Shown in pieces: positions 1 through 64,000 of a stretch of DNA of 64,000 nt. This DNA comes from Octopus vulgaris (taxonomy: Eukaryota): contig OX597824.1 in the NCBI GenBank assembly GCA_951406725.2, positions 64,046,001 through 64,110,000 on the forward strand. The letters run 5' to 3'. A program made the translations under genes and the position numbers. A model generated the notes under the pieces. The model did not search any database. It worked only from the letters and a program-made list of their open reading frames with translations, and was not told the origin of the DNA. Numbering within the stretch: position 1 is the stretch's first letter; the number at the start of each line of letters is the position of its first letter.

Positions 1-1157
1 AATCCTTCACACGGACTTATTATTATTTTTCCTTCGACACAGAATTATTTTTCTCTTCAGAATGCTGCAGGTAGTACCAGTCTACATTGTTTACCAGTAG
101 TGCTACTAACACATAGCAACCTGACTTGAATCCATCAAATGGATTTATATTATTTTTCACTGTGTGTAGTTCAGTTCTGCATTAGAATTCCAGTCTTATC
201 AGACATTTTTTTTCTTTAGAATTATTTTCAGTAGAATTTATATATTTTTCAGTGAGTGTATATTACTTTTACAGTGTTCAGTTCTGTATTAGTCTTAACT
301 GTCACTGCGTGTAGTTCGACTCCTTGTCACCACTGATATGTCCTACATTATGACAATAAAGTATCTTACTCAAGAATGCAACACACAGCCTGGTCCAGGA
401 ATTTAGCTCACTACCTTATGACTCTGAGCTCAACACACTAACCATTGAGCCATATGTATCAAAATGACATACAAAGCTTATTAAGCATGTCAGAAGAAAT
501 TAAGGTCAACAACAACAGAGCAACAACTGACTTTTAGTAGATACAAAGGAGTAGAGTACTAATAATCAGGTGAATGGTATATTGTCACAGATTATAGGAG
601 CTGACCAAAATTTAACCATCAATAGATCCAGTCAAATAGAAGATCAGTGACCAGGTCATTAATGTACTCTACTGCTGTAATCTATAAGAACTGACCACCA
701 ACTGACTGTCAATATCAGTGACCAGGTCATTAATGTATAATGAAAGACTTAGATACATAATGACACATAAGATAAAACAAAGGATAGTGTGTGCGCACGT
801 GCGTGTTTATGTATGTGTGTTGATATTGTTTAGCAAACATACTATCAAAGATATTCCAGCCATGACCATCTTCTCTTTTCTAACATACGTTTATCTCAGT
901 TGACATTATCTAGTATATCTGAAGATAGTTAGATGTAAGTTGAGAAAAATTTGGCTGTTATTTCTAACAAGTAGAGCAATGAGGTAGAGGCTTTCTGTAT
1001 TTAACTTATTCACAATGTGATTGTCACTTAGCCCCAGTTCAACACTAATTCATGATCAAATGCACTCTATGACCATTTAACCTCATTTTCCAACAGTATC
1101 TATACAATGTCATTTACCCAAAAAGCCCTTTCTTAATATAAGAAGAAAGAGTGAGAT

Positions 1158-1375
1158 TTAACCCTTTCGTTACTGTATTTATTTTGAGATGCTCTGTATT
1201 TCTTTCAATTATATAATAAAGGATTTAATAAAATAACTTAGTTATCATTAAGCTAATGTTAGGAACATAAATTGTGACTAAGGTTTGGTGGAAGATTTTA
1301 ATTCAAAACTTATGAAAACAAGACATCTGTACTCAGCGCCAGAGCCGATTTCAGCCAGGTTGGTAACGAAAGGAG
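1158..1375. mobile_element. piggyBac-type MITE (related partial copies near 25245-25481 and 50363-50490)
   Basis: TTAA-ccctttcgttac ... gtaacgaaagg terminal inverted repeats. Confidence 0.65.
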
Positions 1376-2282
1376 AGAGCTGGTTGTTATTTCTTACCAA
1401 GTCAAGTGACTATAGACAGATTCTCATTCACCTTTGGGTATCTGTGTGTGTGTTTTACATGGTTATCAGGACTCTATTATGATGCAATTGTTTCATTTTA
1501 ATAAAAACTTAAGAAAGTACATTGAAGACAAAGCATTGTTTAAATTCATGAGCAGTAAGCTGGTACTGAAGCAAGGTTAAAGCAGCACAAGTTCAAACAC
1601 AGATATGTATACACGAATATGTATAGAGTATTAAAGTAGATTAAAACTCATTAAAAGGCTGAAACAATGCAAAATGAATGAAATACAGAAGTCCAAACAA
1701 CAAGAGTTTTAGTGTTAGAACCTCCATCATGATATGTAGTAAAATGGGAAATGTTATAGAGTTGTTATTTCTGCTCAGATATGTGGGAGAAGGTAGTGGC
1801 ATGAACAGACTGGTGTTGTTATAGTAATGTAACATTGGCAATCTTCAAATCAAGGAGGCTATCTTAATAAGTATAAACTTTCATTAAACAACAGATATGA
1901 ATTACTTAAGACAGATATGTTGCTATAGCAACACAAATTTGCACTTGTCACAACCCTCTCACACATGTCTGAGCAAAGATAACAGTTTTGTGCCATCCCC
2001 CATTTTTCAATGTGTCTTGATGTAGTGGTTCTCTCAATGAAACATTGAAGAAATACAAGGTAACACATTAACTGTTGTTTTGTTTTCACTTTTGTATTTC
2101 CTTCATTTTGCATTATTTCAGTCTTTTGATAAGTTTTAGTCAAATTTAATATCACACAGTATTGCACCCAAAGTAATGTACATAGACAAACAGATATTAA
2201 ACAAGAACTATTGTGGTGAGCCATGAATCAGATACGAAAAAAAGCAGAAAAACACTGAACATAAAAATTCTCGTCCCTAGTA

Positions 2283-2565
2283 CATAAAACAGAGGAGGTT
2301 TTGGGAAATATTTATAAAGCTCTCCTTCAACAAAACAGAGGATTATTGGAAGCATTTATACAATTGTGTTTCAGTGCAACAAAGCAGAGGATTGTGGGAA
2401 ATATTTGTTTATAGTTCTGCATCAGTGCAATAAAAAAGAGGATTCTGGGAAATATTTGTACAGTTCTACTTTGATATTCAAATACTAAAAGAATTGTGAG
2501 AACTATTTGTATAATTCTAGCTTTGGAACAATAAAACCAAGCAGACTGTGGGAAATCATTTGTAT
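2283..2565 (+). repeat. Degenerate minisatellite, ~50-55 bp unit (continues at about 2950-3060 beyond the inverted-repeat element)
   Basis: Recurring aaaacagagga.t.tgggaaatattt.ta.a.ttct units. Confidence 0.6.
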
Positions 2566-2568
2566 TTA

Positions 2569-2895
2569 TTCACATTATTTACATTTGACAGATATTTGTC
2601 CACATCCTGTTTGTTGTTAACACATTTCACCTGATATATACCCTCCAGCCTTCATCAGGTATCTTGGGGAGGTGTAGTGGTTAAAAGCACAGGCTATTAA
2701 CTCCAAGACTCTGAGTTCGATTCCAGGCAGTGACCTGAATAATAATAATAACATTGAAAAATATCTTAGGAATGAGAACCCAGGTTCAAAATTTCCCCTA
2801 GACACCTGATGAAGGCTGGAGGGTATCAGCCGAAATGTTGTGTAAACAACAAACAAGATGAGGACAAATGTCTGTCAAATGTAAATAATGTACAT
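2569..2895. mobile_element. Inverted-repeat element with HHR motifs and a tRNA-like SINE segment in the spacer
   Basis: Arms at about 2569-2670 and 2790-2892; the spacer has gtagtggttaaaagc...gagttcgattcc (A/B boxes) and (AAT)n. Confidence 0.65.
2802..2843 (+). ncRNA. Minimal hammerhead motif (Penelope type), slightly decayed
   Basis: ACAC-CTGATGA-A-GGCTG(gagggtat)CAGCC-GAAA-TG-TT-GTGT; a degenerate inverted copy lies at about 2620-2665. Confidence 0.68.
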
Positions 2896-5249
2896 AATTC
2901 CTTGTTTCTTAAATATAGAACTGTATTATCATTTGTATTGTTCTACTCCAATAAAATAAAATGAAGAGGATTATGGGAAACAATTTGTATATTTATGACA
3001 AAAGAGTATGTAAAAGTGGATTGTGGGAAAACAAATTTGCATAGTTCTGTAACTGTAATAAAAGAGTTGGAAATTGTTATGAGAAGCAATTATGAATTTC
3101 AATTCTGAATGTAAAGCAATTTAGAAGCATGGTGAGGAATAGTGAAAATACATAAAAATCATAACAAGGTTGATAATGAAAGCATTGAACGAGGGCTGTG
3201 GGAATTAAATGCATTGCTCAGGCAATATAAGAGATGAAAGAGTATTGTGAGAAAAAGAGACATAATAGTAAAAACTTGTTCAAAATTGAATGCATACAAG
3301 TTAATGGGAAATTTGTTTCAACAAGGAAGTAGATAGACTGTGACGTCTAGGAAATGTATTTTGTTTTATTTGTTTTGTTAGGTTTTTTTATAAGTCATCC
3401 TTTCATTCGTTTTTCTCTCAAGCTTATTAAAACTGCCATGGATAATTAATTCTTGGTGGTACAACAGGTTTTACACTTAAATGCACCTCTTAACACTAAC
3501 TGCTCAACTGTGAAGCAACAGTGTCACTCATCTCACTGTTGTTTAGTCTATTAATCCTGATTAGGCATAAGTACAACCAGACACTCCAGATAGTACAACC
3601 AGATATTCCAGATGTGACCGGGCCATCTTTTAAGAGATGTATAGGACTATGTTATCTAGGGAGTCCTTCCTGTTTTTGGCAGTAAGGTTTAATTTGAGAG
3701 TTTGGGCTATTTCTAGGAGGGCTAGTGACTGAGTAAGAAATGGGGACATTGGATAATACAGTATGGTTTTCTTGGGACTTAAATCTGCTGCTTCAGGAAC
3801 TGGTCTGGAGCAAAAACCACAACAGATATGAAAAGTAGCTGAAGAGTAGCCTAGGTAGGCACTGGTCAGTGTAGAATGGGCATAAATGCACAGCAAATAA
3901 TGAGTGAATATGAGGAAATAGGGAGAATTGGTTGAAGAAGAACCTTGTGAATATGGCAGAGCACAACCAATGTAATGATTGTTTCTGCTAGTGTTTAGTC
4001 CCAGATCAACCCAGATCAAAGGCATTCCAATCATGACCATCCTGTCACTATTTTTAACATAGTATATCATTTTTTTTTTAAAACAGAGCATGATTTGAGG
4101 TAAATTTACCTAGGAGATCAATCCTGGTCCAACAGACCCACGATGAAAACCATTCCAACGATGTTAATCATCCAGATACTATGTATCTAGGTCAACAGCC
4201 TCCAATGAGCCCTTATTTTTAAAATGAAGAGGTTTAAGAGTAGGGCTGAGGAAGATCTAGCTGCAAATTTCTGATAGCAGTTAAATCTTTTCTGAAGGAA
4301 ATTTGGTTGTGATTTCTAACAGGGCTAAGAAGGAATGAGATTTGACTATTTCTAATAGGATAGGGTCAAGATTGACACATATTTAACTATTTCTGATTGT
4401 ATAGAGTAAAATTTGGGGAAGATTTGGTTACTATTTCTGATTATGTAGGATATAAGGAAGATCTGATTTCTTTTTCTGAGATGTTGCTTGAAAGGGATTT
4501 GGCTGCTATTTTCTTTGACAGACCAAATAACTATATAGTGATTCTCTTGTTGGTACAAGGACTATAATTGACAGGAGAACAGATAGATATTCCCCTACAT
4601 TGTACAGACACATGACTCCTGTTTCATGTGTTCTATCAACATTCACAATCTAGTGTATATATACAAGAGAGAAATGTCCATCTAGTTAGATTTTGGGATA
4701 TCACATTACTTTCATTCTAGGTCTGGTACCTAATCCTGCTAGCTAAATGACCCAAGGTATGCAGAGCATGGAATATCAAAGATGGTTGTCAAAACTTGCC
4801 CGTGGGGAATTTCAACTCAAAGAGCATGATGTGGCAATCTAGTTGCTTATCCACTAAGTTAATGTGTCTAAGAACTTTATCTGCAACCACACAGTTTCAA
4901 GTTCCTTAGGTAAACATTTTCTATTACAGCTCTGGGTTGATCAATGCCTTGTTAAATTAAATTTGGTTAGCAGTGGCTGAGTAGTCAATTGACCAAAGCC
5001 ATTCCAACCATGACAGTTTCATCTTTTAGTTTAGACATAATGTACCCTGGACTACATCACTTCCTATGTCCTATGCCCCTTTTTGATTTATTTACTCATT
5101 TTATATTTTATATTTTTCCTTTTGTAAGGGTGGCACACAAATTTGTGAAGTGTTCTAAATGTTTTTAGAAGAACTACTGCAACATCCTCTACATGGTTTT
5201 TGAATCTGCTAGTAATAGCAGTGAAATCTCCCTCAAATTACACTTGGGC

Positions 5250-5715
5250 TTCCCTTTACAAAGCTTGGGTAAGGCCCACTATAGAATACTGGTCCCACAT
5301 CTGAGATGTTGCTGCTGCTGCCTATAGGGAAGCTATTCTAGACTGTAACCAGACAAAAAATCATCTGACTGGGTGTCATGGCACTTCACAAATACTTCTG
5401 ACCCCCAGACACGTTGTCTCCACTCTTTTCCTTCTCTGCCACTACTATAATGGCAGCTGCTCCTAAGTGCTAGCTAGCCTTAGGCCATCACCACTCAAGG
5501 TCTCCTTATATATATCTTCTCCTCTCATCATTCATATTGACCCCTACTCCAACCACTAAAAAAATCCAATAAACCCAGCCCTTCCTCCTCCCCAAGACAC
5601 TACCCCTGGAATTTTCTCCCAGTCCACGTTTTCCCTGCACCCATCAACTTTACTGAAACAATTCATCAGTTTTAATCATGTTAACCTTACTGGCTTCAGA
5701 AGGCCTGTAAATAGC
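5250..5715 (+). mobile_element. LINE (CR1/L2/Jockey group) ORF2 3' fragment, degenerate
   Basis: Translates as LYKAWVRPTIEYWSHI*, matching the post-RT LYK..VRP..EY motif; followed by (TA)n. Confidence 0.65.
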
Positions 5716-5755
5716 ACAGCCCCTTCTTCTAGACTATCATCATCAAATGTGTATG

Positions 5756-5786
<31 letters not shown>

Positions 5787-5989
5787 GGATCTAATACTTG
5801 CAACAGAGTAGACTTTGCTAAATGACACCAAAGGCTAGAAAGTGGATTTTAAACCTCCACTCTTTATAAATGACCCCACCAGATGTCATACAAAACACTG
5901 TATCCATCCCTTCCTTTTTATAACATTATCTCCTTGGAATTTCCAGTGTAACAAGAGTGCAGCAGTGCTTTTCTTTCTCAACCACAAAC

Positions 5990-8830
5990 TTTCATTTTAT
6001 TTTAATTAAGAAGGCCTGGAAGAAAGGTTGTGTCCACAGTCATCATAAGCCCTCCACAACCAGTGAAGCTGATGCCATCATTAACATTCCAATTAAAATG
6101 TTGCAAATTAATATCAGCAGTAAAGACATGAAGCAATTCTTGAGGGCTGATATTCTGAGAAGGAAAGACTGAGCATAGTAGTTTACATCAGACCCTAAGA
6201 AGTTGGATCTAAGAGAAGAAGAGGAATGTAAGAGTGGAAGTGGCATGGAAGCAACAAGTTCCAAGAAGCAGAGACTGTTGTAGTGTCACTAGAAGAAGCA
6301 AAGAGAGGACAGAGCACATCTCTGAACCAAAGGGTGAAATATGTCTGTAACTGACTTCACATCAATCAGTCAAGTGCCTTTTCTCAAGATGTAGTTTGGG
6401 ATTTCTTTATGTGTAGTAGCAGCACCAGCCTAGATATGATAGCAGTAATCCATTATGGGTTACACAATGAGCTTTAGAGAGGGTTACTAGTTAACAAGGG
6501 CCAATGTATTTTCTAGCCTTGAAGAGAAAGGCCAGTCTTTGAGATGCACCTTTGCCTGTCCCAAGCATTTTCATTAGTCAGTCCTAAATGACCATGCTTG
6601 TTTTCAAAGTTTTAGTTAACCTTAGTCTTAATCTCTCTGAGTAATATAAAGCTTTCTTTCCATAATCCTGCACTGAAAAAAAAATTGGGAATGGCAATGG
6701 GTGCTATAGAAATATATCTTGTGTATCACATGTGATACAAAAGACAGGCAATGTGTTAAGGAGGTGCGTTCACCAAGAATTGATCCAAAGGGATATCAGA
6801 ACTAGGGGTTGTATGAGTGAGTTGTGAGGATGCTTTCATGATGTATGTAGTGCTTGAGAGGTTCTTTAATGTTGATGTTGACAAGATTGACATGATCCAA
6901 CAGGAGGCTGTTTCTAAGGTCTCTGTTCATGGAGCTAGTACAGATTTGGCATGAAATGTCAAAGTTGCATAAAGATGACTGCTGGGTGTGAAAGGATAGA
7001 AAGAAATGAAGGATGGTATCATGTATATAGAGGTGAGTATTGATAAAAGTGATGGCAAGTAGATTTCTTTCACTGGTTTGTTTGAAGAAGAAGAGAACTG
7101 GAGACAGAACTAAACCTTGTATGCCATAGCTGATACAGCACAAGCGACAATAGTATGATTTAACAGGAAACTATTGATCTAAGAGATGTGAGACGCCTGG
7201 AACACATAGTGGGGCAGGTTTGAAAGATTTGCATGCCAAAGAGTGAAATACTTTCTCGTGCGAAGGGTAACAACTCTCACCAAATTTCACTAGAGTGAGG
7301 ACCCATTGGTGATTCATAGAGGACAGCAGGTTTCTAGAAGAGCTAGTTTTACAAAATCAGTACTGGTGGTCATTAAGGAAAGAGAAAGGTTCAAAATGAT
7401 TATCTCCATTACTTTTGGGATATTGAAACTGATTGCAGTAGGGCATTAATTGTTCAGGTCAGAAGGACATACCTTTTAGGAAGAGCACAAACTGAGACAG
7501 ATTTCCAAAAAAGGAGGGATATATCTCAATAGAGAGTGGAAGAAGATTTATCAACAGAATGCAGTTTGGAACTGGCTGCAAAGCAGTGAAATGAGCTTGC
7601 ATTGTAGGATTACTAGTCATAGATCAGGCAAATCTGAGAAATGAAGGAAAAGCAGATTCCACTATGTCAGTGGAGCTACAGTTTGGGAGCGGGGAGAAAT
7701 TGAGGGCAGTGTGATTCATGAAAAAAGTCTTCATAGTCAAGGTGATGGTCCTGCAAAAGTTGCAGTGTAAGGTAAGAGCCAACCAGTTTGTAGAGTTGGG
7801 TGTATTTCACTACATATAGTAAGACTTCTTGGTGGGTGTGGGGCAGAATTGCTGCAACACAACTATGAATGTATCACTTGAGTTACTTGGAGTTGTGAAG
7901 CTTTTGTGGTCAATGGTTTTATAGAAGGATATGCTAAAGAGAATGGATTCTGACACCCATCTAGCTGTTTCTACTATAAGAGTGAGACATACATGGTGCC
8001 AGGGACAGGTAATATAGATTTGGTGGAGCTCCAACCAGAGCTACCTTGAAATGCCATAAGATCCAAGAGTAGAGGCACTGCATGGCACATGGACATGTAT
8101 TGGGAAGTCACAATAAGACAGTGGTCAGATGACCCAGTAGGAGCAGAGACAGTTATAGTCTGGTAAAGGTTGGATATGGAGGTAAGAAATAAATCAAATA
8201 ATGACTGGAATATCTGTATGTTGGTCAGAGAATGTATACTGGGGATTAATCTAGTTGATGTAGAGAAATTAGAATTGCAAAAGGTTTGGTCTCTCTATCA
8301 GTGGTATCAGTATGAGATACATGTCAGAGAGGACATGTGAACATTAATATCACAAAGGACAATAACTTCAGCAGGATGAAGTAAGGTAGCTGTTCTTAGA
8401 GTTGTTGGTCAAGAGTTGTTTGTGGCTGGAGGTGTTTGGAATGTGGAACATCAAGCAGAAATATTTGGAGTAGAGAAGGGAGGTTTTGATGCTAATATCC
8501 AAATGAGAAGCGATGAGGCATGTGTGCATGTAGCATGTGGGAATACAGATACCACCTTTCTTTTTGAAGTTCAGAGATTTGTGGGATTTGCATATTAGAA
8601 AGAGGCAATGTATGCGACCTAGAATCAAAGTCCCTGGATAGTAGGGAGGATTGATCAGAATGTTTAATTTTAGGCCTTAGCATGTTAGGGAACTGCAAAA
8701 GGTGAGGGGACATCAAGAGATCACAGAAACCTCATCAAGAATCTAGTCTAAATGTCTGAAACAGAGTGAATTCTGCTCAAGGTATGGGCCAGGAGGTAGT
8801 GCTAAACTAGGTAGCACAATGGGAAAAAAG
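5990..8830 (-). mobile_element. LINE (CR1/L2/Jockey group) ORF2 relic, heavily degenerate
   Basis: Minus-strand remnants GIQGLVLSPVLF (PQG motif), LYIHDT (YADD-like) and PIMDYCYHI; many stops. Confidence 0.65.
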
Positions 8831-10396
8831 TGGAAGGAGCTCTGTACTCTGCATAAAAGGAGTACATTAGATAAAAAGTCAAACATGTATATATAATTAT
8901 ATACACATATACATATGCCCCAGCATGGCCACAGCTTGTGAGCTGAAACTAGAATCAATCAATATACATGAACACACACACTGGTAACTAATTTATTGCT
9001 TTACAATTATATAAAGTAGATATAGACATGTGCAGCTCAAACTAAACAGTAATTATGTTGGTCTTATCTTATTCTTATCCCTCAGCCAAAAGGACATGAT
9101 AACACTATGGGCACAGCCAAGCTGCTTCTCCAGGCATCATCATAAGCCTTTACTCAATGTTACTGTTCTCCTAGATGATCCACAAGACCACCTCTAACTC
9201 ACTTCATTTTTGGCTAGGCTTCTAGAGCTAGATGGTTTTTCTAATATCAACCACTTTATAGAGTGTCCTGGGTGAATTTTATCATGGTACCAGCACTAAT
9301 TAGGTTACTTTGTACCTGTCAAAACTGCAATAAGAAGAAGAATAGACATGAGAGTAATGACAGCAACGGAGCTAAACTGAGATGCTGAGAGAAGAATGAA
9401 AAGGGGAACAGAGTTAATGGTGTAAGAAGGTGATTGGAAAAGGAGTAACAAAAGAAACAATACTAGATGGAGTAATGGAAGAGAGATAGTCATGCCAAGA
9501 GGGAGAGAGGAAATGGCAACTACATTTTTGGTGTTAAAATGTGAGTAATTAACAGATATTTATAGAGAAGGGTGATGGTTACAGAAGACTGATACTAGTC
9601 TGTCATATGTAACCTGGGGGAGAAGGAGTGATGGCTAGTGGAAGGGTTTCTCAGGCATGCCTCATTTATTGTAAATAAAACAAAAATATCAACTCAGAAC
9701 AATTTCACATTTATTTATTGTAATTTTGATACAAATTTATAAAAAAATAAACACATTCTCTAACCTTTTCAAATACACACACACCAACATTATTTCAAAT
9801 AGCTACTAAGACATTTAGTTGTACTAATCACTTACTTATCAATAGCTGTTGCTGCCATTTTTGTTTTAATTAAAGTCTAGAACTGTTAACAGCAATCACA
9901 AAATTGCAATATCTTGATTCTCAAACCATAGCTGCTATTTGTATGGCTATTGTTGTTGTTGTTTAAGCTCATGATAGCCCTGATCCAGCAGACCTATAAC
10001 CATTCTGTCTCATTCTTTGGACATAGTGCACCTTGAATTACTGTATCTGACATGTCCGTTTTCTTTCTTTTTTATTATTATCATATTATCTGAGGGAAAT
10101 TTGGATGCCATTTCTAACAAGAAGACTGATCCCTTTGGTTGGTTCTGCATTATTCTAGCAGCATGTGCCACAGGGTCTAGATGGTAAGACAAACCTCAAA
10201 TATGGTTATGTTATTCTGTTGCAGTGTATAGATGGGTAGGCTAACAGTGACCCGATTCTGGAATCCAAATTTGCATTCTAGCTGTCAGGCAGAAGAATAA
10301 GTGCACCACCCATGACCATTTTCAGAGCCTCCAAAACTGAGGGGCAAGTAAGGGAGGAAGAATTTATGATTCATGGGTTACTATAACAGAAAGTCA

Positions 10397-10436
<40 letters not shown>

Positions 10437-11099
10437 TATTAGATTAACCCCAGATCTGGTCGGAATCCTTGTAAAAGAGACAGGCTAAGGGTCCGGTGGT
10501 TATCTTAAACTTAGTAACTGATTAAATATAATGTTAAAAATATCAATAGTCACTAATTGATCGATACCTCTAATTATGAAAAGCCATCTAATTGGCATCA
10601 CTAATCAATAACTCTAATCATGAAAAGGTCACCTAAATGATATCACTGATCAATCAATGATCACTAATACCACTGTTTATGTAAGGTCTGGATTCCATGA
10701 AACTCTTGGGTTCCATGAAAATATTCTGGGTTCTGAAAGACGAGGTGATTGTTAATAAGATTTTAAAAAATTTTATTTTATAAAAAAATTTTCATTTTCA
10801 TAATAAATTAGCATCAACATCATCATTGTTTTAATGTTCACTTTTCCATGCTTGCATGGGTCAATCAGAATTGATTGAGGCAGATTTTCTACAGCCAGAT
10901 GTCCTTTCTGCCAACAACCCTCACCTGCTTCCAAGCAAGATAATATTGCCCCATGATTGAAAGTCTTATGGAAGATTTCAAACAAAGCATAACACTTGTA
11001 TGGCAGTGATGATATTCATTAACATGTAATGTGTTTTTGTCTCCTTGTCTTGATATTGCATGATACAAGAACACATGCACATTTATTTATATATATATA

Positions 11100-12245
11100 T
11101 GCCTACTATAGGCAAAGCACCTGAAATTTTGGAGAAGGGGACTAGTTGCTTACATAAACCTCAGAGTTCAACTAGCATTTGTTTTATCGACCCCAGAAGA
11201 ATGAAAGGCAAAGTTGACTTCAGCAACATATAAACTCAGAGCATAAAGAGGTGGAGGAAATGCCACTAAGCATTTTGTATAGCATGATAATGATATTGCC
11301 AACACACCATTTTAATAATAATAAAAGTAATAATACATCATATGATATCATAAAGGGTGAAGGCACTTGCTTATTTTGTAGTCAAAATAATTCATGATTT
11401 ACAGGGTTCTGACAGAATCATCAGCACCTCAAACAAAATAGCATTTTGAGTTCAAAATCTGTCACGATTGACTTTGACTTTCACCCATTTTGGGTCAATA
11501 AAATAATAGTTAAGCACAATTTCAGGCCTGGTGCCCACAGTAGAAAGAATTTATTATTATTAAGGCAGTATGATGGCAGAATTGTTAGCATACTAGACAA
11601 AATGCTTTGCAACATTTCTTCCAGTTTTACATTTTGATTTTGAATTCTGCCAAAGTCAATTTCGCCTTTCATCCTTTCAGGGTCAATAACATGGGTACCA
11701 CTCAAGCACTGGGGACAATATAACCAACTAGCTCCCCTCCTCCCACCCAAAATTTCAGGCCTTGTGCTTATGGAAGAAAAATTATTACTATTATCATCAT
11801 CAACAAGGTGATGAGCAGGCAGAATCATTAGCACCATTGACAAAAATAATTAGTGGCATTTCTTTCAATTCATTATATTCTAAGTTCAAATTTTGTCATG
11901 GTAAACTTTGCCTTTCACCTGCTTGGTGTCAATAAAATGAGTACCAGTTGAGCACTAGGGTTTTGATGTAACCAATTTATTCCTTCCCCAGGCCTTGTGC
12001 CTACAGTAGAAAGGATTTATTATTATTAAGGCAGTTTGTTGGCAAGGAATGGTTAACACACTGGACAGAATGCTTCACAGCGTTTCTTCCAGCTTTACAT
12101 TGTGGTTTTAAATTCCACCAAGGTTAACTTTATCTTTCATTCTTTTGGTGTCAGTAAAATAAGAACCAGTTGAGCACTGAGGTTGGTGTAATCAATTTAC
12201 TCCTTCCCCAGGCCTTCAGCCTGCCAGTAGAATGGATTATTATTA
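11100..12245. repeat. Array of about 5 copies of a ~230-bp SINE separated by (ATT)n
   Basis: Repeated ggcagaat.gttagca...ttgcctttcatcc...ggccttgtgccta.agtagaaaggattatt; the first copy is in the opposite orientation. Confidence 0.75.
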
Positions 12246-12331
12246 TTGTGGTTGTTGGTGCAGATTCAATTATAAATGAAATTTTAAAATTAACTCTCAC
12301 AAAGAAAGGATATACTAAATAATGTAGCTGT

Positions 12332-12547
12332 AATCCTTTAGCATTCAGATTTATTTGTTAAATGTATTCCTTATCTATTCACATTTTTAAAAATTAATTC
12401 TGTAGCTTTGAAATTTCAAAGATGTGTGTCTTTATTTTTAGAATGACATTGTAAGGTAGTTGTGAGAGGCTAAATCTGGCCATTTTAAACATATAACAGG
12501 TAGAATATTTGGGCCGGATATGGCCAGTTTAAATGCTAAAGTGTTAA
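12332..12547. mobile_element. piggyBac-type MITE, second family (copies near 18730-18932 and, inverted, 53571-53783)
   Basis: ctttagcatt...aatgctaaagtg-TTAA; internal sequence shared among the three copies. Confidence 0.65.
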
Positions 12548-13718
12548 ATATATATATATATATATAAATATAAAATAAAAAATGGCCTTTAATCATAAGT
12601 CTGTTCAATCAGAACAAACCTAGAACTAATTAAAAATAGCATCTATACAATTCAATTGAACTTTGCTTTTTATGGGTTTTATTTATTTATTATTTTTTTT
12701 TTTTTGGCTTCTGATTATTGTTTAACATAAAATGTTATGGAAATATCTGTATTAGCAAGTTTAAAGTTGATGTTAACCACTGACTTTGATTAATTTGACT
12801 GAAATGTTTACAATTAGGTGGCACCATTAACCTTCACACTGGAATGAAGTCTGATCATTAATTATCTAAAAAGAGCATCGTCATCATCCTTCAACATCCA
12901 TTTTCCATGCTGGCATGGTTTGGATAGTTTGACCAGAGCTAGCAAGCTGGAGAGCTGCACCAGGTACCAGTCTAATTGGGCTTCATTTGTATTGCTGGAT
13001 GCCCTTCCTAACGCCAAATACTTTACAGTGTGTGCTCAGTGCTTTAAATGCAGTACCAGCACAAGAACTTTTACATGGCACTGGCACAGGACTTTGCAGG
13101 CCAGTCCTCTTCATCAGGGAATGCAACCTTAACACTTCTGCTGTCGGGGACAGGTCTGGTTTACAAAATCAAACCATCCTGCTCTTGACAGGTCCTTGTT
13201 TTAATATCACCTTCCACTGTAACCAGATTATAAGACAAAACCAACCCCAGTAAGATTTCTTTTAAACCCAAAATATAAAGGGACGTAACTACATTAAATA
13301 TTCATATATACATTGTTTTATTTTTTTCAAAAAGGGTTAACAATAATATTTCATCAAGTTTAAAGGTCTATTTTATTTTTCAAATATGAATATAAAATAT
13401 GATTTAAAAGAACATTATTCTTTGATAATCTTTAGAAAAGAAATTTTTAAAAAATGTTAATATTTTGAAAGAAGAAAAACTGAAGTTAAAAACATTAAGA
13501 ATTTAACTTGAATGATGCTTATAGCCATTACACGCATAGTCTCATGGCAATAAATACACCTATGAAGATTCTTTGTTATAGTTTTTAATCTGATTTCGTT
13601 TTAAGTAATTTTATTTCATTTTCATTTAATTTACGATTATAAGATGCTTTTATATTTTACAAAAGTAAACAAAACAAAACAAAACAAAAAAGTGTACAAG
13701 TGTATAGAAACACACAGA

Positions 13719-13768
<50 letters not shown>

Positions 13769-13852
13769 ACATAGACATAAATATACATACATATAGACAT
13801 ATACATGTTTATATATATTGACATATACACACATTTTTATATATCTGTATAT

Positions 13853-13883
<31 letters not shown>

Positions 13884-15610
13884 GACATATATATACACAC
13901 ACATTTATATATATAGACATACACACACTGAATATATATATTCAAACAGACTCCAATGAGGATGGTGTTGTTCTGTGTCAGCAAGACCTGTATTACGTAA
14001 TAAAATTGATAAAAAGGGTATGGTGAGCTTGTTGCAAGGTGTGAAAAATCCAATGTCTTGGACACAGTCCTTCCTCAGGGACAAAGTTGAAAGGAGAGAA
14101 ATTAAAGGGAAGCAGCAGAATTTTACATCTTAAAAACAAATTATTGCATCTCAGAAATGTAGGACCACATGAGCTTCATATGTGAACAAGAAGTGGTAAC
14201 AGAGAGTGCGAGGAGGAAGGGGAAAAATGTAATGAGATGACGAGAAGCAGGCAAAGTCAAGAGTGAGATGAAGGGAAAAGATGAGGAGAGAAAGACAAGT
14301 TGAAGAATAAGAAAGAGTTTAAAGAATTAAGAAAAGGTGAAGGAGTAAAAGAGAAAAAGCATTCATTTAAATGTATCAGTGATATGGCACCATGTCACCG
14401 ACAGGTTTAAATGAACTGCACATACGTTAAGTATATATGCCTTTCAACTATGTATGTATGATACATAGATGGCTATATCAATTGAATGATGTTTCAGTTG
14501 CATACACTGGGTTTTTACATACATTTCTGTTTGATGAATAAGGGAGATGACTGATGCATACAAAAGAACCAGGCACTGCAAGTCAGCAGAACTAGAAGAG
14601 GAGGAAGAGAGCTGCAGACTGGTGATATGCAGTGCTACAGAAGACCCATCCAGCTATAGAAAAATGCACCTTAACATAATGGCAGTAAGGAGTTGAAACG
14701 TGTGTATATATGTGAATGAGTGTATATGTATTTGTGTAGATATATGTGTATACTACTCTCCACCAAGCCTACCTTACTGCCTATCACCTTATATGTGCCT
14801 TCCAGGACTCCCAACTCCTCATCATGTTCAGTACACACTATCCAAAGTTACTTCCACTGCCAACCAATATTTCCACTTACCCTTATCACACTACCTGTCC
14901 TTACATCTCTGCCTTCAAACCTTCCATTTCATTGCTGCACTCACTGTTCCCCTGCAACGCTTCCTTGCTACCCCATCTTTGATGCTTTCATCACATACTG
15001 ATGCTTTTCTTCATCCTACAACTAATAGTATTTTTCAGCATCAAACTCTTCCCCAACTCCTGCCCCTCACATCTCTCTTTCCTTCACAGAGTCACTGAGT
15101 ATTACTCACTACCTTAATCTGTAGCTCCCTCCCTGGTTCCATTCCCTCATACCTTCAGTCCATATTCACCTCTCATGATGCTGGTTAGCCCTAGATACCC
15201 TTTAACCTATCCTCTCACTTTTTCATTTCTATTCCTCTCTTTTTCCCAACCTTGTCATTAATCTCTTCCCACTGCCATACAACCCAATCTTCTTCTGTCT
15301 ACCATACTTCATCCCCCCAACTAAAATCATCATCCACTTTCCCATCTGTTCTCCCTGCCTATCCTTCTCCATTCCTCTTTCTTATTTTTTTACAACCACT
15401 TTCCTTGTCTACCCACATCACTGCTAATTCTCATTCACATTTCTACACCTACTAAAGGACCACTCTATCAAAAACTATATAAAACCAGAATGAGCCAAAC
15501 TATACACCATTCATGGCAGCTGTTGAACAGAAACTCCAAAGCCATAAACAATATTTACTTTCTTGTGTGTGTGTACGTGTGTACACGTGCACATGCGTGC
15601 ATGTGTGTAA

Positions 15611-15652
<42 letters not shown>

Positions 15653-17268
15653 CTATCTGAGTCTGTATGCATGTGTCTGTGCATATACACATGAGCATAC
15701 ATACGCAAATGTATGCTCACACACATACATACATACATACATATACAGTTTCTAATTACTTCTATATCTTCTTTCACTTCAACTATGGCGAAAGTCAGCT
15801 GAAGGCTACTGTGTCCAAATTTCTGGATACTAGCTTGGGATCATACTATATAGATACATGCATATGTGTGAAGATATTTTTTTTCACAACCATCGGAAAG
15901 TGAAGCAATGGTTGTGATCTGTAAACAGTTTTGAGTAGGAAGTGGAAAAAGAAGAATGAACATGCAATGCGCATGTGCACACTGAATTCGTAAAATGGAA
16001 GAAAAGTATAAAAATGCAATGTGCATGTCAAAAAATAACGGAAGAGAAGAATGTCAAACACACTGTCAAACAAGTTATATGATGGTCTGCATGCCACATC
16101 TGACACCACTACCATGCAGCTTTGCTGCCATTTTCTTGTTTTTTTATAACAATTAACTAAAACATCTGAGTTTGTATGAATTAATATTTGTTTGTTTTTC
16201 TTTTCTAATTCTCAGACTTAACTTTATAATGCAACATTATTTAACTCTACAGAATACATTTTCACTTCATTACATTTCACTCATTAAACACACACACATA
16301 TATAATGTCAAACTAGATTTATTTCTAGAATTATTAAAACAATCATGAAATCTTAGAAATTTACAATAAAATTTATTTTAAAATTAAACGGAGCAAAAAA
16401 TATCAAAACAAACAAAAATAAACAAACTGAGGCCAAATGATGTATGTTGTTTAACTGAAAACTCAATAAGTTTAATTTTGAAAAGATATCAGGCCAGAAT
16501 TTATTACTTAGCTTTAATTGATCCGGCATAAAAATGATATTAAATTCTACATTTTAGTCAAAACATGAAAATATTTATTTGAACCATTTCCTTTTAAGGC
16601 TTTGTTTTTCACTATTTATCTTTATTATGCAACATATTGTTTTTTTTATACTTTATTTTTAAATATATTACAATTTTTTGTAATGCTTTTATTATTTCTT
16701 ATGCTTTATGTTTGTTGAAAATAACAAGTGGGCACAAATGTAGGACAAAAAGGGCCAAATGTTTGTTTGAATCCCATCACCAATATAACTTTGAAACCTT
16801 GGTAAAGACACTTCTTAATAGTACCATTAAGACAATTCTTAGGCAGAGCCAGCATGAAACTGTGTATGACAAAACTATGTCAGTGAATTACAGGGCTTCT
16901 ACACAAACTCCATCTTAATGAATTTGACTAAGTGAAGCTTTGGTCAAGCCAAGGTCATAGTAGATGTCACTTACCCAAATTGACATACAAATGGGATCAA
17001 ACCTGGAACACTGTGAGGGAGAAGCAAACTTTTTAATCAATAAATAGTTCAATAAATATATTTGGAGGTGAATACTTCCTTAAATGTTATCCAATAATGC
17101 ATCATTTTACAGCTACACAAACTGAAGCATCATAGCATACCCTCCCTATTGTGACAATGCCTCTGTCCTTATTTTTATATACTTTTATTATATTGTACTT
17201 TATTCTTGGCCGAAATCAAAACCTTAGCTTCAAAGTCAAAGTGATTCACAGTTTCCACTTTATGTCAA

Positions 17269-17303
<35 letters not shown>

Positions 17304-17450
17304 TTTATAATCCCCGATCATTAGTCTGACAACATGTATTTTGCCAGACAAATCATTATGGATTAAGTATATTATTCATTGTCAGAATTATCCTTGAATT
17401 CTTTATCCTAAGTGGCCATACACAGCTTCATTTGAACTTGTTGCCCACTG

Positions 17451-17495
<45 letters not shown>

Positions 17496-17775
17496 GTGTG
17501 TTTGTGTGTGTGTGTGTGTTATAGACAGATGCATAGATACATAATAAATATAGAAAGAGCAGCACAAGAGATATTTAGCATGAAGCAACACTGACTCACT
17601 CAGTAGTAATATAAACTGTAAAACAACATAAATGAAGAAAACATGCAGACCAGCTTGTTGTACAAATAACATATATATACATATATACTATACACACACA
17701 CAAATTAAGCATTCACGGCTACAAATAAAGAGATAAGTATGTGTATGTATATATATATATGTGTACATGTATGTA

Positions 17776-17831
<56 letters not shown>

Positions 17832-19506
17832 TATTGTTTATGTTTTGCATTTATATATTCATGCTTTCTTGAGTGTATTTTTCACATTTTTGTGAGGATG
17901 AGTACAATTGTTTTAACAGCTATATACCCTTCCAGCTGTTAATTCATGAAGCACAAGCAGAAGTGGGTTCTTTTCATGTTTAACATATCCTTAGGTGGGG
18001 GAAAGGGGTCAAGCCAGCTGAGCGAAGTAAACTGTCTTGTTCCGGTCAAAACACAATATCTGACATATTATTTGAACTTGAAGCCAACAACTTAGTGTCT
18101 TAAGTTTACAAACATTGTACCTCTTCACACCTCCACCTTTATTATTCTCATAAATGGCAGTGTGATCAAGTTCACTTCTCAACTATGTGGCTTCAGGTTC
18201 AATCCCACTGCATGCCACTTTGGGCAAGTGTCTTCTACGAACCAAAGTCTTGTGAGTGAGTTTCATAGAAGGTAACATTTTATATATAAATGTGTGTATG
18301 TGTGTGTTTATGTTTGTATTCTACTAAAGGCACTTGCTATGAGTAGTGCTGTTGCTTTCACTTCTGTTCAAAAAACCCACTCACTTTGTTCCCTCAAAGG
18401 CATGTAAAATAAAAGAAGATTCTTCACTTGACAATCTAGTAGGGTTAATGACAGAAAGGACATCCAGCTGTAAAACAATGCCTCCATAATATATGGATCT
18501 AACAAAAGCTTGCATGGAAAAACAAACAAAAATGAAGCAAATGTATATAACAAACATACAAAACCTGTACACCATCTAAGTACAACAAACTTAGTTTTAC
18601 ATCATCAACTGCTTTATAGTTTTAAAATATAAAAATATCACAAAATAGTAAAGGGATGTACAGTATTTGTGACAAATGTGTAATTTCACAGTTTTTTCTA
18701 ACATGACTGATATTTGACATTTAGTTTACTTTGCCAAAAGTGATGTTTATTTATTCGCATTTTTAAAAATTAATAATGAATAATCTTGTAGCTTTGAAAG
18801 TTTGAGGATGTGACTGTTTATTTTTAGATTAACATTGTAGGGTAGGAGTGAGAGGCTGAATTTGGCTAGCTTCGACATAAAACAGGCAGAATATTTGGGT
18901 CGAAATAGCAGGTTTAAAGGCTAAAGTGTTAAACTATTTGTTTTCTAAATTTTATTTTTATAAAGAGAGAAAAAATAAATGTAGTTTATCAGAAAGAATA
19001 TTACTAATTACTATCACTTAACTCTTAGTAATTAATGGTTAATTTGTCATTAAATCTGTGCAAGTTTAAATTGATATAAACATTGTATTTGTAAAACATA
19101 CAAATATGTTGATATGCTTAGGTAAAATATATACAAATGTATATTTTTAAATAGAGCATATACACATGCTGTATATTTTTAAATACAGCACTTATACATG
19201 TTGCATATTTTTAAATACATTATATGCACATATTGTATTTTTTCAAATACAATATATACATATACACATTTTAAATACAATATACACACATTGTGTATTT
19301 TCAAACACATACACAAATACATGCAAGGACATACAAAATATAAAACCATCATTCTTTTGCCCCCACACATCACATAGCCGACACTGACTGACAACCCATA
19401 AATTGTACATGCTAAATAACAGCAACAACAACAACAGTAGCAGCGACAGCAATAGCAAAACAGCATACAAATGCAGAAGGTCAAACCTGAAGGATCTCTG
19501 TAGAAT

Positions 19507-19567
19507 TCAGTACCCCCCAAAGTTGTCAGGGAAGTCAAAATGAACTGAGTTGTTCATTTGATGCATA
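19507..19567 (-). CDS. Candidate terminal EPS8 exon (YASNEQLSSF* in phase 0, or MHQMNNSVHFDFPDNFGGY* in phase 2)
   Basis: Very strong acceptor tttttctttatttcccttgatcttgcAG, followed by a stop and AT-rich UTR-like sequence. No homology support. Confidence 0.4.
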
Positions 19568-20337
19568 CTGCAAGATCAAGGGAAATAAAGAAAAATAGTA
19601 GCAAAACAAGATGTAAAAAAACAGCATGAATTATTTCTTAAAGCTATAAACAAACTCTGTTTGTGTGTGTTTTTGCTTTTTTTTTTATTCTTTAAAGTTT
19701 TCAGTCATCCAGCTGTGGCCATATGAGCGTATCAAGGGATTTTGGTCAACCATAATGAATCCAGTACTTCTTCCTGTGTAATTACTTAGTTTATCATTTT
19801 ATATTTTGATGATTAAGTTACTATTTTTACACAACACAGACCTGCTGTAGTATCACACACACACACACACATATAAATATTTAATTTGATCAAGGAAAAT
19901 GTAGAGAGTGACTTCACAATTTCAGCTTGCTTGTCTTTAGCAGACAGTGTGATGGAGGCAAGCAAGCTGACACTTTGAAATCATCATCAGCTTTTTCCCT
20001 GTATAAGTTTAATAAACATGTACTCTACTCAAAGTATTGAATAATCCTTCAGTTCAAAGTTAGGTTTTGTTTTATATATAACTTGACATAAAAACACAAC
20101 CATTTATATACACAATACACACATACATTGGCTTGGTGGCAGAAAAATATAAAATGAAACTCAGTAATCATGAGTAAATATATATTTTTATTTAGCAGTA
20201 AACTGCATAAGTGACACAAGCTCTAAAAGTTTAGCACTTCACGCTTAACAAACTTATTAACTACAAAGCACAAAACTTTCAGAGCTTGAGTCACTTATGT
20301 AACATTATACCTAAACAAAAAGATACACAATGCACAC

Positions 20338-20399
<62 letters not shown>

Positions 20400-20494
20400 A
20401 TATACTTTCAGGAATATTTTTCTCCAAGATGCTCCACTGATTACAATTATTTCTGAACTTTTACTCAAGTCAGATCTAAGGTTGTCCTTGCATC

Positions 20495-20598
20495 TTAACC
20501 TTTAGCACACTGGAGATGCATTATGTTTTCTCCCCTGTAGTAACAGGGCAGTGGCAAGGGAAACAATTCTACAGAAAATGCAATGTGCTAAAGGTTAA
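20495..20598. mobile_element. piggyBac-type MITE
   Basis: TTAA-cctttagcaca...tgtgctaaagg-TTAA. Confidence 0.75.
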
Positions 20599-21101
20599 CA
20601 TCAATATGTAAGGAGACTTTCAAAGAAAAGTTTACCTTAGAGCAGATGCTACAATCTAATGACCATCCCACCATGTACACATTCATCTATTCATTTTACA
20701 TCCAATTTTTTTTCCATGATTGCTGAGGCTGAGTGAATTGTAATTGAAGGTATTTGGGGGTGGGGATTACAGATGGATGCTCTTCCTGACTAACTATTAC
20801 CTGTGTTTCATGTAAGGAATTCCTTATTTCACATAGCTTCAAGGATATAAACTGACTAGACAAACTGACAACACCACTCTTCACTATAATTTTAAAACAA
20901 GTTATAGCAGATGCAAACACACATACACACACATACATAATGATCTTACACTATCCATCCACCAAATCTACTCTCAAAGCATTGGTTGACCTGCTATAGT
21001 AAAAGATGCTTACCCAAGGTGCAGAACAGTGGGATTGAATATGCATGTGTGTGTGTGTGTGTGTGCACCATGTATGTATATATACATACAAATACATACA
21101 T

Positions 21102-21132
<31 letters not shown>

Positions 21133-24100
21133 CATATTATTACCACACAAATCTATGTAGAAGTATACACATGTTTTACAAAGTATATTATACATAGCTA
21201 TTACCATTACATAAACCCATATATATCTGTGCTACTATTTACTTGCCATATACATACATTTGTATATAAACACACACATACATACATATGACTAAGTGTA
21301 TAAAGTACTGTGCACTGAATTCATTGGATTCAAGTTTATATCCACTTTAAGCATTTCATTGAGCAAGACTGGACATGATACAAACTTCCTATCAAGTAGA
21401 ACAGGGCACATGCTTTGTAGTAAAGGTGACAATGATGCATTATATCACTGCTCTTCTCAATACTGTGTTAGTGTCTCTGTGAAATTCAAACCTCATTAGT
21501 TCCGAAACTGCCACTTATGATTTTCTCCATCTTTTGGTTTGAATATCTTTTAGAATCTGTGCTCCACCCACTTTTCTTGTTCACATCTCTTTGTCTCACT
21601 TTCACTACTATATAATCATCATCACCATCGAAAATTTAACATCCACTTTTCTATGCTTGTATGAGGCAAATTTTTTCGTGGCCAGATGCCCTTCTTGTTG
21701 CCAACCTTCACCTGTTTTCCAGCAAAGTAATATTTCCATGTGGCCTGACATATTTTTGTAAAATATTGGAAATGAATGGCAATGCTTGTGTGAAAGTGAC
21801 ATTAATTTACAACTATAATGTAATGTCAAGACAAGAAGAGAGTGAGAGACACACACATATATATAAATCCATTCACAAAGCTTTGATCAGCTTGGGGCAA
21901 TAGTAGAAGATACTTGTCCAAAGTGCCCGCACAATGGAACTGAACCCAAGACCATATGGTTAGGAAGCAAACTTCTCAAACCACACAGCTACTACACCTG
22001 TGCCTAAGTGTGCTGGTATTTACACACTAGCATAATGAACTTCTTGTGGTTTATGAAGAAACTTCACTTTGCTAATTAATTATGGCATCAGTAAAATAAC
22101 AGTTTAAGAAAATATAATTTAGATTTTGATTTCATCTTTGTTGCAAGATTTTTTAATGTGAAATCTTGCATTGTAAAAGTTGTAAGGGAGGGTTGTTTTT
22201 GGCAATAAGATATACATGCACTGCTTGTATATTTCACTTATTATCATTATCGTTATTAAACTAGTTAACCAATTAACCAATCACTTGATTAACTATTCAA
22301 TCATTCAGTCAAACCGTCTTCTTGTCATTATTCATAACTTTATCAAAGGCATCTTCTCATTACTCCAGATTGTTCCCTTTAGTTTTAAACCATATATTTC
22401 GATTGCTTGACATATTAAAGAGGTTAGTGATGGTTCTTGAAGTGATGGTTATATATATATATATAAATCAATAATAATAAAGGGTAAAATTAATTAATTA
22501 ATTAATTATTTTACCAAGTAGTTTGGTATGTAAAAGAACCATTACTGGTAAACTTATACAAAAATTCTTTAATTATGAGCATAATTATAATTTGGGTTCA
22601 GCAAAATTTGCTTCACCACATACCGAATTTTAGAAATAGCAGTTAAAATACTATTCTACTGCCATAAGATTATCTCCCAGACAGCAATACTCAACAAATT
22701 TTGCTGAACCCTAATAATAATTATAGAATTTACTTTATATCTACACTATTTTTCCATGAGTTTGATATTAAAATATTGTGATGGTGTAGCTAAAATAATA
22801 TTTCATTCTTTGCTAAAAACAGTCATAATTAATCACAAAAGCTATATTATGAACAACACATCTGATATTCACATATTCAATCTTGAAAGATTATTAGTCT
22901 ATGAGCTTGAAAATAGCTAAATGTTAACAAGCATGACTGTATTTAAATTCACTTTGCAACCACATGGTTCTGTGTCTGATCCCAGCACACAGCGTCTTTG
23001 ACCAAGAGATTTTTCCAAAAATCTCAAACTCACCAATGCCTTGTGAGTGGACAAATTATTAGAGGAAAACTGTATTGAACTTTGTTGTCACAAAAATTGA
23101 ATCTGTCACCAAGTTCAGCAGCACCACTTGGGTACTTATATCATAGTCCATTGCATTACAGACACACACAGCAGGTCTCCAACCTAAAGAAAGTTCCTGC
23201 CACTCTTACTCTGCATCAGTTTTATTGGTTCTTCATAAGCTCAGTAGTTCTACCCTTCTTCCTCTGACAGGAGGAAGCATAAGAAATTTGATAATTGCTA
23301 AATCAGTAACTAAAACTTCAAATAAATAGACATTATCACTATAGACTAAAATGTGCAACATAAAAGTGTGTGTGAGTTGATAGAAGTGTATTTGATTATG
23401 CACAATTCAACATACCTCTTAACAAACCTCATCAATCTTATACATTTCATGTGTGTGTATGCATACACATACATACATCTGCACACAACACATATACAAG
23501 TACAAATAAACATGTAAACATTATATACACAGATTAAGATCTCTCGCATACGAAGCCTAAACAACCTTTTATATACACACACACACACATATTCATATAC
23601 ACATGTACCAATAAAGATGCAAACACATGCATATAAGTACACATATATACAAAGCATCACATACACACAAACTGATCATTATACTTATATATATTGATAT
23701 ATATATACATAAAAATAAAAATCACAACCACCAAAAGAGATATTAATTGCTAAATGTTTATGCAAAACATTGATTATAATTAATCTCTGGGATATGAATA
23801 TATATCTTCCATTTGATTCAACATATGATGAGTATGTTCTTTGATCAATGAATCTGTCTACTCTCCCAGTTATATGTGGCTGAGTATTCCATACACATTT
23901 GCACCATTGACACAATTGTGAGCCAGAATCAGCATAACACAGCACCAAAAGACTGGCCCATTGAATTACTGGTATACTCCACTTGACATGCTTCCATGGA
24001 CTTTCACTTACAAGACTTTGGCTGAACCAAGGTTATAGAAAAAACACTTGCTTAAGATACCACATAATGGGATTGAACTTAGGATGTCATGATTGCAAAG

Positions 24101-24195
24101 TGAATTTCTAAACCACTCAGCCACTGGGGTATATAAGATTATTCATAAATATAGTCACAGAGCTATATAAGACTATATATATATATTAATAATTC

Positions 24196-24237
<42 letters not shown>

Positions 24238-25567
24238 AGAAGAAATATACTATATCTAATGTATAAAAATAATAAACATAAAAATATACAAGTGAAAATA
24301 ATTTTTTTTTTATTTTGTATTTTCTAAAGCTGACAAAAAAAAAAAAGGAACAAAATTAAACACAAAAAAATGGAAATAACAAATTCATACATAATCTTAA
24401 GACCTTGCATTTCTAGGGCAGGGATTCAGCTGATTGCATCAATTTAAAAAATATGACTGGTATTAATTTTATCAAACTCTAGAAAGGTGAAAGGTAAAGT
24501 AGTCCTAAACCATGTTCAAACTAAGATGGTGTTGAAGAAAATCTCTGATGAGACACCAATAAGGCTCATAAATTATTAGGGCTGTTCATGTTTTTTGAAA
24601 GGTGGTATGGACACACAGCCTCTGGCTGAATCCAATAAAATTAATAAATATAGGAGGGTAAAAGGTCAAGTAATTTTAAACTAAATTTAAACATACAATA
24701 TAGATCACTGAATTAAATATTATGAAATATTCAGCTCAATAATTAAGGTAGCAAAAAATTAATTAAAAATCATTTAGAGCAGAGGAAAAAATGCTATGCA
24801 GTATTTTTACTGGTTTCCTGTACTCTGAGTTCAATCCCACCAGGGTCAACTTTAACTTTCTATTACTTTCAGGGTTGATAAAACATATCACCAGTCGAGG
24901 ACAGTGGATTGGCAGAATCATGTTAGAGCGTCATATAAAATGCCTTGCGGTATCTCTTCCAGCTCTCTGCATTCTGAGCTCAAATCTCACCCCCACCACC
25001 TGTCTCTTCCTTGGACAGGAAGTGAGTCCTTCCGGACTTAGTCATCGGTGATAGCCTCCAATGTCAGACACAAGGATGCAGCCATTGGAGGAACATCTCA
25101 ATTGCATCAATATAAGAAGAAACAAAAAATTAATGGACTCAGCACAAAGCAGGATAATGCTAGTGCAGAAGATAGGGTAACAAAAATGAAAAATAAAATT
25201 CAGTTCAAATCTTTCCTGTTCCAGACATTCCATCATCTCCGACCTTTTTGCTAACATATTTCTTTTAAAATACAGATTTATTTCAATTTTGATAATAATG
25301 AAATATTTAATAAATTAAGCTGGTATTTAGAACGTATTTGATTCCTTATTAAACTGGTGATTGGAACATAAATTAGCATGAAATTTTGATGGATGGTTTT
25401 AGTTTAGATCACTTCAAAATAGGAACTTCATATTGTAGAACAAGGGGAAATTTCAAGTGGGTTGGTAACAAAATGAGTTAAGATGTGTAGAATAAGTTTC
25501 AATATTGGTATATGATAAAAACATTTTAGGACATGCTGAGTAGAGCTAATTATACGACTCATATGAA

Positions 25568-25604
<37 letters not shown>

Positions 25605-25845
25605 ATATAGGAATGGTATATATTTTAGTGATCCTCACAGAAGTTTACTTAAGAATATTAAAAGGAGACAATGAACTAATAAACTATCTCTTGTTTAATG
25701 CTCTATTGATTCTGCCAGTCCTATCCTCTGTAAGGATTGAAAAACAAAGAAAATAATAAAACAAGAAATAAAAATATAAAAATTAGATATATAATAAATA
25801 TATGTATTTTATTTATATATATATGTATTTATTTATATATATATG

Positions 25846-25911
<66 letters not shown>

Positions 25912-25965
25912 TATATAATAAATGAAAGAATGGAGTCGAACGAAGATTTTAACAAAATTCCTTTA

Positions 25966-26048
25966 CTTTCAACACATGTTTCGAAGACTGTATATTCTTA
26001 ATTCCGAAGGAATAAAGGGTGCATTATGCCGTCTTCTCATCAGGAAAG
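25966..26048 (-). ncRNA. Type I hammerhead ribozyme, core intact, on the EPS8 sense strand
   Basis: Minus strand reads CUUUC-CUGAUGA-GAAGAC[branched insert]GUCUUC-GAAAC-AUGU-GUU-GAAAG; stem I extends with UUCCUU/AAGGAA. Confidence 0.82.
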
Positions 26049-26692
26049 ACAAGGAACCTATCCTTTCCTTTCCTTTTGATAAGGGCAGAAAATTTTGCGG
26101 AATTTGTAATTCCGAGCTCTTATATATCATTTTCGCCAAGTTCCCCTTGGTTAACACATTAATAGAAAAATCCTATAAGTGTAAGCACTGGCAAAAACAC
26201 ACTTTCCATTCATATAAATGATAAATAATATAGATAGCTTCTCTGTTTTAGTAATTAATTTCAAGTCTCTTTTATGCCTACTCCGTTACATAAAACAATA
26301 ATACTAAATGTCACTGGCGTATGTTTATCTCTTCCTCTCTACCTCTGTCATACGCTCAATCAAACACACAGACACAAATTTCTCACCTTACTGCTCTATT
26401 TATTTGACAACTGTCCCCAACACACACATACATAGACATAAATGCAGTTATATACACACACTCATACACACACATAAGCAATAAAACTCATTAACCAGAG
26501 CAAACACCCCCGCATCCACATACATACAGCATGCATACTGTCCCCTTCTTATTTTTATAACTTCCTCTTCCAAACAATTTTGACATCATTGCTTATAATG
26601 GATTTTTAAAAACACTCATTATCACTATGAACACCATGTAGGAAGCCATAAAAAAGGTTTTGTCCATCTTGAGGCTGATAGAGGTTCCTTGT

Positions 26693-26775
26693 CTTTCCTG
26701 ATGAGAAGACGGCATAATGCACTCCTTATTCCTTCGGAATTAAGAAAATGCAGTCTTCAAAACATGTGTTGAAAG
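26693..26775 (+). ncRNA. Inverted hammerhead copy with core mutation (GAAA to AAAA)
   Basis: CTTTC CTGATGA GAAGAC...GTCTTC AAAA CATGTG TT GAAAG; catalytic G12 replaced by A. Confidence 0.7.
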
Positions 26776-26978
26776 TAAAGGAATTTTGTTAAAATCTTCG
26801 TTCGATTCCATTCTTTCATTTATTCATTTTAAAAAATACACAAATTACCACACAAGAACACGAGGTTTCTACCCTTGGCATGTAGCTACAACCGTGTTTT
26901 CTAACGTGAATTTGCTACCAAGGTATCAATTAACCGAATTATCAATACTAGGATAATTCATTCACCTACTTAAATATA

Positions 26979-27032
<54 letters not shown>

Positions 27033-27394
27033 TTAGGAAGTAAATCCAAACTTACAGGGAAAAATTAGATTTAGGATTAAATCTAATTTTATATTATAAA
27101 TATATATATTAAATTAGAGATAAAACCACTATTAGTTTTATCTCTAATTTAATATATATATATATACTTGTGTGTGTATATATATTCATATATATACTTT
27201 TCTGTGTATATATATATATACATACACACACACATACACATAATATATACACACATATATGTAAGTGGAACTTTTCTTAAATATATAATAAAAAAAAATT
27301 ATAATAAGACAAGTAATTGTAATATATTTGACAACAATATTGGAAATGGTATAGCAGGCAGGTCTGCAAGAATTTAGTAATGGAAGGCACTCAC

Positions 27395-27508
27395 TCCATT
27401 GTCAATTGGGGTCATTGGCACTTGTCGACTTAAAATGGTATATGGAGCATGTCCAACTTGTCCTTTGCTGTTCTTAAGTTTCCACCAGTTTCTAGAATCA
27501 TCCAAAAT
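27395..27508 (-). CDS. EPS8: EPS8 exon, SH3 C-half ([38 protein letters not shown])
   Basis: gaaatAG / GTGAGT, 114 nt, phase 0/0; ILDD...WW..N..G..G..P SH3 pattern. Confidence 0.93.
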
Positions 27509-28390
27509 CTATTTCAAAGTTTAAAAGAAGAAAATAAACAAGATTCTTTAATATTGTTACTTGTAATATGTCTCTTGCTTGTGTGTGTGTGTGTGTGTGT
27601 AATCATTGTTTTTATCACCACTTTTGCATGCTTGCATGAACCAGATGAACTTTGCTGAGGTAGATACAGCCAGATGTCCTTCCTGTCACTAAACCCCAAT
27701 GTTTCCAAGTAAAGTAGTATTCCCCCTACTACTTGGCCAGACATGTCTTTTTTCATGAAAGACTGGAAACATACGTTGCTTGTATGACATCAATGAACAT
27801 TTAAAATGACCATATGCCAAGACAAATGTAGACATAAACACCCCCACCTCCGCACATAAAAAGCACCATCCGAACGTGGCCGATGCCAGCGCTGCCTCGT
27901 CTGGTGTCTGTGCCGGTGGCACATAAAAAGCACCATCCGAACATGGCTGATATCAGCGCCACCTCGACTGGCTTCTGTGCCGGTGGCTCATAAAAAGCAC
28001 CATCCGAACGTGGCCGATGCCAGACTCCCCTGGCACATAAAAAGCACCCACTACACTCGCGGAGTGGTTGGCGTTAGGAAGGGCATCCAGCTGTAGAAAC
28101 ACTGCCAGATCAGACTGGAGCCTGGTGCAGCCCCCGGCTTCCCAGACCCCGGCTTCCCAGACCCCGGTCAAACCGTCCAATCTGTGCTAGCGCGGAAAAC
28201 GGACGTTAAACGATGATGATGATGATATATCATCAGTAGTTCATATATCCAAAATAAAATTCACTTGAAAGTATTAGAGCAGTAATACAATTTTTTAGGA
28301 AGTTAAAACTTATGGCCAATCTCATACAGTGACCTATAAAGTGCTTAGCAGTATAGGTGACTCATCAGACTCAAATAGGTTAGCTCCTAA

Positions 28391-28439
<49 letters not shown>

Positions 28440-29554
28440 AACTTTTGGGTAGTGAAAACATGATTGTGACATATTTCAACTTCTAAAGACAAATTCACTG
28501 CAGTTACTGTGGAGCAAATGTTCTCTCCCATGATGAAATGTTTAAAAACATCTATCCAGTGCTGCTCGCTTTGAGAATCCTTTAGAAGTTAAAATACATG
28601 GTCTGATCAATAAGTATCTGGACTGTTGCCATTAGTAACAAAGCTAAAGCATGCAGAGTGAAGCCACTTGACACAGTTTGACCTTGAACTCTGCTGTGCA
28701 TGCACACTAAGTTTTAACATTCTGGTTCACTTCTGCTCTTTACAGCAGTGCTTGGAAGGAACGTGTGTAGTATGTGATTGGTGCATTGACCATGACAGAG
28801 AAAGTTAAACAGAGAATCTGCATCAAATTTTGCCAAAAGATGGTGATACCTTCTCAGAGGACTACGCAAAGTTGCAGAAAGTGTATGGAGAGGAATGTAT
28901 GAGCTGTACACAAGTGTGTGAGTAGTTCAGACGTTTCCAAGATGGCTGAAAAAATGTTGCTAGTGACAAACATTCTGAGAGACCCACAAACAGCAGAACT
29001 GAGAAAAACATTGCAGATGTACACGTAGCTGTGAGGGGAGATCTTCAAATCACCATCCATGAGTTATCGTGCAGATTAGTTATGGTTCAGTTCAGTCTAT
29101 TATCACTGAAGATTTGGATATGAGATGCATGCCTGCCAAGTTTGTGCCAAAACTGCTTTCGGGTGACCAAAAAGACACTTGGGCTTCAGTTGTACAAGAT
29201 CTCCTGGATTATGTTGAGAACAATGAAAACTTTTTCAAAACAGTCATAACTGGTAATGAATCATAGGTCTATGGTTATGGTACCAAAACAAAGGGTCAGT
29301 CTTCACAGTGGAAGACCCCAACCTCCCCAAGACCAAAGAAAGCACAAATGAGTTGAAGCAATGTGAAGACACTGTTGACTGTTTTCTTCGACTACAAGGG
29401 GATTGTTTATCAAGAGTATGTTCCACCTCGACAGACAGTAAACAAGGAGTACTACCATGTTTTGCAGTGTTTGTGGGATGCTATTTGTCACAAACATATT
29501 TTAACTAACCTAAAGTTTGCTTATGCCTAAGCACTACTTGGTGTTGATACTGAC

Positions 29555-29613
<59 letters not shown>

Positions 29614-31563
29614 TAAAGGACTTCTTTTCAGTTTGTCTGCCAAACTCAATCATGAGACCCTTCACTAGTCACTTGCCCCAATGCAGCACAGGGAAAACCT
29701 GAAACCATATGGTTAGGCACCAAGCATCTTAACCACATGGTCATTGCCTATGTGTGTGTGCCTATGTGTGTGTGTGTGCCTATGTGTGTGTGTGTGGGGG
29801 GGAGCTATACATATACGTATGTAAATAACCTCTAAGCAGCTCTGAAGCCAAACAGATCCTGCTAAACAATCCAACCCATGCCAGCATGAAAAATGAATGT
29901 TAAATAATGATGATGATATACATGCACATACATACAAAGCATTATAATGAAATATTGTACAATAAACTAAGATGTTTGACAAAATTACTCCCACTAAGTG
30001 AAAGTTTGAATATAATTATTTGTTGTTGATGTACTTTATCTCCAAACTTATATTTTTCAATCATATATTATTTCCTGAAATTCTTTTCTCAGTGACAGTA
30101 CATTGTTGTTTAGCTCTAAGCCAGCCCTGATTAAGAAAACCCTTTGATTGAAGATATTCAAGTTATTATCATGTTGTTCTTTCAGGAACTGGATAATGAG
30201 GACTGCACTATCCAATGTGTTGCTCCCTTTTCAAGATATTAAAGTGTAATATGTGGTAAATTTAACTGCTGCTTTTAGCACATCAAACATCCACATATAG
30301 CCTCTCTCATTAATTCAAGTGGCAGTGAGCCAATACAAACAGTAGAGGCTCTTAGAGTGTTTTTGTCTACTTTCTTTTCATTCCATGGTGAACTTTGGTC
30401 TACTTTGTCTATTAATAAATTAGTAAAACAAATATCAATCTAATAAATACCATACTGAAGGCGCATGGCTCAGTGGTTAGAGCATTGGGCTCACAATCAT
30501 GAGGTAGCAAGTTTAATTCCTGGACTGGGCTGTGTGTTGTGTTCTTGGGCAAGACACTTTATTTCATGCTGCTCCAGTAACTCAGCTGTAGAAACAAGTT
30601 GTGATATCCCTGTATAGGCCTTTGCCTTTCTCTTGGATAACATCAGTAGCACGGAGAGGAGAGGTTGATATACATGGGTGACAGCTGGTCATTCATAAAA
30701 CAACCTTGACCAGATTTGTGCCTTAGAGGGGAACCTTCTAAGTACAATCCCATGGTCATTCATGACCGAAGGCAATCTTTACCAATAAGGGCCAAATCAA
30801 GATTTACCAATAAGCTAAATCAAGATTGACTAAGAGCTAAACATCACCAACATCAATAACAATAATACATCAATCTAACAGTAAATGCAAGAAATAAAAA
30901 TGTTAAATAATGATGATGATATACATTATATTATCAATTCCACCAAATGTCCATTACAAAAACAAAAATTATACATATCTAATGAAGTGAAGACATTCTC
31001 AATGGAAACTAATCAACAGCTAATCAGATATATGTGACTAAATGTAATTTATACTTACTTCAAGAACTTCTCCTTTCACAACAGTTAATTCCTTGCCATT
31101 TTTCTTCTCTCGATAATGTGTTGCCTCACAACATCTGCAAGAATAAAATTCAACATGTCTTATTTTAATAGATTCTAAGTGGGCTTCCTTACTAGAGTGG
31201 TCATGTGGGGGTAAGATATGATTTTAAGGAATCCCAGTTTTTAAGGATTTGACAGTGCATGTCATACTGTAGAGTAAACGATATATATATGTTTGTGATA
31301 TTGTATAGAGCAGGGCTTCTCAAGCTTTTCAAACTAATGTTCCTTCCTTTTACTAACATTTCTTCAATCTACTCTTGCTACAATCTATATATACATACAT
31401 TCGTACGTACGTATGTATGTATTGAATATAAAGAAAGTCAGAAGGTATGAAATAAATTTCACCAGTTGGTATCCATAGGAAAACAACCATTGTGTGGTTT
31501 GTAGCCTGTCCCACTAAAGGAGCTTTTCTGTGGTTACTACCAGATTAGATAAATCTGTATTAA

Positions 31564-31608
<45 letters not shown>

Positions 31609-34600
31609 GAGGTTTGCAAGGAATGAAGCCAGTATGCTCCATTGGACAGAGTGTAAGCACCCTGAGGGAAAAGTTGGCTTTAAGAAGAATCAGATGTGGT
31701 TTGCAAGAGAGATGACAGCACTGGTATGGTCATGTGATGCAAATGAATGAGGACAGCTGTGTGAAAAAGTGTCACCGTAGAAGTTGAGGGAATCTGTGGA
31801 AGATGTAAACCCAGGAAAACCTGGGATGAGGTGATGAAGCATGACCTTTGAACATTATGCCTTACCGAGGCAATGACTTTGGAAATATGCTGTGCTTGAG
31901 AAGACCTGACAGGCCAAGTGAGACCATAGCCCATAGCCTATGCCAGTGGGTTTAACCAGGCCACTTATGAATACCCCTCATTCACAGGACAATAAACTTT
32001 GCTTGTGAAGACCTATTGAGGCAAGTGAAATCAAATCAAATTCACTGACATGGCCGATAACAGTACTGCCTGATCGGCAATTGTGCCAGTGGAACGGTAA
32101 AAGCACATCCGAAAGTGGGGTGTAACCAGCCCACTGATGAGTACCCCTCATTCACTGGACAATAAACTTTGCTTGCGAAGAGACCTATTGAGGCAAGTGA
32201 AATGAAATCCAAATCGCTGATGTGGCTGATGACAGTACCGCCTGATTGGCACTCATGCCAGTGGAACATTAAAAGCACATCCGAGCGTGATTGTTGCCAA
32301 GGCCACAGATTGGCCCCCATGCCAATGGCATGTAAAAAGCACCATTCGAGTGTAATTGTTGCCAGCGTCACCTTACCAGCACATGTGCCAGTGGCACATG
32401 AAAAACAACATTTGAACGTGATCATTGCCAGTGCCGCTGGACTGGCTTCCGTGCAGGTAGCACGTGAAAACACCTTTTGAGCGTGTTTGTTGCCAGAACC
32501 ACCTGACTGGCCCTCGTGCTGGTGGCACATAAAAGCACCCACAACACTCTCAGAGTGGTTGGTGTTAGGAAGGGCATCCAGCTGCAGGAACCTTGCCTGA
32601 TCAGATTGAGCCTGGTGCAGCCTTCTGGCTCACCAATCCTCAGTCAAAGCCGTCCAACTAATGCCAGCATGGAAAGCGGACATTAAAAAATGATGATGAT
32701 ATATATATATATATATATCAAATTTATATATATGTACACACAATGACAAGATGTTACCTGATACAGTAGGTGCACAGGCCATCTTTATTGCATGTATAGA
32801 ACAACCCACAAATTGAATAATACTTTTGTTTATCGCTTATAATTTACTTACAAAAATTATATATATTCTGGCTTTGTTTATTTAGTTATTCACATTTTGA
32901 ATTCTATTATTGTTGTTGATGTTCTCCTTGTTATTATCATTATTGTGATTATGGCTAACAGGCTGTTCATTATAAAATTACATTTAAAATTATGTTTATG
33001 AATTTGTTTTGCAAGATTCCTGATGTGAAATTGTGTGCTGAAACAGATATTGTTATATTTCAGGATGGTCGGTTTTTTTTTTTTGTTTTGTTTTTTTTTT
33101 TTGCCAAATAAACACACACTATATATATTCATACTTCACTCATTTATTATTGTTCCTATTTTATCTTATGTCACTTGTCTGGAAATCTTTCATCACACAT
33201 CTGTGATCTTTTCAGCTACTCTTCTATCCACGTTTCCTCTGGGTTGCTGAAGAGGTCACAAATGTGTGACACAAGATTTCCAGACAATGGACATAAAATA
33301 AAATAAGAATAAATGAGTGAAGAAAGGACATACAGTGTGTGTGTGTTTATTTGGCAAGGAAAAAATAAATGACCATCCCAAAACATAATACATTTAAAAT
33401 GTTATTTTTAATAGTTCATATTTAAATAGCAAACAATGACCAAAAAAGCAAAAGAATTATATAAATACATTCATCACCATATAGTACCTTGTCACTAGCA
33501 CTCATATAAAATTTTCCACAGCCCACTTTGAGAAGCACTAGTACAGAAAGTGTGATATTGTATATATAATGTGTAATATACAACATAATGTGTGATGTTG
33601 TGTATATATATATATATATAGTGCATCATGTTGTAAATATAGTACATGGTGTTGTATATAGCATACCATGTTGTACATAGAGAGAGAGAGAGAGTGTGTG
33701 TGTGTGCGTGTGATATTGTATGTAGAGTATGTTATTGTGTATAGTGTGTATGATATCATATATAGTGTCATATTGTATATAGAGCTGGTGATGCCTTTTA
33801 TATTGTGCATAATGTTGTATATAGTATGTGTGATACTGTTTTATAGTGGGCAGGATATTGTACATATATAGTGTGTGTATTTTATATTTCTATTAAACCA
33901 TGTCTCTTGATTGGTACTTTTACCTTGAAAGCATGAAAGGCAAAGTTGACCTTGGCAGGGTTTGAACTCAGAGTGCACAGTCAGAACAAATAGTGCAACA
34001 CACTGTATCCAACACTCCCACAACTCTGTCAATCTGCTACCTTAGAAACATTTTAATTAAAAGCATTATTAACATAAATAGTTATTGGGAGCTCCTGTTC
34101 CACATGTGTGTGTGTGTGCATGTGTCTGTGGATGTGTGTGTGTGTGTGTTCACATGTAGAGCATATGTAAGTGAAATGTCTATGCATGCCTGTATCTATC
34201 ATGTGAGTGTGTGTCTTTGTGTCACTGTATGCATGTGTATAGATACTCTCTCGCACACATACACAAGAGCATCCAGTTGGACATCCCAGTCCAACATATG
34301 CTTGCAACAGAAAATGGATATCAAACGAAGATGTACAAGCCAAATAGAAAGATCTTAGAGTATTTAGCTGAGTCTCTATGCTCTGAGCTCAAAAGCCTAA
34401 CCTGATTTTCTCCCCTCCATACACACGCAAGCATGTATCTGACTCATACACTGTTCACTTTCCAGACATTTTTACATTACTGCATATGCTTTATATGCAC
34501 TTTTGACAAGTTGTGGTGCACCTGAGCACTGTATATAATAATTTCATTATTATTATTATTGTTACCTTCACTCATTTAGTGATCAGTTAAATAAGTGCAC

Positions 34601-35286
34601 TATAAAGCAATGAGGTTATGTACATAGTGGAGGCCTTTTACATCTCACCGGCTACAATTACCATTTCACCTGGCCTGACGAGTCTTCTCAAGCACAGCAA
34701 GTTGCTAGTCTCAATCACATGTTACTGCCTCTGTGAGATCCATCATTAGAAGATCATGCTTCACCACTTCATTTCATGTCTTCCAACCTCTTTCACATGT
34801 TCCCGCCACAATTAGAAATTGGCACTTCTTTATGCAGCTGTCCTCGTCTATATGCATCACATGACCGTCCCAGCACAGTTGTCTCTTTTACACACCACAT
34901 CTGATGCCTCATGCCCAATTTTTCTCTCAAGATGCTTACACACTGTCATACATGCACACTGACACTGCACATCCAGTAAAGCATACTAGCTTTATTTCTT
35001 TGAAGCCTTTGCATGTCCTCAGCAGTCACAGCCCATGTTTCACTGTTGTGTAGCATGGCTGCTTGCACACAGGCATCATTCAATCCACTATATATACAAT
35101 CATACAATCAGCTTCATTTTCAATTATTTATATATATATATATATTACCAAATCCACTCACAAGACTTTTATTGGTCAGAAGATATTTGCCTAAGATGTT
35201 GTACAGAGGGACTGAATACAAAAACCATGATTAGGAAGCAAGCTCCTTAATTACACAGCCTTTTTTGCACCTATACCATACCTGTG

Positions 35287-35319
<33 letters not shown>

Positions 35320-36301
35320 ATGTTTTAATGCTTACTATTCTATGCTTGCATATGTTGTGGCACAGTTTCCTATAGTTGGATGCCTTTCCTGTAACCAACC
35401 CTACTTGTTTCTAAGCGAGATAGTGATCTCACAATCCGACAAACAAAAGCACACCCTGGACATTTTTGCATGAAGAACTAGAAATGGACAACACCTTGAG
35501 TAAAACCATTGTTTGCAATCAGCAAATGAAAATATGTAAACAAGGGAAATATAAAATCACTTACACACACACATATACATGCACATCAAGTTTCTTTCAA
35601 TATCCATCAACTAAATCCACTCACAAGGCCTTGGTTGAGCCAGGATTATTGTAGACAACACCTGCTTAAAAGTGTCATGCAGTAGGACTACCATGTGAAA
35701 CCAAGCAGTTGGGAAGCAAACTACTTAACCAAAGAAATATGCTTGCATCTACATAGATATGCCCTGTGCCAGAAACTATTAGAAGAAGAATAAAGGAATA
35801 ATGTCTAGTTAGTACTTACTTGACACCTCTTTCTCGCAGACCATGCATAAACAATTCGTTACTATTATCAGGTACAGATGGTACGTTGTTAAATCTTTGG
35901 TTTGGTGGTCCTATTTTGTCTGGCCTGTTTCAAAAGGGTAACAGTAAACAATAAATAAATAAAATTAATTAATTAAACAGGCCAATTTCAAATTTAAAGA
36001 TGGTTTTCTGATTATTCATGAGCATATGTAAGTATAAAAAAGAAGTACACATAAATTCTTAGTTTGCCAGTCCATCCATTGGTCCCTCAGTAAGTCCATC
36101 TGTTGATGGGTCTGTCAATCTGTAGGTCCATATACATACACATACTAGCTTTAAATACAATATCTGTAATATTGTAAACTTATATCTATACATACACACA
36201 TGTATATGCACTTACACATAAATAAACATGTGCACACATACACATATATAGTAGATGTAGATATATATGCACACACTAGTTTCAGATACAATATCTGTAA
36301 T

Positions 36302-36343
<42 letters not shown>

Positions 36344-37937
36344 TACACACACACATAATTTATGTAAGGTATAAGTTAGAAATGCTTAAACCCTCTAAAG
36401 GATAGATATCTTCCACATAGAAGGCATGCTAATAACTAACTATGAGACCTTAGATTCAACCAACCTCTGTTCTTCATTTACTTCACAATGGATTTAATGA
36501 ACTTTGAACCTAACTAAAATGTAAGACTTTCGAATCATTGAACATTTTTGTTTTCCCCGATTTTTCCCTCTATCTTTCGCTCTCTTCTCCTTTTTGTCTA
36601 TCTCAGCCTTTTTCGTTCTGATGACATCTACCATTTGCAACAAGGTAAATACATATTTACCTCAACATGGTACACAGAAACAGCTGTAAACTCACTCTTA
36701 CCCTGACCTTGCTTAACTAATTAAATAATGGCTTTTTAGCATCAACAACACACTTCTCATTTTCCCTCCATTTTCTTATCATCTATATATATATATAATT
36801 TAATTATTAATTTAATATATAAATTGCTTATAAATTTTTATTCCATGCTGACTACCTAATATTAATCATTAACATGATTTTTATCCTCATTTTATGTGTG
36901 ACTATATATATATATATATATATATATTTTAAATTGAGGATAAAATCTTTATAAGAAATTATCAGTAGTTAGCGTGAAAAACCTCGTAAGAGAAAAAATC
37001 TGTAAATTTTTCCACTTTGAAAATATTTATTTATATTATATAGAGGATACTATTATTCATAGGTACCGCACGCTAGGAGGGACTCTTGCAGTCAAAACTA
37101 CTAAAATAAACAAATTGTACCGAATGCAAAACTTCAAAGCAAGTCATTTAAAGCCATTTTCATAGATATGTAAAGATACACATTCGTACATGCTACGACA
37201 AATTCTACGGTTGGCTGTCGGGTATGCTATATTGTGTTTTTTCCTTACATGTCTTGAGTTCGTTGCACTGAAGAGCATAGAATGCATATTCTGCATTGAT
37301 TGCGAAATCACAGGTGATATGTAACTAAATTCTGTTTTTAAATGACTTGCTTTGAAGTTTTGCATTCGGTACAATTTGTTTATTTTAGTAGTTTTGACCG
37401 CAAGGGTCCCTCCTTGCGTGCGTATCTATGAATAATAGTACCCTCTATATGATATAAATAAATATTTTCAAAGTGGAAAAATTTACAGATTTTTTCTCTT
37501 ACGAGGTTTTTCACGCTAACTACTGATAATTTCTTATAAAGATTTTATCCTCAATTTTAAATTTATATTTTTCACCGGAATAGTTCAATACTGAATTTTT
37601 GTTCCGAGTAAGCAATTTGTTACCGAAATGCATTGCGAATAAGCCTGCCATTTTCATAGATATGTAAAGATAAACATTCGTACATGCTACGACGAATTCT
37701 ACGGTTGGCTGTCGGGTTTGTAATGTTATGTTTTTTCTTATATATCTTGAGTTTGTTGCACTGATGAGCGTAGAATGCATATTCTGCATTAATTGCGAAA
37801 TCACAGGTGATATGTAACTAAATTCTTTTTTTAAATGACTTGCTTTGAAGTTTTGCATTCGGTACAATTTGTTTATTTTAGTAGTTTTGACCGCAAGGGT
37901 CCCTCCTAGCATGCGGTATCTATGAATAATAGTACCC

Positions 37938-37972
<35 letters not shown>

Positions 37973-40900
37973 ATATGTATGTGGATGATGAAGTTCCATA
38001 TAGAATTAGGAAAGCAAGTGTTGCTTTCGGAAGGCAAGAAAAGCGCCTCTGGAGTCGGCGAGACATATGCAGAAAGACAAAGATAAAAGTGTACAAGGCA
38101 TGTGTGCTCCCTTCTCTTCTCTATGCCTGCGAGACGTGGGTCACATATCGATACCACCTTAAACATCTGGAACGTTTCCATCAGATGTGCCTCAGACGGA
38201 TCTATAGCATTAAGTGGAAGGACCGCAGTGATCTTGAAATACTCGAAGGCTCTTGATGTGAAAGTATAGAAGCTCTTGTGTTAAAGCAAAGGTTCAGATG
38301 GAGTAGTCATCTAGTCAGAACGAAGGATTTAAGGATGCCAAAATAACTCTTTTAGAGTTAGCTAAAGGAGAACGACCTTCACATAAACCAAATAAGAGGT
38401 ATAAGGACTTGCTGAAGGCTTCCTTAAGAGATGCTTGCATCTCTCCTGACAAATGGGAAGGCATAGCTATTGATCGTAGCAGGTGGAGAAGGATTGTGCA
38501 TGAGGGGACAGCCACGTTTGAGAAATCTCGAGTTGCACATGAGAAAGTAAGGAGGGATGTCAGGAGGGCATCGCTGTTACACTTCCAGAAGGGTCTTCCT
38601 TTGATTCTGACATGCAATGTCTGTGCAAGACCCTGCCTCAGTAAAGCCAGACTCATGAGTCATCTTCGTAGTCATAAAACGAGACAGATGAGTGACAACC
38701 TGGCCACTGGTGGTGGTGTAACACACCATACTTATCATATCTATCGGGCATGTAGAAGAGAGTGTAACTCGGCAGGAGGACTTATACGACATGCAAAGGT
38801 ACATGAAGCCCAGTTACAACTACAGCTGGCTATTACCAGTAAAGGTTTTAGTTGCCAATTTTGTACAAGACATTGTAGATCTTTAGCTGGGCTAAAAAGT
38901 CACATTCGATCACAGCACCAGTAACAGTTAAGCTTCATGCAATGACCATACTCAATAACAAGGGGGCAGCCATAATGTATATGTGTATGTATGTATGTAT
39001 GTATGTATATATGTATGTATATACACACATACATACATACAAATATACACATACACACTCAATACCCACATAACACACTCTTGTTTCAGATACAATATTT
39101 GGAATTGCTATTACAAATGTTAAAAAGTTAAAATAAAAGAGAACTAATCAAAAAGATATCATATTGATTTGTGAAAAATGATTATCTCAAGAAAATAATT
39201 GTTTCAGACTAAATTAAAAAGTAACTCTTCAACTTCCAGAAGGTACCTTCCCATCCTGGGGCCTGAAGTAGATTTGTTCCACTTTGTAAAATGTCACTTG
39301 GAACCTTCTTTATGAATATATTTTCATTGAAATGCTTGCTTATGATGTAACTGATTTTGAAAATAATCTAGAATTTGGAAAGAGTAAGGCTAAAACTTAC
39401 ATGTAAGGTTCATGATGATGTGGAACTGGTCCTCTGTTGGGTCCCATCTGGTTAGAAATAAAACAAAACAAAATATAAATAAAACTAAAATAAAATAAAA
39501 GTAAAACAATAGATAATAAAGTCTAATAGCCATTCGTTTAGGCTAAGTACAAAGTAATTTTTTCCCTACATTATAGTAGTTTGTATGTTTCTAGTAACAT
39601 CTTTTATCAACCACCTCAAGGAATAAAGAAAAATTGATACTGATTTGAACTGAGAGGCTTGAAAACTGAAATAATTTTATTAAATATACATTTTATTCTG
39701 TTATAATCAGTGAAGAAAAAAACAGTTAAAAACTATTGCTTGGCTCGAATATAAGCAGGTCAGTACTAACAGCAGAAAATGGAGAGTGAGAAAAACAAAG
39801 TGTTGTTTAGCCTTTGGTCATTTTTAAATCAAACAGACTATAAATGTATTCCAGCTGTGACCATCACATCTTTTTAAGCACATTATCATTTCTTTTAAAT
39901 TACTGCCTTCAGAACACAGTAAATATTGTTAAAACTAGGCATTCATTGTTTCCCAATTCAATGTGGCCAATTTTTATTTGATGGGTTGCCCCCATCATCA
40001 TCATCATAGATAATGTATAGGCACTGATGACTACACTTAAGAAATTATGAAATTTTTTAAATAAGTCAGGAGAGAAGATCAGTATCCACAAACTTTTACA
40101 GCAGCCATGAGGCTGGTGGGAGGGAAGTGTTAAGGTACCTTCATATTGGTGACCCGGCTGAATAGTTCCAGTGTGAACTCAACTAAAGGCAGATGGTAGA
40201 GTCTTTCAGACCATCAAAGTTGATCATAATGAATGCTTAAACAATCAAGAAGAGGAAGAAGAGTGAGTTAGAGAGAGAGACAGTCAGAGTGAGAGAGAAA
40301 AATAGATGATGTTGAAAATGCATTGAGACCTACTCAGATATAACACTGAGGGGGAATATAAGTGGTACAGAGGGGATAGAGATGGGGAAATGGTGACTGT
40401 AGCAACTGATGGTGAGATAAATTGAAGTGGCTAGGGGGAATATTGTAGATGCATGAGGGTATGGAGAGAACTAAACATCTATTCACTGAAACCAGTTTTT
40501 TTTTTCTTTTTTTTTGGTCAACTAAGGCCATAATACTTTTATGACAAACCCAACCAGCCCATAGCCTCATCTCTGCTTTGATAATTACCCTACTTCAAAA
40601 AAAAATTTATACTTCAATATCAACGATATTGTCACGTAAAAGCACCATCCGAACGTAGCCGATGCCAGCGCCTCCTAGACTAGCTTCTGTGCCATTGGCA
40701 CATAAAAAGCACCAATCCGATCGTGGCCGTTGCCAGCCTCGTCTGGCACCTGTGCCGGTGGCACGTAAAAAGCACCCACTACACTCACGGAATGGTTGGC
40801 ATTAGGAAGGGCATCTAGCTGTAGAAACACTGTCAGATCAGACTGGAGCCTGATGCAGCCTTCTGGCTTCCCAGATCCCCAGTCGAACCGTCCAACTCAT

Positions 40901-42566
40901 GCTAGCATGGAGAACGGACGTTAAACGATGATGATATGATGTCACAACACTTGCATTCAGTCATAAATTCAACAAGGACAGTCAACATCAACATTACCCT
41001 CCTCAATCTACAACAACCATAAAATATGAACATACTTAAACATACATTCACACATGCACACACATACACAAATAAATTGATATATCTGTCTAGTAATGTT
41101 CTAACATTCTATGAACCAAATAATGGCACAATTTCCTGCATCAACTACCTCTCAGACCAAGAGAAACTGACACTGCAATGTTTGGTAACCCAGTTGACAC
41201 TCTTCCTTTCATTATACCTTAGAATTATCAACCTTACTTTGTAAGATGATTTGCAAAAAACTGAAGTGTCAATAGCACAAGGAGCGGTGCAATGGGTAAA
41301 TTGTCGCCTTTTATATTCTTAATTTCACACATGTGCATTGTTTGTTTTGATTTTGTCAATTACACAGTACAGTAGGGTCAGTTGGGCACTGTCTGTGAGA
41401 AAAACAGCACCATGACGCAATTCACCCTACCAGAAATTTGGAAATGAAATGCTGTACTGCTTGGTATTCATGCTGGAAACTCCAATACGAACATTTCAGA
41501 GTTTTGGGTGTCAATCTGAGGACAGTGCAATCCGAGGACATGTACCCAGAGTGATAAAAATCAAACATCCACTCAACATCATGGTGTTTGGAGTGATCAC
41601 TAATGATGGTGCTGTTATGCCTCCATTCATCTTTCCACATAACCTCACTCTCAACACAGAGGCCTGCATCAAGTGCCTGGAGGAGGTAGTGCTGCCCTGG
41701 CTCAAGAGGATGGCTGCTGAAAGACCCTATGTCTGGCAACAGGACTCTGCACCATGCCACACAAGCAGGAGAACCCAGTCATGGCTGTCAGACAATTTCT
41801 GCAACCACATCACCATTAACATCTGGCCACCTGACTCCCCAGACTGCAACCCCCTTGATTATTATGTGTGGGGCACAGTTGAGCAAAAGACCAACAAAAC
41901 TCCTTGTAACACCAAAGATGAACTGAAAGGAAGGATTATGACAGTATTCACCAACTTAAACAGGGAGACCATCCGAAAGAGTTCCAGGAGATTCCGAAGT
42001 CGTCTGGAGGCTGTGGTTGAAGCTAATGGCAATTTTATTTAATAAATTTACTCTTTAGTATTTCAAGATATTTTTATGTTATTTTGGTAAATATATCTGT
42101 TAAAATGAGATGTCAATGTTATTTTCATTTTTGCATAATTCATATGACAATTCATTCACTGCACCCTGTATATATGAATAAAGTTAGCTAAGGCTGGTTT
42201 ATGGGATTTTATCAGCATGCCATTTTAAGAATACTTTCTCAGTACACCACTTTATTTATATAATATACTGCTCTATAACTTTATATAATATACTGCCCTA
42301 TAACTTAGAGTGTGCTTCTTTTTCGGATATATGTATTACCGACAAGACATATATATTTATGCTCCAAGATATATCTCATGAATGCCTTGGGATGCATCAT
42401 CAGAGATGTTTCTGGGATCTCAAAGGTTTCAAGTCTTTCAATGTCAGACCACCCTCACTCAGTTGACCTAGTTGGGGTTGATCAAATCCCAGCTTCCATT
42501 CCAATAGCAGCATACTGCCATCTTTATCCAACTCCACTTCATTTGCATGGATATATATATATATAT

Positions 42567-42606
<40 letters not shown>

Positions 42607-43239
42607 ACACACATGTACATACATGAATGTATTATACATGCATGCATGAGGACATATTTACGAGCATATATGTACGTGTGTATGTACATAAGTATGTGCA
42701 GATTTGTATATTTTATGTATGTATACTCATGCATATAGTTACACATCTAGACATGTTCATATATATGTATGTGTATCATCAGTGGTTCATTTGTCTGAAA
42801 AAGAAGTACACTCTAAAAGACAAAGCAGTAATGTATTTACATGCAGTTTCACATTCATAAAGTGCGTAGCTTTATAGATGACCCATCAGTCTCCACCATT
42901 AGAGTCTGACAAATTGTCTATAAAGTTGAGCACCTCATGGATGCAAAACCATTGGTCACTCTATGACCAGACATATATTTAAATGTATGTGTGTCGGTGG
43001 AACGTAAAAAGTACCAACCGATGGAGGCCGATGCGAGTTTCCACTCATTGGCTCCTGTGCCAGTGATATGTAAAAAGCATCCACTATGCTCTCGGAGTGG
43101 TTGGCATTAGAAAGAGCATTCAGCTGTAGAAACTCTGCCAGACCAGAATGGAGCGCCTGGTGCAGACGCTGGCTCTCCAGAGCTCAGTTAAACCATCCAA
43201 CCCATGCCAGCATGGAAAACGGACGTTAATCCATGAGAT

Positions 43240-43274
<35 letters not shown>

Positions 43275-43322
43275 TATATAGTACACATAAACACATACAT
43301 GTATGTGTATGTGTGTGTATGC

Positions 43323-43365
<43 letters not shown>

Positions 43366-44732
43366 CATATATACAATTATGACGATATGTAGGTATGTAT
43401 ACAAGATTGTTTATCCATGCATATATACATGCATCCTCATAACATATTGTTATGATGCCTTTGATATTACAATGATTGCTTATAAAGAACAGCTGCAAAG
43501 AAAAATAAATGTAAACATACCCCTGGTGTTTGGATCTTCGGTACTCCTTGTTGTTGTTGTGGTGGTGCATAGTCATCTGCTGATGGTGCTGGGTGCCAGC
43601 CATTGTAGAAACGAGGTGTGTATGGTGGTACGTATCCTTTGTAATCTTCCCTGAAATAAAATATAAGAAATGTTTTCTTTCATTTTCTGCATTATTTTCT
43701 GTGAAACTCTGGACTCATAATAATAATGATAATACATATACACTAACACAAACAGGTGTACACATGGAGTCCTAAATACTGGATATATTTCATGCGATTT
43801 AATGTTTAAATTACACTCTGTGTGTGTGTGTGTGTGTGTGCATGCGTGTGCAGGCATGCCAGCATGGTAAGAAGCTTGCTTCACAACCAAATGGCTCTGA
43901 GTTCAGTCCCTCTGCATGACACCTTGGGCAAGTATATTCTGCTAGAGCTTCAGGTTGACCAAAAAATATTATTTTATCCATGCCAAAAGTTTTTTCCCAG
44001 TTTTGAAGGTGCATGGCTCAGTGATTAGAGCATCAGGCTCAAAACCAATTAGGTAGTGTGTTATGTTCTTGAGCAGACCAGGCTGTGTGTTATGTTCTTG
44101 AGCAAGACACTTTATTTCATGTTGCTCTAACTGACTCAGCTCTAGAAATGAGTTGCGACATCATTGGTGCCAAACTGTATCAGCCTTTGCTTTCCCTTGG
44201 ATAACATCAGAGGCGTGGAGAGGGGAAGGTGGTATGCATGGGTGACTGTTGATCTCCTTTAAACAATAAACAACCTTGCCCGGACTTATGCCTTGGAGGG
44301 GAACTCTGTAAGAGCAATCCCACAGTCATTCATGACTGAAGTAGGGGACTTTACCTTTTATATTCTCTTTTACTCTTTCACTTGTTTCAGTCATTTGACT
44401 GCAGCCATTCTGGGGCACTGTCTTTTTTAGTCGAGCAAATTATCCCCAGGACTTATTCTTTGTAAGCCTAGTACTTATTCTAATGGTATCTTTTGCTGAA
44501 CCACTAGTTATGGGGGACATAAACGCACCAGCATCAGTTATCAAGCGATGTTGGGTGGGACAAACACAGACACACAAACATATATATATATGATGGGTAG
44601 CTTTCAGTTTCCATCTACCAAATCTAATCACAAAGCTAGTAGAAAACACTTGCACAAAGTGCCATGCAGTGGAATTGAACCTGAAACCATGTGGTTGTTA
44701 AGCAAGCTACTTACCACACAGCCACTCCTGCA

Positions 44733-44773
<41 letters not shown>

Positions 44774-45236
44774 GTACATACATACACACACACAGAGATA
44801 TACACATATGCATCTAGTGAGATTGAACCTAAAACCACATTGTCAGGACATGAACTTTTTAAACCACACAACCAAATCTGAACATGTAAATATACAATAA
44901 ATAAAGTAAAATCAAGCATTACCGGCTTGTAGTCCATCCTTCTCCAAAAGACATCCACAAGTCTACCTCTTTAGATGTCAAGCAGTTCAGTAGCAGTTCT
45001 TTTGCTTCAGCAGTGAGCATTGGAGAATAAACATTGGCAGCTAAATTACGGTTACCATGGGTTGGATCTCGACTTGCCTCATAGATGAGGCTGAGGGGTG
45101 TGAAAATGAAATGCACAAGTTCTGGTGCATTTGGGTCATGGATGTGACCTTTTAGCTTAGCCTGCAGCAGAAACAATGAAAGAAGAAAGCTACTTTATTA
45201 TGAGTAAGAAAACAGGTAAAGTTATAATAAATAGAA

Positions 45237-45277
<41 letters not shown>

Positions 45278-48200
45278 TGCATATATGTGTACAGGACATC
45301 ACCAACAGTTCAAACATGAAATATGTAAACAAACGAATTAAATATGTAAACAACAAGAAAAAAATAGAGAACAGGACAAGTAAACACAGAGAAAGAACCT
45401 GTCATCAGTTGTTGGCTGTCTATCTATTCCTCATTTTGAACATTCAACGACAATATGAGTTTTCAAAAACAGTTGCTTCCATAAATTCTAAAATAAAATT
45501 TAGCACTTATGGAGGGTCAATGTTGGGAACAAAAACATGACAGTGGTGACATACAAGGAAACCAAATGAAAACAAACACGGAGGGTCATTAGACCAGAAT
45601 GAGAGGAAAATAGTGAATTAACTACTGCAATGCATTACATTTTGGTCAATGCTCTACAATCCTACCAAACAATTTAAGGTACAAAGCCTGAATTCTGAGA
45701 AAGGAGTTTAGTCGATTATATCAACCCCAGTGCTTAACTGGTACTTTATTTTACTGGCCCCAAAAGGATGAAAGGCAAAGTCAACCTTGGCAACATTTGA
45801 ACTCAGAATGTAAAGCCAGAAGAAATGCTACTAAGCATTTTGTCCAGTGCCTTAACAATTCTGCCAGCTTGCTGCCTTAACAATAATAATCCTTTCTACT
45901 ACAAGCACAAGGCCTGAAATTTTGGGGGAGGAGGATAGTCGATTACATCGACCCGGGTGTTTCACTGGTTCTTAATTTAATGACCTTGAAAGGATGAAAG
46001 GCAAAGTCAACCACAGTGGAATTTGAACTCAGAACATAGCAATGGGCAAAATACCGCTAAGCATTCATCCAGCGTGCTAATGATTCTGTCAGCTCACCAT
46101 CTTAATAATAATAATTTTGTCCAGCATGCCAACTATTCTAACTCAGCAGAATTTAAACTCGAAAGAAATGCCTCTAAGCATTTTTCCTGATGTGCAAACA
46201 ATTCTGCCAGCTCGTTGCCTTAGAGTAACTCAACAGGCATGATAGAGCTGCACAATATATTCACTGGGTAATTTGCAAAAGCCTGGACTTGCCTCATGAT
46301 AAAAACTGGTGGGAACACAAACCACCTCCAGTGCTTGAAAATGACCACATCTCACTCCTCTGGAACTTCACCATTCAAACTGACAGAAAGATAGATGCAA
46401 ATAGGCCAGACATCATAGTAAAAGACTTCAGACAAAAAACATGCCTCCTCATTGATATGACTGTCCCAATCGATAAAAACGTATCTGTCAAGACCTACCA
46501 AAAACTGAGCAAATATAAAGATCTTGAAATAGAAATCAGCAAAATGTGGAACCTGAAGACTAAAACAATACCTGTTGTCATAGGTGCCCTGGGAATGATA
46601 GCAAAAGGGGCTGATTGTTACCTAGCTCAGATACCAGGAAACCCAAAAATGGCAGAAATTCAAAAGATGGTGCTCATGGGAACTGCTCATATCCTATGCA
46701 AAATACTTTCCATGTAATCTCAAGTTTTAAAACAAACATAATTTCCGTATGGTTTTTTTTACACATTCACTAGTACAACACTAAGTACAAAACCAAATAT
46801 ATGGCACCCTAGGCAAAACACCAAACCGAACTTCCAACTTGTCTCTTGAGGTCTCTGGGTGAGACTTGGAGCCAGCTTGTGCAAATGTAAGGCAAAAGTC
46901 AAACATAGAATAATAATAACAACAACAACAATCCTTTCTACTATAAGCACAAGGCCTGAAATTTGCAGGGTGGGGGCCAGTCAATTACATCAATCCAGTA
47001 CTGATCTGGTACTTATTTCATTGACCCCAAAAGGATGAAAGTAAAGTCAACTTTAGTGGAATTTGAGCCCAGAATACAAAGACAGAAAAAATGCTGCTAA
47101 GCATTTTGCCCAGCATGCTAACAATTCTGCCAGCTCACCACCTTGATGATGATGGAAAAACCACTGATCCAGGATTAACTTGACACCTAAGGACAAATGA
47201 CATCTCCCAGCTGTATACTCTGGCTTACAGGCACACCCTGAATTTATGTTCACTCACATGGGCCAGTTTTACCACTCACATTCACACCTCAATAAATGCA
47301 GTGAAGGGCAGCAACTCCAATCACCTCCCTCTCCAAGCAGGACTGATGACAGCTTGGCTATAATGAAAAATGTCTGCCTACAATCTTTTCAATCATGTCT
47401 ATAATACACTTGCTTTTGCCAGAGCTATCAGAGGAAAACAACCAAAGAAAAGTAATAGGGAGATGCTCACAACAGACTTGATGGACAGCCTTTCAAAACA
47501 ATTGTACAGGCAATGCACTCTTGTAAAATGAGTACCTGCAGAATGATCTTGTCATTCTGTACACATCTTAGGCAAGTCTGTAGTGTTTATCTCAAACTGA
47601 TAATATCTGTATTAATATTGCCATATTTGAGATTAAAGAGTTGAACAAAACGTTGCTGGAAATAGTGGAGCAAAAGGCTACTGAAAAAACTGCATACAAT
47701 TACCTAGATCAAGGCTTCTACATTAATTCCAGATTAGTTTTCCTGGAATTACTTAAAAAGGTCCAAGATTGTGTCCCCTCTCACAAAGACAATACATTCC
47801 ATCAGCTACCAGATGTCCAGATCTTGTAGTAGATTCAAAACATTCACGTTTGTCACTCACTGATCCATGGATGTTGGATTCATGGTAAATACCTTATTTC
47901 TACTTGTCAAGGGAATGCCACAAAAATGTGAACTGCTTAATGGAATTTTAACTTCCATTGCCGCTATATCATGTAATAATGATATTAACAATGTCAAAAG
48001 ACTAGAAATTTTGAAACCACAAGTTTTATGGATGGACTAGGACCCCAATATTTAACTGGCACTTTGCTTCTAAAGTTTATGAAAGGCAAAGCTAAATAAC
48101 AACTAGAAAAAATGGTTTTTGATTTATGCACAAGGTGAGATTTGTAAGGGAATTGATTCAAACAATATTAGTATATGACTTTTACTCACTTTATTGATTA

Positions 48201-49319
48201 GAGACTATTGAAAAAAAAAGGTTGATTTCCTGTAGAATAAGACTAAAAACTGAAAGGTATTCAGTTTAGCTCTTTACTACACTCTTCTTGGTCAACAACA
48301 GCAAGAAGATGGACAATTGAAGCAAGAATTTTTAAAAAAATGAGAAGGAAGAAAAAGGTTGATGAAAGTAAAAGAAAGAAAAAATAGAAGAAATTAACAA
48401 AACTAGGAAATAAAGCACCAAGAAAAGCCTTACCAATAAGTTGAAGGACAATTTGAACTTTTGAAATATATCCACGAAATCTTGTGGCTTGGGTGGTAGA
48501 GCACTCATTGTCAGTTTTTCTTCTGTAATGAGAATAGAAATGAAAATGTTTGAGCAAATGAATATAACACGTCAATATTGATCATAATTTAAATAACAGT
48601 TTCCTACTTAGACACAAGGCTAACTTAGAACAGGTGTAGCAACAGCTAAGATTTGTTGATGAAGCCAGAATTAACTAAAAATATGTCCACAGTTGGCTCC
48701 CATACTCGCAGAATATATGAAAACTAGTGATTTCTAGTATAGAAACAAAAACAATACTAATATAGTAAAAGTGTGACGATTAGGTGACACAATACAAAGG
48801 AGATGGGAATCACACTACAAAGACTGTGACACAATACTATCATACTAGCAGGACTCATAGTATAAATCAGAGGAAAGAGTTTCAAAAAATTCTTTTGATA
48901 CCTTGTCATTTAATAAGGTATTGCTTAACTACCTCCATGTAATACATTTGACAGATATGAAGTAGTTTATAGCTTAAGGAAATGAAAAATGTACTAAAAT
49001 GATAAAACTTATTTATATGTATTGATTAAACGTTTATTATTTACAGTTTTGTTAAATGTCTGTCCCTGTGCTTTATTTACTGTCAGAGAGTAGGACAGCC
49101 TTACATGGAACTGAACAAATTTGAAAATGAAGGTTGGAGTTATTAGGAGCCAGTTGCATGTGAGATATTAGTAAGTGCATTCCTTCTTGTTCACCTGCTA
49201 TTGAAGTGGCTTCAATGCAATTATTGTGAAGGCTGCCCTTGTTCACTTTAGTGACATATATATTTTTGCCTTTGGGTAGTAAAATTGCTAATTAGCCACC
49301 CATATTATATATATATATA

Positions 49320-49367
<48 letters not shown>

Positions 49368-52300
49368 ATCCAAACGTGAAAACACAAAGAGAAAACACAA
49401 CAACATGAGGGCGTGGAACAAGTATAGTGTTATTGGACACTCAGGAAAGGAAAGAAAGGAGAATCTAATGTTTCGAGCGGAGCTCTTCATCAGAAACATA
49501 GGAAAAGGAAAGATCCAAGGAAAGGGAGATGGAAGAAAAAAAATCGCCAACGATACACACATGGTCACACACATATATATATATCCATTCAAATCATAAC
49601 TTCTCTTGATGATGTAAGTGTAACACACAGAAAAGTGTAACACAATGCAAAGAGTGTAATATAATGCAGTCAAAGTGTAAAGTGTGACACAATACAAACA
49701 GTCTATCATGGCAAAAGTTTGTAGAAAAAACATTGTAAATTTTAACAATATAAACACTGTGACAGGGCAGAGAATGGCACATGAAAGATACTGACACAAC
49801 ACCATCAAATCTGTTTCACAATACAGTGGTACAATAACATACATTAAAATGTGACACAGTACAAACTTATAACATGGTAGGGGTAATCACAATGCAGACA
49901 ATGTGACACAATAGCATTAAACTGTGAAATGTGACAAAGAACAAATAGCATAACAGGCAAGAATATGATATGAAGAAAACACTGATACCAACCAAATTGT
50001 ATATTTTGTCACAAGTAACATAGCGCAAAGTGTGTGATGTAGCAGACAGTTTATCACAAGTGTAACTCAATCATGCAGTAGAGTGAATGTAAAGTAGTGC
50101 AAAACAGTAGAACACACACTCACCCATTTCTTGTCGTCCTCTTTTTTCTTTCCCTCCTTTATCTTTCTTCAACCTTTCCAGTTCCTTGTAGGACTCTGCA
50201 GCCTTTTGTAGTCGGGCCACAAACTTCTCGATATCATCAAAGCAGTGATTCAACAATTGCTGAAGAATTTCAATAAATAATTCCAAATGATTACAATAAA
50301 TAAATTTACTAAATACCTTTCATTTCTTAATATCAAATGTTTAAATGTCCAAAATGATTTATTAACCCTTTTGTTACCAACCTGCCAGCAACCACCCTTG
50401 GACCTATTAAACCTCCTGTTTGAAGTGAGCTATATTAAAATCTTCCAACAAAATTGTATGTAAATTTATGTTCCAAACACCAGGTTAATAAAGGTTTCCA
50501 ATTTTTACATAGAGCCAGTAGATTTTGAGGGGAGAAGGAGTCAGTTACATTGACCCCAGTATTTAACTGGTATCTATTTTACTGACATATTGGTATTCAT
50601 TTTATTTTAGTGAAGGCGCATGGCTCAGTGGTTAGTGCATCGAGCTTACAATAGTGAGGTTGTGAGTTCGAATCCCAGACTGGGCTGCGTGTTGTGTTCT
50701 TGAGCAAGACACTTGATTTCACATTGCTCCAGAGCTGCGATGTCACAGGTGCCAAGCTGTATCTGTTGTTGCCTTTCCCTTGGATAACACTGGTGGCATG
50801 GAGAGGGGAGGCTGGTATGCATGGGCGACTGCTGGTCTTCTATAAACAACCTTGCCCAGACTTGTACCTGGGAGGGTAACTTTCTAGGTGCAATCCCACA
50901 GTCAGTCATGACCGAAGGGTCACAATTTTATTGACTCCCCAAGGATGAAGAACGGCAAACATGACCTCCATGGAATTTGCACTGAGAAGATAAAAATGGA
51001 TGAAATGCTACTAAGCATTTTGTCTGGCATGTTAATGATCCTGCCAGCTTGCTGCTTTACAGTAGATTAATAATGACCAAGTTATTTTACCAAATCTTTC
51101 ATTTCATTCAGGAATAATTCACACAAAGGTAGTGTATTTCAACAGAAATCATCATCATCATTTAATGTCCATGCTAGCATGGGTTGGACGATTTGACTGA
51201 CGACTAGCGAACCAGATGGCTGCACCAGGCTCCAATCTGATCTGGCAGAGTTTCTACAACTGGATGCCCTTCCTAACGCCAACTGCTCCGAAAGTGTAGT
51301 GGGTGCTTTTACGTGCTACCAGCAATGGCCACGCTCGAAATGGTGCTTTTTACGTACAACCTGCACAGGAGTCAGTCCAGCGGCACTGGCAACAACCTCG
51401 CTCGAATGTTTTGTTCATGTGCCACCTGCACAAGTGTCAGTAAGACGACGCTGGTAACGATCATACTCAAATGGTGCTTTTTATGTGCCACCAGCACAGA
51501 AGCCAGACAGCTTGGATGGAGCTGTTAGTGCTCCACTGGCACAGGTACCAGTCATTGAATTTGGTTCAATTTCGATTTCACTTGCCCCAACAGGTCTTCG
51601 CAAGCAGAGTTTAGTGTCCAATGAGGGGAGGTTGGCATGGGTACCAGTCGACGAATTTGGTTAGATAACAAAAATGGTTAAGATAACTTTCCAAATTAGT
51701 AACCTTATCTTCAGAGCTGAATTTACCTCTACACAATGTATACGATTTGAATGCTGAGCATCAGATTACAGGTTCAATAATCAGACTGGATTGCAAGTTG
51801 TTTCTTGAACAAGGTGCTTCTTTACACATTGCTTCAGCCCACCACCACCACCAGCTTGTGGAAGGGTTAACCCTGCAATAGACTGGTGTCCCATAAGGGT
51901 GGGAACAATGTTGTACTCTTTGCTTAAATGCCACAGAAACCACGATAATCTCTCGCCTAATGGCTTCAAAGGATCAAGACCAATTATAATACCATGGTTT
52001 GAGTTCTGTTTGTCATCAGGTGTCTTATTCTTGGATATGTACAGAGCATAAGAGCACACTAAATTCAAAATAAGGATATTTATTTCTAAACAAAAGGTAA
52101 TAACATTCTTACCCACAATGCCTTTGAAGCCTGTACATATTTCATCGGCATTGAATATGTATGGTATCTGGCACTGTATAACAACCAGAAATAAGACACC
52201 TGATGATGATCAAGGGTCAAGCCAACTGAAACACTGTAGTTGTAAATATTGAAATACCAACACTAACCATGTGGTGAAATAATCTTATAAGTTATAATCT

Positions 52301-54927
52301 TACATGTTACTCTTTAGTCTTATTTAGTAGACCATGTTATACTTTCAAAATATATATAAGCAACAGAGGCAGCATTAATACGGAGAGGTAATATTTATGC
52401 CCACATGAACATGGATGTTCAGTTAGATGTTCTGTTTAAACATGAATGTTCTATTAGAACCAAAGGATAGTTTGTTCTAACAGAACATCCATGTCTCAGT
52501 TATACTTTCAGCCCTTAATCATCCATATTTTCCAAGAGCTGAACTTAGAGATATTTCAGCCAAGAGAATATAAATAAATAAATTAATTAATTAATTAATC
52601 TATACAAATAAAGCTGAAATTGTCTGTGTGTGTGTGTGTGTGGTACGTTTGGTAGCCTTCAACTAACACTATCACTTCCGAGACTCTGCGGCGCAAGTTG
52701 ACCAAAATTGAGAGTATGATAGAAGAAGGCTTGCTCTTCATTCCATAGAAGAAAAAATCCAAATCGGACCATGTTAAGACCAAAAATTATTTACATCTAT
52801 GAAAATCCCAATTTTTTACGATTTTTTTACTGCTGTGTCGCCATTTTTCGATGTATTTCAAACAGAAAAATGTCCACTTAAAGAGAATAACAAGCTACAT
52901 AATGCAAAAGTTTTACTTTTCAAAAAAGATTGAAACTATGTCAAAACTTTGTTAGCATGACATCAAAGTCTGCCATTTTAAGTGCAACTAAAAAACAAAC
53001 CCAAGCAACAGCGGGCTATACTGCTAGTTAATAAACATCTGAAAATTCATTGCAGAAACATCAATTCTTAAATGTTTCTTTGAAAATGTGGTAAACTTCA
53101 GGACAGACCAGTGTATCCATGGATGTGTGGACAAGTGGAACTGTGAATGATTGCATCTCTAAACCTGTGAGCCAGTGGATCTGCAAATCACTGGATTAGT
53201 AGGCCTGTAGATCCATAGTCCAGTGAATTGGTAAACTAGTTGATCTGTGAACTACTAGATCTATGGACCAGTGGTATTGCTAATCTGGAGACCAGTTGAT
53301 CAGAGGATCAATTGATTTGCAGTTAAGTGATCTATGAACCTGGTTATAAATTGAAATGTACTTCAAGGAGATAATTGTTCAAAGTATGTCTCAAAAAGGA
53401 AAGGAAAACTCACCCCATCTCGTTCTGAATTCTCATTTTTCAATAGATTTGGCCCAGTCAGACTGGAACTCAGTGTTCTGTCTATAATAGAAATTAGTAA
53501 ATAGTAATCAAGTAGGATTATATGTTTATACGATTAACAAGATATAAAGATGGTGCAAATTAACTTTTTCAACTCTTTAGCATTTAAACCAGCCATATTC
53601 TCCCTGTTTTATGTTCAAACAGGCTAGATCTGGTCTCTCACACCTACCCTACAATGTCATTCTAAAAGTAAGCCATCACATCACTGAAATCTCAAAGCTA
53701 TAAGATAATGCATGATTAATTCAAAGGAATATGAATAAAAAGGTATTGTATTTGATAGAATAACCTGAATACTAAAGAGTTAAAAAATATTTTAAAATAC
53801 ACTGAAAATTATAAGGAAAATGGAATGGCAGTTTTAACTATTCCTCTTTATGTTATGTGTTCCAATTTCAAAGAGACAGAAAATGCTTTTTTTTGTTGTT
53901 TTATGGTCAATAAAATAGGTATGTGTTGTTGTTATGCAGCAACTCCCTGTAGCTATGTATGACCTACAGATCTATTGGCCCACATATATATACCGCTTGT
54001 ACCCAGCTGAAAACTACACTCAAACATGCAACGACTAGTTGTACAAGGTGCAGTGTGACAGTCTGTACATGTATTCTCTCCACCGTCTAGTCTATATCAG
54101 CAGAATTTGTACATTCTAGTTAATGAAATTTTACAAGTTGACTGTTATATTTTACTGACAATATTTTACGCATATCTAATGATTCAAAATGGCCACCCTT
54201 TGCTTGCAATATAGCCTTTAATCTTTTCTCAACTGACCTATGTTTAAATAATGGGTAAATGCTGCACCTGGTAGACATGGTCAGAATGCAGCTGTGACTA
54301 TTCCTCTGCACTTCTCATTGGAATAAATACCAGAAATATATTGCAGTCAATTACAGACCTGCTCTACATGTGTTTGGTCAGTGGAAAGAAAAACAGTAAT
54401 ATACTGTGATTGATGGCAGATCTGTTCTATACACATGTGGTTAAGAAATCTCTAACAAAAGATATAGAATTAAAATACATATACACATACATATATACAT
54501 ACATACACATGCAAAAATATATACATATATAAACACACACACACAAAAACATATACATATAGACACACACACAAAAACATATACACACCTGACCTTTCTT
54601 TCTTGGTTCAACTACCATCCATGCAACATCTATATTCCTCCCTGTACCTGTTAAATCTTATGACCCTGCCATAAAGCTTTACTTCCACATATGCCAGCTT
54701 AATTTAATTTGTCCTTAGTCGAAAGACACCTGTTTTCATATACATTCACCGCTTTCTTCCAAGGAATCTAATGCTCTTAGCTTAGTTTTTCCTTGAGGCT
54801 GGCCAGATTGGAGCAATCTTGAGTATAACCAGTTGAAATTGCAAAGATAATTTGGAACTCGACTGAGGATAGAAAACTCCGAATGACCCATCCTTGTTTT
54901 CTTGGTATCATCTGTCTGGATGTTTTG

Positions 54928-54967
<40 letters not shown>

Positions 54968-57900
54968 GAGAGAAAGAAAGCTTTTTAAGATATAGGTTCA
55001 AGTTCTGATTGGTTATAAGCTTAATGATGTCACTTATATTTGTCTGCCCATAGTCCAGCATTTTGGTTAGCTGACTGCCTGAATATGTCACTCCTTTCTC
55101 AGATGTTCTGGTTACATACTTTGGTTTAGTAGTAGGCCAGCGTTCTGGTTGGTTGACTTCCTGGTGAAATCATCTGTTTTATCAGCTGTTTTGATAACAT
55201 GTTTCTGTCTGACAATTGTCCAGCTGTCCAGTTGGTTGATTCTGTCAAGAAGTCACTTATCTTGCTCAGCTAAATGGGTTTTTTTTAAAATTTTTCTTCC
55301 TGAAAGTTCAGTTTCGACTAGTAAAAAATTTAATTGGTTAAGCTTAGGATGACATCAGTAACTAGTGCTAAGAAAGTACAAGGTGTAATTGTGAAGTAGT
55401 TTGAAGTTAGGGTTTCGAATCCTGGAGGAAACCCATTACTACAACTGTTGTTTTATTTTTGTTGTTTGTTGTTATTTATAGTGAATAAATTGCATTTTCT
55501 CATCCTAGTATATTGTTGTAGAATATTTAGTTGTGATTTATATTTCTTTACATATATGTATGTGTGTATGTATGAGCATGTGTGTGTGTGTGTGCATACA
55601 TACATATAGACACATGTGTAAAGAAATATAAATCACAACTAAATACTCTGTAACAAAACACTACAACAAACAAACATCATCCATACATACATATATGACC
55701 CAACCACCCACAAAAACTTTTTTCAAACACTTTTCAATGAACAACCAGTTATTTCAATCAACAACCAGTTTGATCATTCCAACATCATTCAATTATTCTG
55801 TCTCAGTCCTGGCTACCCAGGCAATACCATGAAACAAGTAATGAAATAATTACCTGGTGTGGGAACAAAGCTAGATTTGGCATTCATAAAATTTGGTGGT
55901 TCTGGAGCAGGCTGAGTGGGTGGTGGTGGTATGAGTTTGTTACTGTAACAAAGGTATAAACCTCAAATGAGACAAACATATGTAACCATAGTAACACAGA
56001 TAGTAAACTTTAATTAAGATACACACATATAACCATACTAACACAAATATAAACCTACAATCTGATAAACTTATGTAACCATAGCAGCACAGTGAATTTT
56101 TAATTATACAAGGGGGTACTGAAAAGTTCCTGGATTTAAGGGTATTGCAATAGGCCTGGTTGGAGGCCCAACCTTCTGAGTTCTTTTACAGGGCTTGAAA
56201 AAATTGAAGGACCACTGCAATAAGTGTGTGACTCTGAGAGGGAAATATGTCAAATAAAATCATTATTAACAGATCCTCTAGTATTTTCTTTTACACAAAG
56301 CCAGGAACTTTTCAGCACCCCTTCATACAGAGATGTAAATATAGTAACACAGATATAAAACATCTCCTTCCAAGTGCTAACCAACATCTCACCCAACATG
56401 AGCTTCAAGTATTCACCTCTCCAAGTATGAAGCAGCAAAAATTTAAACTAAACAATTAATACAATGGTTTAACTTCTCACTCGTATAAAGTGTCTGAAAA
56501 AATATGGATTGGGTCATATTCACAGGCTATCTTCTTCAGACAAAGAAGTGATTCTTAGAAAACATTAAAGGCTTCAGCCCCTAACAGCATTCCTTGACAT
56601 CTAACAAGATTGAAGCTAATGACAAAGGTTTTCTTATCACAGTAAGAAATGCTAGTAACAGAAACAAAATCTTCCACAAATGAAAATGTCTTTAAAAAAA
56701 ATCAATAACAAACAGATAAGGTAAACCTGTATACAGATTTAAAACCTTAAAAAGTTACAGTTGGAACACTTTTGATCATAGCTTTGTTTGAGGGCTGACT
56801 TGACTAATCTCTGAGATAAGCTAAGATTATTCTTTGTTTATATTTTACCAAAGATTGTGATCTAAATTTCTGATGTACCATGACAATAGTTATTTGATTA
56901 TCATTTTTTTTTTAATGTTATAGATTACACAAAGATAAAAAACTAGTAATCATGATCTTTATTGAATGGACTCCAAGATTAGGTGGAAGATCTGATCTAA
57001 ATGTTTGCAACAGAGTGGACTCTGACTAAATTATTCAATGAAGGAGCCTTTACATGGTCACATTGCATGTTAAAATGGCAACCAAATCACCATAATGTAC
57101 TTTTAAATATTCTACAGCATAAAGACATGTGGCCTAGTAGTTAGGGTGTTACAGATAAAATTGCAAGATAGTGGGTTTGATTCCCAGATGGGGCAATGCA
57201 CTGTGTTCATGAGCAGAACATCATTTCATATTGCTCTCAGATCACTTTGACATCTGACATGTGACACATAGCACACCTGTACAAGCAATATCAATTTGAT
57301 GGAGGGAGTAAGTTAACTGCAAACATTCCATCACTGTCAACAAATCATTTATATAGGTTTGCTTGATAATAGCAGCCCTGGGATAAAAACAGCAACAAAT
57401 AGAAAGCAACTTCAATCCTTACTTGAAACGACTGGTAGGAGGACGGCCAGCTTTTGCATTCAAAATTTCATCAACAATATCTTGAGCCTGTAAAGAAATG
57501 ATGCTGATATTAAAAATAGTTTCAAATTTTGTACAAAGCCAGCAATTTTAGGGAGCGGGTGAGTCAATTACATTGACCCCAGTGCTCAACTTGTACTTAT
57601 TTTATTAACCCCAAAAGGACGAAAGGCAAAGTCAACCTCAGAAGAATTTGAACTCAGAACAAAGATGAATAAAATGCAAATGATTCCACCAGCTTGCCAC
57701 CTTAATGCTGATATTAATAATGGTTTCTGATTTAGACACAAGGCCAACAATTTCAACAGATGGGGATTAGTGGATATTATCAACCACAGTATTTGACTGG
57801 TACTTCACACACATATGTACGTATATAATATACATACATTTATATATACATACAAATATATATAAAGTACATATACATACACACATTTATACATACATAC

Positions 57901-60900
57901 ACACACATATATATATATATACACACACACATACATACACACATCATCATCGTAACTATCATAGTCATTTAACATTTGTTTTCCATGCTAGCATGGGTTA
58001 GATGGTTTGACAAGAGCTGGTAAGGCCAAGGGCTGCACCAGGCACCATTGTCTGTTTTGCTATGGCTTCTATGGTTGGATGTCGTTCCTAAAACATTCCA
58101 CCTAGTTTCCATCTACTCAGTTTCACACATATGACTTGGAACAACCCAAGGTTAGACATAGACACTTAGCTCAAGCAGAGATTATAGTCAAATGCACTTA
58201 TTTGACCTAAGATGCACAGCAGGATCAAACCAATATTTCCATTATTTTGAAGTATTGTGAATGAACTGCCATGTATGTGAATACATTTAAGTACAAGCAC
58301 TCTAATATACACATACACTAACACACATAAAACAAACACAAACATACACAAAAGCACACATACCATTATCACCATTTAACACACTTCTTCCATGCAGGTG
58401 AATGTTGAGTGGTTCACCGGGAACTGACAAGCTGGAGGACTGCGTTGAGCTGTAGGGTCTGCTTTGGAATGATTTCTATGGCTGGATATCTTTACTAATG
58501 CCAACCACTTTACAGCAGGTACAGGGTGCTTTTTTCAGGACACCAGCACTAGTAAGGTCACCAAGTAATTTGCAAGACAAAGAAAAAAGCCTCTCTTGAC
58601 TGAGTAGGTGACGTAGCAGAGAGAGAGAGAGAGAGTGTGTAGTGACTTTATACAAGACGTTGAGAAGGGAGCAAAATTGTTACTTACCGGAATTGATCCA
58701 GCGAGAAAGATGTGCATCTGAGGCTGATTATCTCTTTTAGTGTTGTCAATAACACTCAACACCACCAAGTTATTGTAAACATCACATTTCTCTGATTTAG
58801 TTATTGCAAAAGGGTTGTAGATGTTTGGTAAAGGAAAGCAATCCAGCATGCTCTAAATATTTAAAAACACGAGAAAGAAAAGAAAAGAGAATAAAAAATA
58901 TTTTTAAAAATATAAATTTAATTTATGAGAAATTAAGTATTTAATTTAGCAATTGATTAATTGTGAAGGTACATGGCTCAGTGGTTAGAGTGTCAGGCTC
59001 ACAATCATGAGGTAGTGAGTTCAATTCCCAGACTGGGCTGTGTATTCTTGAGCAAGACACTATTTCATGTTGCTCCAGTTCACTCAGCTGTGCAAAGGAA
59101 TTATGATGTCTCTGGTGCCAAGTTGTGTCGGCCTTTGCCTTTCCCTTGGATAACATCAGTGGCATGAAGAGGGGAGGCTGGTATGCATGGGTGACTGCTG
59201 GTCTTGCATAAACAACTTTGCGTAAACATTGTACTATGAGGGTAATTTTCTAGGTGCAATACCATGGTCATTCATGACCGAAGGAGTTTTTTTACCCTGA
59301 TTAATTCATCTAATATTCTGAGTTTTTTTTTATTTGTTGTTGACACTTTCTTTTATATTGTGTTCCTTGAATGTGAAATTATGGTTTTAGTTTATTGCTC
59401 CTAGTTTTTTTTTTTTAATACTGCATTGAGACCTACTGATTTAATCTTGTGCTATCCCTCTGTGGTGTCTGCATGCCCTGTCTGGGAGAGATCATGCTCA
59501 TACTAAAAAACTTGACCCAGTGTCGAAAAACGTTTACTGTCTATCACTGGTTGCATTAAACCCCCACCAACACCAACAACCAGCTCCTTCTCACTGGTAT
59601 TGCCCTTGCTGATATCAGACAGAAGTGTCCAGTCAATGATGAAATGACAAAGGCTACTAGTAATGAATGCCACCTCCTCCATGGATGTCAACCTCCTAAC
59701 CGACAACTGAAGTCAAGAAGCTTTTTCAGCAATGTCCAAATCCTAACAAAATCACAGGAAAGAACCAGACTCCAACTTTGGGTGGGAAAGCTTGAAAATA
59801 GTCCTCCTTCAATCAAGACAGGAATTACTCCTGCTGAAGACCACCTTCCTGGTTCAGAAGCACTATGGAAGCAGTGAAAGACACTCAACTACCTGAGGAT
59901 AATCAAAAATTGCTTTAATCAAATGGAGACTACAAGACTGGCCCAGCTATCTGTGAATGTGGACAAACAGACCATACTATGGAAAACTACTTTGTCTGCA
60001 TGCTACAGCCCAATCCCTGCAGCTCAAAAGGCCTTGAAGAGCTCAATAAAAATGCAAAGGACTGCATAAAGAAATGCAAAATCACTATATAACCACTATG
60101 CCTCAAAGAATTAAAAGAAGTACACCTAATAATTAATAATCTATTTTTTGCTTATTTGCTTCCTATTTATTTTTTCCATTTTTAGTTATTAATGTTTTAT
60201 CAAGATCCATAATATTAAAATTATTCTAATTAATAAATTAGAATGTAACAGTCAATCAATTTAATTAGTTTAAAACTCTTAAAAGAGAGATAAATTGAAT
60301 TAACTACTTGGTGTTTGACCAAACCATAAGTATCCACCAATTCTTACAACGATATTTGATTATTCAGTTTTCATAACAATAAATAATGGTAAGCAATACC
60401 TCCTCAGTGCACCTATTCAAAACTACATGAACAGGAGCCAATGAGAAAGCCTCTGCCTACTAGAAATAGCAGCCAAATCATCTGCAAATCACACCCTACC
60501 ATCATTAATAAGACAGTACATATTGGAGAATGAGATCACAGACATACATAGACGTGATATTTTTGATCAGGAGTCTGCTCAACCAGGGTTGACCTGAGGA
60601 AGACCAACAGGAAAGAAGTACATTGTATTTGGACAGTTGCCGCAGAAGGGTATTGGATATGGACACAGTCAACACGGATGTTACACATTGACTGATCAAT
60701 TATCTTAGAATATCCTACTAGTAAAAATAGTGGGATTAATTAGATCAACCATTGATACTACAATAACAGCAACAGGACTGACCATGGATATGGCATGGCT
60801 AGAGGTACTACAATATAAGTAACAGAAATAACCCTGGATATTGCAAAGCCAATAATAGCATTGGCAATAAATATTGCAATGCTAATCACAGGATTGGTCG

Positions 60901-61464
60901 TAGATATTGCAATACCAATAACAAGATTGGTCATAGATCATACAATGCCAGTAATAAGACAGGTCATAGATCATTAAAATGCCAGTAGTAAGAATGGTCA
61001 TAGACCGAACAATGTCAGTAATATAACTGGAAAAACAATTGTAAATTAGTTGGTGGAAGTAGTACTTATTTTATCACCCCCGAAAGGATGAAAGGCAAAG
61101 TTGATCTCAGTGGTATTTGAACTGAGAATGTCAAAACAAAGTGCTGCTAAGCATTTCACATGGCATGCTAACAATTCTGCAAGCTCACTGCCTTTATATG
61201 ATTTCATATTAAAATACAAAACTGTTAAAGAAAATCTGTCATGAAAATAGTGGAAAACCAATTCTGTGAAGATGCCTAAATAGATTATAAAAGAAATTTT
61301 CAGTAAAGGGAATGAGTTTTAATCTTCCGTACTTACTTCAGTGCCTTTTTCCTTAATTATTAAATGGTTTCTTTCTATAGCTAGTGTGCATTTCATTGTC
61401 CATATTCCACTTGTGTTTGCCATTGTAGACAACTTTGCAACACCAGCTTCAGGATTATGCGTTT
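27395..61464 (-). CDS. EPS8: EPS8-family adaptor (EGFR kinase substrate 8-like; PTB + central EPS8 region + SH3), 13 exons in window, 5' and 3' ends incomplete
   Basis: Manual splicing gives 1451 nt of open frame, all introns GT-AG with matching phases. The translation carries EPS8 signature blocks [62 protein letters not shown] and an SH3 ([21 protein letters not shown]). Confidence 0.93.
27850..28225 (+). mobile_element. RTE-associated SINE or LINE 3' UTR with internal subrepeats and (GAT)n tail (copies at about 32040-32700, 40630-40940, 43000-43230; inverted at 51150-51660)
   Basis: Repeated aaaagcaccatccgaacgtggccgatgccag units, then ggagtggttggcgttaggaagggcatccagctgtagaaac...ggacgttaaacgatgatgat. 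Confidence 0.78.
28596..29500 (+). mobile_element. Mariner transposase relic
   Basis: Remnants [34 protein letters not shown] and VITGNES (TGDE motif) with stops and frameshifts; TIR-like start tacatggtctgatcaataagtatc. Confidence 0.8.
30458..30785 (+). mobile_element. tRNA-derived SINE (further copies at about 44005-44360, 50612-50925, 58964-59298)
   Basis: gaaggcgcatggctcagtggttagagc A-box head, a B-box-like segment, and a shared body ending catgaccgaagg in four copies. Confidence 0.8.
31059..31134 (-). CDS. EPS8: EPS8 exon, SH3 N-half ([25 protein letters not shown])
   Basis: tcttgcAG / GTAAGT, 76 nt, phase 2/0; N.KELTV.KGE.LE motif. Confidence 0.92.
31620..32700 (+). mobile_element. RTE LINE 3' relic continuing into the (GAT)n-tailed repeat (inverted relic at about 34670-35075)
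   Basis: [17 protein letters not shown]...[17 protein letters not shown] remnant. Confidence 0.7.
33045..33395. repeat. Large imperfect palindrome with decayed HHR-like cores
   Basis: Arms mirror each other (ttgccaaataaacacacac / gtgtgtgtttatttggcaa; ttgtctggaaatctt / aagatttccagacaa); CTGAAGA-GGTCACA..TGTGAC starts at 33247. Confidence 0.65.
35820..35924 (-). CDS. EPS8: EPS8 exon preceding SH3 ([35 protein letters not shown])
   Basis: aaacAG / GTAAGT, 105 nt, phase 2/2. Confidence 0.85.
36615..36691 (+). ncRNA. Hammerhead-like motif with degenerate stem II base
   Basis: GTT-CTGATGA...TACCAT[AGGTAAATA/TATTTACCT]ATGGTA...GAAAC-AGCT-GTA-AAC; palindromic helix III loop and GUA triplet. Confidence 0.6.
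37262..37325 (+). ncRNA. Type I hammerhead ribozyme, copy 1 of tandem pair
   Basis: Stem I GUUGCA/UGUAAC, core CUGAAGA, stem II closed by GCA/UGC with an AGAAU/AUUCU hairpin, GAAA, stem III UCA(CAGG)UGA, cleavage triplet AUA (cut after 37319). Confidence 0.82.
37755..37818 (+). ncRNA. Type I hammerhead ribozyme, copy 2 of tandem pair
   Basis: Same fold with core CUGAUGA, GAAA at 37797-37800 and AUA triplet (cut after 37812); stem I extends via GAGUUU/AAAUUC. Confidence 0.85.
37980..38975 (+). mobile_element. RTE-clade LINE, 5'-truncated 3' end with C-terminal C2H2 zinc fingers
   Basis: [11 protein letters not shown]...[21 protein letters not shown]...[12 protein letters not shown]; [10 protein letters not shown]...FE; Cx2C...Hx3-4H fingers; a stop and a frameshift; (TATG)n tail. 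Confidence 0.88.
39401..39447 (-). CDS. EPS8: EPS8 small exon ([15 protein letters not shown])
   Basis: tctaaccAG / GTAAGT, 47 nt, phase 0/2; supplies the phase change needed between the flanking exons. Confidence 0.8.
41278..42170 (+). mobile_element. Tc1/mariner-superfamily DNA transposon, internally deleted, transposase C-half open
   Basis: ORF 41449..42042 with [32 protein letters not shown] and [10 protein letters not shown]; imperfect TIRs (ggtgcaatgggtaaattgtc / gacaattcattcactgcaccctg-TA). Confidence 0.88.
43521..43650 (-). CDS. EPS8: EPS8 exon ([43 protein letters not shown])
   Basis: tatttcAG / GTATGT, 130 nt, phase 2/0; conserved PPY.PRF.NGW motif. Confidence 0.92.
44923..45161 (-). 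CDS. EPS8: EPS8 exon ([23 protein letters not shown]...[25 protein letters not shown])
   Basis: ctgcAG / GTAATG, 239 nt, phase 0/2; lies within ORF 44919..45176. Confidence 0.96.
45600..47145 (-). repeat. Head-to-tail array of the same SINE, interrupted by the Dong fragment
   Basis: Copies at about 45640-45880, 45890-46105, 46135-46222 (partial) and 46930-47143. Confidence 0.72.
46225..46920 (+). mobile_element. R4/Dong-clade non-LTR retrotransposon 3' end (restriction-like endonuclease domain)
   Basis: [11 protein letters not shown]...[22 protein letters not shown]...LIDMTVP...KLSKYKDL...PVVIGALG; short 3' UTR ending in (TAA)n. Confidence 0.88.
48434..48522 (-). CDS. EPS8: EPS8 exon ([30 protein letters not shown])
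   Basis: attacAG / GTAAGG, 89 nt, phase 1/0. Confidence 0.94.
49463..49497 (-). ncRNA. Minimal hammerhead motif, decayed
   Basis: Minus strand GTTT-CTGATGA-A-GAGC(tcc)GCTC-GAAAC-A-TT-AGAT; helix I pairs only with wobbles and helix III is mismatched. Confidence 0.6.
50124..50259 (-). CDS. EPS8: EPS8 exon ([45 protein letters not shown])
   Basis: cttcAG / GTGAGT, 136 nt, phase 0/1; highly conserved EPS8 block. Confidence 0.95.
52196..52243 (+). ncRNA. Degenerate hammerhead-like motif
   Basis: ACAC-CTGATGA...GAAAC-ACT-GTA-GTTGT with a poor stem II; an inverted partial copy (tcatcaggtgtcttatt) lies near 52014-52030. Confidence 0.4.
52599..53027 (+). mobile_element. Non-autonomous Helitron-like element
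   Basis: Starts TC, ends CTAG, inserted between A and T with no TSD; subterminal GC-rich imperfect hairpin (cccaagcaacagcggg); internal (TG)n. Confidence 0.68.
53414..53481 (-). CDS. EPS8: EPS8 exon ([23 protein letters not shown])
   Basis: ttatAG / GTGAGT, 68 nt, phase 1/0; ends in ERD directly before the QLLNH exon, as in EPS8 proteins. Confidence 0.82.
54020..54310 (-). mobile_element. Tc1/mariner transposase C-terminal relic
   Basis: [18 protein letters not shown], the typical Tc1-family C-terminus. Confidence 0.6.
55854..55942 (-). CDS. EPS8: EPS8 exon, proline-rich linker ([29 protein letters not shown])
   Basis: gttacAG / GTAATT, 89 nt, phase 2/1; IPPPP..PAP.PP motif as found after the EPS8 PTB. 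Confidence 0.85.
56107..56327. mobile_element. Mariner-type MITE
   Basis: TIRs ta-caagggggtactgaaaagttcctgg / ccaggaacttttcagcaccccttca-ta, with TA flanks. Confidence 0.75.
57423..57487 (-). CDS. EPS8: EPS8 exon, PTB C-terminal helix ([21 protein letters not shown])
   Basis: ctttacAG / GTAAGG, 65 nt, phase 0/2. Confidence 0.85.
58688..58852 (-). CDS. EPS8: EPS8 exon, PTB domain ([15 protein letters not shown]...YNNLVVLSV...[12 protein letters not shown])
   Basis: tttAG / GTAAGT, 165 nt, phase 0/0; FP...Y.N....V....P.MHIF pattern of the EPS8 PTB. Confidence 0.9.
59460..60090 (+). mobile_element. Degenerate LINE 3' end with Cys-rich C-terminal motif
   Basis: Remnants W..*KTLNYLR and [17 protein letters not shown] resemble the C.CG...T..H...C motif of LINE ORF2 ends. 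Confidence 0.5.
60770..61030 (+). repeat. Degenerate ~32-bp tandem repeat
   Basis: Recurring aacaggattggtcatagatattgcaatgccaata-like units. Confidence 0.6.
61337..61464 (-). CDS. EPS8: EPS8 exon, PTB domain ([42 protein letters not shown])
   Basis: ttacAG acceptor, GTAAGT donor, 128 nt, phase 1 in and 0 out; resembles the EPS8 PTB segment G..KL......G.W. Confidence 0.85.
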
Positions 61465-62040
61465 CTGTAAATAAGCAACAAAAACAAAAGAGAAAAAACA
61501 ATTAGATTCAAAGAAACATGCCAGGACACCTCCAAAGGTTTTAATGGATAATTCTGATACAAGTACTTATTTCAGTTTAGTACTAAATCTCATTGATTTC
61601 TATTTATGAAACAGCCAAGTTACAAGACAAAGTGATGCAATGTGACACATTGGTTTAAATCAGTAAACATAAGCACAAACTTGGATACAGATACACACAT
61701 ATACATTCATACATTTGTTGGGGGAACCAAACATGAGACCCCCATTATTTTTGCTTGCCAGCTGATAAACTGGCATTGACCTTGGTCACCTGGAACACTT
61801 GGATGCTTGCTTAAGAGCTTTCTAAGCCTATCAACCATTCCCCCACACCACCACCACCAGGTCTCAAAAGACTCAATCTTTTACTTGTAAGAGCAGATGA
61901 GATTTTAACTCAAAACAGTCCAAAGTCTGCATCATACTCCAAAGTGTTCTGGCACTGTTTCAACAGCTGAATGTCCTTCTATATGTCAAGCATTTTACAG
62001 TATACTGTGTACTTTTTGTCATGGTGTGGCTGTGTGGATA

Positions 62041-62213
62041 GGCGTAGGAGTGGCTGTGTGGTAAGTAGCTTGCTAACCAACCACATGGTTCCGGGTTCAG
62101 TCCCACTGTGTGGCACCTTGGGTAAGTGTCTGCTACTATAGCCTAGGGCAGACCAAAGCCTTGTGAGTGGATTTGGTAGACAGAAACTGAAAGAAGCCCG
62201 TCGTGTATATATA

Positions 62214-62286
<73 letters not shown>

Positions 62287-62505
62287 ATATGTTTGTGTGT
62301 CTGTGTTTGTTCCCCGCTCCCCAACATCACTTGACATCTGATGCTGGTGTGTTTATGTCCCTGTAACTTAGTGGTTCAGCAAAAGAGACTGATAGAATAA
62401 GTACTAGGCTTACAAAGAATAAGTCCTGGGGTCGATTTGCTCGACTAAAAGGCAGTGCTCCAGCAAGGCCACAGTCAAATGACTGAAACACGTAAAGAGT
62501 AAAGA
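62041..62505 (+). mobile_element. tRNA-derived composite SINE with internal (TA)n (inverted copy at about 44370-44735)
   Basis: ggagtggctgtgtggtaag...ggttcagtccc head; body shared with many partial copies across the window. Confidence 0.75.
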
Positions 62506-64000
62506 GCACCAGCACCACTGAAGGTGTCCTGCAGTATACAGGACTAAAATCCCCTTTATTTGAGAAGGGATACAGCAAACAGGTAAGTAGCTTTATACTA
62601 AGAGATGTTACTGTAGTGGAGTTAGCTGGCTACTTACATTACAGAAGAGTAAGGGTAACTGGGAAGGCAACTGAAGGGGGGGGGGTAGAAAGTAAGATAA
62701 AATAGTGCCAATGAAGTGCCAGGGTAGATCTTGGAGATACAAGAAGGTGAATAAAAGTAGTGACAGAAGAGCAGGAAGTGTGGGTGGGGAGAAGTTGCAA
62801 GTGTGCATGGGGAGAGTGAGTGAGGGATGGGGAAGGATTGAGGTGGCAAATATAATGAATGAAGAACAATGGCCAAGGGCCAGCTGCTTATAAATACACA
62901 TTGGAAGAAAGATAGGGAAGACTAGGTGACTGTAGAGATTGGGTAGGGTCAAGAGTTTAAAGTATTAAATAGTGAACAGGATGAAGGGGTGATCAATGAT
63001 ATGATTTGGGGTGAGGGAGCTGGGAGAGTGTAGACCATGACTGACAGTACAGAATGGAGTGAAGTGTCCCAGAATAGTAATAATGATAATACAATAAACA
63101 AGGGATATAAAAGGCAAAGCTGACCATGACAGAATTTAAACTCAGAGTGTAAAGAATCTGAAGAAATACCATTATGCATTTTCTCTGAAGCATTAACGAT
63201 TCTGCTAGTTCACTGGCATAACAATAATAATAATAAATAATAATGTCTTGGTATGAAAGATGGACTACAGCAAATATTCTGCTATATACCACAGATTTGC
63301 TTATCTGTTGCTTGACCATAACCAGTTGAACATGTCCCTTGGTGGCTGACGACATGTGCATCTCTGATCATGTGCAGAAGTAGTGAGGGAGCATCATTGC
63401 CATGTGTTGAGAGGAATTCTTTGGGGTTTAAATAATTCACCTCTAGAAACATGGGTGTTTCAGTCAACATCCTTAAACAACCCTTATTCAGGGGCTTTTT
63501 GAGTGGGTTAGGCTACTCAACCTGAAGAAAATTCTAACTGGACCCCACTTGCAAGATCATGCGCGTTTTATCTTGATATGAAATCACCATGTCACACATA
63601 TATAGTTGTGATGCCGGAGCTTGGTATATCCTTATCAAATGGATAAGGGTATACTGGGCTTCATATATTTTACCTCAATGTCACTTTGATGGCATGCACT
63701 ACCCTCTCATTCAATAATGTGTACCCTTATCAGACGGGTAGTCATGATGGGTATACTGGGCTTCATATATTTTACCCCAGTGTCACTTTGATGGCATGCA
63801 CTGCTCCCTCACTCAATAATAATAATGAGCAAATTACAAAAGATCCTATTTATGGGTACCTCACATATTTCATGTAAATTCCTCTCTAAGTGAAAACAAC
63901 CTTACTCTGAGGTTCTTTTTTTTTTTCTCCAACAGAAATCAGTATTTTCATTTGCATGAGGCCGTTAGCATCTTTAGATGCAAAACCTTGTTGTCCCATG

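Follow-up and report, generated by a model that had tools for sequence, protein, structure and literature searches.

Links between ribozyme-bearing repeats and Penelope elements have already been proposed, in that retrozymes would be moved by these elements or descend from them (PMC7229834, 10.64898/2026.07.22.740005); in the available text of the latter source, the link rests on co-occurrence and repeat homology. A mobilising enzyme and a circular template for animal retrozymes have likewise been proposed and not demonstrated in the portions of PMC7229834 and PMC7761336 drawn on here. Penelope-like insertions, according to the accessible part of PMC8557442, are recognised by partial tandem copies, by a 5'-truncated copy in inverted orientation, by a tail at a single end and by a bias for (TA)n. 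As described in the excerpted text of PMC11167929, the enzyme of the anole element makes nicks in either strand of AT-rich DNA in vitro and has two internal RNA start sites, the spacing of which equals the tail. Activation of hammerheads as dimers through a palindromic helix III is also a known arrangement, according to the part of PMC4209133 available.

The window, i.e., the whole stretch of DNA that was analysed, is 64,000 nucleotides long and comes from Octopus vulgaris (contig OX597824.1). It holds a 494-bp non-coding repeat in which two or more successive units each carry a type I hammerhead; the repeat is multi-copy and lacks an LTR-retrozyme layout. Judged from its sequence and insertion structure, the repeat represents a new family of animal non-LTR retrozymes, and with it a non-autonomous Penelope-like element, of a kind that is already known. 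A literature search, with supplements (which could list cephalopod motifs) outside its scope, found no cephalopod retrozyme family, and two fixed ends with opposed arms were not found described for retrozymes in the text available to that search.

Organization of the Locus

An earlier note on this DNA had reported a repeated unit, which is present as a direct repeat of 37153-37446 and 37647-37941 (276 of 293 aligned columns identical, two gaps, spacing 493-494), but it had overlooked the inverted arm at 36920-37152 and the flanking (TA)n. The inverted piece equals unit positions 185-416 and is identical to 37337-37568 at 224 of 232 positions. The whole element spans 36920-37937 (~1.0 kb) and is made up of two back-to-back arms inside a (TA)n tract (Table 1).

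Table 1. Features of the element in the window and loci of its sister family; unit positions 1-494 are numbered on copy 1
Feature	Positions	Strand	Remarks
(TA)n tract, target microsatellite	36903..36927		Overlaps arm end; TRF: period 2, 12.5 copies
Left inverted arm	36920..37152	-	Unit 185-416; "416-type" end; without ribozyme; mostly subfamily A alleles
Right arm, unit copy 1	37153..37646	+	494 bp
Hammerhead 1, type I, subfamily A	37256..37332	+	Stem I and extension; core CUGAAGA 37268-37274; stem II 37275-37303; GAAA; palindromic helix III 37307-37318; predicted cut after 37319
Predicted 493-nt monomer between both cuts	37320..37812	+	
Interval of allele switch, subfamily A to B	37335..37398	+	Unit 183-246; left bound set by one site
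Tail region between the family's two fixed arm ends	37445..37568	+	Bounds ~unit 293-313 and 409-416; TA-like sequence obscures the precise termini
Right arm, partial unit copy 2	37647..37937	+	Unit 1 to ~293; "313-type" end; subfamily B
Hammerhead 2, type I	37749..37825	+	Core CUGAUGA 37761-37767; predicted cut after 37812
(TA)n/(TATG)n tract, right end	37938..37980		From tandem-repeat search
Host intron, EPS8-family gene	35929..39400	-	Exons either side: 35820-35928 and 39401-39447
Sister-family loci	L188-L216		E.g. L194 and L197; L194 is a tandem with 453-nt spacing

The antisense placement relative to EPS8 stated in the earlier note is supported by a Pfam EPS8_2nd match (E 3.2e-07) on the minus strand at 48338-48571, in an upstream exon. 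A contig from run X20 joins exon 35820-35928 to sequence located at ~31109 and ~39414. A PTB search of the whole genome missed the window, and the gene was identified by the EPS8_2nd domain instead. An empty site was searched for in four further runs, in which no contig spanned the (TA)n tracts. Among the neighbouring sequences, a 5'-truncated, frameshifted LINE fragment with C2H2 zinc fingers at its end adjoins the right (TA)n at 37981-38924 (+); its resemblance suggests that it may be RTE-type. A DDE_3 transposase fragment lies at 41416-42042 (+), and a second transposon-like frame at 46229-46717 (+).

A Dispersed Family and Its Sister Family

The genome searched comprises 2.8 Gb in 227 contigs. 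A DNA search, the check on copy number put forward in the earlier note, gave 2426 candidates, 40 of which were scored. Exact patterns for the ribozyme and for the 3' segment matched at 185 and 237 places genome-wide, with 0 matches for each reversed control; as decayed copies escape exact patterns, the family likely comprises several hundred segments. After removal of duplicates, 136 fetched loci yielded 105 distinct insertions with 167 arms, exact duplicates and L004, L093, L118, L132, L133 and L134 having been dropped before counting. L083, L093 and L132-L134 represent a single insertion that segmental duplications on contig C1 have multiplied together with its flanks, and the family copy at L111:3324-7186 sits within a local inverted duplication of ~2.7 kb of flanking DNA. 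Contigs resembling the family also occur in assembled sequencing runs that are not on record as RNA.

A sister family, for which an initial look gave 1651 candidates, is ~76-80% identical to the unit and colinear with it. Its layout is the same, with matching arm ends and a covarying hammerhead. In one of its copies (L204:1393-1495), the 19 nt that open the core region of the ribozyme are repeated three times. The monomer of the family in the window has no protein-family match, and the only frame noticed there, a 138-aa stop-to-stop frame on the minus strand, has no Pfam match. Copy numbers, insertion ends and the absence of linkage to an ORF all support the earlier description of the repeat as retrozyme-like, non-coding and mobile.

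Hammerhead Motifs and Their Constraint

All core parts of the two type I hammerheads first described in the earlier note, whose predicted cuts lie 493 nt apart, were found in both copies. Each copy holds GUUGCA, CUGANGA, a two-part stem II, GAAA, AUCACAGGUGAU, the AUA triplet and UGUAAC, in agreement with a type I architecture of a CUGANGA / GAAA / NUH core and three helices with stem I open. The Rfam search that had been suggested came out negative, with nothing from the hammerhead families reaching E<=1 in a search of 5 kb or E<=10 in one of 631 bases; a match in Rfam is not a defining biological feature of type I hammerheads. A model made from 28 family and sister-family copies, which the window motifs match by construction, scores them at 100 and 97 bits and has no further match within the window at E<=5. 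The hammerheads stand above chance, because the ribozyme pattern recurs exactly across the genome while its reversed control does not, and because compensatory changes occur in the stems relative to the sister family.

Stem covariation, another check named earlier, was indeed seen against the sister family. Across 14 family and 14 sister copies, 95.8% of stem cells are paired, compared to 12-46% in slid controls. Two stem pairs have changed on both sides (C-G to U-A and A-U to G-C), several others on one side, and substitutions in stem I retain pairing. This covariation is modest evidence, as it reflects mainly one event between the two families. Within the family, the core is about twice as conserved as the rest: among copies found by their 3' pattern, differences occur in 7 of 618 core cells and 488 of 19644 cells elsewhere (1.1% vs 2.5%). 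The full core is kept in 46 of 52 unbiased copies, also found by the 3' pattern. By these comparisons, the ribozyme is under constraint.

Predicted Pairing of the Two Hammerheads

The earlier note had proposed a better-formed helix III, which holds on paper, as 4 bp can be drawn; the hairpin, however, is worth merely -0.6 kcal/mol, compared to -13.2 kcal/mol for the two-copy duplex. Helix III is a palindrome that is predicted to pair between the two copies. Its innermost pair encloses just 1-2 nt and can therefore form only between copies; nonetheless, this pair has been retained, being C-G at the present locus, G-C in L042 and A-U in L227, the latter two belonging to unrelated hammerheads. 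Those two (L042:2953-3029, minus strand, and L227:2325-2402, plus strand) are canonical type I hammerheads with a different palindromic helix III; they lie near Penelope ORFs and are likely further retrozyme families.

All fold energies given here are nearest-neighbour predictions that exclude tertiary contacts; on this basis, the lone motifs do not fold best as hammerheads (-15.6 vs -18.2 and -15.5 vs -20.5 kcal/mol), and the unconstrained minimum free energy structure of 37230-37860 is a double hammerhead in which each core is open, more stable than a structure with one single hammerhead by 3.7-3.9 kcal/mol and than one with two by 7.3 kcal/mol. Among 11 distinct tandem loci, the probability of an inter-copy helix III is at least 0.4 in four (0.44 here and 0.78-0.91 in the other three) and at most 0.1 in seven; that of a single-copy helix III exceeds 0.07 in one. 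The two hammerheads of the window are predicted to work as a pair. The 493-nt monomer (32% GC) has a stable predicted fold (z -4.65) in which its ends are brought together via stem I. When circularised, it is predicted to mask the core, the opening of which would cost 3.6 kcal/mol. The junction of such a circle would not be diagnostic, because a tandem of genomic units yields an identical junction.

The Insertion Footprint

The 3' ends of the arms are fixed, with 75 of the 167 near unit position 313, 74 near 416 and 18 elsewhere, and the 5' ends are variable. Two-armed insertions (n=53) pair a 313 end with a 416 end in 44 cases; two are 416/416, none is 313/313 and seven have an unclassed end. 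Tracts of (TA)4 or more are entered by 142 of 150 classed arm ends, the exact base of which is blurred because both end regions are themselves TA-like. The cut site is crossed by 105 arms, 42 are longer than one unit (the longest reaching 1334 nt) and 12 contain at least two ribozymes. The insertions have the anatomy of Penelope copies, combining partial tandems with a 5'-truncated copy in inverted orientation, a tail confined to one end and a (TA)n bias like that of Neptune and Naiad. The two fixed arm ends would correspond to a Penelope-type tail of about 105-120 nt.

A pile-up of 5' ends at the cut site, as a sign of cut linear templates, was considered and is not supported. Among 63 insertions found by the 3' pattern, 18 of 74 arm 5' stops fall in unit 165-194; a post hoc Fisher test of this gave p 0.016, but 123 of 500 permutations did equally well. 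Six stops fall at unit 165-171 compared to 2.2 expected.

Relation to Penelope Elements and Candidate Drivers

In the earlier note, a retrozyme was opposed to an ordinary pseudo-LTR, the latter to be concluded if full copies always sat on coding Penelope elements. They do not in the loci examined; the alternative itself, however, is not either/or. As the insertions carry Penelope anatomy, the element is both a retrozyme and a non-autonomous Penelope-like element. It is considered non-autonomous because none of the copies examined, a sample of loci, continues into a Penelope ORF, nor is an RT and GIY-YIG ORF attached to the repeat in the loci sampled. Arms that extend upstream always enter another unit, and the 52 single-armed insertions have no common non-unit sequence upstream beyond one TA-rich pair. 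Two Penelope proteins of this genome match 6 of the 196 loci from the family and its sister, a total that counts duplicates, and none of the matches is in register; the matches near units are on the opposite strand, downstream or, at the single locus L179, upstream.

Potential partners were sought in two sets. For GIY-YIG proteins, a Pfam search was used in which 150 of 6136 candidates were scored and 49 loci read, with L048 excluded as non-Penelope-like; for a second abundant Penelope-like family, 150 of 9495 candidates were scored and 30 loci taken, 29 of them in the model search. No unit homology was found in the Penelope 3' regions of the 49 GIY-YIG and 30 second-family loci. An intact 781-aa frame with RT and GIY-YIG domains is present at L080:945-3287, one of many copies of the same length; a canonical hammerhead was sought in the 2 kb downstream and none was found. 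A long open frame also lies upstream of it. Copies of the second family include L224, L239 and L240, whose 3' regions are pyrimidine-rich and have a minimal hammerhead-like motif (UGAAGA..GAAA) and (TA)n ends. The copies read of both families terminate in (TA)n, and the 781-aa family and the second family are candidate drivers. The label "Neptune-like" used below rests on the cysteine linker. Such a linker is also named in the available text of PMC8557442.

Template Evidence and the Mosaic Unit

At polymorphic sites, parts of one insertion differ by 9.9% when in tandem (39 pairs) and by 8.4% when opposed (53 pairs), compared to 22.7% between insertions; 48 rare alleles within insertions are common to their parts and 274 are unshared. 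No credible recurring difference specific to a unit position was found in 37 long arms. One candidate for a dimer master, a difference at unit 323-324, was an alignment artefact of a 1-nt insertion in all units, and other recurrent differences between tandem units were scattered or came from a local duplicate (L111/L253). The shared alleles favour repeated copying of one unit, as would occur on a circle; they would also be expected if the template were a linear multimer of uniform units, or if gene conversion had acted afterwards.

The A/U difference at core position 7, previously regarded as free variation, is actually one of 10 subfamily markers by which the units differ. Unit 1 is of subfamily A at 10/10 diagnostic sites in 72-182 and B-like from position 247 on, and unit 2 is of subfamily B at 10/10. 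Clear mosaics were seen in 2 of 124 loci, the window and L018, both with the boundary between unit 182 and 247. A switch exactly at the cut site (167/168) was rejected, since both mosaics change at 182-247 instead, the evidence being one site. Such mosaics would be explained by a template switch between two RNAs or by later gene conversion.

Proposed Mechanism and Alternative Explanations

The reading we hold with reasonable confidence is that these are dispersed, protein-free 494-bp hammerhead repeats copied by a borrowed Penelope-type (Neptune-like) RT/endonuclease from a one-unit RNA, probably a circle. A tandem locus would be transcribed on the ribozyme strand, and its motifs are predicted to pair through the palindromic helix III as a double hammerhead that cuts at both sites. 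By analogy to other retrozymes, the resulting monomer may then be ligated into a circle with its core masked. A GIY-YIG endonuclease, as the (TA)n footprint suggests, would nick (TA)n, and reverse transcription would start at two fixed AT-rich internal sites ~105-120 nt apart, one per DNA strand. Each cDNA would terminate at a variable point, and the two, joined back to back, would form the opposed arms observed, which often run across the cut site and past one unit. Several observations count against this explanation. One circular template alone cannot give the mosaic in the window, and of the frog dimers predicted in a vertebrate survey, 8 of 9 did not cleave (10.64898/2026.07.22.740005, available text). 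An inter-copy helix III is improbable in seven of the 11 tandem loci, core conservation is only about twice that of the rest, the 49 GIY-YIG and 30 second-family loci yielded no matching autonomous partner, and Rfam has no hit.

A more specific version is that the cycle is gated by dimerization: only tandem loci would cut, the circle would be locked, and a pair of Penelope RTs would start at the two internal sites, roll past the ligated cut site and be able to swap between co-bound subfamily RNAs, a swap of which the mosaic in the window would be the record. This version is put forward tentatively, as a possibility that we rate below even chance. If it were true, the dimer-gated 494-nt RNA would be a minimal defined substrate for showing that Penelope enzymes mobilise ribozyme circles.

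The borrowed-enzyme reading has to be weighed against one in which the same non-autonomous element is copied from uncut linear tandem transcripts, its hammerhead being inherited without a template role and no circle being formed. All Penelope footprints fit this equally, the cut site is frequently crossed with no significant pile-up of 5' ends there, and in the accessible text of PMC11167929 the anole ribozyme mutants insert normally, cleavage being unneeded for insertion and uncut RNA the main template. Internal starts on a linear RNA, however, would be expected to shorten the element each generation, whereas several subfamilies and the sister family have arms of more than one unit with internally matching alleles; no array exceeds 2.7 units in the loci examined, which take in the first 100 of the 185 hammerhead places, and the stems have been preserved by compensatory change. 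On balance, we consider copying from uncut RNA unlikely, if still the most serious competitor.

Far less probable is that the repeats are ordinary pseudo-LTR remains of a coding Penelope with full-length copies lying outside the sample. The anatomy is the same as that of coding Penelope insertions, and GIY-YIG candidates number in the thousands in this genome, the loci read being the 49 and 30 mentioned above; at L179, an old endonuclease fragment lies 1.07 kb upstream on the same strand. The spacer at L179, however, consists of unrelated repeats and the arm there is without a ribozyme; upstream extension elsewhere leads into a further unit and never into common ORF sequence, and the sister family behaves in the same way in 30 loci. 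A satellite-like repeat spread by DNA recombination, with a hammerhead that is there by chance or dead, could account for the tandem units, the few copies in segmental duplications and the lack of an Rfam hit, but the arms, with their fixed 3' and variable 5' ends, opposed orientation and targeting of (TA)n, bear the footprints of retrotransposition, and compensatory pairs are present in the stems. The satellite reading is largely refuted by the end structure, and we give it almost no credence.

Comparison with Known Systems

The family supplies a Penelope-enzyme insertion footprint on a protein-free ribozyme repeat, for which two start regions are mapped and a dimer switch is predicted, and the questions of enzyme and template are thereby reduced to single experiments. 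The locus itself contributes a predicted double hammerhead, a sister family whose ribozyme covaries, and the mosaic unit.

In the available text of PMC7229834, PMC7761336 and 10.64898/2026.07.22.740005, the animal non-LTR retrozymes of coral, mussel and axolotl are alike in having a non-coding tandem unit with one type I hammerhead per unit, GC below 45% (32% here), a stable monomer fold, hundreds of copies and coexisting Penelope elements. The family lengths reported there, 51-972 bp, include 494; the unit nevertheless exceeds the 170-400 nt reported for invertebrate retrozyme circles. Its arms, mostly of 0.3-2.7 units, differ from the long arrays of retrozymes, and a dimer is predicted to be necessary here, whereas most of the invertebrate retrozyme motifs tested cut as monomers.

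Endonuclease-bearing elements of the Neptune and Penelope/Poseidon clades, as covered by the accessible parts of PMC8557442, PMC11167929 and PMC4209133, share the partial tandems, inverted 5'-truncated copy, one-end tail, (TA)n targets and a repeat hammerhead with a palindromic helix III. Unlike them, the octopus family has no ORF, a tail of ~105-120 nt rather than 30-40, and a full canonical hammerhead in place of the minimal form. Both arm ends are TA-like here, a possible sign that priming involves base pairing; initiation by the anole enzyme, in contrast, is at non-homologous sites. The double hammerheads of newt and axolotl satellites (PMC4209133 and PMC7229834, text available) are similar in the weak or palindromic helix III that is predicted to pair between tandem copies; in the octopus family, a 4-bp helix III hairpin is also possible, and the arrays are short and dispersed.
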